From NCBI GenBank assembly GCA_963727805.1, contig CAVSHF010000003.1, positions 928,001 to 992,000 on the forward strand: a stretch of 64,000 nt of DNA, written 5' to 3'. The translations under genes were made by a program, and so were the position numbers. The notes below the pieces were generated by a model. The model searched no databases, was not told the DNA's origin, and was given only the letters and a program-made list of their open reading frames with translations. Positions 1 through 64,000 of the stretch are shown piece after piece. Position 1 is the first letter of the stretch, and each line of letters starts with the position of its first letter. The stretch is from an uncultured Nitrospiraceae bacterium (GTDB lineage Bacteria; Nitrospirota; Thermodesulfovibrionia; Thermodesulfovibrionales; Dissulfurispiraceae).

Positions 1-584
1 GTTGTGTCAGTCGCCTCGATGATTCCATTTGCCAGGTTTACATTAACTATTTCCCAGCCCATCTTTGACGCCACTGCGACCGCGCGATCAAAGGCCTTGA
101 CTGGAGGCAAAGCAAGCATCAGAGGCATTATGTCGGGATATGCTTTGTGTTGCTGTGCTGCAACATCAGGCCCACCATATGCCACGGGATTTGAAGCATT
201 GCGCCGCACTTTTAAAATTGCGGCAAACTCGGGTGGATTTTCAGTATCTGTTGTGATGTCATGAATGGATGGCACATGGTGAGCAGTTAGCCACATCGAC
301 AGCGGGACGCCCAATGCTAATATGCAAATGACTACCCCAATCAAAAAAAATGCTAGGGCATTTTTCCTTTTCTTGATTGCAGATAGAATTACACCGATCA
401 CAGATACGATGACAACCATGGATTCTGCGTATGCGGCCCATTTCAAAATTATCAAGCCCGTATGGAAATCCCACCATCCCCGGCGATTTCCTAACCCTGC
501 CAGCATGGCAATAAAAGCACAACATAAAGCCAAGCTTGCAGCAAGAAGCGAAAAAGTGAGACGGGATCTGTTTCGGTAAGACAT
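1..584 (-). CDS. DUF1499-like membrane protein, partial (3' end runs off the window; not in ORF track)
   Basis: Manual translation from ATG at 584: MSYRNRSRLTFSLLAASLAL...three hydrophobic segments...VPSIHDITTDTENPPEF...QHKAYPDI...GWEIV...GIIEATDT, with no stop before position 1. PxIHDITTD is typical of DUF1499. Confidence 0.8.
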   Translation of the reverse strand, partial: MSYRNRSRLTFSLLAASLALCCAFIAMLAGLGNRRGWWDFHTGLIILKWAAYAESMVVIVSVIGVILSAIKKRKNALAFFLIGVVICILALGVPLSMWLTAHHVPSIHDITTDTENPPEFAAILKVRRNASNPVAYGGPDVAAQQHKAYPDIMPLMLALPPVKAFDRAVAVASKMGWEIVNVNLANGIIEATDT

Positions 585-603
585 TCCCTTTAGCAGTATC
601 TTC

Positions 604-906
604 CTATGCAGGAAGCTTGGCTGCCAAAACATCGACCTTTTCGATGCTCGGCGGTTGAGAAAAAAGCTCATTGGCACGCGCCATCAATGCGGCAGCAACT
701 TGGCCAGCGAGGTGCGCTTGACGTCCTGCTTCATCGGGGAAGGCATCGAAAATACCGAATGTGGACGGTCCAAGTCGGATTGCAAACCATGCAGTTGTTG
801 CTTTCTCCTGTTGAACCAATTGCAGTCCTCCACGCAAGAAGCTTTCAACATCTTTCTCTTTTCCCGGTTTTGCTTCCAGCCGAACAAATAACGCGACATT
901 AACCAT
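604..906 (-). CDS. Antibiotic biosynthesis monooxygenase (ABM) family / putative quinol monooxygenase
   Basis: LFVRLEAKPGKE...FGIFDAFPDEAGRQAHL; AAGGAG RBS upstream. Confidence 0.85.
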   Translation of the reverse strand: MVNVALFVRLEAKPGKEKDVESFLRGGLQLVQQEKATTAWFAIRLGPSTFGIFDAFPDEAGRQAHLAGQVAAALMARANELFSQPPSIEKVDVLAAKLPA

Positions 907-1037
907 GTTATTTCTCCTTTCGTTAAATCTAGTCTCTGTAAGAGACGTCAGCGCCTTTTATGGCCATTACAAATTACTGGACGTCTGTTGCCTACTATAT
1001 TCCTTCATACCTGCAGCCTCTCCGCGTGTACAAATAT

Positions 1038-1241
1038 CTATAGCTTATGAGATTCTCTCCGCAGCATAAGAGCGAGCCCAACCGTAATTAGAAAACCAGG
1101 GACACTAAACCATATCGGAACAAGCCAGCCGTTCACGGTAATGTCCCAGCCAAAAAACAGCCTTAGGAGATGCATCAAGGAAATAACAGCAAATACCACA
1201 ACAGCGACATTTGTAAAGGGCTTCATTATTTCATTACCCAT
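1038..1241 (-). CDS. Small two-TM membrane protein
   Basis: Two hydrophobic helices and an HLLRLFFGW motif; the true start may be the later MKPF. Confidence 0.65.
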   Translation of the reverse strand: MGNEIMKPFTNVAVVVFAVISLMHLLRLFFGWDITVNGWLVPIWFSVPGFLITVGLALMLRRESHKL

Positions 1242-1382
1242 GCTTTGAAGATATCAACATTACTTATAGATTGCCAGTCACCTAACTATATGTAAAAGCT
1301 TAGTTGGAATATTCAAGTTTTTTTCACTCTTCGTGAATCTAACTTGATCCTTAGAGAAAAGGGCAAACTGTTTGCGAAAGGC

Positions 1383-2333
1383 TTAGTAGGCACTCGCTTT
1401 ATTCAACAGCTCTATTGAAGAATGATCCAGCTTAAGTTTTACCGACTCGACCAGGTCAGTTAGCTGTCCCAGGCTTGTCACACTGGCAATGGGTGCAGTG
1501 ATGCTAGGCCGCGCCATCAGCCAGGCAAGGGATACTCTCGCCGGCGTTGAGTTATGTCGTTTTGCCGCTTGATCCAGAGCCCCAATGATCCGGATCCCGC
1601 GAACAGTAAGATATTTCCTGACGAACTCACTTCTTGCACTCTTCGACAAATCCTTTTCGAACCGGTATTTGCCGGTCAGAAATCCGCTGGCCAACGAGAA
1701 GTAGGTAATTACACCCAATTCCTTTTCCGTGCAGAGAGTTTCAAGATTCGTTTCGTAGTCGGCGCGATCATAGAGATTATAAAGCGGCTGCAGACTCTGA
1801 TAACTGGGATATCCATGCTGTTTGCTAACCTGCAATGCCTGTGATAGTCGATCTGCGGTAAAATTCGAGGCGCCGATGACCCTAACCTTTCCCTGCTTGA
1901 TCAATTGCGCATATGCTTCAAAGGTTTCTTCCATAGGCGTATCGGGATCATCAAAGTGGGACTGATACAGATCGATGTAGTCCGTCTGAAGTCGTTTTAG
2001 CGATGCCTCTACTGCACGCAATATATATTGTTTTGAGAGCCCTTTTTTATGAGATCCCATTACACTTCCAACCTTGGTGGAGATGACAACTTTTCCCCTA
2101 TTCATGCCGTTCTTTAGCCAATTGCCGATAATGGTCTCGGATTCTCCGCCTTTGTTACCCGTTACCCACCTTGAATACGAATCTGCAGTGTCAATAAAAT
2201 TGAATCCTGACGCCACGAACGCGTCCAATATCTTAAACGCTGTCCGCTGATCCACCGTCCACCCAAAGACGTTGCCCCCAAGGACTATTGGAGACACTGC
2301 CAAGATAGAATGCCCAAGTCGCCGTTTTTTCAT
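1383..2333 (-). CDS. Aldo/keto reductase
   Basis: LGGNVFGW, FIDTADSY, SLKRLQTDYIDLYQSH and IGASNF motifs. Confidence 0.95.
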   Translation of the reverse strand: MKKRRLGHSILAVSPIVLGGNVFGWTVDQRTAFKILDAFVASGFNFIDTADSYSRWVTGNKGGESETIIGNWLKNGMNRGKVVISTKVGSVMGSHKKGLSKQYILRAVEASLKRLQTDYIDLYQSHFDDPDTPMEETFEAYAQLIKQGKVRVIGASNFTADRLSQALQVSKQHGYPSYQSLQPLYNLYDRADYETNLETLCTEKELGVITYFSLASGFLTGKYRFEKDLSKSARSEFVRKYLTVRGIRIIGALDQAAKRHNSTPARVSLAWLMARPSITAPIASVTSLGQLTDLVESVKLKLDHSSIELLNKASAY

Positions 2334-2368
2334 CGACTCCCCCGATATTCAGAGTTCGAGTTTAAAGT

Positions 2369-2914
2369 TTATGGTTCTGCGCCATAGAAGTAATAGATAG
2401 CTTTATAAGGTACTCGTATCTTTTTGCCTGCCTGCTCCTCTCCGCATCCTTCAGTAGGAGCCTTTCCTCCGACAGTTTCAACACGCTGAATCCTTTCTAC
2501 ATGGCTAAAGACACCCGATCCTGAATTGGATTTTGCCTTTAACAGCAGCCATTGAATGGAATTTGTGTCGGGCCCATTGTATAGCGCCTCAAATGCACCC
2601 ACCACCTTACTTCCATCATTGGCTTCCCAAGTCGGCCCTGCATAGTGTTTGCCTATCCGTTTGTCCGAGCTGTCGAAAAGTTCAGCCTCAGGCGCCGTAA
2701 AAACCCATCGAAACTTTGACGGATCGGTTTGATTTTTACGGCACTCATATATTTGGACGCCGATGCCGCGTGCCTCAACCGATAACTTCTGACTTGATGA
2801 AACTTTCAGTGCGTCAGGAACTACCGGGACTGTTGCAGCAATTGCAGTTTCATAGCCGGCACAGAGTGAGACAAGTGCTGCGACTATTATTGGGGTTACT
2901 TTTTGTTTTGCCAT
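2369..2914 (-). CDS. DUF3455 family secreted protein
   Basis: GVQIYEC, APEAELF, GKHYAGPTW, IQRVETVGGKAP and VPYKAIYYFY. Start re-called to ATG 2914 (MAKQK), which has a GGAGGAG RBS and a signal peptide. Confidence 0.85.
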   Translation of the reverse strand: MAKQKVTPIIVAALVSLCAGYETAIAATVPVVPDALKVSSSQKLSVEARGIGVQIYECRKNQTDPSKFRWVFTAPEAELFDSSDKRIGKHYAGPTWEANDGSKVVGAFEALYNGPDTNSIQWLLLKAKSNSGSGVFSHVERIQRVETVGGKAPTEGCGEEQAGKKIRVPYKAIYYFYGAEP

Positions 2915-3014
2915 CGTTATCTCCTCCGCAACTTGATAACCTTCGGTATGCCTTGCATCGATGCATTCATTGTCGACGTCATGATTCTCCCCGCCGTAGA
3001 TCAGAAAAGTCCTC

Positions 3015-3923
3015 TCAGCCGCGGTACTTGATAAAAGTGCCCTTTTCGAACTCATCGAAGGCGACCCGCAACTCTTCCTGGGTATTCATTACAATTGGCC
3101 CATACCATGCTACCGGTTCGCCGACTGGTCTGCCCGATACTAGAAGAAAGCGGACTGATGATTGTTCTGTCTTCACCTCAACTTCTTCTCCATTACGTTC
3201 ATAAAGGACAAGGGACTCTGCACCGAATCTACAGTCTCTCTTAATGTCGAAGTAATTCTCGCCTATCGCTTCATGGGAGAAGGGGTTCCGCTCATTGTCA
3301 AAATATGCACTCCCGGCTATTACATAGGCAAAAACCGCATGACCCGGTGGCACCGAATGAATAAAAGTCGTGCCTGCAGGCATTGAGACGTCGAAGTATT
3401 GCGGCTCAGCGACAATGTCATGCACGGGCCCAGTAACTCCGTCGATAGTTCCACAAATTACCTTCACCTCGGCTCCTGAAGCTAGGCCTTTCTCCGGAAT
3501 CTCGTTGTGTGTAATGCCACGATAACGCGGATCCATCATCTTGTGTTTTGCCGGCAGGTTGGCCCAGAGCTGAAAACCCTGTAGAATTTTATCTCTGCTG
3601 CCTTTTGGCATCTCTTGGTGAATTATCCCGCTGCCCGCCGTCATCCACTGAACGTCCCCAGGCGAAATGATTCCGCTATTTCCCATGCTGTCGCCATGCT
3701 CTACTGTCCCTTGCAAGACATAAGTAATAGTCTCGATTCCCCGGTGCGGATGCCACGGAAATCCGGCAAGATAATGGTCAGGATTATTAGAATAGAAATC
3801 ATCAAGTAGCAGAAATGGATCCAGTTCCGGGACCTGATAGTATCCGAACGCACGCTTAAGATGAACGCCAGCTCCTTCAACTGTGGGTTTACTCTTCCAT
3901 ACTTTTTGTATTTTCTTTACCAT
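3015..3923 (-). CDS. Pirin family protein
   Basis: DPFLLLD, GFPWHPHRGIETITY, VQWMTAGSGIIHQE and YGPIVMNT motifs. Confidence 0.95.
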   Translation of the reverse strand: MVKKIQKVWKSKPTVEGAGVHLKRAFGYYQVPELDPFLLLDDFYSNNPDHYLAGFPWHPHRGIETITYVLQGTVEHGDSMGNSGIISPGDVQWMTAGSGIIHQEMPKGSRDKILQGFQLWANLPAKHKMMDPRYRGITHNEIPEKGLASGAEVKVICGTIDGVTGPVHDIVAEPQYFDVSMPAGTTFIHSVPPGHAVFAYVIAGSAYFDNERNPFSHEAIGENYFDIKRDCRFGAESLVLYERNGEEVEVKTEQSSVRFLLVSGRPVGEPVAWYGPIVMNTQEELRVAFDEFEKGTFIKYRG

Positions 3924-4170
3924 GGGTCAGATATCCTCCTGGCAAATGTGATTCTTCTTATTAAATTCTATCAACTTCAGCGGAAATTGCGACAAGCAGC
4001 GATAAGTTCGATCTACGTACTTGCAACAACGCAGCACATCCTGTTTCATTGGATTATGAACCAACATTGACCTTCTTTTACAAAATCAGCTTATGCGTAT
4101 AATTAACTTAACATGGTGATTGCTGATCGCTTAGGTATTTTAATCTCGCATTAGCACAAGGGAGGTTGGT

Positions 4171-5040
4171 GTGATTAATGATTGGCTATCAAATGCATAC
4201 GAGGGCATGTCTCGGCGGCAATTTCTCGCTCGTATCAGCGCAATGGGAGTAGGCTTGACAGGTTTCGCAACCGCCTCAAGTTCGTTGGCGGGCGAGCTTA
4301 TTACTACGCCCACTGCAGGGATCACTGTGGCCGATGGTAAGGTGATCTCCCGTGATTTCCCGATCCCCATTTATGAGGCATTTCCGTCGGCTCATGGGAA
4401 ATATCCGATTCTGATCGTCATTCCTGAAATATTCGGCATGCATGAGCATATTAAAGATGTCGCTCGCCGTTTTGCCAAGGAGGGGTTCCTGAGCATCACC
4501 TTTGAACCTTATGCTCGGGAGGGAGGAGTATTGAACCTTCCCGATATACCATCCGTACGGAAGGTGGCAGATTCGGTTCCCGACAAAAGAGTAATGTCTG
4601 ATCTGGACGCCATAGTGTCTTATGCCAAGCAACATAAGGCCGGGCTCAGACATCGGATAGGCGTTACAGGTTTCTGCAGAGGCGGCATGTACACCCTGCT
4701 CTATGCTGCCCACAATCATGAGTTGAACGCCGCCGTTGCCTGGTACGGTCAGCTCAGACCTGACAAGAAACGGGGTGTCCGCACAGTCGGTCCGCTCGAG
4801 ATCGCAACGCACATCAACTGTCCCATCCTCGGTTTGTATGGCGGAGACGATGTCGGCATACCGGTATCTGATGTCAGGGAAATAGAGACTATCCTCAAAG
4901 AAGCTGGTAAAACCGCCGAGTTCGTGATTTACCCAGGGGCACCACACGCATTTTTCGCGGACTATCGCCCCAGCTACCGGCCCGATGCAGCTAGGGATGC
5001 ATGGAGGCGTTGCGTCACTTGGTTCCTCAAATATCTTTAA
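4171..5040 (+). CDS. Dienelactone hydrolase family protein with Tat-like signal
   Basis: SRRQFL twin-arginine motif; EIFG; GFCRGG nucleophile; YPGAPHAFFADYRPSY. Confidence 0.9.
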   Translation: MINDWLSNAYEGMSRRQFLARISAMGVGLTGFATASSSLAGELITTPTAGITVADGKVISRDFPIPIYEAFPSAHGKYPILIVIPEIFGMHEHIKDVARRFAKEGFLSITFEPYAREGGVLNLPDIPSVRKVADSVPDKRVMSDLDAIVSYAKQHKAGLRHRIGVTGFCRGGMYTLLYAAHNHELNAAVAWYGQLRPDKKRGVRTVGPLEIATHINCPILGLYGGDDVGIPVSDVREIETILKEAGKTAEFVIYPGAPHAFFADYRPSYRPDAARDAWRRCVTWFLKYL

Positions 5041-5203
5041 ATATATGGTGAGCTGTCATGACATTTTTTATGATGTGCCTCACGATATAGACAAATACAC
5101 CTTGCACCCTCACTTTTAGCAATTCCGTCGGTCACGCGCTATGGTATCATTAATAGTCTTATACATTCAGTTGGGGAGAAGGACAATATCTTATAAGTAA
5201 ATT

Positions 5204-5605
5204 ATGGATCGAGAAAACACTAGAAGACATGAACGCGTAGAGACAAACGTGAAAGTGAAATTGCCAGGCGATACGATGTGGACCGAGTGTGCGACCTCCA
5301 ATGTGAGTGGCAGCGGCCTTTTCTTCGAAGCGGCCCGGCAATTGAGTGTCGGGGATTTTGTTGCCCTTCAGTTTATGCTCCAGTCCAAAGCCGGCACCGC
5401 TTCAAACGTTCACTTTTTCGCTTCCGCCCAGGTCATCAGGGTTATTCCGAAAGCTGATATTTACCAGATCGCCGTTAAGTTCATTCTCGATGATGATTTA
5501 AAAAAAGAGATACTTAAAATGATAATGATGATCAAGAGCCAAAATCTCAGAGTAACTCATCCCACAATTAGCAACAAGTTATTCGGAAAGATCAAACCAG
5601 AGTAA
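5204..5605 (+). CDS. PilZ domain protein (c-di-GMP receptor)
   Basis: RRHER (RxxxR) and NVSGSG (D/NxSxxG) motifs. Confidence 0.85.
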   Translation: MDRENTRRHERVETNVKVKLPGDTMWTECATSNVSGSGLFFEAARQLSVGDFVALQFMLQSKAGTASNVHFFASAQVIRVIPKADIYQIAVKFILDDDLKKEILKMIMMIKSQNLRVTHPTISNKLFGKIKPE

Positions 5606-5724
5606 GGCCTCGTATTTGCGCGATTCTAATTCTCCGCTTCCCTATGTCGGCTGCCCATTTGCTTGTTAATTTCCAGATGCATCAAGAGCCTTGTCGTACC
5701 TTGCATCTTTTTCTGCAACACTGA

Positions 5725-8220
5725 CTATGATATCAGATCGCTTTGTGCAGGGATTGTGAAATAAAATGTCGAACCCGTGCCCGGTTGCGATTCCAACCAA
5801 ATCCTTCCGCTATGCCGCTCTATTACCTTCTTGCAGATTGCCAGGCCTATTCCAGTTCCTGGATATTCTTTTCTGTTATGCAGTCGCTGAAAGAGCGAAA
5901 ATATTCGCTCAAAATATTCAGACGCGATGCCGATGCCGTTATCACGGATGGAAAAGACCCATTCGTTTCCTTGCTTATGAGCCGAAATATGGATGCGGGG
6001 CGCCTGGTCGCCGCAAAACTTGATAGAGTTGCCTATAAGATTCTGGAAAAGTTGCACAAGCTGGATGTCATCCCCCATCACTACTGGCAGCGCGTCCCGC
6101 GTAACCACCGCACCGCTCTGTTCAATACCCACCAGCAAATTTGACAGCGCACGATCAAGCGCAACCTCACTGGATACGGGCTTGAATTGCCTACCCCAGG
6201 ATCCCACCCGCGAATAGGCAAGAAGATCGGTGATTAAGCTCTGCATCCGGTCGACTCCGTCCACCGCATAATTGATGAAATCGTCGGCGTTCTGATCAAG
6301 TCTGCCTTTATAGCGTCTCTCCAAAAGTTGAACGAAACTTGATACCATTCGGAGCGGCTCCTGCAAGTCGTGCGACGTTATATAGGCGAATTGTTCCAGT
6401 TCTGTATTGGAACGGGCCAATTCCTCCACAGCCTGTGTTAGCCTCTCCTCCGCGCGTTTGCGTTCAGTAATGTCTCTAAAAGTTACAACTGCTCCAACAA
6501 GTTTGCCGTCTTCCTTAATAGGAGTACTGGTATATGCGACCGGAAAAGATGAATGGTCCTTTCTCCAAAAGACCTCATCACTCACATGATGAACAGAACC
6601 CTCCTTAACCGTTTTGTATATTGGGCATTCATCTTCTGCATATGGACTTCCATCTACTTTTGTGTGATGAAACATTGCGTGGCTCTGCTGATTCAGTAGT
6701 TCCTCAATTGCATACCCAAGCATTTCAGCAGCAACAGGATTAACAAAGGTATAATTTCCGTCTGAATCCAATCCGAATATCCCCTCTCCCGCTGAGTTTA
6801 AAAGCAGTTCCTTCTCAATCTTAAGTCGTTCAATTTTCTGCTCTGCCTGCTTGCGCTCATCAATTTCGAGGGATAGTTGTGTATTGGATTCATTTAATTC
6901 AGCGGTCCGTTCCTTAACCCGTAATTCTAATTCCTCATGCGATCTCCTGAGAGCTTCTTCCATTTTCTTGCGCTCGGTGATATCCATATTAATCCCTAAA
7001 ATGCCCAGGATTGTTTCTCCATCAAATATGGGAGAAATTATGTTGTGGAACGATCTTTCTTCGCCTCCGACAAAATAATTCACGTCACCATATACAGTTC
7101 CACCGGCCAAGGCTCTCCTGTTATTTTCCTGCCATATTGACAGGATATCAGCGTCTATACTCACATCTTCAGGCCGTTTTCCAATAATATTACCCCAACT
7201 TTTTATGCTTGTTGAGTTCTGCATGATATATCGGCTATCTTTACCTATCATCCAGAAATCAAAAGGTAAACTTTCAATAGCAGTCCTAAATCTGTATTCG
7301 CTCTCGCGAAGAGTCTGTTCTGTCTTCTTGCGCTCCGTGATGTCCTGAATGTGGGTGACGATGTATAGCGGCCTGCCTTGGATGTCGCTCACCAAAGCCG
7401 TGCTCATGTCGCCCCAGATGACAGTGCCATCTTTTCGGATATAGCGTTTCTCCATGCGGAACGTCGGCATCTCGCCGCTGATGACCCGCTGCACGCCCGG
7501 AAGGTTCACTACCAAATCCTCACGATGCGTAATCTCGGCGAAACTGCGTCCCAGCAACTCTGCCTCGGAGAAGCCCAACATTCGGCAAAAAGCGGAATTA
7601 ACCTTCAGGAGCCTACTATCGGGGGAGGTCAAAGCCATAGCGATGGCGCCATTCTCAAACGCCGCTCGAAACCGCTCCTCGCTTTCCCTTAGAGTTTCTT
7701 CCGCCCTCTTGCGCTCGGTTATGTCACGGACAACAGATACGGACCCAATGATATTACCACTGGCATCCTTAACCGGAGTAGAACTGACTTGGCGATATCG
7801 CAACTCCCCACTTCTGGGAGTTCGTATTATCTGTTCCTCATTCCTTACGACCTCACCTTTGAGTGCTCGTAGCGGTGGAGCCTCCTCAACAGGCCGTTGC
7901 GTACCATCAGGACGATACACTTCAACACTCTGAGCCAGCCTTTCCACGTCAATTCCACCTGCGGTGTCCAGACCGAACTCTTGGAGAGCAGATGCATTTG
8001 CCAAAGTAAATCTCTTTTGCGTGTCAGCATACCAAATCTCATCGCTAATGCTGTTTACCAGAGCCGCTAGTCTATCTCTATCCTCTCGAACGGATCGCGA
8101 GAATTGCTGCATTTCAGAGCGCTCCATGTATTCGACCTGTTGACGAAGTAGTTTTAATTCATCAATGAGTTGAGCTTTCGTCTTTTTTTTATCATCCACG
8201 CTCGTCTCCGTAATATGCAC
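5725..8220 (-). CDS. Multi-PAS sensor histidine kinase
   Basis: Four PAS/PAC repeats ending DITERK; H-box FAYITSHDLQEPLR; N, G1, F and G2 boxes (QNLIGNS, DNGIGI, FQRLH, GTGIGLAI). Confidence 0.95.
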   Translation of the reverse strand: MHITETSVDDKKKTKAQLIDELKLLRQQVEYMERSEMQQFSRSVREDRDRLAALVNSISDEIWYADTQKRFTLANASALQEFGLDTAGGIDVERLAQSVEVYRPDGTQRPVEEAPPLRALKGEVVRNEEQIIRTPRSGELRYRQVSSTPVKDASGNIIGSVSVVRDITERKRAEETLRESEERFRAAFENGAIAMALTSPDSRLLKVNSAFCRMLGFSEAELLGRSFAEITHREDLVVNLPGVQRVISGEMPTFRMEKRYIRKDGTVIWGDMSTALVSDIQGRPLYIVTHIQDITERKKTEQTLRESEYRFRTAIESLPFDFWMIGKDSRYIMQNSTSIKSWGNIIGKRPEDVSIDADILSIWQENNRRALAGGTVYGDVNYFVGGEERSFHNIISPIFDGETILGILGINMDITERKKMEEALRRSHEELELRVKERTAELNESNTQLSLEIDERKQAEQKIERLKIEKELLLNSAGEGIFGLDSDGNYTFVNPVAAEMLGYAIEELLNQQSHAMFHHTKVDGSPYAEDECPIYKTVKEGSVHHVSDEVFWRKDHSSFPVAYTSTPIKEDGKLVGAVVTFRDITERKRAEERLTQAVEELARSNTELEQFAYITSHDLQEPLRMVSSFVQLLERRYKGRLDQNADDFINYAVDGVDRMQSLITDLLAYSRVGSWGRQFKPVSSEVALDRALSNLLVGIEQSGAVVTRDALPVVMGDDIQLVQLFQNLIGNSIKFCGDQAPRIHISAHKQGNEWVFSIRDNGIGIASEYFERIFSLFQRLHNRKEYPGTGIGLAICKKVIERHSGRIWLESQPGTGSTFYFTIPAQSDLIS

Positions 8221-8523
8221 AACGATCTAGCATGCATTCATAGATTGTCGATGCAAAGAAGGTGCACTGCCCCATCTCCCCGTTGTTTTTTGGCGACTGA
8301 ATTCTATTCAATATGCGAATTTCCGTCTATAGTTTTTTGAGCAGGATCTTTGTGAATATTCCATCACAGTTGATCTCTTGAGACTTATTTGCACTCCAGC
8401 AAGTTTTTTATCCACACCGTTAAAATGATTACAGGAATTCCCCATTCGTAAAGATATTTCTCCATGGTTTCCTCCATATTCAATCTTCATATATATGCTG
8501 TATCGTAGCGGAGGGGATACTGT

Positions 8524-8829
8524 TTATTCTATGTGTGATTTCGCTGTTCTAATTGCAAGGTCTTTGTCTTTTGTAATTAATTGCCACTCCATTCCTGAGG
8601 AGTGTATGCCAGCTTTCTTGTCTTGACCCCGGCAGATATACCAGTGTCCAAAACGCTCAACAGTAGAAAACGGGTGATTCTCCGTGCAGAGAAGTCCGCA
8701 AGGCTTAATCTCTTCGAAGAAAATAGTCTCAGCAGGTTTTTCATCAAAAGATAAGTTAGCCGGTATTACTATCTGAGATACGTCCAATCCTTCCGCTTCT
8801 CTTTCATCCAACCATTCTGACATCGTCAT
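8524..8829 (-). CDS. Hypothetical protein
   Basis: 101-aa ORF with GAGGTG RBS and protein-like composition; no family recognised. Confidence 0.65.
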   Translation of the reverse strand: MTMSEWLDEREAEGLDVSQIVIPANLSFDEKPAETIFFEEIKPCGLLCTENHPFSTVERFGHWYICRGQDKKAGIHSSGMEWQLITKDKDLAIRTAKSHIE

Positions 8830-9088
8830 TTCAGCACCTCACAATCCATGGCTTCCCTTAGTCAGCTTTTTTAGTTTATCGGCATTGAATTCGATCCACC
8901 ATTGGCGTCCAATTTTGATCCGCTCATCATCATGCTAACTGCTTTTACAGCAATGTGCTCCGCTGTCCTAAGTTGGCTCAAAGTTGACTGCCTATAATGC
9001 CAAATAGTGGGTCAAACGGCCGGGCCTGCTCTGTTGGCAAACCCTCTCATATTTTACCTCCATGTGGGATCAGGAATCCTATAGTTGC

Positions 9089-9532
9089 TCAATCTGATGT
9101 AACTTTAGCACGCACTTTATTATATGCCTCCTCAAGCTTGTCTTCTGCATCCTGTATCTTTTGTTTTGCCTTTTCCCATTTTGACTTGGTTTTTGCTTCC
9201 AGATGATTCATGTCTTTCTTTAACTCCGCGCGTTTCACCTTCAACTCATTCATTTCCTGTTTCACTTCGGCCTTTGCCTTTGAGCCAATCTCCTTCGTTT
9301 TTCCTTCAAGTTCATCTATTTTTTTGTCCAACACGTCAAGTCTCTCTTTCGCTCTCTTTTTAAAGTCTTCCTTCTCTTTAGAGAACTTATCCTTTGTTGA
9401 TGTCTCCCCTGTTTTTTTCTCCACAGTAGGTTTTCCTTCTTCTCCTCGGACATTTTTCATAAATCCGGGGGAAAAAAGCACCGTGAGAAACGAAATGCAG
9501 ACCACGACAAACAAATATCTATTCCTTTCCAT
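9089..9532 (-). CDS. Exported Lys/Glu-rich coiled-coil protein
   Basis: N-terminal hydrophobic signal, then highly charged helical repeats; GGAGGAG RBS. Confidence 0.75.
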   Translation of the reverse strand: MERNRYLFVVVCISFLTVLFSPGFMKNVRGEEGKPTVEKKTGETSTKDKFSKEKEDFKKRAKERLDVLDKKIDELEGKTKEIGSKAKAEVKQEMNELKVKRAELKKDMNHLEAKTKSKWEKAKQKIQDAEDKLEEAYNKVRAKVTSD

Positions 9533-9717
9533 CTTCTCCTCCTTATTCCTTTAGTATAAAAATACTCTCATTTCCATCACGTTCGTCAGTAACATCGTCC
9601 AAATCATGTTAATCCGCATTACCGGCAACAAAAGTCCCGACTTCGTACTATGCCATTCATTTATTTAATGGTACCCAATTTTCAGCTCATGACAAAGGGA
9701 GATTGAACTGAACCCTA

Positions 9718-9867
9718 TTATTCTCTGTGTCCGGTCGGCGCTATCTTCAGATAGTACTCGATCAGCTCAGCCTTCAGGATATGGTCAATAGGGTACAGAA
9801 CTTTCTTGAGGTTAGATAACTCAATCTTTCGCTTGCCAACTTCAGCTATGTGAGAATCCCTTTGCAT
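9718..9867 (-). pseudogene. ligD: 5' stub of a LigD primase-polymerase (NHEJ) gene
   Basis: Manual translation MQRDSHIAEVGKRKIELSNLKKVLYPIDHILKAELIEYYLKIAPTGHRE* matches the LigD PolDom N-terminus pattern (LSNLxKVLYP...KxxLIxYY), then stops. Confidence 0.7.
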
Positions 9868-9962
9868 GGCTAAACACTCTTATTTGTCGTCAGCCAAAAT
9901 CTTACATCAAATTCAGGTTTGTACTGATATATATTCTTATCTTTAAGCATTATACTTAAATC

Positions 9963-10127
9963 ATGATGCTAGTTAAAAAAGACAGGTACAATCACCTCCA
10001 TTACTCAGACAGTGGCATGGTCGGCAAGAGCAATGATACCAACGGAGCTGAAAATGATGGAAGTGACTGGCTATTTTTAGTAGTCGCATCCCTAGTACTT
10101 TCTATTATTATATTTTACACAAGTTAA
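9963..10127 (+). CDS. Possible 54-aa small protein with C-terminal TM helix
   Basis: MMLVKK...DWLFLVVASLVLSIIIFYTS*; no clear RBS. Confidence 0.3.
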   Translation: MMLVKKDRYNHLHYSDSGMVGKSNDTNGAENDGSDWLFLVVASLVLSIIIFYTS

Positions 10128-10305
10128 GAAACCATCCAACCCGTCTGCCCCGTTTCTCAGATTTGGAATTGCTCGGGGCCTTGTTAGTAGGGTAACTTTT
10201 CATGTCGTGTAATTTCTTCCACTGCCGGCTTTAGCTGTTTGATCGAAGGACCATAGCAGTAATCCTCTGCCATCTAATTTGTTTTACAATAAATAATTTT
10301 TCAAT

Positions 10306-10334
10306 GAGTAATTTTAAAAAGAGTAATTTTAAAA
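10306..10334. repeat. Direct repeat GAGTAATTTTAAAA x2 (15-bp period)
   Basis: Copies at 10306-10319 and 10321-10334, about 40 bp upstream of the MFS gene. Confidence 0.8.
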
Positions 10335-10375
10335 TTGATTTTTAGAAGGGTATAGTGTAAATTAAAAGTCTTTCA

Positions 10376-11572
10376 ATGCCCATGAATAAGAATCAAAGAG
10401 CCATTCTGCTTGGTTTATCTGCCGCAACATTTCTTGGTCCTTTAACCCAAACGATCTATACACCGAGTTTACCTGAAATAGGGACGTTTTTCACGGTTGG
10501 CCCCGTTTTGATCAATCTCACCATCTCTCTGTATACCATTATACTGGCCGCAGGCAATTTCATCGTCGGCCCCCTTGCAGACATATATGGCAGAAGAGCG
10601 ACATTGCTGCCGGGACTGCTGATCTTTATCGTCGGCTCAGTTATATGCTTTTTTTCCGACTCCTATATGCTTTTTTTACTCGGCAGGACATTGCAGGCAC
10701 TAGGCATCAGTACCAGCTTGGTTGTAGCTGCTGCAGTGATTGGGGATATCTTTGCGCCCAAAGATTGCGGCCAAGCGATGAGCACTTATCAGACCCTTCT
10801 TTACCTTGGACCGGTAATAGGACCTGTGCTAGGAAGTTTTATCAGCGCATATTCACATTGGCAGTGGGCCTTTGCTATCGTTGCAGCAGCGGGAATAGTT
10901 ACGTTGGCTTACAACACATTGGTCTTGCAAGAAACCCTTGAAAGAGGGCTTACTCCCGGGAAGATTTCAATTAAAACCTTTAAGCGGATTTTAGCTAACA
11001 AGGCTGCCCTTGCCATAATCTTGTTGGCGTTCAGCCAGTTTTATGGGTATTATGTTTTTCTAGTTTTTTTGCCGATTCTGCTCACTTCGATGTTCAATAT
11101 ATCAATGGCTTCCAAAGGACTCTTCTTTGTGCCCCTTACTGCCGGTATCATGCTAGGCACTTTTCTGGGTGGTAGATTGCAGATGATATGCAGCCGAACA
11201 CGCATAGTAGTGGCCGCGTCCTATGGTCTTGGAATTACCGTGCTCTGCTTTGCACTGCTCCTTATCTCAAGTCGATTGAGCACGTTGCTCCTAATCACGC
11301 TTCTCTCTGCCTATGGACTACTCCTTGGCTGCAGCCTTCCTGCTCAATCGGCTGCCATGGTGAACCTCTTTAAGCGTGAGAAGGCGACGGCCATAGGCCT
11401 TTATAATTTTCTCAGGTTCGTCGGGGCATCGGTTGGTCCAATAGCAGGTGAAGTTATTCGGGATATGGCCGGCGACCGCGTGCTGTTTGTTTCACTCGGA
11501 GTCATGTTAATTGCTGCGGCTCTCGCAATACACAAGTATTTCCATGATCCGTATGACCACCTATATTCATAG
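10376..11572 (+). CDS. MFS transporter (Bcr/CflA-like drug:H+ antiporter)
   Basis: About 12 TM helices; YTPSLP; motif A GPLADIYGRR; motif C GPVIGPVLG. Confidence 0.9.
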   Translation: MPMNKNQRAILLGLSAATFLGPLTQTIYTPSLPEIGTFFTVGPVLINLTISLYTIILAAGNFIVGPLADIYGRRATLLPGLLIFIVGSVICFFSDSYMLFLLGRTLQALGISTSLVVAAAVIGDIFAPKDCGQAMSTYQTLLYLGPVIGPVLGSFISAYSHWQWAFAIVAAAGIVTLAYNTLVLQETLERGLTPGKISIKTFKRILANKAALAIILLAFSQFYGYYVFLVFLPILLTSMFNISMASKGLFFVPLTAGIMLGTFLGGRLQMICSRTRIVVAASYGLGITVLCFALLLISSRLSTLLLITLLSAYGLLLGCSLPAQSAAMVNLFKREKATAIGLYNFLRFVGASVGPIAGEVIRDMAGDRVLFVSLGVMLIAAALAIHKYFHDPYDHLYS

Positions 11573-11769
11573 ATCACTGTGATCCAGCGTAGCGCGTTGT
11601 TGGGGTATCCTGGGATGTGTAAATTCGGATTGAGAAAACTCAATCAGTCAAAGACCTGATAATGCATGGTACCCACAGTATTTGTTAACAAAAAGTATGA
11701 GCCGTGAGCTCCATCGCGTCAGCTCCATGCCTTTGTTAACTGGGATTAAGTTTGATTAGCAGCTTGGGG

Positions 11770-12138
11770 CTAGACATAGACTATACTCCCGTCCTCAGTC
11801 TTTGTCGGACGAACTTCAATTCTTGCAGTTGTTCCGTATTCAAATTCGCAGTTACCTTTTGCGATGACAATAGCATCGTTGAGGGCTTCGGCAAAGATGT
11901 CGTAATAACCAACAATAACTTCTCTGGCTGCATTGATAGGCTGGTCCTTCCATGTTCCTTTTGAGCTTGGAATAATCTCGCCTTCCCTGAGCTGCGGCTG
12001 AGCAGATTTCAATTTTCCTTCTTTTGTTAGGTTCCCGATGTATTCTTCACATTCTTTCAGAAACCGCTGCTGCTGTTCGGGTGACCATGCCGCCTGATAA
12101 TCGATATCATTGCGGACAAGCAGTATAAATTCCTTCAT
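11770..12138 (-). CDS. YciI/DGPF-like protein
   Basis: MKEFILL...EVIVGYY...AIVIAK...IEVRP. Start re-called to ATG 12138 after AAGGAGG. The DGPF motif is degenerate (DQPI). Confidence 0.75.
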   Translation of the reverse strand: MKEFILLVRNDIDYQAAWSPEQQQRFLKECEEYIGNLTKEGKLKSAQPQLREGEIIPSSKGTWKDQPINAAREVIVGYYDIFAEALNDAIVIAKGNCEFEYGTTARIEVRPTKTEDGSIVYV

Positions 12139-12464
12139 GATGCTGCCTCCTTTTTGAGTCACCAGTTATTGTTTGATTATCTTCACGCTGTCCCCCATAT
12201 GGTCCCCAGCTAACACATAAACTATGCGTCAAGTTCCGAGGGATCCGCTGAAGGACAAAGCATGGCCGGGAAAGTCTTGCAACCTCTGTACCACTTTCTT
12301 TACAATGGAGCAAATGACCTATAAGTGATTGTCCTGACTAGAACTATTGCGCAAATAAATACTTCGTAAAAATCCTATGCCAGCCGATTATTGCCCAAAT
12401 CACTCATTTTCTGGGTGGTTTCACCACTTTTTGTCCCGATGCGAGATAAGAAGCAGCCGATGTA

Positions 12465-13040
12465 TTACTGCTGTCTACCGGGGAGGTTAGATTTCAATAT
12501 ATGACTCAGGATTTCATTTAAGCTAGAATAGAGTCTAAATCCATTATTTGTGTATTCCCTGTTCCACGGAAATAGCAATCCCGTAGCCTTTGCCCCACTC
12601 TCCAATGCTTTTTCCAAGACCTGCGGGGCGTCATCTACGACCACATCAGTGGACATATTGAATAGGCAGGTCTTCTGAAAGGAAAGATGGAGATCATCAT
12701 ACACAAGACCGTGCTTGTTCAGCCATCTCTCCGTTGGCCTTCTGTGATCGGGGGATCTATGACTTGCTATGGTGATGTAGTAGCCATTTTCTCTTAAAGA
12801 AGCTAGAAATTGCTTTGCTTCTGGATAAGGCATATACTTGTCGCTATCTTGGCTTGAATGTACAATGTTAACTGCCTTGTAGAAATCATGTTTCGAACAA
12901 TATCCCTCCCAGATATCCCAGTTTTTCCAAGCGTCAGGGGTAGGGAAATTCTTGTTTAGCTTTGCTAGTTCTACATAAAAAGCATCACAGAACTGCCAAA
13001 GCGTATTATCGATGTCGACTATTGCAGTTTTGGGTATCAT
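12465..13040 (-). CDS. HAD-superfamily hydrolase, 5'(3')-deoxyribonucleotidase-like
   Basis: IVDIDNTL (motif I), ASHR, and VVDDAP (motif IV). Confidence 0.8.
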   Translation of the reverse strand: MIPKTAIVDIDNTLWQFCDAFYVELAKLNKNFPTPDAWKNWDIWEGYCSKHDFYKAVNIVHSSQDSDKYMPYPEAKQFLASLRENGYYITIASHRSPDHRRPTERWLNKHGLVYDDLHLSFQKTCLFNMSTDVVVDDAPQVLEKALESGAKATGLLFPWNREYTNNGFRLYSSLNEILSHILKSNLPGRQQ

Positions 13041-13512
13041 TATTCCACCTCATTTATTATAACTAACCTCTGCTCTAGATCAATAATCCGAAATCATTTA
13101 AAGATATAATCTGATCTTCTGATCGTAATTATAAAATGGAGTTAATGCCAGAATGCTTCAACAAATATCAAACCTCTATACTATACTCCATCCATTCTCT
13201 TTTGCTCCCAGAAATCCTCGCTTTTTCAACCTGGGGTCCTTTTATAATCTGCTGCTATTTTTTATGCAGATGCCCAATCTACCTGTAATAGTTCCGAAAG
13301 TACTTTTTCGGCTTCTTCCAAAGTGTCCGCTCGCATACGATGTAACTTTGGAGGCAGCTATTTGATATTTTGGGATCTGATAAGCATACTCCTGTAATTT
13401 CCAGTATGTTCCCATTTATTCAAGCAAATTAATAGTATTCTTGAGCTTTTTTCTGAGCCATTGACAAAGGTTATATTAAAGTATACCCTTGTAACTAGGA
13501 ACAGTTCCGAAT

Positions 13513-13956
13513 ATGAAGCACCACCCAGAACCTCATGAAATTGAACTGAAGTTGATAGCTGGGCTCGGGGAAAATGGCTATAAGATGACACCACAGAGGC
13601 TTGAGGTCATCAACCTCCTGGCGCATGATCGATCACATCCTGGGGCCATGGATATGTTGCATAAGTTCAAGAAAACGGCACCAAAGATAAGCATGTCAAC
13701 AGTCTATTACACTCTAGACATCCTGGAAAAGGAGGGGCCAATACAGGAACTTGACTTTTACAACAGGGACAACCGCTATGACGTTAACATGTCGAGTCAT
13801 ATCAATCTCATTTGCAGGAAGTGAGGAAATATTGAGGACTTTGACGAACCGTTGCCCTTCTCTTCGGAAATGATAGAGGGCAAGACCGGTTTTCGATCTG
13901 AAGAAATGAGGCTTGCAATTTTCGGATACTGTAAAGGGTGCAGGAGCAACAAATAG
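13513..13956 (+). pseudogene. Fur/PerR-family regulator interrupted by an in-frame TGA at 13822-13824
   Basis: MTPQR, HP, STVYYTL, RYD...HINLICRK[TGA]GNIEDF...FGYCKGC*. The frame continues through the TGA to the second CxxC and stops at 13956. Confidence 0.85.
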
Positions 13957-13999
13957 CAATAAAGTTTTTCTTAAAAAATAGTTTTGAATAATTTCCTAA

Positions 14000-14101
14000 A
14001 TTCAGATTCGACATATCGTTAATTTCATGAAGGCGGATCCAGCATATGGCAAGGGGATCGCCGAGGCGTTGGGTATCCCGCTGGGCGAACTACCCAAATA
14101 G
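14000..14101 (+). pseudogene. katA: 3' remnant of a monofunctional catalase
   Basis: IQIRHIVNFMKADPAYGKGIAEALGIPLGELPK* matches the catalase C-terminal pattern (R.I....ADPxYGxGIAxALG). There is no start codon and no upstream catalase sequence. Confidence 0.7.
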
Positions 14102-14250
14102 GCATAGAGATATCCAAGCACCAGGGAGGTCAGGGATCTCTGGAGGTACTTACCAGAGCAACTGTTTCGAGGACATATTCATAAACATAATGATTATAAT
14201 GACAAGGAACCGGTGGATTCCATCGGTTTCAAAAAAGGAGGTACAAACTA

Positions 14251-14640
14251 ATGACAGGTTATGTTGGTCCTATTGAGAAAGCGACTTTGGATAACGGCTT
14301 CTTCCGTCAAGTTCTATTCACCGGCAAATACAGCCAGCTCGTGGTAATGTGTTTGCAAGCAAATGAAGAAATCGGCAACGAAGTACACCCCAACGTCGAC
14401 CAGTTCTTCCGTATTGAAGAGGGGAATGCTAAATTCATCTTCAATGACAAGGAGGAGCATCTTGTTGGAGACGGTGATGCTGTTGTTGTGCCGGCAGGTA
14501 CATACCACAACGTGATTAACATGTCTGCGACCAAACCACTTAAGCTGTACACTATCTACACCCCTCCGAATCATCCTGACGGGACGGTGCATAAAACAAA
14601 AGCTGATGCAGATGCTGCTGAGGCTGCGGAACATCACTGA
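14251..14640 (+). CDS. Cupin domain protein
   Basis: FRQVLFTG, EIGNEVH...DQFF, VPAGTYHN and KLYTIYTPPNH; AAGGAGG RBS. Confidence 0.9.
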   Translation: MTGYVGPIEKATLDNGFFRQVLFTGKYSQLVVMCLQANEEIGNEVHPNVDQFFRIEEGNAKFIFNDKEEHLVGDGDAVVVPAGTYHNVINMSATKPLKLYTIYTPPNHPDGTVHKTKADADAAEAAEHH

Positions 14641-15284
14641 GAACCTTCGACGTGCACTCGCCATGCTCATTGATTTTTGATGGGCAAAAGCAGTCTTATT
14701 TTGAATGCTCCCTCCCAACCGGGGGGGAGTATCGAAGAAAGCGTGTCTACTTCCGGTGACAATATCTTCAAAGAATAGCGTGATCCCAGTATTGAGTTGG
14801 AATGAATAACACCGGATCTTTAGACCGGGCTATCGTCATGTGGCTCCTTCCCCTCGTCCAGTCCGAAATGTGCCCGACAGCTCCCGCGCTGTGCAGGCTA
14901 AAGCCTTGCTCCACTTATTTGTAAGTTTCGCAAGCAGTTGGTATAGATGCGACTGAGATGTGGTAGGTGTTATGGCCAGCTAAAGAAGTAATCATTTTCA
15001 TCAAGAGTGACTGTGGAAAGAGAAAAAGCCAGCCTATCATATCTATGTGTACACGATTGATTTGACCGCCCTGTTGCTTATATTTAATAGCGGCCTCGGC
15101 CTTTGTGAACTTCTCTGTCTTTGCTTCGACTACTTGATTTGAATGGCTTATTCATATGCACCCTAAGAGTAAATCTTGCCACATTGCCGATTTTTTTAAG
15201 ATACCTGCTTTTAATACCACTTAATACATGGCATATCGCGACGACTCCCGAAAATCTGGGATAATAAGTCATCCTGCCCGAATT

Positions 15285-15806
15285 TCATATTCTTGCTTCT
15301 TGATTTAACCATGGGCAATCTGCAAGTTTTCGTTTTCCAAATAATTTGTACAAATTGGTCGTCAATTGATCTGTTGAAAAAGGCCGCACCAGAATAGCAC
15401 TTACAATTTCACTCATAATGATAAGGGCAATTTCCATCTTGGCTGTGTTGTTCGAGACTACTAACAGAATTTTCACTCCTGGTAGTCGCTTCTTTATATC
15501 TGTCAGCATTTCCATCGTTGATTCCTCTCCGATATATTGATCTACGAAGAGAAATGCATCTGATTCTTCACGGAAAGACCGCAGAAAATCCGATACATTA
15601 TAGAATGGCTTAACAGTAATAGAGTCATTGAACTCCGACAGACCACTTTGTGTCATGTGGGCTATATCTTGTTCCACACAGAGATATAAATTTCGTTTCA
15701 AGCTTTTTCCGACCTCCTCTTTTTCCAGCTCGATTGCCAAATCGAGCTTGGTTAAAATGTATCCACAGAAACGAACGTCCTCCTGATTGTCTGCCAGCCT
15801 ACTCAT
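15285..15806 (-). CDS. Hypothetical protein with a degenerate receiver-like domain
   Basis: FLFVD...KILLVVS...ILVRPFS resembles a REC fold with the conserved Lys replaced by Arg. Confidence 0.55.
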   Translation of the reverse strand: MSRLADNQEDVRFCGYILTKLDLAIELEKEEVGKSLKRNLYLCVEQDIAHMTQSGLSEFNDSITVKPFYNVSDFLRSFREESDAFLFVDQYIGEESTMEMLTDIKKRLPGVKILLVVSNNTAKMEIALIIMSEIVSAILVRPFSTDQLTTNLYKLFGKRKLADCPWLNQEARI

Positions 15807-16014
15807 CAGTCCAATTTGTCAGGATCTATTCTATGAGTGTATACTTTGCTCCCTCAGGCTAATAATTCTTCCAAGTATCAACTGCTGTGAACCTTCCGGA
15901 AAATATTATTTTGATGCCGTGCGTAATTACATCCGTTAAGATCTCCAGATCGCCAATAACAAGCATGCACATTTCGCATCATCCTTCTCCAAAACTTACC
16001 TCCGATGCGACTCC

Positions 16015-18567
16015 TTATACATCTAGTGTCGTTCTCAACTTCCACAGTAAATTTTTGGGTGATATTGGCTTATTTATCACATTGACTTTATCCTTAAGCA
16101 TCATTTCTTTGTCTATTCTATCCGCCGTATATCCACTCAAAAAAAGGATTTTCGTCTGTGGCTTAATTTTTCTTATTTCTTCATATACTGCCTTGCCATT
16201 TTTTTTAGGCATGATCATATCAAGTAAGACTAGCTGAATCCTCTCTTTATTACCGAGAAACTTGTTAATAGCTTCTTCGCCATCCTGAGCTAGAATTACT
16301 TCGTATCCATATTGCGTGAGCACTATTTCGTAGAGATTCCGTAATTTCTCATCGTCTTCCGCCACTAAAATGGTCTCTGTCCCGCCAATTAACTGCTGTC
16401 CAATTGTGGTTTTATCAGGAACTTCCTCCTTTGATTCAGTTGCCGGAAGATATATCCGAAAGGTCGTCCCTTTGTCAGGCTCGCTATAGACATTAATGAA
16501 CCCCCCGTGCTGATTCACTATGCCGTAGACCATCGCTAGCCCAAGACCCGTGCCCTTAGCAGGCTCCTTAGTAGTAAAAAATGGCTCGAAAATCTTTGCC
16601 ATCGTCTCCTGGTTCATTCCAATGCCGGTGTCCGATACTGCAATAAGAACGTATTGCCCAGGGTTACCGCAACCATGAGAGACAACGAAGGAATTATCGA
16701 TGTTTATGATTTCGGTACTAATCGTGAATCTTCCACCTTTCGGCATAGCGTCCCTCGCATTGGTAGCAAGATTCATGAGTACCTGCTCTATCTGGCCGGC
16801 GTCAACAATACTCCGTGCATCCTGGCAAGTTAGTATAGTGCTCACATCGATATCCGCACCGATAAGCCTGGTAAGTAACTTCTCAACTTTCCCGATAATG
16901 TCATTAACATTAATTGACCGGGGATTCATTATCTGTTTCCTGCTGAACGCCAGTAGGCTACGAGTTACTTCAGCCGCCCTATCAGCAGCTACTAGTACCT
17001 GGTCGACATATGCCCTTAGAGGATGATTCTCACTCATCTTGTTCTGCACGAGAGACCCGTAGCCCATTATTGTGCAAAGGATATTGTTAAAATCATGAGC
17101 AATTCCTCCGGCTAACTGCCCAACTGCTTCCATTTTCTGAGCCTGAAGAAGCTGCTTTTCAAGCCGTTTATATTCAGTTATATCGCGTATTATTCCACGG
17201 TATGCCACAATATCCCCTTGTTCATCCCTTACAGATGTCGACGTGGACATAACGGTCAATTTTTTCCCATCTTTCCTTTTCAGTTCTATTTCATAATCTT
17301 TCACAAAACCATACAACTCCAACATATCCCTGTACTTCATCCTGGCACTCGGATCGAAGTAAAGGTCTTTAGCAAGGTCAATCTTTAAGAATTCATCTTT
17401 GGAAGAATATCCGAATAGATCGAGGCCTGCTGGGTTCATATCTAAAAATTTCCCTTCAGGAGTGCTGATAAAAATAACATCTTTGGATTCCTCAAAAAGA
17501 CTGCGATATCTTTCTTCTGATTTGCGTAAAGCCTCTTCCATCTTCTTCCGCTCTGTCACATCTTTAAAATCTTCAATAATACCGATTAGATTGCCAGCAG
17601 CATCATAATGGGGGATAGCAGTTAAAATGCAGTCAATTTTGTTCCCATCAGGTCGCTCTATAACGAACTCCTCTTCAAAGCGTTCCTCTCCACTTAAGAT
17701 TCTTGTTGCCGCGCAAAAAGCTGTGTTGTAACGAGGGCAATGGAACATTTCATAACACTTTTTTCCAATCACCTCTCTCTCCCCTATATTGAGAAGGTTT
17801 AAAAAAGTATTATTTACTTTAATCTGATTGTAATTCTTATCTAATACACGCATTGCATCAACCGCACTATTAAAAATCTGATGCAGTTCTGTGTATGCAC
17901 GGTTTATTTCATCTTCTGCCCGTTTTCTTGCAGTAATGTCTATTCCCGTTCCCACAATAAATTTATTGCCTTCTGAGTTGAAGAACCTACCTGAAAAATA
18001 ATAAGGGATACCCGGTCCATTTCTTGGAAGCAGATCAGCTTCCACATCCGCCGTGCCGTGAGTGAAAACTTCCTGAACTTTTTCTGAAATATATTCTTTA
18101 TACGTCGAGGGGAAAAAAGCCTCAGGTTGCATCATTGCTATTTCTTGGGTTGTAAATCCGGTGATTTTTTCAAGATTATTATTCCAACGTATAATCCTTT
18201 TCTTATCGTCAAAAAGATAAAAAATGCCGGGCAGTGAATTTATTACTGCTTCGGATAAATCTTTTTCTTTTTGCAGGCTTTCTTCCGATTTTTTGACAGA
18301 TTGGAAAAGCGGTGCAATCAATGCTACGCCAACAACCATGCATATTGAAGTCCCCAGTGAAAATAATTCGCCTAGCACTTCAGGCGGATTACCTGTAGTT
18401 GTTGATACGAGCCTGAAAAGCTCGTTGCTTCTCCTGAGAGCTCCAATAGTAATTGCGGCAGCAATAAGTATCCATGCATTGCGCCTACCTGTAATTCTGA
18501 TCATTCTGATAGACAGGTAGGCCGCAGTAAACTGAAGCATAGCGGACAATGCCATAATTACTATCAT
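16015..18567 (-). CDS. Membrane-anchored multi-PAS hybrid histidine kinase/response regulator
   Basis: Three N-terminal TM segments; three PAS domains; [42 protein letters not shown]-terminal receiver (ILVAEDD, LLDMIMP). Confidence 0.95.
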
Positions 18568-18590
18568 CTTGTACCTTCAGGCCTAAGCAT

Positions 18591-19097
18591 CTAGGAAATC
18601 ATTGGCATTACTTCTGATTTTCCCATCAGCCTGTCAACGTCAACAAGTATTATAAGCCTGCCCTCGAGTTTTGCGATCCCTGTTATGAATTCCGTGTTCA
18701 CATCAGATGCCATCGTCGGGGTGGGCTCAACTATACTGGCTGGAATCCGCAACACCTCCGAGACTGAATCAACCACCAGGCCGATCGTGATCCCTTGTAT
18801 ATCCATGATCATTATCCGTGTTTGTGAGTCATTCTCTTTTTCGGGCAGACCGAATATTTTCCTGAGGTTTATGATGGGCATAACCCTCCCCCTGAGGTTG
18901 ATTACTCCTTCTACATAAGACGGAGCATTCGGCACCCGAGTTATTTCTTTCGTCCTGTTTATTTCCTGTACCTTGAGGATATTGACTGCGTAGTTCTCAT
19001 TGCCTAGTCCAAAGGTTACGAGTTGCAGAAGTTCGCTTCTTTGCCCCGGTGAGCCAACAAGCTTCAGTGCATGCTCTGAAGCTATTAATGTGTCCAT
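18591..19097 (-). CDS. cheW: Chemotaxis coupling protein CheW
   Basis: QLVTF, VQEI, ITRVPNAP, GVINLRG and GLVVDSVSEV. Confidence 0.95.
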   Translation of the reverse strand: MDTLIASEHALKLVGSPGQRSELLQLVTFGLGNENYAVNILKVQEINRTKEITRVPNAPSYVEGVINLRGRVMPIINLRKIFGLPEKENDSQTRIMIMDIQGITIGLVVDSVSEVLRIPASIVEPTPTMASDVNTEFITGIAKLEGRLIILVDVDRLMGKSEVMPMIS

Positions 19098-19130
19098 TTT
19101 ATGCCTCCAGAATGCTCTTTTCGTCTGAGT

Positions 19131-20798
19131 TTAATTCATGCCGCTGCTGCGACCGTTCCCATTGCCGTTAACCCTAAAGCGGCCGGCTTCAGTTTTTAAA
19201 TCTGTCGACAGCTTCGATAAATTTGTTGCCTCCTGTGCAATCTGATACGAGCCGCTACTCGTCTCTTTCGATACTGCCGCTATAACTTCTATATCGCAGC
19301 TTATCTGCTCGGATACTGTTGACATCTCCTCAGTTGCAGAGGCTATTTGTTGCACCATGGACTGAAGACTGTTTACACTGTTTACTATCATATTGAGGGC
19401 GCTTCCTGCATGTGTCGCAAGTTCAACCCCTGATTGTACTTTTTTTGTTCCCTCTCCCATTGATGTGACAGCCTTTTCTGTCTCGTCCTGTATCGCTTTG
19501 ATCATATTGCCTATCTCTGACGTTGACTGTGCAGTCTTTTCGGCAAGCTTTCTAACCTCATCGGCAACAACCGCAAAGCCTCTCCCCTGTTCTCCTGCTC
19601 GTGCCGCTTCTATGGCAGCATTGAGGGCAAGCAGGTTTGTTTGGTCTGCTATGTCCTTGATTACACTGACGATCTCACCTATCTGCACAGACCGGTCGCC
19701 GAGGGACGTCATTAGCTTGGCCAGATCTGCCACCGTCCTTGCAATTTCCTGCACTTCATTGACAGTCTTCCTCACCACTTCAGCACCATCCTCTGCTGTT
19801 TGCAACGTGTCCGTTGATGAAGATGCTATATTGGCGCTGTTTTTTGCTATGTCGATAACAGTTTGTGACATTTGAGCAGATGCTGTCGCAACCTGGTTGG
19901 CTTTACTAGACTGTTCGTCTACTCTCTTTGTTATCTGAGTCACTGTCGCCGAAAGCTCTTCCGATGACGAAGCGACATGACTGGAGGTGTCCGAAAACTT
20001 TCCTATCATGTCACTTAACGAATGTTTCATCGCATTCAAGGATTTTGCCAAGGCACCTGTCTCATCTCTTATCGTTGCATCCAAGTCATCTGAGGTCAAG
20101 TCGCCCTTAGCAATTTTGTCAGCAACATCAATGCCTTTCTGCAAAGGTTTAGTAATGCTGCGCGCTATTAAAAATGAAATCGTCAAACTAAACATGATGG
20201 CAATACCACCAATTGCAAGGAGTATCAAGCGGGCATTGCCATAATCTGCAACTGCCTCTTCATACCTTATTTTGCTGCGATCTTCCTGGTATTTGATTAG
20301 CTTGTCGATTTCATCCGAGATCTTTTGGGTAAGAGGGATGGCTTCTGTTAAAAGTACAGCGTTAGCTTCGGCCATTTTATGGGCATTTTTTAGTTCAATA
20401 AACTTATTATTGGCTGCCTTTGCAGGAACTATGGCATCTTCGATATGAGCGACCAAATCAGTATTGTCTTTCGAACTATCCATGTTTTTGATTGTGGCAA
20501 TTGCTTCTCTATACTTTTTCCTCTCCGCATCTATTTTTTCTCTTTCTGCATTAAATGCTTCATTCGTCGTCACCAATGAAATAATGCGTGTACCACTTAA
20601 AATATTGGCAATAGCCAGTCCAGCATCATTGGCAAGCTTCACTTTTACATTATTAACAGTGACGATCCTATTCAGATGTTCATTTATCTGTCCCATCTGA
20701 TAAATCCCAAGAACCAACATTACGACTGTCAACAATAGCACTACTCCGAATCCCACTCCCAACTTGATTTTGATCTTCAAATTCTTAAACATTGACAT
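19131..20798 (-). CDS. Methyl-accepting chemotaxis protein (four-helix-bundle sensor, HAMP)
   Basis: Two TM segments, a HAMP domain and [38 protein letters not shown]. Confidence 0.97.
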
Positions 20799-20907
20799 CC
20801 TCCTTTAACATCACTTCACCACACATTTTCATGTCATAATCTCCCGCTCGAACCTGTTAATTATTTTGGCTCTGATATTCTTATCGGGCAAATCTTTTTA
20901 ATCAGGA

Positions 20908-20922
20908 TAGGGGAATCCCTTA
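20908..20922. promoter_or_regulatory. Putative response-regulator box TAGGG-N5-CCTTA
   Basis: Imperfect inverted repeat upstream of the MCP gene; a similar box lies at 21822-21836. Confidence 0.45.
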
Positions 20923-21002
20923 GAATAAGATGCTATTTACCTGAAAGATGACACAGAAAAATGGTAGAGATTGAAAAAATAGTTAACGATAAAGGGAGGA
21001 GG

Positions 21003-21656
21003 CTATTTTTCTACGGAGGTCAAACCCTCTCGGATAGCATATTTAACAAGGCCAGCGACATTGGTAATGCCTAACTTATTCATGATCTTGAGGCGGTATG
21101 TCTCCACAGTCTTTATGCTCAGGTTGAGTTCACCAGCGATATCCTTTGTAGATTTCCCTTCCGAAATGAACTGAAGGACCATCCGTTCCTTCGCCGAAAG
21201 TCTCGGAACCTTCAAATCATCAGTATATGAATTTACCCCAACAAAATCCCTTATTACACTGTCTGCTATTTCAGCGCTCAGGTATATTTGCCCTTCCATA
21301 ACACTCCTTATTGCTTTGACAAGCTCCTCGAATGCACATTCCTTTGTCAGATAACCTGAGGCTCCTGCCATGAACATCTCCGAAGCAATTCCTTTATCAG
21401 AATGTACTGAGAGTCCGATAACCTTGATCTTGGGATTTTCATTGAGAATTTGACGGCAAGCTTCCACGCCATTTAAATCAGGCATGGTGACATCTAAGAT
21501 CGCGACATCAGGTGACAATTCTCGGGTTGACTTTATTGATTCCCACCCATTGTTAGCCTCACCCACCACCTGTAAATCGGCGTATTTTTCAAGAAGCGTT
21601 TTTATACCTTCTCGAACGATACGGTGGTCATCAGCTAATAGAATTCTTATGCTCAG
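21003..21656 (-). CDS. NarL/LuxR-family response regulator (start extended to a CTG codon)
   Basis: The frame continues upstream of the track's start as LSIRILLADDHRIVREG; then LDVTMP, GYLTK and a LuxR HTH (STKDIAGELNLSIKTVETYR). Confidence 0.9.
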   Translation of the reverse strand: MSIRILLADDHRIVREGIKTLLEKYADLQVVGEANNGWESIKSTRELSPDVAILDVTMPDLNGVEACRQILNENPKIKVIGLSVHSDKGIASEMFMAGASGYLTKECAFEELVKAIRSVMEGQIYLSAEIADSVIRDFVGVNSYTDDLKVPRLSAKERMVLQFISEGKSTKDIAGELNLSIKTVETYRLKIMNKLGITNVAGLVKYAIREGLTSVEK

Positions 21657-21821
21657 ATTAATGCCCCCCAGCTTAATCAGTGCCGTTAGTTACTCAAAAG
21701 AAAAGAGATCGATACCCGTTATCCGTTGCCCTTCTTTTTCATGCTAATGATGTTCCTCGGCAAAAAAGCCATGACAATAAACGATATATATAACAATATC
21801 ATGAAATCTTATTCGTTGCAA

Positions 21822-21836
21822 TAAGGTATTCCCTTA
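21822..21836. promoter_or_regulatory. Putative response-regulator box TAAGG-N5-CCTTA
   Basis: Perfect 5-bp arms, located between the kinase and the response regulator genes. Confidence 0.45.
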
Positions 21837-21890
21837 TAACTATCTTCGATAATCCTTACCCGGACAATATGCTATGCTCCTCTTTTATTG

Positions 21891-24617
21891 TTAATTATTT
21901 AATGCTTGAAGATTCCATGGAACTGTCACAAGGACCGTAGTTCCTGAATTAATAACCGATTGTATATCGATCTGACCGCCCATAGTATTTAACCGTTCAG
22001 ATATGTTTAAAATGCCGAATCCTTCATTGCTACCATTCGGTCTAATCTCAGTGGTGTCAAATCCCATTCCATCGTCTTTAACTGCTATTTTTATTTCCTT
22101 AGCATCTCGCAGAACCGATATGCTTGCTGTTTCGGCTTTTGCGTGCTTCACGACATTGACCATCAACTCACGTACAATATTAAAAAGAAGGATGCGCGTT
22201 GCATCATCAAGCGGCCTTTTATCCCCGTCAGTTTGAAAGTAAAACCTGACATCATATCTCCCTTGAAACTGCTCCACAAGCCGCTGCACTGCTGCATCAA
22301 ACCCTAATTCGTATAGCATAGGTGGACTGAGATCCACCGTCAAGGTTCGCACGAATTGGATTGCCTGATCGATAAGCTCCCGAATTTGCTGGATTTCATC
22401 GCATGCCTCTGCTGAGTGAATCGACTCGGCTAATGCTCCCAACTCTATTCTTATAAGAGCGAGAATTTGTCCGATATTTTCATGAAGTCCGGTTGCAATG
22501 CGGCGTCTCTCGCGCTCCTCGGTTAAAGATAGCTGAGTCACAAGCGCTTTCAGATGTTTTTCGTGGGCTGTAATGGTTTCCTTGGACCGTCTGAGGTCGG
22601 AAACCAAAACCGCCAACGACTCATTCACTCGGACGAGCTCTTTAGTCCTCTCCTTCACCCGCTCTTCCAATGTATCGTACGCTATTTTAAGCCCTTCCTC
22701 GGCCTGCTTGCGCTTACTGATATCCAGTATGGTCCCAATAATTGCTGGTCTATTTTTGTAGAAGACTCTGGAGCCGTATACCTCAACGTTTATGATTTCT
22801 TTAGTTTTCTTTATTAGTTTGAATTCATAATGAGCAGTTGTTATTTCGCCTCCTATTCGTCTTCTCATATTTTCTAAGATAATTGACAAATCATCCGGAT
22901 GCGCAACTGTGTTGATAAATTTCTCATCCAGACATTCATCCACTGAATAACCGACCATTTTTACAAACTGTGGGTTTACATATTTCATCGCGCTGTCCTG
23001 TATGAGATAAATGCCCACGAGTGCATTTTCAGCGAAACTCTTGAACATATCTTCAGATTCCTTTAGCTGCTCTTCTGCAAGCTTCCGCTCAGAGATATCT
23101 CTGCCGACAGACTGGTATTCAATAATGTCCCCGCGATCGTCGAAAATCGCACGATTCGTCCATTGATGCCAGTGCATATTCCCATCAGGAAACAGTAGGC
23201 GGCCTTCTGAGACGTTGTGAGGCTTGTCCTTTGTCAATGATTCAATCTGCCTTATCACTGCCTGACGGTCTTCCTCGTGAATGAGTGAATAGAAAGAATT
23301 ACCTAACAGATCCTCCGGCCTAGCTCCTAATGCCTTGATCAGTGCTCCATTCACATAGGTCAGTATACCGCCAGGGAGATGACGACTAACATACTCCGTC
23401 TGATTTTCAATGATATCCCGATAGCGCTCCTCACTTTTCCGCAACATATCGGCAATCCGGATTCGCTCCGCGATCTCCGCTTGAATCTTCTCTTGCATTT
23501 TTTTCCGTGCGGTGACATCTCTGCCTATCTCTATCCCAGCAATGATTTCTCCCTTGGCATTCTTGAGGGAGGAAGCAGTGATTTCGATACATTTTACCCC
23601 TTCGGGTACCTGAATCGTTCTTTCAACCCTATGTATCTGTCCATCCTGGAAAGCCATTGCCACGGGACAGCCTCCGCATTTCGATACATTGTATTCATAA
23701 GTCAGATAACAATACTCACCGACATGGTCTCCAGAAAGCTCCTTCTGAGCGGCATTCTGATATATAATCCTGTAATCAAGATCCTGAATGGTAACGGCAT
23801 CACCCATGCTGGCCAAGATGGCATCTGTTTTTGACTTTTCATCTTCAAGTTGGTTCACAGCTGCGGACAGTCCGCTTCGCAACTCACCCCAGTATGTGCC
23901 GAGCAATAATGGAATAGCCCATATATGGAGATTATGCCTGATCGGCGCATAAACGTTGACATAGCGATCATGAGCACTAATATTGAAAATCATGAGGAAT
24001 TCGTCAAGGAAGAAGAACAAAAAGCCCAAGATTAATGTGTTTTGGACCTTGGTCCCTCGCCTTTTTGTAGACAAAAATATCCACAGAGCATACCCCATAA
24101 AAATAGAGGCTGCCATTCTATCAGCCCACTCTCCCCAGAATGTGTGGAATGTCGCTCCCGGGTCATCTTTCAAATAAGCTGGCCACTGAAGGGCAATTGC
24201 AACGTATAAAATAAAGGTAATCGCTGATGAAATGATTACAAATCTGCGGGATATATTCTTCTTCTTAACCAGATAATTCATAAATGCAAAGGCAATCAGA
24301 ATGCATGACATCATCGTGGCAGCATGCTCTAGTGGCGGATAAAATTTATACATGAACTCAAAAGATATATACCCTCTTAAACTTCCGTATTCGGCCGTAA
24401 GCATGAGCAACTCTCTAGCCATTCCAATGACCGAAGCAATTCCTATATAAATGTCCTTTTGCGATTTGGTCTTCACCCATTCTTTGTATGCGACCCAAGC
24501 AAGAATGCTCCAGAAGAATGTGGGTAGTAGGAAGCGCACAGCCACTGGGCCGGGGGCCCCACCAGTGAGACCACCAAACTCGGCAAGAATTGCAAGTATT
24601 TCTTTGGCTAAAATCAT
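21891..24617 (-). CDS. Multi-TM, multi-PAS sensor kinase of HisKA_3 (NarX/UhpB) type
   Basis: About seven TM segments; three PAS domains; EERERRRIATGLHENIGQ; ELMVNVVKHA; DDGMGF; GFGI. Start uncertain (24617 chosen; the track gives 24749). Confidence 0.92.
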   Translation of the reverse strand: MILAKEILAILAEFGGLTGGAPGPVAVRFLLPTFFWSILAWVAYKEWVKTKSQKDIYIGIASVIGMARELLMLTAEYGSLRGYISFEFMYKFYPPLEHAATMMSCILIAFAFMNYLVKKKNISRRFVIISSAITFILYVAIALQWPAYLKDDPGATFHTFWGEWADRMAASIFMGYALWIFLSTKRRGTKVQNTLILGFLFFFLDEFLMIFNISAHDRYVNVYAPIRHNLHIWAIPLLLGTYWGELRSGLSAAVNQLEDEKSKTDAILASMGDAVTIQDLDYRIIYQNAAQKELSGDHVGEYCYLTYEYNVSKCGGCPVAMAFQDGQIHRVERTIQVPEGVKCIEITASSLKNAKGEIIAGIEIGRDVTARKKMQEKIQAEIAERIRIADMLRKSEERYRDIIENQTEYVSRHLPGGILTYVNGALIKALGARPEDLLGNSFYSLIHEEDRQAVIRQIESLTKDKPHNVSEGRLLFPDGNMHWHQWTNRAIFDDRGDIIEYQSVGRDISERKLAEEQLKESEDMFKSFAENALVGIYLIQDSAMKYVNPQFVKMVGYSVDECLDEKFINTVAHPDDLSIILENMRRRIGGEITTAHYEFKLIKKTKEIINVEVYGSRVFYKNRPAIIGTILDISKRKQAEEGLKIAYDTLEERVKERTKELVRVNESLAVLVSDLRRSKETITAHEKHLKALVTQLSLTEERERRRIATGLHENIGQILALIRIELGALAESIHSAEACDEIQQIRELIDQAIQFVRTLTVDLSPPMLYELGFDAAVQRLVEQFQGRYDVRFYFQTDGDKRPLDDATRILLFNIVRELMVNVVKHAKAETASISVLRDAKEIKIAVKDDGMGFDTTEIRPNGSNEGFGILNISERLNTMGGQIDIQSVINSGTTVLVTVPWNLQALNN

Positions 24618-24856
24618 AACGCTGGTTTGAAGAATGAGATACAAGACAACTCCATCATCATCGTTTCCCCAAGCACCCAGTATACCACTTCCTGAAATCA
24701 CACAACAAAAGGAGCCCTCCACGCTCAGATTCTGGTCCTGAGAGAACACGCTGCAAGTTGTGGCGTCTCTTTACTTCACAACAAAATCTCAGCAACTTAG
24801 GTCCGCTAGAGATTGGGAGAACGGCTTAGCTTGTTAGCAGGATGTTACAGTCTTTT

Positions 24857-24990
24857 TTGACATTCTCCCCGGCCTAAAGGCCGAGAATTCCCGACTCATG
24901 CAGAGAGTCAAGACCTTAGTCAGTATCTATCCGAGTGGCCTGCCCGCTCCATATCGCCGCTCGCCTATAGGGCGAGTCCCACTCCTGGTG
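24857..24990 (-). mobile_element. Orphan IS200/IS605-family right end with structured upstream segment; no tnpA or tnpB
   Basis: Minus strand reads GAAT-TCTCGGCC-TTTA-GGCCGGGGA-GAATG-TCAA: GAAT guide, subterminal hairpin and TCAA cleavage motif, as in IS608-type right ends. Further hairpins lie upstream (GACTC/GAGTC, CTCGCC/GGCGAG). Inner boundary is approximate. Confidence 0.7.
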
Positions 24991-25058
24991 TATTTTGCGT
25001 GAAGTGCATTTTGCGCTGGAAAGTATCAGTCATTATATTGATGAGCAATCTCCTTCTA

Positions 25059-25430
25059 TCACAAAACACTCTGCTGGCCTTGTAGAAGGTCACCGATCTT
25101 CCTGTTGAGTTCGTTGATGTCTCTCTTTATTTTATGGATGTGGGTCCTTTTGATATACCCCAGCTGTTCTGTCAGGACAAGTCTTTTGTGGATCTCCTCG
25201 AGACTATTGAGTGCCATGAAAATAGAATCATTTCTGTACTTTCTATTTTTCATCATAAATCCCTCGGCGAGGTGACATGGAACTGAATGGGTCATTCTAT
25301 TCAACGTACTGCAGACATCGCTGGAGCCTGACGAAGAGAGGTCAACGGTCATCTCATGTATTGTCTCTGCCAGCTCCAGTCCTTCCTGCCATATCTTATA
25401 CTCTTCAAGATTTTTCATCAGCTGGTTCAT
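25059..25430 (-). CDS. Four-helix bundle protein (23S rRNA IVP-like family)
   Basis: KNLEEYKIWQEGLELA...SVPCHLAEG...LGYI. Start re-called to ATG 25430 after AGGAGG. Confidence 0.75.
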   Translation of the reverse strand: MNQLMKNLEEYKIWQEGLELAETIHEMTVDLSSSGSSDVCSTLNRMTHSVPCHLAEGFMMKNRKYRNDSIFMALNSLEEIHKRLVLTEQLGYIKRTHIHKIKRDINELNRKIGDLLQGQQSVL

Positions 25431-25576
25431 ACTACAATCTTCCTCCTGAGATAGGGTTAGCAAAGTTTTTCCTCTTAATCCAAAAATATAAGACTACATA
25501 AAACATATACGTGTTGGCTGAAGCCTGCTCCTCAGTAAACTGATCGGCGATTATATCGGCTATGCTGATTCCTTCC

Positions 25577-25765
25577 TCAAACAGCTTTCAGACAATCTTC
25601 TCTCCAAAGACAATTGGCTTGATTGCATTCGTGCACATAACGCGTTGCATAACAATCATTATTGCCCTCTGCCCTCTGAATGGATCGGATGAACTCAATT
25701 TTGTTCTGCCTTCCGACTTTTACTCCCTTCGTTTTTGCAATTGTTCTAATAGCCTGCATCTTCAT
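25577..25765 (-). CDS. Small SAP/Rho-N-like domain protein with Cys motif
   Basis: IRTIAK...KIEFIRSIQRAEGNNDCY...C...CLWREDC. Confidence 0.8.
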   Translation of the reverse strand: MKMQAIRTIAKTKGVKVGRQNKIEFIRSIQRAEGNNDCYATRYVHECNQANCLWREDCLKAV

Positions 25766-26478
25766 GCGTGATCCCCCTATTTTTCAGACGAAATAGGTTT
25801 TATTTCCATAGTGGCATATATAACCTCGCACTGTGTCAAAGCATAGATTTTCGCGATTGAACATAGTTGAATGTATTTAAAGCAATATCGTCCCATCTCA
25901 TCGATGCCTGGAATAAATGTATAGTTTGCTACGTATGCTCGTAAAGCATAAACTACTAATATCCTGCATACTCATGATAATGATATAAATATATTATGTT
26001 TAAATGGACTTTAAATATATCCGATATCGTCTGATATTATTGTAGGAGACAAGGAAGTATCCTGTCAGTGCTTGTCTGACATACGACTGCATACGACTTT
26101 ACAAGAAGGGCCTCGCACAAAAGTAATCCTTGAGCGCAAGGCTATCTATTCAAAGAATTGTGGCTACTGAAGTTTTAAAATAAACATAGTGCTCAGAGGC
26201 AAGAATGTATTTTGGGAAACGATGTCTCTACCTCAGCATTGAAAGTTGCCATGATTGCTCTAACAACAACAAACATCAGATTGACATTTCATACCGCGCG
26301 CTTTAGATATCGTACCTAAACCCGGAATTTTACGGCGCTTCCTGATAATATTTGAAAATTAAGCATCAGTAAAAGGTTATATGATGCGGTATGCGCCCCT
26401 GTTAGCTCCTACTTGGGGCACGATTACTGATAAATTAGTGAAACCTGACACCATATTGACAGGCAGTCTGCTCGGTTA

Positions 26479-27015
26479 TTACTTCGGCCGTGAGATGCTA
26501 CGAACACTGTACAGCTCAAAGCGCTTTGCCCACCTAAAGGCTGTCGTATTACAAATACCAAGAATTTTAGCTGCCGAACAAAAAGTATTGCCTTCGGCCA
26601 GAAGAGTTTTGAGCTTATTGACATCAAAAGAGAGACGGACGCCTGGAATACCCTTGATCACTGTAATCCCATGTTTTCGCGCGAGCTTATATATAATCGC
26701 AGACTTGACGCCAAGACCTTTGGCGATTTCAGGTGCCGTAAGTCCGGCTTCCGTCATGCGACGGATTTTTTCGATTTTGTATTGCAGGGTCTCATCCGTG
26801 GGCACAGGTATCCGGGCCCTTAACCTAATCCTCCTGACAAGCTCAGATGTACATCCTACCATTCTGGCAATGACAGTATTCCTGAACTTAGGCAAAAGGG
26901 GAACAATTCGAGCGCTTACGCTGCCAGGCCTGAAGTTTTTCGCAATCGACCCCTTAGGCCTGCCTGGTTTGCGCTTGATTTGCTTTATTGTGTATGGGAA
27001 GTGTCTATTTTGCAT
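26479..27015 (-). CDS. Basic DNA-binding protein: AT-hook plus three HTH-like repeats
   Basis: KRKPGRPKGS; IARMVGCTSELVRR; EIAKGLGVKSAIIYK; AAKILGICNTTAFRW. Confidence 0.7.
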   Translation of the reverse strand: MQNRHFPYTIKQIKRKPGRPKGSIAKNFRPGSVSARIVPLLPKFRNTVIARMVGCTSELVRRIRLRARIPVPTDETLQYKIEKIRRMTEAGLTAPEIAKGLGVKSAIIYKLARKHGITVIKGIPGVRLSFDVNKLKTLLAEGNTFCSAAKILGICNTTAFRWAKRFELYSVRSISRPK

Positions 27016-27580
27016 AGCTTTTTTTATTTTGTATCGACAGCTATTATGACATAGACGTTATTCTGGCATTGAAGTTTTATGGTCATTATTACCCCCATCC
27101 ACCGGCGAGATTATATCATCATAACTATATTAACTATATTATGATATCAAACTTTTGGACCGTAAAACATACAAAATTGCAAGTCAATAAGGTGAATTTG
27201 CATATATCGTGATGACTGTCACAATATGCCACTTCCTATATTGGTCGGCCAGATGCTCAATGCGTTCCATCGATCCGACTTCCTCAACCAAGGCGATGCA
27301 TCGGAGGGAGAAAGATAACTCATTGAAAGAAAAATCGGGAATTGCATTTTAACCGATGACCTGCTGATTACTAATTATCTGCATTTCTTTTATCTTATTG
27401 TTTTACTTGTTTTATTTGATCTGCGTCATGCCACTACTGGCACAGCTTTTTTTCGCACTGAGCATTCGAACTGGTCCTTTAAGCGAGGGACAAGATCGCT
27501 TCAAATGGATGTTCGAATCAGCATAATGAATCGCTGAAAAATGATAAGGTAAGATATATTCTGTTTGTTACAATGAATCA

Positions 27581-27925
27581 ATGAAATTAAAAATAAATAT
27601 GTTGAAGCAGATAAAGAAGGTTATGTCAGTACATATGCCTCCATTCACGAAATCAAAGAAAGGGCAAACTCAGGTATTTGATGAAGTTATTAAAGAGACT
27701 GAAAAAGGGTTACTGATATCTGTGCCCATAGTTGATCATCTCCGACGAATCCGTGAGCACGCCCAGAATCGATATACTTTTGATTATCGGTGCAAAGGGC
27801 TTAAAATCATCATCGAAAACATGCCAGAAATTAGCATCATAGCTTATTATTCAGATGACCGAGATGGAAGTATCGGCACAGACACCGCGCAGCCGCCCTT
27901 TGATAAGATACTACGATTTTCCTAA
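27581..27925 (+). CDS. Hypothetical protein
   Basis: 114-aa ORF in an AT-rich region; no motif recognised. Confidence 0.4.
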   Translation: MKLKINMLKQIKKVMSVHMPPFTKSKKGQTQVFDEVIKETEKGLLISVPIVDHLRRIREHAQNRYTFDYRCKGLKIIIENMPEISIIAYYSDDRDGSIGTDTAQPPFDKILRFS

Positions 27926-28009
27926 GTTGCCATTTAAAAATAGCATGAAAGTCTGGTTATAGTTTAAGCTTTGGTTGTCTTGGTATAACCTATTGGTTAT
28001 ATAGGACAT

Positions 28010-28516
28010 TTAAGCAGCAGTTTTTCTCTGAACGCATATGATATTCCACTCCTTTAGTTTATCAATGGTCAAATTTATGGCTTTCTCGATGTTGTCATTA
28101 ACAATGTCAGACATTTCAAGTCCAAAGGTGTGATCGGCCGCGGCCGGCTGGATGCCGATCAGGCAAAGATGGGAAGGCATGGATCCCCTCAGGTTGGCAG
28201 CTGTAAGGAGATCGGCAAGACCGAGATTATGCAGCGAAACCTTCGGGAAGATGAGAGCCGCTATTTCGTTGTCTTCGATGATTCCTACATAGCCCGGCTC
28301 TTTACCGAAATCCATGGCGTCGACGATGAGGACTTTATCGACGCTTTCGAAAAGAGGGAGGAGGTCGAGGCCCAGCGTACCGCCATCAACGATCTGAATC
28401 CCAGGAGAACAGGCATATCGCTCTTTGATGGTATTGACCACGTGGACCCCGACCTGCTCATCTTTAAGCAGAATATTTCCCAGTCCTAAAAGTGCTGCTG
28501 ACAAATTAATGACCAT
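28010..28516 (-). CDS. Hydrogenase maturation protease (HyaD/HybD family)
   Basis: GLGNILLKDE, VDGGT, IVDA, SLH and IGIQP; last gene of the hydrogenase operon. Confidence 0.92.
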   Translation of the reverse strand: MVINLSAALLGLGNILLKDEQVGVHVVNTIKERYACSPGIQIVDGGTLGLDLLPLFESVDKVLIVDAMDFGKEPGYVGIIEDNEIAALIFPKVSLHNLGLADLLTAANLRGSMPSHLCLIGIQPAAADHTFGLEMSDIVNDNIEKAINLTIDKLKEWNIICVQRKTAA

Positions 28517-29150
28517 CCTCCATATTTTTATAACCGCTAAACATAGAGCTCATCAAACCATTCCTCTCGATGAGGTCATTGTGCCACGAGATGTATATAT
28601 GAACGATCACGAAAAGGCCGATGACCCACATAATCAAGTGGTGGACAAGCCTCAGATAGGCAACATTCATCAACCCCAGCGACCAGCCCCCGAGCATTGT
28701 CCAAATCGCTCCACCCCCATGAGCCAACGACAACATGGCAAAGCCTGTGACTATCTGGAAGATGTAAAGACAGAACAGGAACGTGTACGAAAGTCCGGCC
28801 AACCCGGTATGTCCCGGATAGTGCGGCAGGTCCTTCCTGCAAAAAGCGTAAAACGATGCCGTACAAACCGTGTTGTCAAACCTCTCTTTGGACGTCGGGA
28901 TAAACTGGTTGAGCTTTGCATACTTGTTGCCCGCAAACCACCAGTACATCCTCACTAAGACGCAGACCGTAAAGAGAAAGGCCGCGACAAAGTGAACGAA
29001 CCGCATGTAAGCCATGATCAGTGAATCGGCATCTCCATCCAAGAAGGGGGCGCCGATGTAAAACCCCGTTACGGATAGCACCACGATGCTCAACGCAATC
29101 AGCCAGTGCGCCACTCGTACCGGGAACTCCCAAACATAGATTCGACTCAT
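28506..29150 (-). CDS. Ni/Fe-hydrogenase cytochrome b subunit (HyaC/HupC family)
   Basis: YVWEFPVRVAHW, RFVHF, RLVHH, VHIY and SSMFSGYK. Confidence 0.95.
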   Translation of the reverse strand: MSRIYVWEFPVRVAHWLIALSIVVLSVTGFYIGAPFLDGDADSLIMAYMRFVHFVAAFLFTVCVLVRMYWWFAGNKYAKLNQFIPTSKERFDNTVCTASFYAFCRKDLPHYPGHTGLAGLSYTFLFCLYIFQIVTGFAMLSLAHGGGAIWTMLGGWSLGLMNVAYLRLVHHLIMWVIGLFVIVHIYISWHNDLIERNGLMSSMFSGYKNMEDGH

Positions 29151-29160
29151 GGCGGCCTCC

Positions 29161-30858
29161 TTATTTCACTTCGACTTTAAAAAGCTCTTTATGTTCTGCG
29201 TCAAAGAGATGAATTGCGCAGGCCATGCAGGGATCAAAGGAATGGATTGTCCTCTGGATCTCAATAGGCTTGGAGGGGTCCGCAATCGGCGTTCCGATAA
29301 GGGCAGCTTCAAACGGACTCTTCTGGCCTTTCGGGTCTCTCGGTCCGGCATTCCACGTTGTGGGGACGACGGCCTGGTAATTCTCGATCTTCCCATCTTT
29401 TATGACAATATAATGAGCGAGGGTGCCCCTCGGTGCATCGTGGAATCCGACGCCTTTGGCTTCTGCAGGCCAGGTTGAAGGGTCCCACTTGTCCGTATTG
29501 GCGGTTTTCAGGTCACCCTTTTTCATGTTTGCAGCAAGCTCGCCGATCCAGTCATTTAACTTTCCGGCGATAATCGCTGTCTCAATGCCCCTTGCAGCGG
29601 TCCGGCCGAGTGTCGAGAAAAGTGCTGCCGGTCCGACTCCCAGCTTGCCAAGAACCATGTCGACGGTTTCCTTGACCTGTTTTTGTCCCGACGCATAGGC
29701 CACGAGGCATCTGGCGAGAGGACCCACTTCCATGGCCTGATCATCATATCTTGGCGTCTTAACCCAGCTGTATTTCTTGCTAGTGTCGAGAGACTCATAA
29801 GGAGGCTTGGGTCCTGTATAGTTGGGGGTTGTTTCGCCCACATACGGATGCTTCGCCTTCGAATCGCCGCCCGAATAGCTGTACCACGAATTGTTGATGT
29901 ATTCAGTGATCTTCGCCGCATCGACAGGATATATCTTGCTCAAATCCTTGTCTTTGATGACTCCCGCTGGGAAAAAGAATTTCCCACTCGCATCGGGGAA
30001 CTCACCGCACGCCAGGAAATTGTTAAAACTCCCGTGGCCAGCCCAATCCTTGTAGAACGAAGCGATCGCGAGTAGATCGGGGATATACACCTTGTTCACA
30101 AAATCAACTGACTTCTGGGCGACTTCATTGAGGAATGCAATGCTTCCCGCATTGATGGCGTTCTGGCTGTTCGGGTCAACTGGAATGGACATACCACCGA
30201 CGAGGAATGTCTGCGGATGCGGATTTTTGGCTCCCAACAGTGCATGAGCACGGATAATGTCTCTCTGCCAGTCGAGTGCTTCGAGGTAATGGGCAACAGC
30301 CATTAGGTTCGCTTCGGGAGGCAGCTTATATTCCTTGTGTCCCCAGTATCCGTTGGCGAAGATGCCGAGCTGGCCGCTCTCGACAAAGGCCTTGAGCTTG
30401 GCGGCGACAGACTTGAAGTAACTAACCGATGAGTTGTTCGGCCAATCTGAAATAGATGAAGCGAGGGCTGCAGTCTTTGCGGGGTCGGCCTTTAACGCGC
30501 TTACGACATCGACCCAGTCAAGGGCGTGCAGATGATAAAAATGGATTACATGGTCATGCACAGACTGGAATCCCATGATCAGGTTTCTGATTATGCGGGC
30601 GTTGTCGGGGATCGTAATGTTAAGTGCGTTTTCAACAGCCCTTATTGACGCAAGGGCATGGACCGTAGTGCAGACGCCACAAAAACGGGAAACAAAGGTC
30701 CAGGCATCTCTTGGGTCTCTGCCCTTCATCATGACTTCGACACCCCTCCACATTGTGCCCGATGCCCAGGCATCTACAATTTTGCCGCCATCGACCTGCG
30801 CTTCAACTCTTAAATGTCCTTCTATTCTTGTTATTGGATCAACGATTATTTTAGCCAT
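29161..30858 (-). CDS. Group 1 [NiFe]-hydrogenase large subunit
   Basis: DPITRIEGH; L1 RFCGVCTTVH; L2 SFDPCMACAIH followed by a 15-aa cleavable extension. Confidence 0.98.
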   Translation of the reverse strand: MAKIIVDPITRIEGHLRVEAQVDGGKIVDAWASGTMWRGVEVMMKGRDPRDAWTFVSRFCGVCTTVHALASIRAVENALNITIPDNARIIRNLIMGFQSVHDHVIHFYHLHALDWVDVVSALKADPAKTAALASSISDWPNNSSVSYFKSVAAKLKAFVESGQLGIFANGYWGHKEYKLPPEANLMAVAHYLEALDWQRDIIRAHALLGAKNPHPQTFLVGGMSIPVDPNSQNAINAGSIAFLNEVAQKSVDFVNKVYIPDLLAIASFYKDWAGHGSFNNFLACGEFPDASGKFFFPAGVIKDKDLSKIYPVDAAKITEYINNSWYSYSGGDSKAKHPYVGETTPNYTGPKPPYESLDTSKKYSWVKTPRYDDQAMEVGPLARCLVAYASGQKQVKETVDMVLGKLGVGPAALFSTLGRTAARGIETAIIAGKLNDWIGELAANMKKGDLKTANTDKWDPSTWPAEAKGVGFHDAPRGTLAHYIVIKDGKIENYQAVVPTTWNAGPRDPKGQKSPFEAALIGTPIADPSKPIEIQRTIHSFDPCMACAIHLFDAEHKELFKVEVK

Positions 30859-30871
30859 TTTTCATCTCCCT

Positions 30872-31939
30872 TTATTTTTCTTTATTTTTGCCTTTTGTGG
30901 CTGTCCTGATAGCTGCGTGAGCCGCTACGGCGGCCACTGCAACTGCCGCTATACCAAGGCCGATCTTGTCAGCGTTGGCCATAACACTCGCGCCAGGTAC
31001 CTTGGGCATTCTCTTGTAGAACGGATATGCCGCGTCCCAGTTCCCCGGTGTCGAGCAGGCAATGCAGCCATGTCCGGCCATTACCGGCCAGCTCGTACCA
31101 CCGTTCCACCTGATTGTCGGACAGTTCTGATGTGCCATCGGGCCCTTGCAGCCCATCTCGTAAAGACACCATCCCTGCTTGGCCCCTTCGTCTCCCCACG
31201 CCTTCACAAACTGCCCGGCATCAAAATGCGGACGCCTCTCACAGTTGTTGTGGATCAGTTTTCCAAAAGCAAACTTCGGACGGCCATTGCTATCCAGGGC
31301 GGGTAATGCACCAAAAGTGAGGAAATGTACTACGGTGGCGGTGAAGTTCTCTACGTTCATCGGACAACCGGCGATGTTGACGACTGTGCCGCCGATAGCT
31401 TCCTGAATACCAACATATCCACCCGGGTTTGGGGCGGCTGCGGAGAGCCCGCCGAAACAGGCACAGTTGCCTACAGCGATATTCGCCATTGCGCCGGCCG
31501 CGACTTCCTTGAGGATAGCCATCGAGGACTTCCCGGCAACGCAGCAATAGACTCCGCCGTCCTTCGAAGAGACTGCTCCCTCATAAACAGCGATATACTG
31601 CCCCTTCTTGTTTTTCAGAATGTCCTGCAGCGATTTCTCAGCGGCTGTTCCACAAGGGGCCATGAGAGTCTCATGGTAATCAAGCGAGATGATATCAAGC
31701 ACAATCTGCCCGATAGTCGGCTTTGTCGCCCTCAAGACTGATTCGGAATCACCGGTACATTCCGCAAAGTGCATCCAGACAACCGACGGTCTCTGCTTCT
31801 TTTCCAGGGCTTCGGCGATCTGCGGGACCGCTGAAGAGCTCAAACCTAAAGTCGCAGCTGTTCCAGCGCAAAACTTCAGGAAGTCCCTGCGCGACACCCC
31901 TCGTCGCGTCAGATAAGAATAAATGCTCTCGTTCTCCAT
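30872..31939 (-). CDS. Group 1 [NiFe]-hydrogenase small subunit (Tat signal, C-terminal anchor)
   Basis: SRRDFLK; ECTGDSES; GNC; GCP; HNNCERR; CLYEMGCKGP; WPVMAGHGCIAC; C-terminal TM helix. Confidence 0.98.
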   Translation of the reverse strand: MENESIYSYLTRRGVSRRDFLKFCAGTAATLGLSSSAVPQIAEALEKKQRPSVVWMHFAECTGDSESVLRATKPTIGQIVLDIISLDYHETLMAPCGTAAEKSLQDILKNKKGQYIAVYEGAVSSKDGGVYCCVAGKSSMAILKEVAAGAMANIAVGNCACFGGLSAAAPNPGGYVGIQEAIGGTVVNIAGCPMNVENFTATVVHFLTFGALPALDSNGRPKFAFGKLIHNNCERRPHFDAGQFVKAWGDEGAKQGWCLYEMGCKGPMAHQNCPTIRWNGGTSWPVMAGHGCIACSTPGNWDAAYPFYKRMPKVPGASVMANADKIGLGIAAVAVAAVAAHAAIRTATKGKNKEK

Positions 31940-32041
31940 ACCCGTCCTCCTGTGACGAAATTTAACTCTACAATATAGAGTTAATGATGTCGATATCCAT
32001 ATGAAGCGAAAACGCCGAAAAATAGGCCTCCATTCTCAAAT

Positions 32042-32162
32042 TGGAGAGAGGCAGTGGGAATCGGACCCACTCTCGGTTCATTAATATATGGCAAGCGCTC
32101 AATTGCCTTGAACCGTGATGCTGGTTTTGCACACCAGATGAGGCACCAGCCCCATGCCCCCC
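32042..32162 (-). tRNA. Non-canonical tRNA-Sec-shaped tRNA with Cys anticodon GCA (selC*-like), possibly degenerate
   Basis: Acceptor GGGGGGCA/TGCCTCTC (8 bp) + T73 + CCA; D arm TGGGGC-TGGT-GCCTCA; anticodon arm CTGGT-GTGCAAA-ACCAG; variable arm of about 50 nt; T arm GTGGG-TCCGATT-CCCAC. Confidence 0.8.
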
Positions 32163-32350
32163 GGAAACAGCTCAGAGTAGAGACGGTCATCTCCTATTAC
32201 TTCATCCATACGATGGAAACAGTAGCTTATTTGACCAGATATGGTTTCCGAACCGGAATGGCGAAACTGAAGAGTATTCATATTTTCATTCAATTCGCCT
32301 TTATTGATACGTCGTGGGTAGTTGTCTCAGAGAGTGTACTATATTTAAGG

Positions 32351-32374
32351 CCTATGCCTATGCCTATGCCTATG
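32351..32374. repeat. Hexamer tandem repeat (CCTATG)4
   Basis: Read directly from the sequence. Confidence 0.9.
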
Positions 32375-32518
32375 ATAGCCCGGTGGATCATTAGCAGTTA
32401 AATTAATATAGATGATGTCAATATGTAAAATAGATTAATTGAATAGTTTAAACTGGAGTTATAGATTTGTCCCCACAATCTAAAGATGGATGGATGATGA
32501 CTGGCTGAGATCCAAGCG

Positions 32519-32748
32519 TTACATTAAAGTTGCAGATTCGAAATCTACGGGACAGACAGCTTCAAAGAGCCCGCATAGGCCGCATTCAAAATGAATTAAC
32601 CGGTGCCCTCTGTCAGCAGGTCGAAAGGCCTTGGCTATTTTATTAGGAAGACCATATTTCTGTAGGAAACCGCACTCGGACTAGCACTCTCCGCATTCAA
32701 CGCATTTTTGGCTATCTCAGCCGTCACCGAAAGTGAAGAGATATTCAT
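32519..32748 (-). pseudogene. 5' stub of a 2x[4Fe-4S] (Fe-S)-binding protein gene
   Basis: ATG at 32748, then a frameshift into KCVECGEC*SECGFLQKYG...FECGLCGLFEAVCPVD...*. Internal TAG at 32681-32683, one Cys changed to Phe, truncated. Confidence 0.75.
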
Positions 32749-32775
32749 GTTTGTTCCCCGAGATGTATTCACCTT

Positions 32776-33528
32776 TTATTTTGCAATCGGCATCCCGGCC
32801 TCTTTCCATGAGGCATAAAGGGTCTGGAAGATATTCGGATAAGCAAGTTTCATCAATTTCCGGTACGCTATATAACTCCGACTTCCAGTGTTGCAATAGA
32901 CAATAATCTTTTTTCCCTTCGGTAATACATCGGATTTTGACGCAAAAACATCAACTGGAATATTAATTGCCGACGGGATATGTCCTTCATTGAATTCTCC
33001 AGGTTCTCTTACATCGACGAGCACGTAATCTCCTTTATCCTCTTTCAGAAGGCTTTGCACTTGAGCGGGACTCAGCATAATTGTCTCTATTTTTTTGCTG
33101 TAATTGGGGCCTGCAACAAAACACAGATCCTTCTCTTCCCAAACAGGAAATCCTTCACTGTAGACCATGATATTTTTATACCCAGCAATTTCCACCTTTT
33201 GCGCGAGTTTCTTGCTCTTGCCACATTTGATGCCATTACAGTAGATCACTAGAAGGGTATTTTTGTCAGTGGGAAGTTTTGATGAGGCATTTTCAAACTT
33301 ATTCTCTGGAATATTGATTGCATCGACGATGTGTGCATCATCATATTCTTCTTTTGTTCTGGCATCTATGAGGATAAATTCCATTTTTGAATCCATCATT
33401 TCCTTCAGTGCTTCGGTGGTGACGACCTTAGATTCCGCAGCGGCACAGAGCCCAAAAACAAATAAAACACTCATTAACGTCAGGCAGACCAGTACTGCTC
33501 GAAATTTCCGAAATCTTATGGAATCCAT
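32776..33528 (-). CDS. Exported tandem rhodanese-domain protein
   Basis: Signal peptide; IDAR...HIVDAINIP...YCNGIKCGKS; VDVR...GHIPSAINIP...YCNTGSRS. Start re-called to 33528 (GGGAGG RBS). Confidence 0.9.
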   Translation of the reverse strand: MDSIRFRKFRAVLVCLTLMSVLFVFGLCAAAESKVVTTEALKEMMDSKMEFILIDARTKEEYDDAHIVDAINIPENKFENASSKLPTDKNTLLVIYCNGIKCGKSKKLAQKVEIAGYKNIMVYSEGFPVWEEKDLCFVAGPNYSKKIETIMLSPAQVQSLLKEDKGDYVLVDVREPGEFNEGHIPSAINIPVDVFASKSDVLPKGKKIIVYCNTGSRSYIAYRKLMKLAYPNIFQTLYASWKEAGMPIAK

Positions 33529-33876
33529 CGTTCCTCCCTCAGGATTATCTTCAATGGAGAGTACCCGTCCTTTCTCCATCGTTTCATGTTGCTACTCATA
33601 TTTTAGAAGTGATAATGAAAGTAAACGTATAATAGATGCCAAAGCCTTTTGGGCGAACATGCAACCTATTCGGACATGCTGATTACATCCTGCTAACATT
33701 GCCTTGTATTTTGCGCAGTTCGCCTCCAAAATAGGTATAGGGATAAACTGATGATACGCTATTTCAATTCACAGAATACCGAGATAAAGGAATTCAATTA
33801 GCATTCCGGCAAGGTCTTACGGATACTCTGTAAACGTCATCATAAAACACATTTTTCAAAATGCTAAGGAAACAAC

Positions 33877-33905
33877 GGGGAGAGACGAATCGATCAGTCC
33901 CTCCC
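33877..33905 (-). terminator. Probable intrinsic terminator after the single-domain rhodanese
   Basis: GGGGAGGGAC/GTCTCTCCCC stem followed by GTTGTTT on the minus strand. Confidence 0.5.
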
Positions 33906-33924
33906 CCTGCATTGAAAAAGATTT

Positions 33925-34428
33925 TTATTTTACGCTTTCCATAGGATAATCCGCCTCTTTCCAAGCCTTAATCCCACCGGGATGTCGATAGACATTCTTA
34001 TAGCCGAGTTTGATCGCCCACATCGCTGCGTTATGGCTACGGGTGCATTCCGTAAACCCACAATAAAAGACAAGCGTCCGGTTTTTGTCTGGTCCAAGGA
34101 GTTTCTCGAACTCGGTCTTCTTATTCTCATCCAACACGGTCACTTCCGGGATCGGGAACTCGAACTGGACGGCTCCCAATATATGATTTTTTTTATAGCT
34201 TGCCTCATATGGCATGGTATCGACAATGAACATGTCCTTCTTTTGGTCAATCCAGGTCTTTAATTCCTCAGTGGTAACTATTTTATATCCGCCTCGTTCC
34301 AGTTCGTGGGCGAAGTTCACAGCGACCTTTTCGGTTTCAAGGTCTTTGTTGCCCAATGAATAGGCACTCGGTGAAAAAGAGAGAACCAGCAAAAAAACAA
34401 ATAGACAAAATAGTGTCTTCTTCGGCAT
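33925..34428 (-). CDS. Exported rhodanese-domain protein
   Basis: Signal peptide; VDTMP...HILGA...FYCGFTECTRSH...GGIKAW. Start re-called to 34428. Confidence 0.9.
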   Translation of the reverse strand: MPKKTLFCLFVFLLVLSFSPSAYSLGNKDLETEKVAVNFAHELERGGYKIVTTEELKTWIDQKKDMFIVDTMPYEASYKKNHILGAVQFEFPIPEVTVLDENKKTEFEKLLGPDKNRTLVFYCGFTECTRSHNAAMWAIKLGYKNVYRHPGGIKAWKEADYPMESVK

Positions 34429-34797
34429 CGTTACATACTCCTTTAGTTTAGTTAATAGATTGGATTGAGCCAAGTCCATTGCCGCTGCTGCGGTGTGTAT
34501 ATTATGATACGATTTAAGGCAGACCAGGTCTAATAGATAATGGGCTTGCTTGCTCTGTTATTGATTGGAATTACCTATCGAAGCCAATCCACTAGATGGA
34601 GAGAGTGAAGGGGACATACGGGAGTGGCTCTCAGCCTCGTCATCTGAAGTGTTGAAACCAACTAAGAGATTGGAATCCTGAGAAGGACTGAGTGCTTACA
34701 GTGCGCCCAACAGATCTGACGGACCAATTTTAGCCGCTCAGCCACACGTGAGAGAGAGTCCAGTTAATGTTTTTTACCGGAAGAATTTCATTCTTTG

Positions 34798-35394
34798 TTA
34801 CCAGCCAGACATCTGTCGAGGGAAGTAATTTCCATAGCGAAGCTCTCTCAGCAGATCGTTCATGCCATGAATATCTTTATCGAACACAGTCACGATTTTC
34901 CCTACCTCTTCCAGAGTATGGGCATCACTGCCTCCGACCTGCTTTATTCCGTTACCCTGTCTATTCAGCCATTCATTGCACAAACCGTTCTCGGCAGGGT
35001 GATTTCTCCCGTTTAGCCCCTCAACAATTTGAGAGTTTTGAAGAACGCTTGTCAGAACTGGCCTGTTGTGACGGAAAGGATGGGCCGGAATCGCAACTCC
35101 GTCTTCTCTTTGAACCCACGGAAGAAGCTCATCGGCATCCATGTGGTGTGGAATACGATCAAAAGGTCCAAATACCAGAAAGTCCCCCTTTGGTGTTGTA
35201 TATTCCATGCCGACAATAACACATATCCCATATCTATCAGCGATACTTTCGAATACTGATTTTGAAGCTACAGAATCATGATCTGTTATGCAAATTCCGT
35301 GTAGGCCGACATCGCTTGCTCTTCTTAGGAGTTGAGGGATATCGATTATACTGCAAGGCGAAAAGTGAGTATGGATATGCATATCTATAACCAT
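34798..35394 (-). CDS. PHP-domain metallophosphoesterase
   Basis: DMHIHT, ITDH, GME, AHP and GGSDAH motifs. Confidence 0.92.
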   Translation of the reverse strand: MVIDMHIHTHFSPCSIIDIPQLLRRASDVGLHGICITDHDSVASKSVFESIADRYGICVIVGMEYTTPKGDFLVFGPFDRIPHHMDADELLPWVQREDGVAIPAHPFRHNRPVLTSVLQNSQIVEGLNGRNHPAENGLCNEWLNRQGNGIKQVGGSDAHTLEEVGKIVTVFDKDIHGMNDLLRELRYGNYFPRQMSGW

Positions 35395-35513
35395 ACTTTA
35401 ATACTAGCCCCCCGGTCTTATTCAGTCAAATAGGTACTATCAATGGAAGAAGTAAATTCTATCGCTCAAATCTATTCGCCGGAGGTGAAAGGTAATGGTA
35501 TGATAGAAATCAA

Positions 35514-36812
35514 ATGCGCTGCATATTAGTAATTCTTGACGGCATTGGCGATAGGGGACAGGTCTGCTTTGATGGCAAGACTCCCCTTGATGCTGCATAC
35601 ACGCCTAACATGGATCATCTCGCCTCTATAGGGATGAATGGCCTGTATCATAGTCTGGCGCAGGGCATTCCAATGTCAAGCGAAACCGCTCATTTTTTAA
35701 TCTTTGGCAATGATATCGAGGACTTTCCCGGAAGGGGTGTTATTGAGGCCATAGGTGAGGGGATTCCTGTCGAAAATACGGATGTTGCAATACTGTGCCA
35801 TTTGTGCTCTGTTGACAAAAAAGATAATTGTCTCATCCTAACCCATGGGCGCCCCGAAAGCCATGACGAAGTACTTATGGCATTGAAAGAAGAGATAAGG
35901 ACATTTGAAGCTGAGGGGATAGAGATCCAACTCGTACATTCCAGAAAGATCGATGGCTTTCTTATGTTAAAAGGAGATGTATCGGCGGATATAACCGATT
36001 CCGACCCTATATACGAAGGGAAGCGGGTTATTGAGGTTATGCCGACGCTTCGACAAACGATCACGAGAGCATCAGAAAAAACTGCGGCAGTATTAAATCG
36101 ATATCTGATCTGGTCTCATCAAAAGCTCTCTGCTCATCCCACCAATATGGATAGAATTGCAGGTGGCCTCCTACCCATGAACGCTCTTGTTACTCAAAGA
36201 GCAGGTAAAAAAAGAGAATTGGCATCTTTCACGAAGAAATGGGGGCTTCGGGGCCTCTCAATCTCTTCTGGTCCCATCTATTGGGGGTTATGCAGTGAAT
36301 TGGGGATAGAAACCGTAAAAGTCCGAGACACAGGAAATATTGAAGAAGACTTGAAATACCGTCTCCGCGTCGCCAAGGATGCCAAGAATTATGATTTCAT
36401 CCATGTCCACACGAAGATGCCTGACGAGGCTGGTCATACAAAAAACCCTCAGTACAAGAAAGAAGTCATTGAAGCTATCGATCGAGCGATGTCTGTTGCT
36501 ATCAGTGAAATCATACCAGATAATGAAGTCTTGCTTGTTGTTACCGCAGATCATTCTACGGCAAGCTCGGGTATTATGATACACACAGGTGAGACGGTAC
36601 CACTGACCATGGTCGGCAAATATGTGAGAAGGGATAAGGTCGGAGAATTTAATGAAGTCAGTTGCGCAAGCGGAGCGTTGGGAATTGTAAAAGGGAAGGA
36701 ATTGATGTACCTCATTCTTAATTTTCTTGACAGGATAAAAATGTATGGACTTATGGATACACCCGTCGATCAGCCATACTATCCTGGGAATTATAAGCCG
36801 TTGACACTGTAA
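35514..36812 (+). CDS. Archaeal-type cofactor-independent phosphoglycerate mutase family (ApgM-like) metalloenzyme
   Basis: ILDGIGD, TPL.AA.TPNMD, SETAH, GRG..EA.G, DEAGH, VTADHST and H...VP. Confidence 0.88.
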   Translation: MRCILVILDGIGDRGQVCFDGKTPLDAAYTPNMDHLASIGMNGLYHSLAQGIPMSSETAHFLIFGNDIEDFPGRGVIEAIGEGIPVENTDVAILCHLCSVDKKDNCLILTHGRPESHDEVLMALKEEIRTFEAEGIEIQLVHSRKIDGFLMLKGDVSADITDSDPIYEGKRVIEVMPTLRQTITRASEKTAAVLNRYLIWSHQKLSAHPTNMDRIAGGLLPMNALVTQRAGKKRELASFTKKWGLRGLSISSGPIYWGLCSELGIETVKVRDTGNIEEDLKYRLRVAKDAKNYDFIHVHTKMPDEAGHTKNPQYKKEVIEAIDRAMSVAISEIIPDNEVLLVVTADHSTASSGIMIHTGETVPLTMVGKYVRRDKVGEFNEVSCASGALGIVKGKELMYLILNFLDRIKMYGLMDTPVDQPYYPGNYKPLTL

Positions 36813-36816
36813 TCAT

Positions 36817-37641
36817 ATGGAGAAAAGGCTTCTCGATATTTTGGCCACCAAGCCAACACTTGTCTTTAATTTCCCCGAGTGGATGCTCCCTGCGGCAATG
36901 ATTGATGAGATCCTAGAGACAGCGGATACTATCATAGTTGAAATGGCGGGAAGGGATAGCATTGCAGCGGCAATAAAGGCAACCAGTATGATCTCGGTCA
37001 AAGCGGTCATCCCCACTATAGCCTACTCCGGCACAGAATTCGGAAGCTGGGAGATACTGCTAAAAAAAACCGCCTTTCTCAAAGAGAGGCTAAAAAGTTT
37101 CGACATTAAGGTTTTTGACCCCGTCTTTTTGGGTGATGCCAGACTCTGGCGAGTGCTCTGCGGAAGATATACGACTCATCTTTTCAAGCGTTTCGGCTTT
37201 TATACGCCCTGTGTGGGTTGCCATTTATATCTTCATGTCTTAAGAATACCCCTGGCGAAAATGTTGGGCTGCAAGAAGGTCATCGGCGGAGAACGCGAAA
37301 CTCATGACGGCAAAATCAAACTCAATCAAATCAGCATTGCCCTTGATGCATATATCGACCTGCTCCAGAATTTCGGCATAGAACTCATTTTGCCGCTCAG
37401 GCACGTCAAATCAGGTAACGATGTAGAGTCAATTATAGGACAACATTGGGAGGAAGGAGGGGAACAAATGCAGTGTATCATGAGTAATAATTATCGAGAG
37501 GTTGATGGTTCCGCAGTCTATGTAGAAAACTCCATGAAAAGATACTTCGATGAGTTTGCATTAAATATTGCTGAAAGAGCGATACGTAGTTATCTTGAGA
37601 AAAAGACACCTGAATATGAAAAGCTGATTCAGTCTCCTTAA
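36817..37641 (+). CDS. Hypothetical protein with adenine-nucleotide alpha-hydrolase (PP-loop)-like features and CxxC
   Basis: IVEMAGRDS resembles SGGxDS; also PCVGCH, IGGER and LPL. Starts 4 nt after the mutase stop codon. Confidence 0.6.
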   Translation: MEKRLLDILATKPTLVFNFPEWMLPAAMIDEILETADTIIVEMAGRDSIAAAIKATSMISVKAVIPTIAYSGTEFGSWEILLKKTAFLKERLKSFDIKVFDPVFLGDARLWRVLCGRYTTHLFKRFGFYTPCVGCHLYLHVLRIPLAKMLGCKKVIGGERETHDGKIKLNQISIALDAYIDLLQNFGIELILPLRHVKSGNDVESIIGQHWEEGGEQMQCIMSNNYREVDGSAVYVENSMKRYFDEFALNIAERAIRSYLEKKTPEYEKLIQSP

Positions 37642-37820
37642 TTTGCATGTTACATGCGCGCACTACCTTGATCACATGCCAAATGTGCTTATTGACAGTG
37701 TCTTTCTTTCCCATGCCTCTCACACTCCTTCAGTCCGAAGGCCGTATAAGTGTGGGGGGATGGCTGCACATCTGCCACCCCCTCCTTGTTATGCCCTTCT
37801 ATCCGGGCATGCACGAAGAA

Positions 37821-38381
37821 TTACTTAGTAGCCGATTCCGTCTTAGACTGCAGTTTTGAGATAACTTTTTGCATGCGAAGCTTGGACTTTGCAAGTCTTC
37901 CCTGAACCACGGCCTGCTGGTCTGGTGTAAGTATCGGCATCACCTGGCTGAAGACTTTTGCGCGTGAAATGGCCATCTTCTCCTGTGCTGCTGAAACATC
38001 TCCGAATGCTTTCTGCACGGCGGATTGATCAAATGTTGAGCTAGTCGTGGCCATCATCAGGTTCTGTCTCGCTTGGAGAACTGCAATTCTGCCCTCGATA
38101 AACTCCTTGTGATGACCTTTCATAATGCCTTTGACCTGCTCTTTTTGGGCCGATGTAAGATTGAGCCCCTTGAACATCTTCCACTCGTGATGTCCGCAAC
38201 GCCCACCATGTTTATGGTGTTTGCCATACTTTCCATCCATGCCATGTTTACCCTGTTCTACATGCCTCTGCCCACCATCGCGGTCACCCTCCGCATACAC
38301 ATTGGAAACCATGCTGCCTCCCAGCAGCATGGTTAGCGACACTGCTGCAGCCAATGCAGAAAAACGACTTAACCCCTTCAT
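37821..38381 (-). CDS. Spy/CpxP-family periplasmic chaperone
   Basis: Signal peptide, a His-rich segment and two LTxxQ motifs (LNLTSAQ, ILTPDQ). Confidence 0.9.
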   Translation of the reverse strand: MKGLSRFSALAAAVSLTMLLGGSMVSNVYAEGDRDGGQRHVEQGKHGMDGKYGKHHKHGGRCGHHEWKMFKGLNLTSAQKEQVKGIMKGHHKEFIEGRIAVLQARQNLMMATTSSTFDQSAVQKAFGDVSAAQEKMAISRAKVFSQVMPILTPDQQAVVQGRLAKSKLRMQKVISKLQSKTESATK

Positions 38382-38419
38382 TACATTTCCTCCTTTGAAA
38401 GTTTATCTTCTATAACTTA

Positions 38420-38448
38420 TAGACGAGCAAGATTATCAAAAGGTTACA
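38420..38448 (-). promoter_or_regulatory. ECF-sigma-type promoter TGTAAC-N17-CGTCTA for the Spy/CpxP gene
   Basis: Minus strand TGTAACcttttgataatcttgctCGTCTA; the same motif and spacing recur at 38773-38801. Confidence 0.7.
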
Positions 38449-38772
38449 AGTATGAAGATATTGACCAACAGGAATAGAGTATTTTACGAAACTGTTGAAA
38501 TGTTGGGGTTAATGTTTGGGGTGCTGAAAGTTCCAGCACTGAATAATGCGGAACTCTAACCGTGCGTTAGCAAACATGAGCCCTATACGGTTTGTATTCT
38601 GTGTGGCGGAAGACTATTGGATAGTTTCCGCCTTCACAGAAAAGCTACCACAACCTTAAGCACATTCACACTTAAGCCGCTGGCGCTGCCTTTGAGCCTT
38701 AGTCTTCAATCTCGTCAAATTATGATCATTCCTTCAGTAGATCAATCGGTCTGTTGCCAATTTACTAGTCTT

Positions 38773-38801
38773 TGTAACCTTTTATATCTCAGCATCGTCT
38801 A
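38773..38801 (+). promoter_or_regulatory. ECF-sigma-type promoter TGTAAC-N17-CGTCTA for tonB-exbBD
   Basis: TGTAACcttttatatctcagcatCGTCTA. Confidence 0.7.
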
Positions 38802-38888
38802 TCTACAGGGAGATAAGATCTGAAGTAATCGAAAAAGAACTGCTTCAAAATGAATATTCTGACATAAGTCATTGAGCTGAGAAAGACT

Positions 38889-39728
38889 TTGAAACGATTT
38901 GTAATTATTTCAATCATTTTTCACACTTTAATTATCGTTATTGCCCTTTTTCTAATATCAAATAAAAGACAAGAGGAGCAAAAGCCTTTTATTGCGCGGA
39001 TTGTTACACCGGAAGAATTGAGCAATGAAGGGAAGAAAGAGAATACTGCTGTACTGAAAAAAGACAGAAACAGCAAAAGCGATCACAACATCAGGATACA
39101 CAGCATGAAAAGAGAAGCCCCGAAAGTTTTGTCGGCTATCCCCGCAAGTCCTTCGGCAAAAGAGTCTCCTCTTGGACCGCCTGCTTTAGCGAGAGAACTA
39201 CCTTCAAAGGGCGGAGGGATGAAATCACTCCCTGATTTGGGGGGCGCGAAAGAATACAGAGAAGAGAGCGGCGCACAACGCTCTGGAAAAGAGCTGCAGC
39301 CCGGAGCCCAGCAATCCCCAATGAGGGAACGGCTTTTTGACCGGGACATTATCGCGAAATTGTCTAAACAGGATCAGGAGGGTGTACAGAATGGCAGTTC
39401 AATTACTTTCGATACTGAAGAATTTAAATATTACGGATACATGCAACGCCTGAAAGAAAAGATAGAAAGCGTATGGAAATATCCTCCTGATGCTGCTGCA
39501 CGGGGAGAGTATGGCGATCTGTATATACAGTTTACGATCAAGAAAAATGGGAAGATCGGGGCAGTGGAATTAGTCAAAACATCGGGGCATCCCAACCTCG
39601 ACGCCGCGGCGATAATAGCGCTAAAAAATGCGGATCCCTATTGGCCGCTTCCCGATGCCATGGGTAAGGACAGTCTGACAATCACCGGTCATTTTATCTA
39701 TGTCAATGGAGGATACTACATCAGATAA
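38889..39728 (+). CDS. TonB/TolA-family energy transducer
   Basis: N-terminal TM helix with SxxxH (SIIFH); low-complexity linker; C-terminal WKYP...G...F.I...G...SG...LD.AA domain. Confidence 0.85.
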   Translation: MKRFVIISIIFHTLIIVIALFLISNKRQEEQKPFIARIVTPEELSNEGKKENTAVLKKDRNSKSDHNIRIHSMKREAPKVLSAIPASPSAKESPLGPPALARELPSKGGGMKSLPDLGGAKEYREESGAQRSGKELQPGAQQSPMRERLFDRDIIAKLSKQDQEGVQNGSSITFDTEEFKYYGYMQRLKEKIESVWKYPPDAAARGEYGDLYIQFTIKKNGKIGAVELVKTSGHPNLDAAAIIALKNADPYWPLPDAMGKDSLTITGHFIYVNGGYYIR

Positions 39729-39863
39729 CAATTCAAGCACCCTCAGCAGTGAAATACCTTGTGCCAACGGAGTGACTGTTTATTATCGTAAGAGGAACTG
39801 CCACAACACACTGTCAGATTAAACTTATCAGTTTTTGCATTGCTCTATTTTTAAGGAGGTCAG

Positions 39864-40493
39864 ATGGAACAGTCAGCTTTACAAATGATTTTACAGGCGG
39901 GATACGTCGTCAAGTGCGTACTGATCATTCTGTTGATGTTTTCAATTACATCATGGACGATCATATTCTATAAATGGCGGCTCTTCGCAAAAGCGGACGA
40001 TGAGAATGCCACTTTTATGAAGATCTATAATGTGTCAAAGAGTCCGAAGGATCTCTACACATCATCAAAGAAGCTCGAACTGAGCCCCCTTGCACGACTC
40101 TTCAAGTCGGTCTACTCTGAAAAGGCCTATACTGACAAGCAGGAGCTGCGGAGGATGCTCAAGAGATACGGGGCGCTCGAGTCGGCGCGGCTTGAGCGGT
40201 ACCTTAACTTCCTCGCTACAACAGGTACGACTACTCCCTTTATCGGTCTCTTCGGAACAGTGTGGGGGATAATGAATGCCTTCACTGGCATAGGAACTGC
40301 AGGATCAGCATCACTCGCTGTAGTCGCCCCGGGAATCGCCGAAGCCCTTGTCACTACGGCGATGGGTCTTGCTGCGGCCATCCCCGCCGTAATTGCCTAC
40401 AATTACAACCTGAGTCGGGTGAATCGTATGATCATCAACATGGATGACTATTCCGAGGAGCTCGTTGACTACATTCTCGGTACCGGCTTATGA
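39864..40493 (+). CDS. TolQ/ExbB proton channel
   Basis: LATTGTTTPFIGLFGTVWGIM...VVAPGIAEAL..TA.GL.AAIPA. Confidence 0.95.
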   Translation: MEQSALQMILQAGYVVKCVLIILLMFSITSWTIIFYKWRLFAKADDENATFMKIYNVSKSPKDLYTSSKKLELSPLARLFKSVYSEKAYTDKQELRRMLKRYGALESARLERYLNFLATTGTTTPFIGLFGTVWGIMNAFTGIGTAGSASLAVVAPGIAEALVTTAMGLAAAIPAVIAYNYNLSRVNRMIINMDDYSEELVDYILGTGL

Positions 40494-40891
40494 AAACCGG
40501 CCACAACAGAACCGCTTTGTCTGAAATCAACGTGACCCCCTTGGTCGACGTCATGCTGGTCTTGCTGATTATTTTCATGGTGACGGCACCTCTGATGCAG
40601 CAAGGAATAGATGTTAATCTGCCCAAGGCCAAAGGTAAAGAGCTGCCTCCCGAAGAGAGAATTACGATTATCGTCAAGAATGGTGGAGTGATCTTTCTGA
40701 ATGATAATCCAATATCGAAACAGGATATGACAAATAAGCTCTCTGCTATCAGCAAGCTCAGCCCGAATGTATTCCTAAAGGCGGACCAGGACGTTCCGTA
40801 TGGGACTGTCGTCGAGATTATGGGTGACATAAAAGATGCGGGGATAGAAAGACTTGGGATGATCACTGAGCCAAAGATTTCATTGAAATGA
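40490..40891 (+). CDS. TolR/ExbD protein
   Basis: EINVTPLVDVMLVLLIIFMVTAP; ADQDVPYG. Confidence 0.95.
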   Translation: MKTGHNRTALSEINVTPLVDVMLVLLIIFMVTAPLMQQGIDVNLPKAKGKELPPEERITIIVKNGGVIFLNDNPISKQDMTNKLSAISKLSPNVFLKADQDVPYGTVVEIMGDIKDAGIERLGMITEPKISLK

Positions 40892-41242
40892 GAACGGGGA
40901 TGTTTGAATCAGCAGGCTTCGAAATGGCGGATGTGTGAAGAACTCGATGTATTGACGCGCCTCCGGTTGATAGACTAGATTTTGAGGCTTGGCAAAGATC
41001 TCTTATACAACCCCCATTAAAAACACTAAGCACATAGTAACCTGTCGCCGGACCCGACCGTCTTTTGATTTAAAAAGGATGAAAACGTGAGCAGCTGATG
41101 TTGAAATTTAAACGCCGATTAGGACATGTTGCGCCGGCAGCCTTTGACATAGCAATCACTGTCAACAGGATAATCCTGTTCGCTTATTTTAATCTCACAT
41201 ATCGCTTTCATCGTCTTGGTACTTGATAAAGGAGGAGATTAC

Positions 41243-41359
41243 ATGAAGAGATTGAGCGGCGCAGTAATTGCCTTTTTGGTGTTGGCGATAGTAGCAATCG
41301 GGGGGTTGGCATATGAACTTATATGTTTCTATAGGCAGGTCATGGGCCTCAATATGTGA
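41243..41359 (+). CDS. 38-aa single-TM small protein (below the ORF-track cutoff)
   Basis: AAGGAGGAG RBS, then MKRLSGAVIAFLVLAIVAIGGLAYELICFYRQVMGLNM*. Confidence 0.6.
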   Translation: MKRLSGAVIAFLVLAIVAIGGLAYELICFYRQVMGLNM

Positions 41360-41394
41360 AGATGATTTGCCAGAGATTTTAACGTATTTCTCGT

Positions 41395-42312
41395 CTATTT
41401 CTTTGTGTAATATTTGTAAAGTTGGCGGTCTAATTCTTGGAAACGACGAGATATGGTATGAATGACCAATCCAGTAAAGCAGATAATCAATCCGGTTAAG
41501 ACAAGACCTACGGCAAGTATAGCAGAGGGCATTCGGCTAATGAAGCCTGTTTTAATAAACTCATTGATGACAAGAATACCAGGTATTAACCCTAAAATTA
41601 TGAAGAACAGTCCTAAGATGCCGAAGGCAGTCAATGGCTTATAATCCCTAAAGAATGCAAGTATAGTATTAAATATCAGAAAGCCGTCGCCCCAAATCCT
41701 GATCTTGGACATGCTACCGTCAGGGCGCGCTGATAAATCTATCGGTATTTCTATAATCCTGTAGTTCCGTTCGAGGCTTGCAATCGTAATTTCGGTGTCC
41801 ACTTCAAAACCACGGCTTGTAATTGGCAAATGTTTAACGACATCCCTGCTAAAAGCCCTGTATCCAGACAACAAATCGGTTATTTCAACTCTAAAAATTG
41901 AATTCGTGAGAAATAAAAATACACGGTTTCCTATCCTGTTTATTAGGTGAAAATGACTTTTAGCCGACGGATGGAGGCGCGATCCGATAACCATATCTGC
42001 ATCGCCGCTTAGAATGGGTGAGATAAGATCTTCTACCTTATTCGCAGGGTATGTCCCATCACCGTCGACAAGTATATAAATGTCAGCCTCAATTTCTCTG
42101 AACATTGTGCTAATAACATTACCTTTACCCTGTCTTCTTTCGAAGCGGACGATCGCACCTGCGTCCTTTGCCTGATCTGCCGTTCTGTCAGTAGAATTAT
42201 TGTCGTAGACATATACTTCAGCATCAGGAAGCTGCAATTTGAAGTCAGTCACGACCTGCCTAATTGTCATTTCTTCGTTAAAACAAGGTATTAAGACTGC
42301 AATTTTCCCCAT
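41395..42312 (-). CDS. GT2 glycosyltransferase (polyprenol-phosphate glycosyltransferase / DPM-like) with two C-terminal TM helices
   Basis: IPCFNEE, DNNSTD, GKG, DGD, GSR, D..SGYR and FE..TE motifs. Confidence 0.92.
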   Translation of the reverse strand: MGKIAVLIPCFNEEMTIRQVVTDFKLQLPDAEVYVYDNNSTDRTADQAKDAGAIVRFERRQGKGNVISTMFREIEADIYILVDGDGTYPANKVEDLISPILSGDADMVIGSRLHPSAKSHFHLINRIGNRVFLFLTNSIFRVEITDLLSGYRAFSRDVVKHLPITSRGFEVDTEITIASLERNYRIIEIPIDLSARPDGSMSKIRIWGDGFLIFNTILAFFRDYKPLTAFGILGLFFIILGLIPGILVINEFIKTGFISRMPSAILAVGLVLTGLIICFTGLVIHTISRRFQELDRQLYKYYTKK

Positions 42313-42365
42313 TGATTAGTATATATCATTCTCGCATGGTTTTAAATGTATGTTAAAATATTTCG

Positions 42366-44552
42366 ATGAGGAAATCGACCAATAAGAACAACGCGTTTAA
42401 CACCCCTATTACTACTCAAATTAGCCATGAAGAACCAGCAGACAAGACCGTTTATCGCAAGATGGCTGTCCATATCGCCTGCATCATAATCATTGGCATT
42501 TTAGCCTATTCAAATACCTTAAACTCGCCATTTGTATTTGATGATTATGAATATATTGTAAATAATTCCGTGATAAAAGAACTGACGGTATCCCCTGATC
42601 CTGCTAAAATAATTTCTCTCCCGTACGATCTAAAAAAACAGTTCTGGAACCGAATATTAGGACATTTGTCATTTGCGCTTAATTACAAGATACATGGGCT
42701 GGATGTAAAAGGCTATCACCTGTTTAATCTAACAATACATTTAGTTAACGCGCTTCTGATTTACGTGCTCATACAGTTAACTTTTAAAACTCCTTTTATC
42801 TTGTCCAGAACAAAGTTTGACCCATCTTTCGACCCAGGGATGAGCAAGTCAATCTCATTTATATGTGCGCTACTGTTTACTATTCACCCAATACAGACTG
42901 AGGCCGTATCCTACATTAGCCAGAGGCTTACCTCTTTGGCGACGCTTTTTTACTTTGTTGCATTAATTTTTTATGTCAAATCAAGATATTCGAAGACAGC
43001 CTATGTTTCTGTGAATTATTTTATTGCGCTTGTCGCAACTATTTTTGCCATGAAGACAAAAGAAATTTCATTTACATTGCCAATTTGCATATCCGTTTAC
43101 GAATTCATGTTTTTCACTGGTGCTTGGAAGAAAAGACTCGCATATCTATTGCCTTTCATACTAACAATGTTTATTATCCCGCTAACTCTCTTGCCAACGG
43201 ACACATTAGGCTCACTGTTTAACGGTATTGGCCAGGCATCAAAAGAAACAGTGTCAATTTCTCGGCTGGATTATCTGTATACACAGTTCAGCGTGATCGC
43301 TACATATTTAAGACTCCTCGTTCTGCCAGTCAACCAAAACTTGGATTATGACTATCCCGTATATCACTCCCTCGCTGTCCCCACTGTGTATCTATCATTT
43401 CTTCTGCTTCTGCTGATTATTGCCATCGCATTTTTTCTTCTTCATCTCTCGCGAAAAAATCGGAGCTTATCGTGGTGCTATCGTTTAATCTCTTTCGGTA
43501 TTTTCTATTCCTTCATAACGATTTCTGTCGAATCGAGCATAATACCAATAAAAGACGTCATATTTGAACATAGAATGTATCTGCCATTTTTTGGTTTTTC
43601 TTTGAGTGTAGCGACAGGGCTCATAGCTTTTAGAAGAAACTTAAATGGACCTATATTTTCCGGGATCGCAATTCTGGCAACTCTTGTCGTGGTGGTTATC
43701 TTGACAGGTACAACTTACTTACGAAATATGATATGGAGCAGTCCCATTGCATTATGGCAGGACACTGTCGAAAAAAGCCCGTCGAAATCCCAAGCTCACA
43801 ATAATCTTGGCCTTAGTTATGCTAAGGTGGGTAGAATTGATGATGCTATCAAAGAATATCGCATTGCAATAACTCTAAAGCCTGATCATCCCGAAGCACA
43901 TAATAATCTTGGCGTAAATTATTCTAAGATAGGTAGGATAGATGACGCCATTAAAGAATTTCTCTTAGTTATTGCTCTGAATCCTGATAATCCCGAAGCG
44001 CATAATAATCTTGGCGTAAATTATTCTAAGATAGGTAGGATAGATGACGCCATTAAAGAATTTCTCTTGGCGATAAGATTAAGGCCGTATTATACAGAAG
44101 TGCATAATAATCTCGCCATTTCTTACGAGAATAAAGGAGAATTTAGTAACGCTATAACAGAATATTCGATAATATCGAAATTGGATCCCGAAACTGCCGA
44201 AATACATAATAAACTTGGAGCTCTTTACCGTAGGATGGCCCGTTATGATGATGCCCGTGTGGAATATCTGAAAGCTATCAAACTTAAACCTGATTTTGTC
44301 GCTGCACACAATAATCTCGGATTTATTTATGAGCAACAGGGTCATCTTGATGACGCAATAAAGGAATACCTCATCGCCGTTAAAATCAAGCCAGATCTTG
44401 ATGAAGCTCACTTTGGTCTTGGATTATGTTACTTAAGAAAGAATCAGCGTGATAACGCTCTGGCGGAATTTACAACAGCCCTTAAGATTAGTCCACAGTT
44501 TGTAGAAGCCCGTAAGTATGTTGAATATTTATCAAAGAGCGAACGACGCTGA
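42366..44552 (+). CDS. TMTC-like membrane protein (GT-C-like N-terminus plus TPR array)
   Basis: FVFDD, YH..N...H, LF..HP..TEAV.YI..R, KE and EHRMYLP motifs; then about eight TPRs (AHNNLG). Confidence 0.88.
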   Translation: MRKSTNKNNAFNTPITTQISHEEPADKTVYRKMAVHIACIIIIGILAYSNTLNSPFVFDDYEYIVNNSVIKELTVSPDPAKIISLPYDLKKQFWNRILGHLSFALNYKIHGLDVKGYHLFNLTIHLVNALLIYVLIQLTFKTPFILSRTKFDPSFDPGMSKSISFICALLFTIHPIQTEAVSYISQRLTSLATLFYFVALIFYVKSRYSKTAYVSVNYFIALVATIFAMKTKEISFTLPICISVYEFMFFTGAWKKRLAYLLPFILTMFIIPLTLLPTDTLGSLFNGIGQASKETVSISRLDYLYTQFSVIATYLRLLVLPVNQNLDYDYPVYHSLAVPTVYLSFLLLLLIIAIAFFLLHLSRKNRSLSWCYRLISFGIFYSFITISVESSIIPIKDVIFEHRMYLPFFGFSLSVATGLIAFRRNLNGPIFSGIAILATLVVVVILTGTTYLRNMIWSSPIALWQDTVEKSPSKSQAHNNLGLSYAKVGRIDDAIKEYRIAITLKPDHPEAHNNLGVNYSKIGRIDDAIKEFLLVIALNPDNPEAHNNLGVNYSKIGRIDDAIKEFLLAIRLRPYYTEVHNNLAISYENKGEFSNAITEYSIISKLDPETAEIHNKLGALYRRMARYDDARVEYLKAIKLKPDFVAAHNNLGFIYEQQGHLDDAIKEYLIAVKIKPDLDEAHFGLGLCYLRKNQRDNALAEFTTALKISPQFVEARKYVEYLSKSERR
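43899..44068 (+). repeat. 68-bp exact intragenic duplication at 102-bp (one TPR) period
   Basis: 43899-43966 is identical to 44001-44068. Confidence 0.9.
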
Positions 44553-44599
44553 TTAGTAAGCTCATCTCTCATAGAGAGCAAGTGAAATTAATGTTGTAT

Positions 44600-45259
44600 T
44601 TATGCGAGGTCCTCACGAAAGCTTTTTCCCACCACAACCCCAATTACCGTTCCGACAATGGCCCCAGCTACAAAATCTGAAAACCAGTGAATGCTTATAG
44701 ATACTCCGAATCCGATGTAGAGCGCATAAGAAAGCGAGAGATATCTTACAATTTTATTTTTTGGATACAGCATCAACAGCGTTACAGACATAGCAAAAGC
44801 AATAGTGGTGTGAGAGGATGGCCAACCCCAAAACACTCCGCCGCGCAGAAAGCCAAAGTCAAATTCACGGCTGATGTCGACAATAGCTGGTGTGCACAAT
44901 CTTGGCGGATGAACTCTCCCGGTGAATGCCTTGTAAAAGGCAGCTATGAGCAAGCCAATGAGTACTGATTGACCTAAAGCGAAGGCTGTATTCATAGCTC
45001 TCAAATTCTTACTCACCTTGCCCACAACAAAAAGAGTGAGTGGTACGATAATTGGCAGACGACTACCAAGAATGACAGCCGGAAAAAGAAGTGATAATAA
45101 AAGGACGCTTCTGGATGATTTGAAGTAGAGCCAGTCAAAACCAGAGGTTACGAAGATGCATGTAAAAATAATCGCCAACAGATGCCAGAGAAAATTATAC
45201 CCTCCAAAGCATTTGATGATATTCTTGGGTAGACTGTAGAAAAATGCTCGCATGGCCAT
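44600..45259 (-). CDS. PAP2-family membrane phosphatase
   Basis: KAFTGRVHP (KxxxxRxxP), PSSH and HWFSD motifs. Confidence 0.88.
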   Translation of the reverse strand: MAMRAFFYSLPKNIIKCFGGYNFLWHLLAIIFTCIFVTSGFDWLYFKSSRSVLLLSLLFPAVILGSRLPIIVPLTLFVVGKVSKNLRAMNTAFALGQSVLIGLLIAAFYKAFTGRVHPPRLCTPAIVDISREFDFGFLRGGVFWGWPSSHTTIAFAMSVTLLMLYPKNKIVRYLSLSYALYIGFGVSISIHWFSDFVAGAIVGTVIGVVVGKSFREDLA

Positions 45260-45636
45260 TTATTGATTACCTTTCCCAAAGGGGCATACCCTGACGCATA
45301 TCCCACAAGTTCTAACTGTGATGCGGACCATATCCCTCACTACAAGGGATCCTCTGCACTCCATTGTAACAGTATCTTATGCGACGGTGGAGAATTTATT
45401 GATCAGGGGTAATGACTCACTAATTTTCAGTGCAGGCTTTATTGTGTCTCCACGCTTTGCATCGGCATAGCCAGCTGTCTTCCTTGGAACACGTTGCATC
45501 ACGTACAATATCGATATGACGTGATACTCGGCTTTTTTTAATAATTTTCACCAATTGAGTATACTAATAATAAATAACCGTTTGTTAATAACTTTTCGGC
45601 GTGATGCAATCTAGCAGCCGGATGAGGAGGTCTCAT

Positions 45637-46827
45637 ATGAAACGACGCGATTTCCTTAAGGTGGCGGCATTGACCGCAGCCGCTGTGACAACTAGCCCGC
45701 TTTATGCGGAAACAATGACCGAAGTGTCCTCTGTCAAAAGTTATCGTGAAATCGGAAAGACCGGGTTGAAGATGAGCGATATTTCCTTCGGTGCCGGAAA
45801 GCTTTCGGCCGCTTCGATGGTCCTCAGGGCTGTGGATAGTGGCATTAACTATTTTGACACCGCTCCGGATTACGGCCAATCTGAAAATACGATCGGCGAA
45901 GCCATGGGCAAGATCAGAAGAGACAAGATCATCATTACCTCGAAATTCTGCCACCCCCAGCCCTATCCAGGTCATCTCCCTCTGGGTTCGAAGAAGGAAG
46001 ATTACATAGCTTCAGTCGAAGGAAGCCTATCTAGGATGAAGACCGATTACCTCGATTTCTGCTTTGTACACGCTATAGGTGAGATGAGCAAGGACCTGGA
46101 AGCCGAGAAAAAAAGGCTCCTTAACGATGAGATGTTCGAAGCCGTGGCTAAACTGAAAAAGGCAGGGAAGATCCGTTTTTTGGGCACCTCTTCTCACGGA
46201 CCTAACAATATGGAGGAACTTCTGATGACTGCGGTCAACGCAGGCCAATTCGATGTGATCCAGCCGTCCTTCAACTTCATGAAGTTTCCGAAGCTGCCCG
46301 AGGTCATGAAGGAAGCCCACAGAAAGGGGGTTGGCGTAATCGCCATGAAAACTCTTGCTGGCGCCAAGGATATGAATGTGGAGGCAAAAGGAGCGGAGTT
46401 TTCCCATGCAGCATTCAAGTGGGTGCTGAAGCATCCGGAGGTGAGCGGCCTTATCGTCACAATGAAGACAGCTTCTGATATCGAGCTCTATCTCAAGGCT
46501 TCGGGGGCAAAATTCACCGCCGCCGATCAGGATGTCCTCGATCGTTATGCCCGTTTGTATGGAAGCGAATACTGCAGAACAGGCTGTGGAGAGTGCGAGA
46601 AATCGTGCGCCCTGGGAGTGGAGATCGCCTCAGTCATGAGATACCGGATGTATTTCATGGACTACGGCATGGAAAAGAGGGCGATGCAGTCCTATGCCTT
46701 GTTGAAAAAGAACGCATCAACCTGCTTCGGATGTGTTGATCCCGGTTGCGTCGGCAGCTGTCCCCATGGTCTCCCTGTGAAGGACATGCTCTGCGATGCG
46801 CATGAGTCGATGTCGTTCTCAGTCTGA
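45637..46827 (+). CDS. Tat-exported aldo/keto reductase with C-terminal Fe-S dicluster
   Basis: GAGGAGG RBS; MKRRDFLK; INYFDTA..Y; SL.R..TDYLD; CRTGCGEC..SC and CFGC...C...CP. Confidence 0.9.
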   Translation: MKRRDFLKVAALTAAAVTTSPLYAETMTEVSSVKSYREIGKTGLKMSDISFGAGKLSAASMVLRAVDSGINYFDTAPDYGQSENTIGEAMGKIRRDKIIITSKFCHPQPYPGHLPLGSKKEDYIASVEGSLSRMKTDYLDFCFVHAIGEMSKDLEAEKKRLLNDEMFEAVAKLKKAGKIRFLGTSSHGPNNMEELLMTAVNAGQFDVIQPSFNFMKFPKLPEVMKEAHRKGVGVIAMKTLAGAKDMNVEAKGAEFSHAAFKWVLKHPEVSGLIVTMKTASDIELYLKASGAKFTAADQDVLDRYARLYGSEYCRTGCGECEKSCALGVEIASVMRYRMYFMDYGMEKRAMQSYALLKKNASTCFGCVDPGCVGSCPHGLPVKDMLCDAHESMSFSV

Positions 46828-47795
46828 TGAACTCGGTTCCGTTTAAATACCGCCTTCTTCTGATTGGGTTGCTGCCGCTTATCGCCGCAGTCCTATATTT
46901 CAGAGGCCAGAACTATGATCCAGCCCTGATAGACTTCAATAAAACGGTGCAGCAGGAAGTCCTTGGTTCTGTGGCGTCACCTAAAGTTGCACAAGAGTTG
47001 CAGCCTCTCGCCGTCGCTCAGGATATAGCGGGGTTCCGGAAGTTCGGTGATGAGCATCGTTACACAAAGGAAAATCTTTATGAACATGTTGACGGCCATG
47101 CGGAATATTTTATCAGTGCCGGGTTTCAAGGGCTTACGGTTACGGAGTACATTGCCGCAGGGTCAAAGGCTACACAGGCGGAAATCCAAGTCGAGGTCTT
47201 TGACATGGGTAAAAGCATTCAAGCCTTCGGGGTCCTGGCGGATGAGTCTGGAGAAAAACCCACTCCGGTCTCTGTTGGAACGATGGGTTACAAGACCTCA
47301 ATGGGTATTAACTACATCAAAGGAAGGTATTACGTCAAGATATCGGCCTTCAGCCCTAAGACATCAATAATCAAATTTTCGAAGGGATTCGCTGACACTC
47401 TTCCAGCGGGACGGGATCCTTTCGAGGTCTTTTCGAAGTTCCCCGATCTCGGAAAGGTCGAAAACACGAGGTTTGCAAAAGAGGGTTATCGCGGTCTCGA
47501 TTTCCTCCATAATGTGGTCGAACGTGAATACTCCACAAGTAGTGGCAAGATCAAGGTGGCACTTATGGCAGGCAGTGAACATGAAATGCAATCACTGCTG
47601 TCCTCATTTCTTGACTACTTTGGAAAATCTGGGATGCGATACGAAAGAATCGAAAGGGGCGGATCAGAAGCGTACAAGGTTATGGACAAATATGAGGGCA
47701 ACTGGTTTCTTATCCGGTCTCGCGATGCGGTTTTCGGTGTGTTCGGGACGAATGACGAGGGAATCTTGAAATTCTTTATGAAGGACAAGGGTTAA
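46827..47795 (+). CDS. Membrane-anchored periplasmic protein (DUF6599-like)
   Basis: N-terminal TM helix; NLYEHVDGHAEYF...GF, FDMG...AFG and KGRYYV; coupled to the upstream stop codon. Confidence 0.75.
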   Translation: MNSVPFKYRLLLIGLLPLIAAVLYFRGQNYDPALIDFNKTVQQEVLGSVASPKVAQELQPLAVAQDIAGFRKFGDEHRYTKENLYEHVDGHAEYFISAGFQGLTVTEYIAAGSKATQAEIQVEVFDMGKSIQAFGVLADESGEKPTPVSVGTMGYKTSMGINYIKGRYYVKISAFSPKTSIIKFSKGFADTLPAGRDPFEVFSKFPDLGKVENTRFAKEGYRGLDFLHNVVEREYSTSSGKIKVALMAGSEHEMQSLLSSFLDYFGKSGMRYERIERGGSEAYKVMDKYEGNWFLIRSRDAVFGVFGTNDEGILKFFMKDKG

Positions 47796-47815
47796 AAACC
47801 CGCTGATGTAGTCCT

Positions 47816-48808
47816 ATGTCATCGAAGAACAACAAAAGAGAACCGGACATTAGCAGGAGACAATTTCTCCTGAGAACTGCTGCCACCTGCGGCCTTGCAG
47901 CAACTGCAGCAGTATGGGGATATGTATTTTATAGTGAAGAACCGGTCCGCCGGAGCGTCGGGAGGATACTCACCTTCAAGGACTTCCGCGTCGAAGAAAA
48001 AACAGTCTATCCTAAGCTTGCCGTGGTCCACGGCAAAAATGCGGAGACGATGGTCCGGGCCGCAATCGAAAAGATCGGCGGCATAGGCCGGTTTGTGAAC
48101 CCCGGTGAGAAGATCTTACTAAAGCCAAATGTAGCATGGGACAGACAACCAGAACAGGCGGCCAACACCAATCCAGCGGTGGTTGCCGCAGTCGTTAAGC
48201 TTTGTCTGGAGGCACGAGCATCAGAGGTTTGGGTAACAGATGTTTCGGTGAACAATCCCTACAGATGTTTCGCCCGTTCTGGGATCGAAGATGCGGTGAA
48301 GAGAGCGGGCGGAAAGATCAGATTGACTACCGAAAACGACTTTGTCCTTACTGACCTGAAGGGTGAATCTCTCAAGGTTTGGCCTGTAAGCGCCTTTTAC
48401 CACCAAGCTGACAAGCTTATCAATTTGCCGGTCGTGAAACACCATTCCCTTAGTAAGTGCACAATGGCCATGAAAAACCTTTATGGCTCCCTCGGCGGAC
48501 AGAGGAACCGCCTGCATCAGGACATTAATCCCGCGATCGCAGACCTCGCCTGCGCGATCAGACCGACACTCACTGTCATGGATGCCACGAGGGTACTCAA
48601 GAGAAACGGTCCGACTGGTGGTAACCTCTCGGACGTATCCATAGAGAACACGGTTATCGCTGGAGTGGACATGGTGGCAATTGAGTCTTATGGACTCAGG
48701 TTTCTTGATCTGAAGGTTGAGGATATTCCTTTTATTTTAATGGCGGAAAAGAGAGGCATCGGGATTTCCGACTGGAAATCGCTCAACGTTGCCGAAATGA
48801 ACGTATGA
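47816..48808 (+). CDS. DUF362 family protein with twin-arginine N-terminus
   Basis: SRRQFL; LKPNVAW; ANTNP; INLPVVKHH; MAMKNLYG; DMVAIES. Confidence 0.88.
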   Translation: MSSKNNKREPDISRRQFLLRTAATCGLAATAAVWGYVFYSEEPVRRSVGRILTFKDFRVEEKTVYPKLAVVHGKNAETMVRAAIEKIGGIGRFVNPGEKILLKPNVAWDRQPEQAANTNPAVVAAVVKLCLEARASEVWVTDVSVNNPYRCFARSGIEDAVKRAGGKIRLTTENDFVLTDLKGESLKVWPVSAFYHQADKLINLPVVKHHSLSKCTMAMKNLYGSLGGQRNRLHQDINPAIADLACAIRPTLTVMDATRVLKRNGPTGGNLSDVSIENTVIAGVDMVAIESYGLRFLDLKVEDIPFILMAEKRGIGISDWKSLNVAEMNV

Positions 48809-50322
48809 ACCGAAAGATCCTGAGCCTGCGAAATATCAGGAGAATTTACGCCGTCTTTTTCATAGTGCTTTTCGTACTTCTTCTTTGGCTGACGAGTTTC
48901 GGGCGCATGAAGGGGTACGAGACACCGCTGTTTCTGGAACTCGACCCCCTCGCTGCTATCGCCTCTTTTCTCACCAGTTGGACAGTCTATAAGGGGCTCG
49001 CCCTTTCGCTTTTTGTCATTAGCGGAACGCTCTTATTCGGCCGCTTCTTCTGTTCGTGGGTGTGTCCGATGGGCATCATCAACCAGATCGCAGCAAGCGT
49101 CTTCACTAAGCTTAGGGCGGTAGATACCTTTGCACAGAATTCCTATCGACCTCTCTACCGTCTTAAATACTATCTCCTTACTATATTCCTAGCCCTTGCT
49201 GCGTTTGGTTCGCTTCAGATTGGATTACTCGATCCAATTCCATTTTTCACGCGGTCCTTCGCTATCTCAGTATTTCCGATGATTAATAGCAGCCAGGGCT
49301 GGCTCTATCTTAAACAGCCCCTTTTTAATGGTGGAACTTTGCTGGGTATGATCTTTCTTGCGGTGATCTTTGCAAACAGGTTTCTTCCGAAATTATGGTG
49401 TCGTGCGGTCTGTCCCTTGGGTGCTCTTCTCGGACTGCTATCTTACCGGCCTATTCTTAGGATATGGCGCGACGTTGACCTTTGCACCGACTGCAAAAAA
49501 TGCCTCGGCCACTGTCACGGCGCATGCGATCCGCATACGGCTCTTCGGGTTTCAGAATGTCACCTTTGTATGAACTGCATCGAAGACTGCCCTGAGGGCG
49601 CAATCCATTACGGCCTGTCAAAACCTTCAAGTTCTGCACAGATGCCTCTCGATGTAAGCCGTCGCAGGCTGATCGAAAGCGCCCTCGCAGGGGCGATTCT
49701 CCTTCCAATGATGCACAGCACTATCACCTCCAAAACTTCGCCGCAACATCGTGTGATCAGGCCGCCTGGTTCCATTTCCGAAGAAGATTTCCTCCGACGG
49801 TGCCTCAAGTGTGGAGAATGCATGAAGGTCTGTCCGACCAACGCGATTCAGCCTGCGTTGCTGGAGGCGGGATTCGAGGGGATCTGGACACCAATACTGA
49901 TCAACAGGATCGGCTACTGCGAGTACAACTGTGTGCTATGCAGTCACGTATGCCCAACCGGCGCCATAAGCCCTATTACGGTCGATAAAAAAATTGGAAA
50001 GAGTGCCGGACAGAGGCCGCTCAAGATCGGCACTGCCTTTTACGACCGCGGAAGGTGCCTACCTTGGTCGATGAATATCGAATGTATAGTCTGCGAAGAG
50101 GTCTGCCCCACATCGCCGAAGGCGATTTGGTTTCAGACCTTTGAGGTGGAACTTAGAGATGGAACGACAAAAATGCTGAAGCGCCCTTACGTGGACCCGA
50201 ATCTCTGCACCGGTTGCGGGATTTGTGAAAACAAGTGCCCTATCCGTGATCAGGCCGCGGTCCGCATTACCTCTATAGGAGAGACGCGGTCATCAACGAA
50301 CCAAATGATACTCAAGCCCTGA
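48805..50322 (+). CDS. Membrane polyferredoxin (NapH/MauN-like fused to NapG/MauM-like)
   Basis: GRFFCSWVCP and WCRAVCPLG membrane domain; IRPPG...F...CLKCGEC..VCP; several CxxCxxCxxxCP motifs. Confidence 0.9.
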   Translation: MNRKILSLRNIRRIYAVFFIVLFVLLLWLTSFGRMKGYETPLFLELDPLAAIASFLTSWTVYKGLALSLFVISGTLLFGRFFCSWVCPMGIINQIAASVFTKLRAVDTFAQNSYRPLYRLKYYLLTIFLALAAFGSLQIGLLDPIPFFTRSFAISVFPMINSSQGWLYLKQPLFNGGTLLGMIFLAVIFANRFLPKLWCRAVCPLGALLGLLSYRPILRIWRDVDLCTDCKKCLGHCHGACDPHTALRVSECHLCMNCIEDCPEGAIHYGLSKPSSSAQMPLDVSRRRLIESALAGAILLPMMHSTITSKTSPQHRVIRPPGSISEEDFLRRCLKCGECMKVCPTNAIQPALLEAGFEGIWTPILINRIGYCEYNCVLCSHVCPTGAISPITVDKKIGKSAGQRPLKIGTAFYDRGRCLPWSMNIECIVCEEVCPTSPKAIWFQTFEVELRDGTTKMLKRPYVDPNLCTGCGICENKCPIRDQAAVRITSIGETRSSTNQMILKP

Positions 50323-50640
50323 AAAAGATCCAATTCCCCAACTTGTTGGGTCTCGCCACTTCTTTTATCCTGCAAATGTGTGTAACAGACCATTCTTTTC
50401 ACCACCCATCGTTCAAAAGTATTAAGTAGAAGTGATAAAGAAACAGATTCGGGATATCACAATTAGCTTCAGATACAGAAGCATTGGATAACGAGGTTTC
50501 GATGGTTTTTCCCGACTATTATCACCTTTCGGGTACAGCTGCACACATGACTTTCAGAAGAACTCAATCCTGCTACCACTGAACAAATCTTTCGTGGTAT
50601 ACTCTTTGTCATCAATCATCTACCTTTATAGGAGAACAAC

Positions 50641-50910
50641 ATGAACAAAGCAGAACTTGTAGAGAAGTTATCAAAGGACGCCGGGATTTCTAAGGCTCAG
50701 GCAGAGGCAGCCATTAAGTCTTTTAGCGAGGCAGTCGCCAAAACAGCTAAGAAAGATGGCAAGCTTATTCTTGTCGGTTTCGGCACATTCTCGCTGGCAA
50801 AGCGGAAGGCCAGAAAAGGAAGGAACCCCAAAACTGGAGAAGCAATTAAAATCAAGGCCAGCAAGACCGTCAAGTTCGCTGCTGGCAAAAATCTGAAAGC
50901 GATCCTATAG
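50641..50910 (+). CDS. hup: Histone-like DNA-binding protein HU
   Basis: MNKAELV...GFGTF...ARKGRNPKTGE.I.I. Confidence 0.97.
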   Translation: MNKAELVEKLSKDAGISKAQAEAAIKSFSEAVAKTAKKDGKLILVGFGTFSLAKRKARKGRNPKTGEAIKIKASKTVKFAAGKNLKAIL

Positions 50911-50916
50911 TGCAAC

Positions 50917-50957
50917 AATATCCCCCTGTTTCACTTATATTGAAACAGGGGGATATT
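50917..50957. terminator. Hairpin between convergent genes, probably a bidirectional terminator
   Basis: Perfect 17-bp stem AATATCCCCCTGTTTCA/TGAAACAGGGGGATATT. Confidence 0.8.
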
Positions 50958-50987
50958 CTTAAATTCAGTTTAAAACAACGCCGAGAT

Positions 50988-51209
50988 TTACTTTGCTGGT
51001 TTCATCTGCTCGCCACAACAGATTATATCGCAGAAATCAACACAGCCGCAAACTTCATCTACGGTCACGGCAAGGCCGCATACACCACATTCATAATGGT
51101 TACCACTCTTGAGCTCCTTCTGTTGCTTTGGTGCTGTCTTTTTTGCAGTTGTCTTCGTCTTCGCTGCCTTTACCGCCTTTGAAGTTGATACTTTTTTCTT
51201 TGTCGCCAT
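50988..51209 (-). CDS. Small protein: Lys/Ala/Thr-rich tail plus desulforedoxin-like Cys domain
   Basis: AAGGAGG RBS; MATKKKVSTSKAVKAAKTKTTAKK...YECGVCG...CGC...C.IICCGEQM. Confidence 0.8.
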   Translation of the reverse strand: MATKKKVSTSKAVKAAKTKTTAKKTAPKQQKELKSGNHYECGVCGLAVTVDEVCGCVDFCDIICCGEQMKPAK

Positions 51210-51261
51210 CTTTCCTCCTTTTAAAAAAGTTTATTAATATAAATATAGCAACTACTTTATC

Positions 51262-51630
51262 CTATTTCATAAGTTGCCCCGTATCATACAATGCCTCAAT
51301 GTTAAAAGCAGGTACTGTAACGGAGATATAGATAAGTTTCTCCGATCCTGCATTCTCAACCGCGTGCTCCACATTTGAAGGGATGTATAGAAGATCTCCC
51401 GTCTGAACATCGGCAATCTCAGAACCAACCTTTATACGACCCTTCCCATTGATAATGATATAGGCTTGTTCCGGCACATGATGATGAGGTTGCTGATTTG
51501 AGCCTGGCTCAACTTCCACCCTGGCAATTGCAAGATTATCAGTTGGTGTATCTCCGGACTGTAACAATATGTGCGACACTAAGCCTGGGCGAATTCGCTT
51601 TGGTGACTCTGTAAGACTTCTTTTAAACAT
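51262..51630 (-). CDS. Cupin domain protein
   Basis: PHHHVPEQAYII...G.LLYIPSNVEH. Confidence 0.88.
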   Translation of the reverse strand: MFKRSLTESPKRIRPGLVSHILLQSGDTPTDNLAIARVEVEPGSNQQPHHHVPEQAYIIINGKGRIKVGSEIADVQTGDLLYIPSNVEHAVENAGSEKLIYISVTVPAFNIEALYDTGQLMK

Positions 51631-52050
51631 CCTCTCTCCTACGGCACCGATTAATAATATTAATTTGAAGAATCATTCATAAGTATAGCAAAAAGCTGTC
51701 CGCACAAGTACCTTTGAAAACCTGATAAGGCTAACATGTCAATGCGTTTCTAGAAATGCAACAGTGAAGATTTTTGAAAAGAATATCTCATGTCTGAGCG
51801 ATACAGATCAAGGCGTGTTATAAGAAGTCAATCGACGAAGTCGCAATGAAAGTTTTTTTGCAATCACCAAATTCCTAGTACTGGTACAATCAATAACTTT
51901 GCAGGTGACACCAACATTCTCAGGCTACGAGCTAATCCTGACTTCCTTAGAAGAGGAAGAAGTTGATCCGGAACAAGTCTTGGAAGCACCGCCCTGACAA
52001 TTGTCCAAACTATTTCACATCGCTGTCCGAACTAAATCGGAAGTTGACTG

Positions 52051-52476
52051 CTACTCTCCACTCCCATCTTTCAAGATTTGTTGAAGGTGCTTGGTCCTTT
52101 CACGGGTTAATTCAGCTTTCCGAAATAAGAAAGACATTGGATACATGCTACCCCAGCAGATTCTTACGTTGTCTTCAGGGCATGCAAATCTTGCTTCAAG
52201 ATCAGCATCACGAAATGCCAGCCAAGCTTTCTGGGCAAGCTGTAGTTTGCTAATAAATAACGGGTCATCAGCCTCTTTCTTGATGAGAGACTGATACGTT
52301 TGATTGAGCGCTTTGTCTGCCTTGGCCAAGTCATCACTAGCGCAGGCGTTTAGTTCTAATTGGCCCCCGCTATCGTTACATTTGATCTCATCGCCAGCCC
52401 ATAATGCGATTGGCACAAGCGCGATCAAGGCAAAGAGAACTGCTCGAATAATAATTCGAATCCCCCATTCTAACAA
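52051..52476 (-). CDS. LprI/DUF1311-family protein
   Basis: C...Q.ELN.CA...AD..LN..Y...L..AQ.AW..FRD...R...L; start uncertain. Confidence 0.85.
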   Translation of the reverse strand: MLEWGIRIIIRAVLFALIALVPIALWAGDEIKCNDSGGQLELNACASDDLAKADKALNQTYQSLIKKEADDPLFISKLQLAQKAWLAFRDADLEARFACPEDNVRICWGSMYPMSFLFRKAELTRERTKHLQQILKDGSGE

Positions 52477-52766
52477 TTACGATACCAACTTGGTCTTTTC
52501 TGCCAAAAGTATATCACACTTCAACACATAATAGAATATTGCTGTAACATATATTTCTTTAATATCATCCCATTAAAATTTGACAACTTGTGATAACACG
52601 AGATGCATTATTTTTGTTCCCTTGATGATCCGACTTTAATTATTCTATTATTGGAATGTTTTGTCGCTCAAAGAAAATATGCCGGGCAGATTATACTCAC
52701 CGAAGTCATTTCAAGGAAGTCTACAGCAGTGGATTGACGGCCTGAGAATCGCCACCTAATAGACGC

Positions 52767-53012
52767 CTATGCCTTTTTCTGTCGGTCCTCACCATGCGCC
52801 TTAGATCTGTCCGTTCGTATCAATCTGCGTACAAAAAAGACTACGCCCAGCGCAATAGCAATCCAGGATATTACCATGACTATTGTAATCCATGTCGGTA
52901 GGCTCGCACCCTGCTCGTCGATGTGGCCCGGACGATCTCCATGGGCATAGGCCGATGATGCAGCGCACAGAACCGCCACCGCTACGACGTTTACCAATTC
53001 ATACAATCTCAT
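52767..53012 (-). CDS. Small membrane protein with signal peptide and predicted N-terminal His after cleavage
   Basis: AYA|HGDRPGH followed by one TM helix; at the distal end of the copper cluster. Confidence 0.6.
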   Translation of the reverse strand: MRLYELVNVVAVAVLCAASSAYAHGDRPGHIDEQGASLPTWITIVMVISWIAIALGVVFFVRRLIRTDRSKAHGEDRQKKA

Positions 53013-53149
53013 GCGGTTGTTCCATTTTTATTTTCGATCAACGTTTTTATCTGCTTACACATGCCGTACATACAATGGAAAAAGCCGCGCATACCATTGC
53101 GGCATCCCCAAAAAGGATTTCAGAGCTTACAACATAGCCAACACTCTTA

Positions 53150-53551
53150 TTACTTACAATAGCTGCAACTGTCCTCGCAATATTTGCACCTGTATCCCGA
53201 TTTGACACAAACATTGAAACATTTGACGTCCTTATAGCGTTGACCCTGCCCCGGCTGCACCTTTTGACTGCCGCTATCACTTGTGCCACAGTTACAACTT
53301 GACTGACAGCATTTTTGAGTGTCATCTTGAACTCTGCAGCCCTTACAGCACTCCCTTTCAGAGGATGCTGACATAGCACCGGGAGGAAGAGTCACTAAAG
53401 CAATTAAAAAAATTATCAGTAGAACTAAGGGCCCAATTGGCAGGGTATCTTGCATGGTCGTGATTTTACGGTGGATCTTCTGTCCTTCTTTACAGTTTTC
53501 AGAAAAGTCAGATTCATCAGCTGACGAGGTGGTGAAGAGATAATTGTCCAT
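53150..53551 (-). CDS. Cys-rich small exported or anchored protein
   Basis: GGAGG RBS; hydrophobic segment; then 13 Cys in the last ~66 residues. Confidence 0.65.
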   Translation of the reverse strand: MDNYLFTTSSADESDFSENCKEGQKIHRKITTMQDTLPIGPLVLLIIFLIALVTLPPGAMSASSERECCKGCRVQDDTQKCCQSSCNCGTSDSGSQKVQPGQGQRYKDVKCFNVCVKSGYRCKYCEDSCSYCK

Positions 53552-53632
53552 GATGTCCTCCAGTAGTCGGATAAGACAATACCCGATATGAAGTATTAAC
53601 AGAACCTTCTATAATACTACTGCATAAGCGCA

Positions 53633-54883
53633 TTAATTCGCTATTGCAGGCCCGCTTAAGGTGCGAAGAAAGGCCTCAAGCTGGTCTAATTCCTTATCGC
53701 TCAATTCGCCGTGGCCAAGCTCATGACTATCCGATCCGCGGTAAAACTTGAGTACCTCTTTTAGTGTTGAGAATTGACCGGCGTGCATATAGGGAGCTCT
53801 TTGAGCAACATTTCTCAATGTAGGCGTCTTAAAGGCGCCTGAATATTTTGTTGTATTCGTATCCAGGTATCTCAGTTCCGCACAATCACCGGGGCCGGCA
53901 TCGCTGTATTTGCCCAGACAGTTAAACTCATCCGCGAGTACCTTCCTGATGCCGTCAGCCCTTCCATTGTCGCGAGGCATTTTGGTAGGCGTCGGTACGC
54001 CAGTATTATGAAAGTCGCTATTGGTAAAGAGAGGGCCAGTATGGCAATTTGTGCATTTGGCCTTGCCTATAAAGAGCCTGAGGCCGCCCGCTTCGTCAGG
54101 TGTAAACATCTTTGAAAGAGCCGTCGTATCGCTGTCGATAAGAGCCTTGGCATACCCATCAAATCGTGACGGTCCTGGAACAATAGTCCGGACATAAGCG
54201 GCAATTGCCTTGCCCATGTTGGCATAAATGCGATCAACCTCATCACGCTGGACCGGCGTCATCGATGCCCATGTCTTGAGTGAAACGATATCTTCCGTGG
54301 CAGGGCTCGCGACAGCATTTTTTATGTCGGGTATCTTACCGAAAATCGCCTCATATTCTGTCCGGTAATGCCTGGCGATCAGATAGGCGCATGCTGTCCT
54401 TGTAAATCCGTGCTCGACGTTGCTCTCAAGCGGACCCAGTGCCTGCGACCAGAGGCTGTCTTTTCTCCCGTCCCAGAAAAACCATGTATTATAGGCAACT
54501 CCCAACAGAGGCATCGATCTTCTTGTTGTGGATCCTATCCCATGCGCCAACGGAAGGTCATCGGTAAAGCTCATGTCGGGCCTATGGCAGGTGGCGCATG
54601 ATACTTTCAGGTTTCCGCTAAAACGCGAATCAAAGAAGAATCTTTTGCCGAGCGCTATGGCTGCAGGATTATCGGCAAAGGAATTAGAAGGATCTTTCGG
54701 TAGGGCTGGCAGAGATCCTATCCATAAAGAACGTATGACAGAGATCTCCTTTTGATCCCATGAATGAATGCCGTTTTCTGAGGCGCATGCCATCGGTGCG
54801 AGATGTAACGGTATCGCTAATACTACTATGAATAAAAGCGCTGACAGGTGATAATGTCTTTGTGCATTCTTAATGATTTTCAT
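53633..54883 (-). CDS. Di-heme cytochrome c peroxidase superfamily protein (bCcP/MauG/MbnH-like)
   Basis: LG..FFFD, CATCH, FWDGR, CTNCH and FKTPTLRNV...APYMHAG. Confidence 0.92.
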   Translation of the reverse strand: MKIIKNAQRHYHLSALLFIVVLAIPLHLAPMACASENGIHSWDQKEISVIRSLWIGSLPALPKDPSNSFADNPAAIALGKRFFFDSRFSGNLKVSCATCHRPDMSFTDDLPLAHGIGSTTRRSMPLLGVAYNTWFFWDGRKDSLWSQALGPLESNVEHGFTRTACAYLIARHYRTEYEAIFGKIPDIKNAVASPATEDIVSLKTWASMTPVQRDEVDRIYANMGKAIAAYVRTIVPGPSRFDGYAKALIDSDTTALSKMFTPDEAGGLRLFIGKAKCTNCHTGPLFTNSDFHNTGVPTPTKMPRDNGRADGIRKVLADEFNCLGKYSDAGPGDCAELRYLDTNTTKYSGAFKTPTLRNVAQRAPYMHAGQFSTLKEVLKFYRGSDSHELGHGELSDKELDQLEAFLRTLSGPAIAN

Positions 54884-54896
54884 AGGGACATTCTCG

Positions 54897-55733
54897 TTAT
54901 GGCACAATAAGGTTAAAGGTAATAATGTCTTCCATGCCCTCTGCCTTTATCTTAAATGTCATCACCCACCATCCAGGCATACTGAATTTCAGCCCTTGTA
55001 CGACATAATCTCCGGCAACTGCACCCTCAGCTACCTCTGGCATAGTTGGAAGGCCGTGCCCATGTTCAGGCATTTCACCACTAAGGACGACTTCCGCGTT
55101 CTTTACGGCGCGACCATCTGCCATCACGACTCTCAATTTCCAGCTGATTATCCTGCCGACCGGGATCGGCATGACATTGCTTGCATATGACGCTCTGAAC
55201 AGTTTTTTTACTGACTCGCGGGCTGCAGATGTGTCGACATCTGCAGGGGCTGAAGAATGCATCATTTTATGCTCATCCTGCGACATTGATGCCGATCTGC
55301 TAACGTCCGGGAAATCGAAGGTGACATTGTCCTCTGTATTGTTCTTCTGAATCTTCAGTCGAAGCTCCCAGCGCCCTTCCATTATTAGGATTATATTTTC
55401 GACGCTATATGTACCCCCGCCCCTCTCTTTGACCACTGGCTTCTCAAAAACACCATGACCCATCTCCGGCATCCAGGGGACGACCTTTATTTCCGCACCG
55501 GCCACATCCTTGTCGCTTTTGTCGTGGACGATTATGTCAAGAGTATTAACTCCCACTTTAAGGTCTTTATCTTTGATCACCATCTCGACAGAGTATACGC
55601 CATTGTCCGTCATCTTGAAGAGGCTCTGCTCATAGTGTTTCGTGTGTTGATCGGCTTCTGAATGACCTGTATGAGCGGCAAACACAATTAACGGGAAAAG
55701 CACAACAGCTATGGCTAATAAAACAGTTCTCAT
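54897..55733 (-). CDS. Periplasmic tandem YtkA/FixH-like domain protein
   Basis: Signal peptide; PWMPEMGHG...MEGRW; MPEHGHG...FSMPGWW. Confidence 0.85.
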   Translation of the reverse strand: MRTVLLAIAVVLFPLIVFAAHTGHSEADQHTKHYEQSLFKMTDNGVYSVEMVIKDKDLKVGVNTLDIIVHDKSDKDVAGAEIKVVPWMPEMGHGVFEKPVVKERGGGTYSVENIILIMEGRWELRLKIQKNNTEDNVTFDFPDVSRSASMSQDEHKMMHSSAPADVDTSAARESVKKLFRASYASNVMPIPVGRIISWKLRVVMADGRAVKNAEVVLSGEMPEHGHGLPTMPEVAEGAVAGDYVVQGLKFSMPGWWVMTFKIKAEGMEDIITFNLIVP

Positions 55734-55812
55734 GGCAGGGACCTCATTCCAATAGATATAGGATGTTCTAAAAAAATATTCCTTGTCAGCAGCTGTACTA
55801 TGCTAATAAACA

Positions 55813-55844
55813 GTCAGGGCAGGAACATTAAGTCCTGCCCTGAC
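55813..55844 (-). terminator. Intra-operon hairpin / terminator after the Met-rich gene
   Basis: 12-bp stem GTCAGGGCAGGA/TCCTGCCCTGAC followed by TGTTTATT on the minus strand. Confidence 0.7.
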
Positions 55845-55852
55845 GAATCAGA

Positions 55853-56602
55853 CTATTTAGAGCCGGCTGAAGGCATCTTGGAAAGTAAATCGATGACTTT
55901 CATGGCAGCTTCGCCATGCTGATGAGACATCGCCATCATTGGGTTGTCCATCGTCATGCCCTTTTCATGCATGTCCATCATCTCTTTGCCGCCCATCATG
56001 TCGGATACCATGGGTTTGGCATCCTTCATCATCTCTTTTCCGTGCTCGACTGTCATCTTGTCTACAGCACCTGCCATGCCCATCTCCCCAAGCATTACCA
56101 TATTAGCTCCTTCGGCAGCCATTTGCAAGGCATGATTGACCATCATATGCATATGGTGCATTGACATCATGCCAGGAGCGGACATGTCCTCCATAGACAT
56201 CTTTTCGAGTATGTCAGCGACTTTGAGCATAGATTCGCCAAGTTGATGTGTGTAGTCCATCATCGGGTCCTTGCCATGTTTCTTCATCATAGCTGTCATC
56301 TCCGGGCCATTTAGGGCACGAACGATCAATTCCTTGCCTTCTTTCATCATGTGGTGTCCGTGATGGAGCATCTTTTCATCGACTCCCGGTGCCATTTTCA
56401 TCTGCGCAAGCATCGCCATATTCGAACCCTCGGCTATCATCGATATGCCGTGATTCATCAGCATATGGAAGTGATGCATGTGCATAGAGGCATCATGGCC
56501 CTTGTGCTTCATCTCTTCAGCATTTGCAGAACCAAACATAGCAAAAGACAAGATAACTGCTAATACAATTATCCTGTTAAGTCTTTTCATCATACCTTTC
56601 AT
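55853..56602 (-). CDS. Periplasmic Met/His-rich two-repeat protein, putative copper binding or storage
   Basis: Signal peptide; about 50 Met, many His and no Cys; duplicated MHHxHMxxNH...AEGxNMxML...HQxGE unit. Confidence 0.8.
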   Translation of the reverse strand: MKGMMKRLNRIIVLAVILSFAMFGSANAEEMKHKGHDASMHMHHFHMLMNHGISMIAEGSNMAMLAQMKMAPGVDEKMLHHGHHMMKEGKELIVRALNGPEMTAMMKKHGKDPMMDYTHQLGESMLKVADILEKMSMEDMSAPGMMSMHHMHMMVNHALQMAAEGANMVMLGEMGMAGAVDKMTVEHGKEMMKDAKPMVSDMMGGKEMMDMHEKGMTMDNPMMAMSHQHGEAAMKVIDLLSKMPSAGSK

Positions 56603-56794
56603 AAATAATCCTCCTTTGTTGTCGGTCTAAACCGACTTTCGGTTATCTTAAAGATAACGTGTAGCCATATAAAATATAGCTATGATCGATCCGTCAAACA
56701 ACTTCACCGTAAGTTTGTGCAAATCGCCTGTCACCATTACGTCCGCAGTGGTGGAAGAAATCACTGGATTATGTTCATCCAGTGACATGTCTGC

Positions 56795-58129
56795 CTATCC
56801 ACTACTGACCGGGAAGGCAAAGGTGACATTGTCCTCTGCATTGTCCTTTTTAATCTTCAGCCTCATCTCCCAGCGTCCTTCCATTATAAGCACAACATTT
56901 TCTACACTATATGTACCGCCTCCCTTCTCTTTGACTACGGGTTTATCAAAGACCCCATGCCCCATCTCCGGCATCCAGGGGACAACATTCATTTCCGCGC
57001 CAGTTACCTCTTTCCCATTTTTGTCCTGGAGCACGACGTCAAAAGTATTAACTCCCACCTGAAGAGCTTGATCTTTGATCACAATCTTCACAGAATACAG
57101 ACCATTGGCCGTCATCTTTAACAGACTCTGCTCATTGACCTGTTCCTTACGTTGACTCATGCCACGATCGGTACTCGTTTCAGGATTTGAAAGCGTTCTT
57201 TGTTCGCGTTCCAGCAGCAGCATATGGACAGCATGACGTGCGGGGACTTCTTGTGTGAAAAGAGAGACACAGAAAAGTATCGCCAGTATCAGGAAAGCTT
57301 CGACTCTGCTCCGCTTGAGAAACTTTGTAACGTATGCAGCTTCGTCCTTTCCCTTCTGAGGAGGGGCGATGTATCTTGAAGTGAGATATGCAAAGATAAG
57401 CAACTTGATCGAAAGTAACCGTCCGTAGGTATTCGTCAGAAGTGCCCCGAAGGATCCGACATCTACCCAGGCGTTGTAAAGCCCCGTAAAGACGAGCACA
57501 GCAAAAACAGGACCGAAAAGGACGTAGAACCTGTCAGCTATGCCAGATACGATATGCTGCTGTTCGACGTTGTCCGCTATTTTAGATGCAGAAAACATAA
57601 TCGATATCGTCAGTAGTGTTCCTCCCCAGGAGATAGATGCCAGAAGATGGAACCAGTCTGATAATTCCTGCAGGCTAAAGTCTCCGTTGTCTGCACCGTG
57701 GCTTGTCGCACTGCGTGAAAAGGCAATGGCAGCGCAGGCTAAAAGCAATACAATAGCTATAATACGTGAATTCAGATGCCGATTCCCCAGCCACCAAACA
57801 CACCAGGCTAAGACGATACCAACCGCCCTCACGAGCCACATGCTTCCATAATGCGAACTGAACAGAACAGTTGGCAATACAGGGACTATTTCCGTGATGC
57901 CCAGACCTGCCATCACCATAGCTCGCTGCACAAGGAGGCCTAAGCTGCTGATGCTCAGTCCGACAAGGCAAAATAAGAGCAGCCTGCGGCAACCGTCAGA
58001 ACATTGGTTGGTTGGTGAGTCGACGGATACCGGGCGCATAGTCCAGAAAAGGCAAAGGATAGTGCCAACGAACAAGGATAGCGCCGAAAGATCGATGAAC
58101 GGCATCAAGCTATGCAGAAATATATCCAT
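56795..58129 (-). CDS. copD: CopD-family inner-membrane copper protein fused to a C-terminal YtkA-like domain
   Basis: About eight TM segments; SHG, HLLASISWGG, TG.YN and T.YG.LL..K; C-terminal PWMPEMGHG domain. Start re-called to 58129. Confidence 0.85.
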   Translation of the reverse strand: MDIFLHSLMPFIDLSALSLFVGTILCLFWTMRPVSVDSPTNQCSDGCRRLLLFCLVGLSISSLGLLVQRAMVMAGLGITEIVPVLPTVLFSSHYGSMWLVRAVGIVLAWCVWWLGNRHLNSRIIAIVLLLACAAIAFSRSATSHGADNGDFSLQELSDWFHLLASISWGGTLLTISIMFSASKIADNVEQQHIVSGIADRFYVLFGPVFAVLVFTGLYNAWVDVGSFGALLTNTYGRLLSIKLLIFAYLTSRYIAPPQKGKDEAAYVTKFLKRSRVEAFLILAILFCVSLFTQEVPARHAVHMLLLEREQRTLSNPETSTDRGMSQRKEQVNEQSLLKMTANGLYSVKIVIKDQALQVGVNTFDVVLQDKNGKEVTGAEMNVVPWMPEMGHGVFDKPVVKEKGGGTYSVENVVLIMEGRWEMRLKIKKDNAEDNVTFAFPVSSG

Positions 58130-58139
58130 GTCATTGACC

Positions 58140-58514
58140 TCATTTGATCGTAAATCTATAATCCCCGGTAGTGCGGTGTCCGTCTCTTGCCACGACGTTC
58201 CAAATGACACGATAGGTTCCAGCCGGCAGCGGAGGCAAGCCGACTTCGAGCAGGACCGAATTGGAGGGGTTCACCCGGCTGTTGCCCTGGTCCACTTGTT
58301 TGCCACTCATGTCCTGGACTGTCATCTTGCTGAAGGCCGGCTCAATATCCCCATCGAACCATATATATGCGCCGACAGGCGGAGTCGAAATAGTCTCCCC
58401 GACCCTCGGAATTGAATGATCGGGGAAGGCATGCCCATGGGACATACTAGGTAATACAAGCAGTAACGCAAGATAAGAAAGCGCTACTGCCGTCCTGACA
58501 TTCATGATATGCAT
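58140..58514 (-). CDS. copC: CopC copper chaperone
   Basis: Signal peptide, mature HAF...S.P, G.Y.V.W and DGH..G...F; no Met-rich loop. Confidence 0.92.
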   Translation of the reverse strand: MHIMNVRTAVALSYLALLLVLPSMSHGHAFPDHSIPRVGETISTPPVGAYIWFDGDIEPAFSKMTVQDMSGKQVDQGNSRVNPSNSVLLEVGLPPLPAGTYRVIWNVVARDGHRTTGDYRFTIK

Positions 58515-58520
58515 AAGAGT

Positions 58521-59528
58521 TTAGTGAAAAATCGGCCCGCCTATGCTCTTCGGGAACAGGTCATCAACAAATAAATGTATCAGACCAAGAACGCCGACAG
58601 TCTTCCCCGACCTTGAGTTGACAGGCAGTTCTGCAGCAATTCCGAACTCCATGAACTTCCCCGCCCACACCACACCCGGGTTGATAGTTCCAGTCGTCAG
58701 TCCCTTACTGTCCTGGCTCACGTTGGTCTGCATGGGAAATTCCACGACAAGGATCATGCGTTTGAAGGGATCCGGCAGGCCGATGTCTTTTACATGCTGT
58801 TGCAGGTACATGAGACTGTACTGAATTGTGAACCCCCAGTTAAAAGTCTTAGCATTGTAACTTATAGTCGTGTCTCCAGTATCCGGATCCGTACTGACAT
58901 TCTTGCTTCGTGTGGGGAACCCCATACCAATAGCTCCTGTAACTGCAAACGGTCTGATAAAACTAACGGAGTCTGGCAGATCGCCAAGACCCTTTCCGAA
59001 AAAGAGCCCAGGTGTTACGGTCGAAAATGAGTCCGAAATCTGATGTGCCCCTGTGCCTCCAAGGTCGACGTCAGTACCGATTGACATAATCAGTTCATGG
59101 GGAGCATTTGTCAAAAACTGCCATTTCGCACCCACACCGAGGTTATCCCAGCCATGCGCCGAGGTGCCATCATCGAACTTCTGGTGTATGTATGCTTCAT
59201 GAAATTCAAACCCGAAGTTCGGGATCAGGCGTTTGGAAACGTCGATGTTTATGTCAGTTTCCTTCGATGCCGGGTCTCCAGATTGTCTATTGTGGTGTAT
59301 AAGGATCGAAAACTCATCTGAAATAAAGGGGTCGTCCACTGCGAATGTCGTGGGGAAAAACCTGTTGCCCGCGATACCGTGTGCCAAAGCCATGTCCGGC
59401 ACAAGAAGTACTAATGACAAGGCAACCCCAAGAGTGCTCAACAGAGATGCTGTCAGTATCGAACCTCCCGACAACGACCAACTTATCGTCCACTTTTTTT
59501 TCGCGTTTCTTTTAATAGATTTTATCAC
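58521..59528 (-). CDS. Putative outer-membrane beta-barrel associated with copCD
   Basis: Signal peptide ending ALA|HG, GNRFFP...DDP, then amphipathic strands. GTG start at 59528 after GGAGG (start uncertain). Confidence 0.7.
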   Translation of the reverse strand: MIKSIKRNAKKKWTISWSLSGGSILTASLLSTLGVALSLVLLVPDMALAHGIAGNRFFPTTFAVDDPFISDEFSILIHHNRQSGDPASKETDINIDVSKRLIPNFGFEFHEAYIHQKFDDGTSAHGWDNLGVGAKWQFLTNAPHELIMSIGTDVDLGGTGAHQISDSFSTVTPGLFFGKGLGDLPDSVSFIRPFAVTGAIGMGFPTRSKNVSTDPDTGDTTISYNAKTFNWGFTIQYSLMYLQQHVKDIGLPDPFKRMILVVEFPMQTNVSQDSKGLTTGTINPGVVWAGKFMEFGIAAELPVNSRSGKTVGVLGLIHLFVDDLFPKSIGGPIFH

Positions 59529-59686
59529 TTCTAAAACCTCCATATTTTTATGTTCAACATCCCTAAAGTAAGGCCGTATGGTGCCTGCTTCCTTCCACTG
59601 TTTGTCAAAAGCAAGAGAAATATCCAAGTGGTGACCTCTGCCTTGCACATACCAAATCTGGATATTTCAGACAGACAGTTTCGAAT

Positions 59687-60019
59687 CTAGCTTGCATACT
59701 CTGGGGGAGGATAATCTTGAAAGACTATCAATAAAGCGCTAGGTGTGAAACTCGATGCAGTATAACCCCCGACATAATGCATTGAAGCAGATAGGTATGC
59801 ACTTTCGTGGACAACGGGCGTGTCAATGCTCTTCTGAATCCCCTCTGTCGAAGCGTGGCAGACCTCTAGTGTAGCAATGCATGGCACGCTGGAGTTTGTA
59901 GACATGCATATATTTACTTTTGGCATTATTGATAAGACCAGACAGATTACACTTATTACCGGAATAAGTTTCGCGAAGTTTGCTATATCCAAAAAACCTT
60001 GCGATGATTTTATTTGCAT
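59687..60019 (-). CDS. Putative leader protein with LEVCH motif and C-terminal YPPPE (copy 1)
   Basis: Hydrophobic N-terminus, LEVCH and IVFQDYPPPEYAS*; paralog of 61958-62260. Confidence 0.7.
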   Translation of the reverse strand: MQIKSSQGFLDIANFAKLIPVISVICLVLSIMPKVNICMSTNSSVPCIATLEVCHASTEGIQKSIDTPVVHESAYLSASMHYVGGYTASSFTPSALLIVFQDYPPPEYAS

Positions 60020-60025
60020 GTTACC

Positions 60026-60053
60026 AGAATATCATGTCCTCAAAAAAAATCAA
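60026..60053 (-). promoter_or_regulatory. Sigma70-like promoter TTGATT-N16-TATTCT with extended TG
   Basis: Same architecture as 62293-62320; the ATG lies only 6 nt past the -10 box. Confidence 0.5.
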
Positions 60054-60290
60054 GGATGTCGGTGCATTTGTCACCGGGTTTGATGCTAAAACATGATAGA
60101 TTCTTTCCTTATTCCTCTCAGCATGCACTTTGCCGCAAGGTGTTATAGGCCATTTTTTTGTGGGGGGTCTTTCGACCCCTCCAAATCGGCTTCTATCAAT
60201 GCGTGGTGGAATTCTAAAAAAGCTCGATGAAAGAACAGATTGCCTTCTTGCGCCTGTCTCAGCACCGCCGAAGCCGTTGACAGCCCTGAG

Positions 60291-61790
60291 CTAAAACATT
60301 ACTTGAAAGCTGGCATTGAGAAGCCATTTAGTTTTCAACTGAATGCCGTTCAGGTCTTGATAGAGTGGAATACCTCCTTCAACTCCGATGCTGAAGGGAC
60401 CCTTTTGATAACTCACACCGATCAGTCCATCGAGTCGCTGGCCGCCATAGTTGTTGGGATCGGCATCTGGCATTGGCGCCCCTGTCATGGGATTCAGTAT
60501 CTCCTGGATCTGGGAATCCTGGCCCTTGATTCGCCCGGTATCGTTATAGGCAAGACGGAACGAGGGGGTAACGGGGTCTAAGGCACGCTGAATCCAACCG
60601 GTCACCTTGAAGTTGTCCCCGTAGCTCCAGCCCTCACCATTTTTTGCAGTATGCCAGGTGTACTGTGCTTGAGCGCCCCAGTTCCATTTAGCGTCGTCGC
60701 TGAGACCGTTGTAGGTAAGCGTGGGCTTGAGATCGTATGTGCCTGAACCAAGTTGCATATCATAAGGGGCGCGCAATTCCATGCCCATTACGTCTACTGT
60801 CTGCTTGATGCTGCCGGTCGGGAGGCTGAGACCGAGGCTGCCGACAAGATAGTTGTTGATCTTATACATACCTCTCAGCTCGGTGTCACCAAAACCGCTA
60901 GTGGACATAGGAGCGCTGGAGAAGGTGCCCATCATCGGGCCCATGTCCATTATCATTTTCATCTTGTTCGTCACATAACTCGTCATTGCCATCACGGTCA
61001 CACGGTCGGTGATCCCGTACATCGCCATCACCATTTGCATATCCATCGTCATGCTGGTTGGGATCATCATATAGTTATAAGGCCGGTTCCTCATAAAACC
61101 GACACTGCTATTCCCAGCGTTATTTGTCCCAGCGCGCAACCCCATCATGTCCATATGCATGAATGAGTAGTTAACCATCCACATGCCCGCTGGGTGGGTA
61201 TGGTATATGTGATCGCTGAAGGCTGGATTGAACAGCATTTGGGCGCCCGGGCCCATATCCATATGGCGCATATCATGAGCCATGTGCCCATGATGGTCGT
61301 GGTTCATCATCCCCGCCTTCGCAACATCGTCTTCAGCGGCCTTCAGCGCCTCATCAAAGGTGCTCACTTTGCCGCCGTATTCCTTCACGAAGGCCTGCGC
61401 TTCTTTCTCCTCTGCAAAAGCCCATTCCGCTAAATAAGTCATGACCCCCGGTTTACTGCCGCCAATGACCCAGGTTGCGGTCTTTACATCTATCAGCTTC
61501 GTTGTTGCATAATCGGCAACCATAATCGACTTGACCTGCTTGTTTTTGTTTTCGTTCATCTCCTCGGCTGCACAGTGGAGGCTGCAGAACCCCACCGTGG
61601 TCCCGTCGGCATAGACAATAAGCATCCGGCTCCTGACATAAACGTTCCGGTCCATCCCGCATACGTTGCAGGTCTTGGGATTCTCTATGGTGGCCGCCTC
61701 GTTGCCGGCAATTGATGTGCGCACGCAGAATAACTGAACAAGAATAAACATGACCGCAAAAGATGTTTTAAACTTTTTTAGTGGTTTCAT
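60291..61790 (-). CDS. NosL-like domain fused through a His/Met linker to an outer-membrane barrel (MetA-pathway/phenol-degradation-like transporter)
   Basis: C..CGM...FCS..C...V.DY...A.WV.G...M (NosL-like); HDHHGHMAHDMRHMDM linker; GFGD, LSLPTG, QLGSGT; terminal Phe. Confidence 0.8.
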   Translation of the reverse strand: MKPLKKFKTSFAVMFILVQLFCVRTSIAGNEAATIENPKTCNVCGMDRNVYVRSRMLIVYADGTTVGFCSLHCAAEEMNENKNKQVKSIMVADYATTKLIDVKTATWVIGGSKPGVMTYLAEWAFAEEKEAQAFVKEYGGKVSTFDEALKAAEDDVAKAGMMNHDHHGHMAHDMRHMDMGPGAQMLFNPAFSDHIYHTHPAGMWMVNYSFMHMDMMGLRAGTNNAGNSSVGFMRNRPYNYMMIPTSMTMDMQMVMAMYGITDRVTVMAMTSYVTNKMKMIMDMGPMMGTFSSAPMSTSGFGDTELRGMYKINNYLVGSLGLSLPTGSIKQTVDVMGMELRAPYDMQLGSGTYDLKPTLTYNGLSDDAKWNWGAQAQYTWHTAKNGEGWSYGDNFKVTGWIQRALDPVTPSFRLAYNDTGRIKGQDSQIQEILNPMTGAPMPDADPNNYGGQRLDGLIGVSYQKGPFSIGVEGGIPLYQDLNGIQLKTKWLLNASFQVMF

Positions 61791-61957
61791 GCTTCCCCCT
61801 TTTGTATCAGGCTAAAAGCCTTTATGATTCGTTGCTCTTCTTATTAAATTCGTTAGATTTCAACAAACTATCACTTGCAGTAGAACTACCGATTGACACA
61901 TCTCAACCCTGCGCCGCGCATATGTCACCTGGGCATTTCAGTCGAACTGTTTCGAAG

Positions 61958-62260
61958 TTAACTTGTTGATTCTGGGGGAGGGTATTCTTGAAAGACTATC
62001 AGTACAAGGCTAGGCGTTGAACTCAATGTAGTATGAGTTCCAGTAGAGTTCCATGGACCAAACAGCTCAGAATCGCCAATAACTGAGGAGGTGTCAATAA
62101 TTCTCTGAATCCCTGATGTCGGATGGCAGACTTCAAGCTTACCGATGTATCGTTCCGCTGGACTTATATGAATGTTGACGAGTCCAGTCGGCATTAGGGA
62201 AACTATGAGCACGATCAGGATTATTCCCGAAAGCAGTTTCACAGCATTTGCAATGTTCAA
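61958..62260 (-). CDS. Putative leader protein with LEVCH motif and C-terminal YPPPE (copy 2)
   Basis: TTG start; hydrophobic N-terminus, LEVCH and IVFQEYPPPESTS*. Confidence 0.7.
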   Translation of the reverse strand: MNIANAVKLLSGIILIVLIVSLMPTGLVNIHISPAERYIGKLEVCHPTSGIQRIIDTSSVIGDSELFGPWNSTGTHTTLSSTPSLVLIVFQEYPPPESTS

Positions 62261-62292
62261 AGGAACTCAGATATTTTCATTTGGATGACGCT

Positions 62293-62320
62293 AGCATATC
62301 ACATCCACGGAGAATATCAA
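62293..62320 (-). promoter_or_regulatory. Sigma70-like promoter TTGATA-N16-TATGCT with extended TG
   Basis: Paralogous to 60026-60053. Confidence 0.5.
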
Positions 62321-62478
62321 AAATATGCCGCAACCGGGATTGACATGAAGGCAAGGGTTAGTCTAACGAATAAGTATTTTTTAAAGGAGAAATGTTAGTA
62401 CATGAATATTCTGTTCATCTTCGGATTTCCCGCATATATAAATCTTTTTTATGGGCCGTGATTAAATTCGTTAGTACC

Positions 62479-62973
62479 TCAGTCCGACTTTTGGAATTCC
62501 AAGATGGGAATATGATATTTGCCATCTTGGAATTTCCCGGGAATTCTGATCGGGTAGCAGCCCCCAATTCCACTCTTTACTTCTGACACGCTATATGTCG
62601 TACCGCATTCCTTACAAGTAAAATGACCGCTACTAAAGGTGAAGCCAACCTTGGATTTACAGCTCACACATTTATCAAGAAAAGAAAGGACTTCGTTGTC
62701 GATTTTTATGACAAAGAAATTTATGTTCTCGTTCCCGGAATCATAAGTAAAGAATTGGGGAACATCGGGCTTCAGGCTTAGAACATCGATGTTCACCTCT
62801 TCGCCTGATACCGGCGCTTTCGAATAAATAGCATGCTTAGAGCAGGCAGCAAGAAGCATAAGGCATAGCAGTAAAAAATAGAGTCCCTTCTTAGCAAATG
62901 TCCTATTGGTTAATACTTGCTTTTTAAACGTGTGCATCTTAGAGAATCTTTTGAGCCTCATGTTAGTTTGCAT
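62479..62973 (-). CDS. DUF2318-like Cys-motif lipoprotein
   Basis: LAAC lipobox; FFVI...D.C..C...G......C..CG......GGC.P; start uncertain. Confidence 0.8.
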   Translation of the reverse strand: MQTNMRLKRFSKMHTFKKQVLTNRTFAKKGLYFLLLCLMLLAACSKHAIYSKAPVSGEEVNIDVLSLKPDVPQFFTYDSGNENINFFVIKIDNEVLSFLDKCVSCKSKVGFTFSSGHFTCKECGTTYSVSEVKSGIGGCYPIRIPGKFQDGKYHIPILEFQKSD

Positions 62974-63023
62974 AACCTCAAATGCAGCAGTTTCGGCATA
63001 TGTCTTTATATCTGCCCCATTGC

Positions 63024-63168
63024 CTAGTTCTTTTCATTATATCTTTGCTTCGTCTTAAGTAGAAGTTCCGCGGGTAGCCGGACCTCCTGATAGCAATGTA
63101 GGCAAGGGAGATCATTTCTCGGTAATATACCACTGTATAAAAAAATCATGAGTGTTATCGACTGACAT
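63024..63168 (-). pseudogene. 5' stub of a radical SAM gene with a frameshift in the CxxxCxxC motif
   Basis: GAGGA RBS, MSVDNTHDFFIQWYITEK[TGA], then in another frame DLPCLHCYQEVRLPAEL...*. Adding 2 nt at about 63113 restores FIQW.ITEKC.L.C.HCYQ. Confidence 0.75.
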
Positions 63169-63214
63169 GGTAATTCCTCATTTGAGAACATGGTGAGCTC
63201 TATTCGTTAATAAA

Positions 63215-63259
63215 GAAAGCAGATACGTGTGACTGAATCATTAGTACGTATCTGCTTTC
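63215..63259 (-). terminator. Intrinsic terminator between the peptide gene and the radical SAM stub
   Basis: 14-bp stem GAAAGCAGATACGT/ACGTATCTGCTTTC followed by TTTATT on the minus strand. Confidence 0.75.
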
Positions 63260-63270
63260 ATACTGCTTTG

Positions 63271-63287
63271 GCTGCCAACCTGGCAGC
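63271..63287 (-). promoter_or_regulatory. Candidate bacterial SECIS element
   Basis: 17-nt hairpin GCTGCCA-GGT-TGGCAGC with a GGU apical loop, starting 11 nt after TGA 63299-63301 and 20 nt after TGA 63308-63310. Confidence 0.7.
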
Positions 63288-63289
63288 GT

Positions 63290-63409
63290 TTAACTCTTTC
63301 AACTGCTTCACTTGCGGCATATCTTGCCCGGACTAGCAGTCGTTTTCTTGAGCCTGTCCCAGAGGGCTGCCTCTTGCGTGAGAACCTTAGTGCTCAATTC
63401 TTTCTTCAT
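63290..63409 (-). CDS. Putative selenocysteine-containing peptide MKKELSTKVLTQEAALWDRLKKTTASPGKICRKUSSUKS (RiPP-precursor-like)
   Basis: AGGAGGTG RBS; ATG 63409; in-frame TGA at codons 34 and 37 giving C-x-x-U-x-x-U; TAA at 63290-63292; SECIS-like hairpin downstream. Confidence 0.7.
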
Positions 63410-63884
63410 CCCGTCTTCACCTCCTCTCCGAATAATCGGATTTAGCATGCCAAATAACAGCCCAGTCAATCCTTGGGCAGTGAAATTATTAGAGCCGTAC
63501 AACTCGCTTCGGGCTGATAATCACTGCTTTAGGCACTTTCATCACCATTGCCGGATTAAAGTTATCCCTGTGCTTGTCATACAGCTCTTTATTTCTGCAA
63601 TGCATTCTGGGGGACCATAGCTCTTTTTACATTTGGGTTCTTCCACGGATGCTTCAGGCTTCCCTCTCGCTGCTAAGGGCTTGCTCACCACATCCGACAC
63701 TCAGTCCCTTTCTCGTCATTGTTCCTATGGCTAACCCAAGAATGACATTGCAAGTCCTTCTTGATTGAAGCATAGCCCTAACACAAGAGAAATTAAATCA
63801 GACAAAAGCTAATTTTGTAGTCAGTCTTGTCCTACAAAGGAAATCGGGCAACAAATACAAAACTGTCTGCCTTCTTCAATGCAA

Positions 63885-64000
63885 TCATCTTTTTTGACCT
63901 TGGAAGTCCTCTTTGGTCTGTCTCACTTCAGCATGATGATGAATATTGAAGCTTTTGATCGGAAATGCACGTCTAACATCTTCAAGTCCTTCGAAAGGAG
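63885..64000 (-). CDS. Possible 3' end of a gene entering from beyond the window
   Basis: Open frame ...PFEGLEDVRRAFPIKSFNIHHHAEVRQTKEDFQGQKR*; no family recognised. Confidence 0.4.
   Translation of the reverse strand, partial: PFEGLEDVRRAFPIKSFNIHHHAEVRQTKEDFQGQKR

Follow-up and report, generated by a model that had tools for sequence, protein, structure and literature searches.

A drifting tRNA-ReC gene in a two-frame leader, a likely selenocysteine sensor, in an uncultured Nitrospiraceae bacterium

The window analyzed here, a 64,000-nt stretch from the genome of an uncultured Nitrospiraceae bacterium, carries on its minus strand what appears to be a drifting duplicate of a tRNA-ReC gene. 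It lies within a genus-wide leader of two reading frames that is likely a selenocysteine sensor acting by stop and restart at an AUGA (probability roughly 0.55). In what follows, the window copy is the tRNA-ReC gene at 32162-32042 (minus strand), G000 is the source genome, other G numbers are genomes of relatives, and L numbers are loci. Directly observed are the tRNA family, its promoter motif, an invariant AUGA where the UGA of the first frame (ORF1) overlaps the start of the second (ORF2), a stop fixed 16 codons later, and the open second frame with its ends. The tRNA-ReC family has already been described, and by its sequences the long-armed form is a subtype of it. What appears to be new is this long-arm variant and the surrounding leader with its nested frame, the leader being the valuable part.

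The tRNA-ReC gene and its family

32042..32162, minus strand: selC*/tRNA-ReC gene of the Nitrospirae type, 8/5 fold, anticodon GCA at 32130-32128, U73, encoded CCA; apparently a drifting copy, with G32 at 32132 and C55 at 32064
32071..32120, minus strand: variable region of the tRNA, 50 nt, with a basal helix and a distal hairpin; an AU-rich loop stands where many long-arm relatives are predicted to have a second, small hairpin

The window copy is 121 nt long, with its 5' end at 32162 and its CCA end at 32042. The complete cloverleaf described in the initial annotation is real: it lies on the minus strand and folds at -49.6 kcal/mol (z -2.79), with 0/200 shuffles equally good, and the plus strand of the same stretch forms no cloverleaf (z -1.17). 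The 8-bp acceptor, 5-bp T stem, GCA anticodon, U73, and encoded CCA reported there were all confirmed from the sequence, as were G32 and the T loop UCCGAUU. The lowest-energy fold of the window copy is a 7/6 alternative rather than 8/5, and the 8/5 register is assigned from family covariation. The 6-bp D stem without a linker gave way to the family reading of a 1-nt linker and a 5-bp D stem: of the 61 loci with a 17-nt D region, just 36 have the sixth pair, which is not required. Both variable-arm helices that had been noticed are present in the 50-nt region, nested and not side by side.

Relatives were collected from 61 and 151 genomes and from metagenomes by DNA and covariance-model searches, together with 40 further regions, giving 88 parsed loci, 86 of them distinct. 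The parser demanded a GCA or UCA anticodon arm, and hence U73 and CCA are free tests. GCA, U73, and CCA are present in 88/88 loci, and an 8-bp acceptor in 86/88. Homologues and covariation, the evidence the initial annotation had looked to, were both found: on 21 aligned relatives, the 8/5 structure pairs 97.9% of cells with 14/29 pairs compensatory, 0/500 shuffles score as high, and all slid registers are lower. On a corrected family model built without it, the window copy scores 82.3 bits (the tRNA-Sec of G000 scores 56).

ARAGORN missed the window copy, and the Rfam tRNA-Sec covariance model gave it 44.7 bits, below the gathering score of 47. This score, together with GCA rather than UCA and U73 rather than G73, ruled out a canonical tRNA-Sec. 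The 8/4 selC* type with a dedicated selB*/cysS*, confined to certain deltaproteobacteria (Mukai et al. 2017, PMC5389517), has an A51a bulge, a second selB downstream and, where cysS* is present, A1:U72 and UCA (PMC5389517). It was ruled out by the 8/5 fold, G1:C72, GCA, and the single selB; the second selB-like gene that had been suggested for search is absent from G000.

The selC*-type Cys identity proposed at the outset was borne out by family membership. The window copy has the tRNA-Sec-like fold, extended acceptor stem, and long variable arm of selC*/tRNA-ReC; it combines U73 and a GCA or UCA anticodon with a length of at least 80 nt, the definition used in PMC13582414; and its host has selA, selB, selC, and selD. 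Across the family, the anticodon and T arms match the Thermodesulfovibrio and Nitrospirae-type selC* tRNA-Cys in the PMC5389517 supplement. These published sequences already read as 8/5 by inspection and 86 of our loci have the 8-bp acceptor, so that the suggested new 8/5 type does not hold. Nor is the long arm a peculiarity of the window copy, since variable regions of at least 40 nt (48-61 nt, with a predicted branch) occur in 23/88 loci. In the published Nitrospirae type (PMC5389517; Vargas-Rodriguez et al. 2018 via PMC13582414), which shares the Sec-like fold, GCA, U73, the anticodon arm, the T arm, and a host with a full sel system, this region measures ~22-26 nt in the PMC5389517 sequences; none of the 52 sequences in the consulted part of that supplement has a 48-61-nt arm and none appears to exceed ~100 nt overall. 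The consulted text of PMC5389517 likewise makes no mention of a leader or nested frame for these tRNAs. Further differences from the published type are the absence of selB* from G000 and the G32 and C55 of the window copy. A branched variable arm was rejected as the consensus, as 18 sequences yielded only a 6-bp basal helix and the branch comes from single-sequence folds.

With either anticodon, tRNA-ReC decodes SECIS-marked UGA as Cys (PMC13582414, citing Vargas-Rodriguez et al. 2018); it is charged with Cys and works with SelB. It has been proposed as a back-up under selenium scarcity (PMC9437257), and its division of work with tRNA-Sec has been called unclear (PMC13582414). Charging by CysRS, binding of SelB, and recoding of UGA would be expected of the window copy from its family, and G32 and C55 may impair them.

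The suspicion that this copy may be decaying was well placed. Among the 88 loci, it alone carries G32 and it alone carries C at T-loop position 55, and a paralogous tRNA-ReC with neither change lies 34 kb away in the same genome (G000:C3:994188-994317), preceding a YeeE-family gene. For these reasons, we regard the window copy as a drifting duplicate. Its score is the fourth lowest of 30 family loci (75.8-110.4 bits) and the lowest of the intact copies in the genus, two broken copies scoring 48-51. A contig from another study's sequencing run covers 31860-32211 with 9 differences and no gap, and the junction between tRNA and hydrogenase is thus not a misassembly. When 22 sequencing runs were screened by sequence words, none contained half of them, and in two RNA runs the sole piece on the window-copy tRNA was a 41-nt match with 3 differences, which is no evidence of expression.

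Promoter, host genome, and neighboring genes

28010..31939, minus strand: Cys-type [NiFe] hydrogenase operon, with small subunit, large subunit (C-terminal DPCxxC, TGC), cytochrome b, and maturation protease
31962..31984, minus strand: palindrome in a 47-nt hydrogenase 5' region common to a second operon at ~G000:C3:1355470
32400..32467, minus strand: predicted promoter with repeated CTAT boxes (presumably LysR-type), -35 at 32429-32424 and -10 at 32405-32400; 41 bits
32776..34479, minus strand: two rhodanese-domain genes, upstream on the same strand

A CTAT box abutting the -35 element was found within 330 nt in 29 of 42 relatives' loci, mostly ~42 nt before the tRNA. A matrix built from these 29 tRNA-ReC promoters was used to scan G000, and only two hits exceeded 14 bits, one of 41 bits at the window locus and one of 23.4 bits at a Cys-type Fdh-like gene. 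The promoter of the paralog failed this cut-off; there, the CTAT box next to a perfect -35 has been lost, and the two G000 copies retain complementary halves. A Cys-type molybdopterin oxidoreductase gene (G000:C3:164907-167208) stands behind the same promoter motif, and its homologue is divergent from the leader in G004, L148, L153, and L155 and downstream of tRNA-ReC in G075.

Genes linked to selenium recur beside tRNA-ReC across the order, including LysR_Sec_metab and YedF (both over cut-off), YeeE-family genes, and a double-cubane reductase. In L014 the upstream gene exceeds the LysR_Sec_metab cut-off; at other loci, the tRNA is followed by YedF and the double-cubane reductase. G000 encodes two LysR_Sec_metab regulators, and the conservation of the CTAT motif suggests that a regulator of this kind binds it. 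The LysR subfamily that includes HrsM is linked to selenium, as are YedE and YedF, and HrsM represses Cys-type hydrogenases (PMC5322559). The present locus would share with the HrsM/LysR_Se regulon, in which Cys-type hydrogenases of Methanococcus are selenium-repressed, a selenium-linked LysR control. In contrast to that regulon, the motif here is recognized by conservation only, and G000 has no Sec-type hydrogenase partner.

By markers, G000 is 100% complete. It has a canonical tRNA-Sec (true selC, G000:C5:831772) and tRNA-Cys, one selA, one selB, and two Sec-type selD genes, as well as three Fdh-alpha matches, one with a TGA, and a rhodanese with one TGA; these selenoprotein genes come from family searches, blind scans being too noisy. 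The search for an extra cysS, also suggested initially, did recover a second CysRS-like gene (G000:C3:1748738-1749955; L087:1495-2715), which encodes 406 aa with the catalytic domain only and lies far from both tRNA copies. The residues changed in this protein are presumably zinc ligands. An identical element with an in-frame TGA between open stretches of 228 and 118 codons occurs in at least nine places in G000 (e.g., C3:848838 and C5:395209) and is probably an insertion sequence. In one family (L113, L117, L118, L120, and L122-L130), two adjacent hairpins follow the selD UGA, with loops at ~+17 and ~+33; because they adjoin, the working SECIS of these genes is ambiguous.

As first noted, the tRNA precedes the hydrogenase small subunit by about 100 nt on the same strand (102 nt to the start at 31939). 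A second hydrogenase operon in G000 (~C3:1355469) has a small subunit 98% identical. Neither tblastn nor a motif scan found a [NiFeSe] hydrogenase in G000 for this enzyme to replace, which counts against the selenium-sensor reading of the locus. Among the seven leader-bearing genomes of the genus, two, G000 and G003, have the small subunit directly next; YeeE intervenes in G005, and YeeE plus a split-Soret-like gene in G001. In G004 there is no such link, and two contigs end too early. The hydrogenase is one of several cargoes and is not what the tRNA is for. Rhodanese genes precede the locus also in G002, G005, and G007. Farther upstream, 34798-37641 holds a PHP-family gene, a phosphoglycerate mutase, and a 274-aa gene without a Pfam or NCBIfam match; this trio recurs beside tRNA-ReC and a full-length selB in G111 (L163), and of its members the 274-aa gene is also found next to tRNA-ReC in G164.

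A leader with two frames

32227..32391, minus strand: leader ORF1, whose AUG comes 9 nt after the predicted -10; it has a conserved in-frame UGA (32280-32278) and ends with UAA (32229-32227)
32260..32299, minus strand: predicted helix P1, 32299-32292 paired with 32267-32260; the UGA and both AUGs lie within it, and the purine-rich stretch before them is covered
32246..32258, minus strand: SECIS-like hairpin, 5-bp stem and GUU loop, beginning 25 nt after the UGA
32099..32281, minus strand: ORF2, starting at the AUG that overlaps the UGA (AUGA); 60 codons, ending inside the variable arm

In this genus, ~210 additional nucleotides separate promoter and tRNA, and ORF1 opens in them. In 11 of 12 sequences, a whole number of codons separates its AUG from the leader UGA (90, 93, 102, 105, or 111 nt); the distance is 92 nt in G003, whose tRNA is decayed. 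The AUGA is invariant (13/13), and ORF1 stops 16 codons past the UGA. ORF1 is open in 10/12 sequences (P 0.04-0.10), which is weak taken alone. A 6-nt tandem repeat within ORF1 (32362-32385) is expanded in the window copy with the frame unbroken.

A hairpin with a GUY loop starts 24-25 nt after the leader UGA, and the Sec codons of the G000 fdh and selD genes show a like loop at 18-24 nt. A rule requiring a GU/GG loop, defined after the sites had been inspected, fits 5/6 Sec codons of G000, 11/13 leaders, and 1,446 of 149,999 genomic TGA triplets (0.96%). The bacterial SECIS model specifies a loop of 3-9 nt, a stem of 4-16 bp, G in the first two loop positions, a distance of 16-37 nt from the UGA, and a stability of -7.5 kcal/mol or lower (PMC13188914). 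The leader hairpin fits its geometry (5-bp stem, GUU loop, +25 from the UGA) and its energy in part: alone, it is weaker than the threshold (PMC13188914), at -3 to -7 kcal/mol, -3.1 in the window copy, and +1.2 in G007; the 61-nt leader stretch reaches -7.9 kcal/mol in the window copy and -3.7 to -15.2 in seven loci. P1 is 91% paired across leaders. P1 and the hairpin are conserved and show no covariation beyond shuffles (score 0.092 versus 0.090, 92/500 shuffles).

The in-frame UGA, the SECIS-like hairpin, and a conserved FAVPVR stretch could also mark ORF1 as the gene of a small, functional selenopeptide (~50 residues) that shares its transcript with the tRNA. We consider this very improbable: the first 30 residues are unconserved, no Cys partner is conserved, FAVPVR falls where the RNA helices lie, the window copy and G003 have a broken frame, and ORF2 is not accounted for.

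The leader is confined to one genus, and its sequences are kin, with few independent events. Its exact pattern occurs 6 times in the genome collection, always in this genus, and 13 times in metagenomes, where loci were retrieved by a pattern that includes the UGA, hairpin, and stop. A leader covariance model matches 7/8 genomes of the genus and gives weak matches (22-25 bits) in 1/60 other genomes of the family and 2/150 of the order; outside the genus, pattern matches at 1-2 mismatches are at about the reversed-control level. The leader persists where the tRNA has decayed, and G004 contains one leader with neither tRNA nor gene behind it, as well as one decayed locus.

ORF2 comprises 86-124 codons in relatives and crosses the whole tRNA. 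From the AUGA to the tRNA 3' end, its frame is free of stops in 11 of 12 sequences; over that span the ORF1 frame has 2-5 stops and the third frame 0-6. The comparison with other loci drew on 49 distinct tRNAs, 2 of which were dropped for short flanks. A frame that begins with AUG is open from 100 nt or more upstream to the end of the tRNA in 8/9 leader loci, the window copy being the exception, versus 0/38 others, a lenient control because these 38 loci mostly have the promoter directly upstream. A neutral simulation on a fitted tree, run with each of four observed sequences as its starting point and with invariant columns held constant, expects 5.0-5.6 of 11 frames to be open; 11/11 were observed (P 0.003-0.015), with the span ending at the variable arm and L018 left out for its 20-nt insertion. 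A stronger P (≤0.001) from an earlier simulation had been inflated by frame-shifting indels and was replaced by these values.

The ends of ORF2 often lie near the next start. They overlap it by 8 nt in L148 and L153 (L155 is alike, cut by the contig end) and by 11 nt in L150, and precede it by 12 nt in L018, 24 in L010, 28 in L144/L154, and 61 in G003; in G002 and G007, the contigs end ahead of this distance. The end is 100 nt before YeeE in the paralog and 159 nt before the hydrogenase start in the window copy. In L144/L154, a 24-nt deletion removed the anticodon arm and kept the frame, and G003 retains a 121-codon ORF2 through its decayed tRNA ahead of the hydrogenase. ORF2 extends up to 40 codons past the tRNA and survives frame-changing indels in the variable arm. 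Its peptide is not conserved and the second half is read in different frames, and translation rather than the product therefore seems to matter.

In most relatives, there is no leader and this promoter stands ~42 nt ahead of the tRNA, which fits an ordinary tRNA-ReC unit under a LysR-type selenium regulator, the long leader being an inserted spacer whose frames are open by descent and chance. The lack of covariation in the leader helices, the restriction to a single genus, and the borderline ORF1 test agree with this. However, ORF2 stays open through the divergent spacer (P 0.003-0.015), despite frame-changing indels in the variable arm, and as far as 40 codons beyond the tRNA; its frame was preserved by a 24-nt deletion, and both the AUGA and the stop position are fixed. 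We therefore judge a mere spacer unlikely.

Proposed stop and restart at the leader UGA

We favor the reading of the leader as a selenocysteine sensor with stop and restart at the AUGA. Termination-reinitiation occurs at AUGA overlaps, and stop and restart is the simplest interpretation that uses every conserved feature, each of its steps being inferred. ORF1 would be translated from a leaderless AUG. With selenium present, SelB would bind the hairpin, the UGA would be read through, and the ribosome would leave at the UAA; the ORF2 AUG, hidden in P1, would not be started, and the bare RNA would be terminated (Rho) or cut at the folded tRNA, keeping downstream genes off. With selenium absent, termination at the UGA would be followed by re-initiation at the overlapping AUG, and the ribosome would cross the tRNA to reach the start of YeeE, the split-Soret cytochrome, or the hydrogenase, turning these genes on. 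Cys-tRNA-ReC could read the same leader UGA, damping its own synthesis. Taken in full, and at about even odds in our estimation, this would be a new switch design, in which failed decoding of a UGA fires AUG re-initiation through a whole tRNA-ReC gene to the next cistron, one UGA picks either tRNA excision or selenium-starvation genes, and the tRNA feeds back on its own leader. The initial annotation had guessed at a regulatory role for the tRNA-like element; such a role is supported in a different form, as the control element appears to be the leader at 32391-32099, which had gone unseen.

P1 encloses the UGA and abuts the hairpin, and in Treponema primitia fdhF transcription is governed by Sec-codon uncoupling (PMC3892789). 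The leader might thus sense Sec by means of stalled ribosomes and a refolded RNA, or its response might have the opposite sign; in either case ORF2 would be secondary. We hold this to be improbable, as no conserved terminator or alternative helix was found downstream, and neither the constraint on ORF2 nor the closeness of its ends to downstream starts would be explained. No terminator was found on the minus strand at the window locus, and none is conserved across leaders by inspection.

In the window copy itself, the broken ORF2 and the premature ORF1 stop count against a working sensor. ORF1 has an extra UGA at 32292-32290 with an in-frame AUG immediately after it, and this second AUG could preserve a four-codon sensor. 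Because ORF2 ends in the variable arm, 159 nt short of the hydrogenase, direct coupling is lost here, and regulation probably depends to a greater degree on the promoter. A serious possibility that concerns this copy alone, at somewhat less than an even chance, is that its tRNA is a dead pseudo-tRNA from a duplication and that the hydrogenase is expressed independently of it. The two unique substitutions, the altered variable arm, the premature ORF1 stop, and the short ORF2 all speak for it, as do the near-identical hydrogenase operon elsewhere in G000 (small subunit 98%) and the decayed copies in G003 and G004. Against it, the acceptor, D, anticodon, and T stems are all fully paired, 82.3 bits falls within the range of the 30 family loci (75.8-110.4), the promoter is the best G000 match to the family matrix, and just weak promoter-like sites lie between tRNA and hydrogenase. 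The paralog locus (L002, G000:C3:994072-994560), 2 kb past the window end, has an intact ORF1, a canonical tRNA-ReC, and the YeeE-family gene behind it.

A second arrangement was seen in three families (L057, L023, L060, L073, and L229), where a short frame ends in G-[C/Y]-[T/P/L]-UGA-AUG 5 nt before the tRNA, with the AUG overlapping position 1. The D arm there sits in the place of a SECIS (loop ~17 nt after the UGA), and the frame crosses the whole tRNA in 4/5. It was not accepted as a switch, both outcomes staying in one frame, and it may instead reflect RNase P preferences or shared descent.

The closest known parallel is tRNA-Sec nested in the selB frame (Mukai 2021, PMC8124441), which shares a whole Sec-type tRNA in an open frame with a stop overlapping the next start, and remnants that keep the frame; there, translation and tRNA processing were proposed as alternatives. 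In that case the frame is the tail of a real protein with no known trigger in the parts of PMC8124441 consulted, whereas here the nested tRNA is tRNA-ReC and the frame encodes an unconserved peptide, its AUG overlapping a UGA that has a SECIS-like hairpin behind it. Leader-peptide attenuators of the trpL type (described in PMC3892789) likewise use a short leader frame with a sensed codon to gate downstream genes. A conserved short leader frame with a sensing codon is present here, but an alternative terminator/antiterminator was not found; the sensed codon would be a stop recoded by SelB, no terminator switch was seen, and the leader appears to act by re-initiating translation in a second frame. 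The fdhF gene of Treponema primitia (PMC3892789) shares natural transcription control by Sec decoding at a UGA with a SECIS; it differs in that control lies inside a selenoprotein gene and is off without selenium, while the dedicated leader here is predicted to be on. A Sec-sensing leader with a tRNA-spanning frame was not found in the open-access literature, subscription papers (including Vargas-Rodriguez 2018) being outside that scope, and the accessible portion of a 2026 review mentions no leaders, uORFs, or attenuation.

The finding of tRNA-ReC behind one conserved promoter motif across the order, beside selenium-linked genes and, in one genus, within a UGA/SECIS leader, gives direct genomic support to the idea of a back-up under selenium starvation. 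The enlarged variable arms probe the tolerance of CysRS, SelB, and the ribosome for additional RNA. If the proposed mechanism is true, the nested-tRNA model of PMC8124441 would gain a trigger, a UGA that is stopped at or read through and so gates re-initiation across the tRNA, and the leader would be a compact biosensor for Sec insertion.

Follow-up and report, generated by a model that had tools for sequence, protein, structure and literature searches.

The closest described counterparts of the locus analysed here are the SbtA/SbtM systems, in which a short gene for a selenocysteine (Sec)-containing precursor, SbtA (TIGR04081, 'selenobacteriocin'), precedes a radical SAM/SPASM enzyme with a three-cluster layout, SbtM (TIGR04082). 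The target in SbtA is a GGUG motif, and a thio(seleno)oxazole arises when SbtM oxidises Gly-Cys/Sec (PMC9204691). The maturases of sactipeptides and ranthipeptides (PapB, Tte1186, CteB and SkfB) share a SPASM domain with seven Cys and an open Fe site for the Cys or Sec of the substrate, and, when given Sec-substituted substrates, PapB and Tte1186 produce selenoethers (PMC10177961). With respect to decoding, PMC13582414 proposes for the UxxU selenoproteins (Group 4 [NiFeSe] hydrogenases) that one SECIS element with a loop G decodes both UGAs of UXXU, and SaoC-type proteins have a 7-bp SECIS with a GGU loop near a C-terminal Sec (bioRxiv 2022.07.06.499078). A 2026 inventory (PMC13188914) comprises 119 prokaryotic selenoprotein families, of which, by our reading of its Table 1, one is a Sec-containing RiPP precursor (TIGR04081).

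We analysed a window of 64,000 nt (positions 928,001 to 992,000 of contig CAVSHF010000003.1) from an uncultured member of the Nitrospirota (genome G000, GCA_963727805.1). Judged from its sequences, the system found here, a putative two-Sec peptide and a radical SAM/SPASM enzyme dedicated to it, is real, conserved and uncatalogued, and is akin to SbtA/SbtM in design without being a member. The resemblance lies in the layout of a short precursor gene before a three-cluster enzyme gene, in part, at U2 though not at U1, in the placement of Sec after Gly or Ser (SbtA sequences of the same phylum show SSU, SGU and NGU) and in a hairpin that lies at the stop codon or beyond it. In contrast to the hydrophobic leader and spaced GGU/SSU motifs of SbtA, the peptide family of the window has a basic leader (K-E-A-A-[FL]-W) followed by the core C-x-x-U-x-x-U, and none of its 24 members matched TIGR04081. 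The only intact enzyme of the source genome, encoded on contig C5, has 348 aa and is without the first ~200 profile positions of SbtM, covering 199-515 of TIGR04082; its score of 133.8 bits against a cut-off of 350 indicates that it is not SbtM. It is 26-28% identical to SbtM and 29% to an AhbD-like paralog, and the position of SbtM in our trees, which came from quick searches, is unreliable owing to long branches. SbtM genes occur in 50 of 401 Nitrospirota genomes with a separate distribution, and none was found in G000. As observations on SbtA itself, SbtA/SbtM loci were collected as L146-L149, the SbtA of L147 having three UGAs, including UxxU, before a single 3' hairpin; an SbtA-like site at G000:C3:1545162, picked up in a hairpin survey, received no support from TIGR04081.

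The top sequence and fold match of the C5 enzyme was SkfB. However, the enzyme lies far under the cut-offs of this group (PapB, 67.5 versus 340; StsB, 100.1 versus 625), the present system has no PqqD/RRE and no CX3D acceptor motif, and the natural substrates of sactipeptide and ranthipeptide systems use Cys. The UxxU and SaoC-type selenoproteins differ in that they are not maturase substrates: they are folded proteins or enzymes for which Cys homologues exist. The nearest enzyme relatives in the phylum sample (36-42% identity) form a radical SAM clade encoded behind TIGR04222 membrane proteins (loci L092, L093, L094 and L095 in G027, G039, G166 and G239). Among the loci listed, four of five have the enzyme gene directly after a TIGR04222 protein with a G-C-S-G-C repeat tail, the TIGR04222 match having been tested on one. 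This is a separate, well-supported clade whose expected substrate is a Cys-rich protein tail and not a Sec peptide. It has been proposed that Cys-modifying MNIO enzymes, among them producers of copper-binding thiooxazoles, act on TIGR04222 tails (PMC12452194), and the TIGR04222-linked clade is possibly an anaerobic counterpart of those enzymes. Our literature search returned no paper describing the peptide family, which supplementary tables may still list; Table 1 of PMC13188914, as accessible, contains no family with this motif, and the accessible parts of PMC13692751 and bioRxiv 2022.07.06.499078 treat other systems.

The peptide gene lies on the minus strand of the window at 63290..63409. 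It is preceded by a Shine-Dalgarno sequence, AGGAGGTG (63418..63425), read directly from the sequence and located 8 nt 5' of the ATG at 63409, and GGAGGTG-like sites also lie 5' of most homologues displayed. The reading frame would encode 39 aa if TGA34 and TGA37 are Sec, its 3' part running TGC CGC AAG TGA AGC AGT TGA AAG AGT TAA and its product ending C-R-K-U-S-S-U-K-S before the stop. The codon of Cys31 is at 63319-17, the two TGAs with the two codons between them span 63299..63310 (TGA34, 63310-08; TGA37, 63301-299), and the terminal TAA is at 63292-90. The ribosome binding site, the ORF ending ICRK* and the continuation of its frame through two TGAs, on which the original prediction was built, are thus all present. 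The CxxCxxC register assigned to the UGAs fits their spacing to Cys31, and it is from this spacing, rather than from Cys homologues, that the register derives. Across the family, the leader has an invariant Glu13 and a near-invariant Trp17, and the core is C-x-K-U-x-[SG]-U-K-S. The window peptide is 81% identical to its C5 paralog and carries a 2-codon insertion that keeps the frame. NCBIfam and Pfam searches with the peptide gave no match, and a scan of the sequence 5' of this gene detected no sigma-70 promoter consensus.

Just 3' of the stop codon, and 11 nt after the second TGA, is a SECIS-like hairpin (63271..63287, minus strand) with a perfect 7-bp stem and a GGU loop, as had been described from the window sequence. 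The functional part of the Escherichia coli fdhF SECIS is likewise a 17-nt stem-loop located 11 nt past the UGA, with apical G/U. The loop of the window hairpin starts 17-18 nt past UGA2 and 26-27 nt past UGA1. Its fold is weak by itself (z of -2.64 on 32 nt, equalled by 4 of 200 shuffles). TGY-N6-TGA-N6-TGA patterns occur 159 times genome-wide in any frame, and in only two of these, the window locus and the C5 paralog, does a perfect G-loop hairpin follow at the matching spacing. Among homologues the hairpin covaries: 98.0% of cells in the alignment are paired, with 39 double-sided changes and a compensatory change in five of six pairs, compared to 17-58% in slid controls and 0 of 500 shuffles as high; the alignment was not fitted to the structure, and 4-nt loops introduce gaps into part of one column. 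A G was found in the first two loop bases at 62 of 63 loci, and the loop begins 15-18 nt after UGA2 at 61 of 63. A loop G is a feature of all Sec-type SECIS elements examined in PMC13582414. Between the peptide and enzyme genes of the window, a hairpin with a U-rich tail (63209..63259, minus strand) is a putative terminator. Its fold, at 63259-63215, has a z of -5.93, with none of 200 shuffles as good. A terminator scanner run on the window did not flag this hairpin, probably due to its bulged loop. A strong downstream hairpin was counted in all 63 loci, and this count was set aside as it had no control.

To follow the codons across homologues, a profile built from 24 peptides was used on a sample of 401 Nitrospirota genomes. 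This gave 74 full-length matches in 73 genomes, every one with two TGAs; four of six weak matches (G412, G028, G066 and G394) were chance or antisense on inspection. Codons were counted over 63 distinct loci, being 64 minus the decayed third copy of G000 (L073). The UGA1 site is TGA in all 63 loci, and conservation continues codon by codon beyond it. The UGA2 site is TGA in 62 and TAA in one (L010/L027), which has an intact enzyme alongside. In contrast, the terminal codon is free to vary (TGA 28, TAA 27, TAG 4 and sense 4). Variation past the first UGA is codon-like and without indels, and no stop occurs at any of the four sense codons flanking the two UGAs. Ser codons after UGA1 are drawn from both the AGY and the TCN family (one TCC and one TCG), a pattern suggesting selection at the protein level. 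The residue before U1 is always Lys, and that before U2 is Gly in 35, Ser in 27 and Ala in one of the 63. The TGA/Cys interchange that had been predicted was absent from the phylum sample, from the representative sequences and from the metagenome scan at position 34, and the usual test for a selenoprotein is negative here. Specifically, a search of 1.84 billion representatives found no Cys orthologue: 108 of 110 short matches end C-x-[KS], one is a gene call with TGA as Trp and one is divergent, while seven long matches were unrelated repeat proteins. In metagenomes, the pattern with Cys at position 34 matched only twice, by chance and out of frame inside other genes, and the TGA pattern had no match in viral contigs. 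As foreseen, database gene calls for the peptide stop at the first TGA. Overall, we hold it highly probable that both UGAs are read through, with Sec very probably the usual residue inserted.

The source genome (100% complete) possesses selA, selB, two selD genes and tRNA-Sec(UCA), the machinery that a selenoprotein reading presupposes, with one selB over the cut-off. Both selD genes carry an in-frame TGA (G000:C3:482960-483883 and C5:157506-158420). Among peptide genomes, 67 of 73 have selA, compared to 192 of 401 overall. Four of the six without selA show tRNA-Sec, selB or selD; in the other two, G181 (86% complete, searched for four genes) and G279 (63%, searched for selA and selD), no Sec component was found. 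The window also contains a gene with the shape of tRNA-Sec and a GCA anticodon, U73-CCA and a very long extra arm (32046-32162, minus strand; RF01852, 44.7 bits). It sits directly upstream of a [NiFe] hydrogenase operon, and its leader resembles that of a second such gene (L001 9193-9318, minus strand, = G000:C3:994192-994317), which lies ~2.9 kb upstream of the peptide, precedes a sulfur-transport gene of the YeeE/YedE type (PF04143) and is conserved in relatives (12 aligned). ARAGORN missed both. On sequence and shape, the two genes fit the selC* type of tRNA-Cys known from Nitrospirae (PMC5389517, PMC7609411), which is enriched in UXXU genomes and for which Cys insertion at a SECIS-marked UGA has been raised as possible (PMC13582414). 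The selC* pattern, which can miss diverged copies, matches only 15 of the 73 peptide genomes, indicating that the family is independent of selC* tRNAs; these tRNAs also occur in relatives without the peptide. A sulfur back-up version of the peptide is possible in the source organism.

The C5 enzyme scored over the cut-offs of PF04055 and PF13186, corresponding to a radical SAM domain with CxxxCxxC and a SPASM domain, and fell under every NCBIfam cut-off displayed. Seven SPASM Cys are invariant in 116 enzyme sequences, and relatives are labelled Dissulfurispiraceae, Thermodesulfovibrionales and Nitrospirota. Its predicted structure (pLDDT 90) resembles SkfB, SuiB, PqqE, anSME and ChlB and begins directly with the barrel, and no PqqD match was found when an RRE was sought in the enzyme; to our knowledge, an RRE is not universal among maturases. 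With presence set at E<1e-120, the enzyme was counted in 74 of 401 genomes. Both partners occur in 72 of the 75 genomes that have either, with the peptide alone in one and the enzyme alone in two (one with an internal stop). Within the 192 selA genomes, 66 have both, one the peptide only, two the enzyme only and 123 neither. The genomes are kin, so these counts are not independent, and the distribution is patchy within families. The two genes are linked in 65 genomes, the enzyme following the peptide at a median gap of 148 nt, and unlinked in seven; five of five further genomes with a lone enzyme hold the peptide elsewhere. The hairpin and the radical SAM neighbour are both conserved, as the original prediction expected. 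The enzyme is thus inherited with the peptide and dedicated to it. Of 71 loci, 59 have the enzyme as a neighbour and 13 a YceI gene; nothing else, including any protease or exporter, is found repeatedly. A conserved basic ORF of 47-50 aa with four Cys (C-x-N-x-x-C...C-x-G-F-x-G-C) lies divergent from unlinked enzyme copies (L032 1546-1689, L037 4756-4902, L046 4563-4715 and L048 3974-4120 (minus strand)); the two tested against Pfam gave no match. We set it aside as an alternative substrate, since the five such genomes tested all hold the Sec peptide elsewhere.

When the 31-residue leader, which reaches up to the first TGA, was modelled together with the C5 enzyme, the complex scored 0.80, compared to 0.02 for the best of three controls. 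Of 157 solved complexes, 116 attain the mark used for this score, as do 2 of 215 mismatches; with our own alignments, these counts are only roughly valid here. At least 89% of contacts are shared between runs, and the pLDDT of the partners is at least 78. The closest contacts in the model join Glu13 and Trp17 of the peptide to Arg287, Trp290 and Trp55 of the enzyme, which are invariant, and leader residues 16-31 run toward Cys253 and Cys271. The model supports binding of the leader to the enzyme. Likeness to solved leader-maturase complexes, SuiB and ChlB being top fold matches, may contribute to the score.

G000 holds three copies of the system. At the window locus the peptide is intact and the enzyme dead; at G000:C5:609659-608385 (L006, L008) both are intact, with an enzyme of 348-350 aa and a transposase-like ORF directly upstream; and at G000:C3:1337078-1337475 (L073 5079-5476) a decayed peptide (1337078-1337192) and a C-terminal enzyme remnant are followed by a YceI-like gene. 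The enzyme had been thought to be broken in this genome; it is broken at the window locus, and the C5 pair is intact. The radical SAM stub reported after the terminator is real and proved more damaged than described. It occupies 63050..63168 (minus strand) with ~40 codons and matches intact orthologs to about 63050. From its ATG at 63168, a 2-nt deletion brings TGA into codon 19, the position expected for the initial Cys of CxxxCxxC, Tyr replaces the family-invariant His14, and ~310 C-terminal codons are gone, with the region of an FtrD-like gene in their place. An ORF called at 63191-63024 was rejected as a frameshift chimera. Contigs from sequencing runs cover the locus in pieces, and one of them ends its match at 63062, near the breakpoint. 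The FtrD-like gene (62479..62973, minus strand; PF10080, 49.5 bits versus 26.3) follows the stub and probably arrived by rearrangement, because a 97% identical segment of its region is present elsewhere on C5; it lies outside the peptide/enzyme system. The window copy is a duplicate whose enzyme gene has decayed. Reciprocal losses are seen elsewhere: G010 has an intact orphan peptide plus a decayed peptide alongside an intact enzyme, and in G003 the TAA copy adjoins the enzyme and the intact copy is found with no enzyme remnant nearby. These losses argue for action in trans and fit the window copy, and we somewhat favour maturation of the window peptide in trans by the C5 enzyme. Since the window locus is an orphan duplicate, experiments are better directed at the C5 pair.

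Collectively, these results suggest a two-gene RiPP-type system of Sec-using Nitrospirota, made up of a two-Sec peptide and a radical SAM/SPASM enzyme, of which the window holds a duplicate (probability about 0.78). SelB bound to the single hairpin 3' of the stop would deliver Sec at both UGAs, and the terminator would hold the peptide mRNA in excess over the enzyme mRNA. A helical leader would then dock on the enzyme through Glu13 and Trp17, so that the C-x-K-U-x-[SG]-U core is threaded past the iron site left open in auxiliary cluster I, where the enzyme would oxidise Sec. The product might, at a guess, be a cytoplasmic selenol-bearing peptide that binds metal or acts in redox reactions. By analogy with SbtM, a selenoxazole at [SG]-U, perhaps at K-U too, is a tentative proposal with somewhat less than an even chance; it is an analogy because the enzyme is no closer to SbtM than to the AhbD-like paralog and the tree does not settle the matter, and selenoethers too are products of seven-Cys SPASM enzymes (PMC10177961). 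Some other chemistry is possible though doubtful, and selenoether cross-links are rather improbable. We offer a more far-reaching version equally tentatively, short of even odds: a Sec-obligate RiPP family, with no Cys version, in which one hairpin past the stop programs two Sec and an RRE-less enzyme builds a new selenium scaffold (a bis-selenoxazole or Se-C cross-links in C-x-x-U-x-x-U). The scaffold would chelate metal or act as a redox cofactor in the cytoplasm of anaerobic Nitrospirota, and the family would form, with the TIGR04222-tail sister clade, the oxygen-free counterpart of MNIO Cys-heterocycle chemistry. The peptide would be a second, unrelated Sec-containing RiPP precursor beside TIGR04081. 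It is present in about a third of the selA-positive Nitrospirota sampled (67 of 192) and goes unseen by gene callers and by searches for selenoproteins that depend on Cys homologues. The system bears on whether one bacterial SECIS decodes two UGAs and on how radical SAM/SPASM enzymes act upon natural Sec substrates.

The family may be real and the window copy nevertheless a dying duplicate, silent or unmodified, with function left to the C5 copy. The 40-codon wreck beside it, the third copy decayed in both peptide and enzyme and the missing sigma-70 consensus favour this, as do the 6-12 synonymous and 6-8 non-synonymous differences of 38 codons that separate it from four close homologues, though these are not a strong signal. 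We consider it unlikely, as the ribosome binding site, the frame, both TGAs, the hairpin and the terminator are intact beside a stub with three lesions, the insertion preserves the frame, and orphan peptides are kept in at least 12 other genomes with the enzyme elsewhere. That one or both UGAs are instead read as Cys by a tRNA-Cys of the selC* type (tRNA-ReC), so that a sulfur version would be made, at any rate under scarce selenium, is suggested by the two GCA-anticodon genes of the source genome and by the reports of selC* in Nitrospirae and of possible Cys at a SECIS-marked UGA. In view of the restriction of the selC* pattern to a minority of peptide genomes, its occurrence in relatives without the peptide, and the canonical tRNA-Sec(UCA) and single selB of G000, we regard a Cys reading as improbable.

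A yet smaller chance attaches to the ORF being a selenium-sensing attenuator leader, in which a ribosome at the UGAs controls the terminator and hence enzyme expression and the peptide is no substrate. Such a device would have just this layout of uORF, UGAs, hairpin, terminator and gene. However, peptide and enzyme co-occur even when unlinked, the invariant leader residues contact invariant enzyme residues in the predicted complex, and in L019, L033 and L062 the enzyme motif begins 53-68 nt after UGA2, leaving no space for a terminator. The least probable reading, to which we give hardly any weight, takes TGA34 as an ordinary stop, with a 33-residue product ending C-x-K and the downstream conservation belonging to a 9-nt DNA or RNA repeat. 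Database gene calls all terminate at TGA34, the segment can be read as a TGAAAGAGY repeat, and a Cys orthologue was not found. A true stop should nevertheless swap between TAA, TAG and TGA as codon 40 does, whereas codon 34 does not; the codon-like variation without indels beyond it and a hairpin with SECIS spacing and a loop G are likewise at odds with an ordinary stop.

Several minor features surround the window copy. The non-coding sequence 5' of the peptide (63584-63849) is repeated at G000:C3:2325302 (80%) and C3:108874, and within it 63636-63708 weakly matches 6S RNA (29.8 bits versus 46.4, E of 0.035). Just past the window end, L001 7100-7921 (minus strand) has split reading frames, which we take to resemble a broken C-GCAxxG-C-C family protein; a Pfam search with the downstream piece gave no match. 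On the other side of the peptide, a copper-handling-like cluster (window 55853-61790, minus strand) encodes CopC, a CopD-YtkA fusion, a NosL-domain transporter-like protein and His/Met-rich proteins. Its CopC/CopD copper-resistance-like genes are not conserved as neighbours and carry no weight. Two small ORFs in this part of the window, at 59687-60019 and 61958-62260, are seemingly related to each other.
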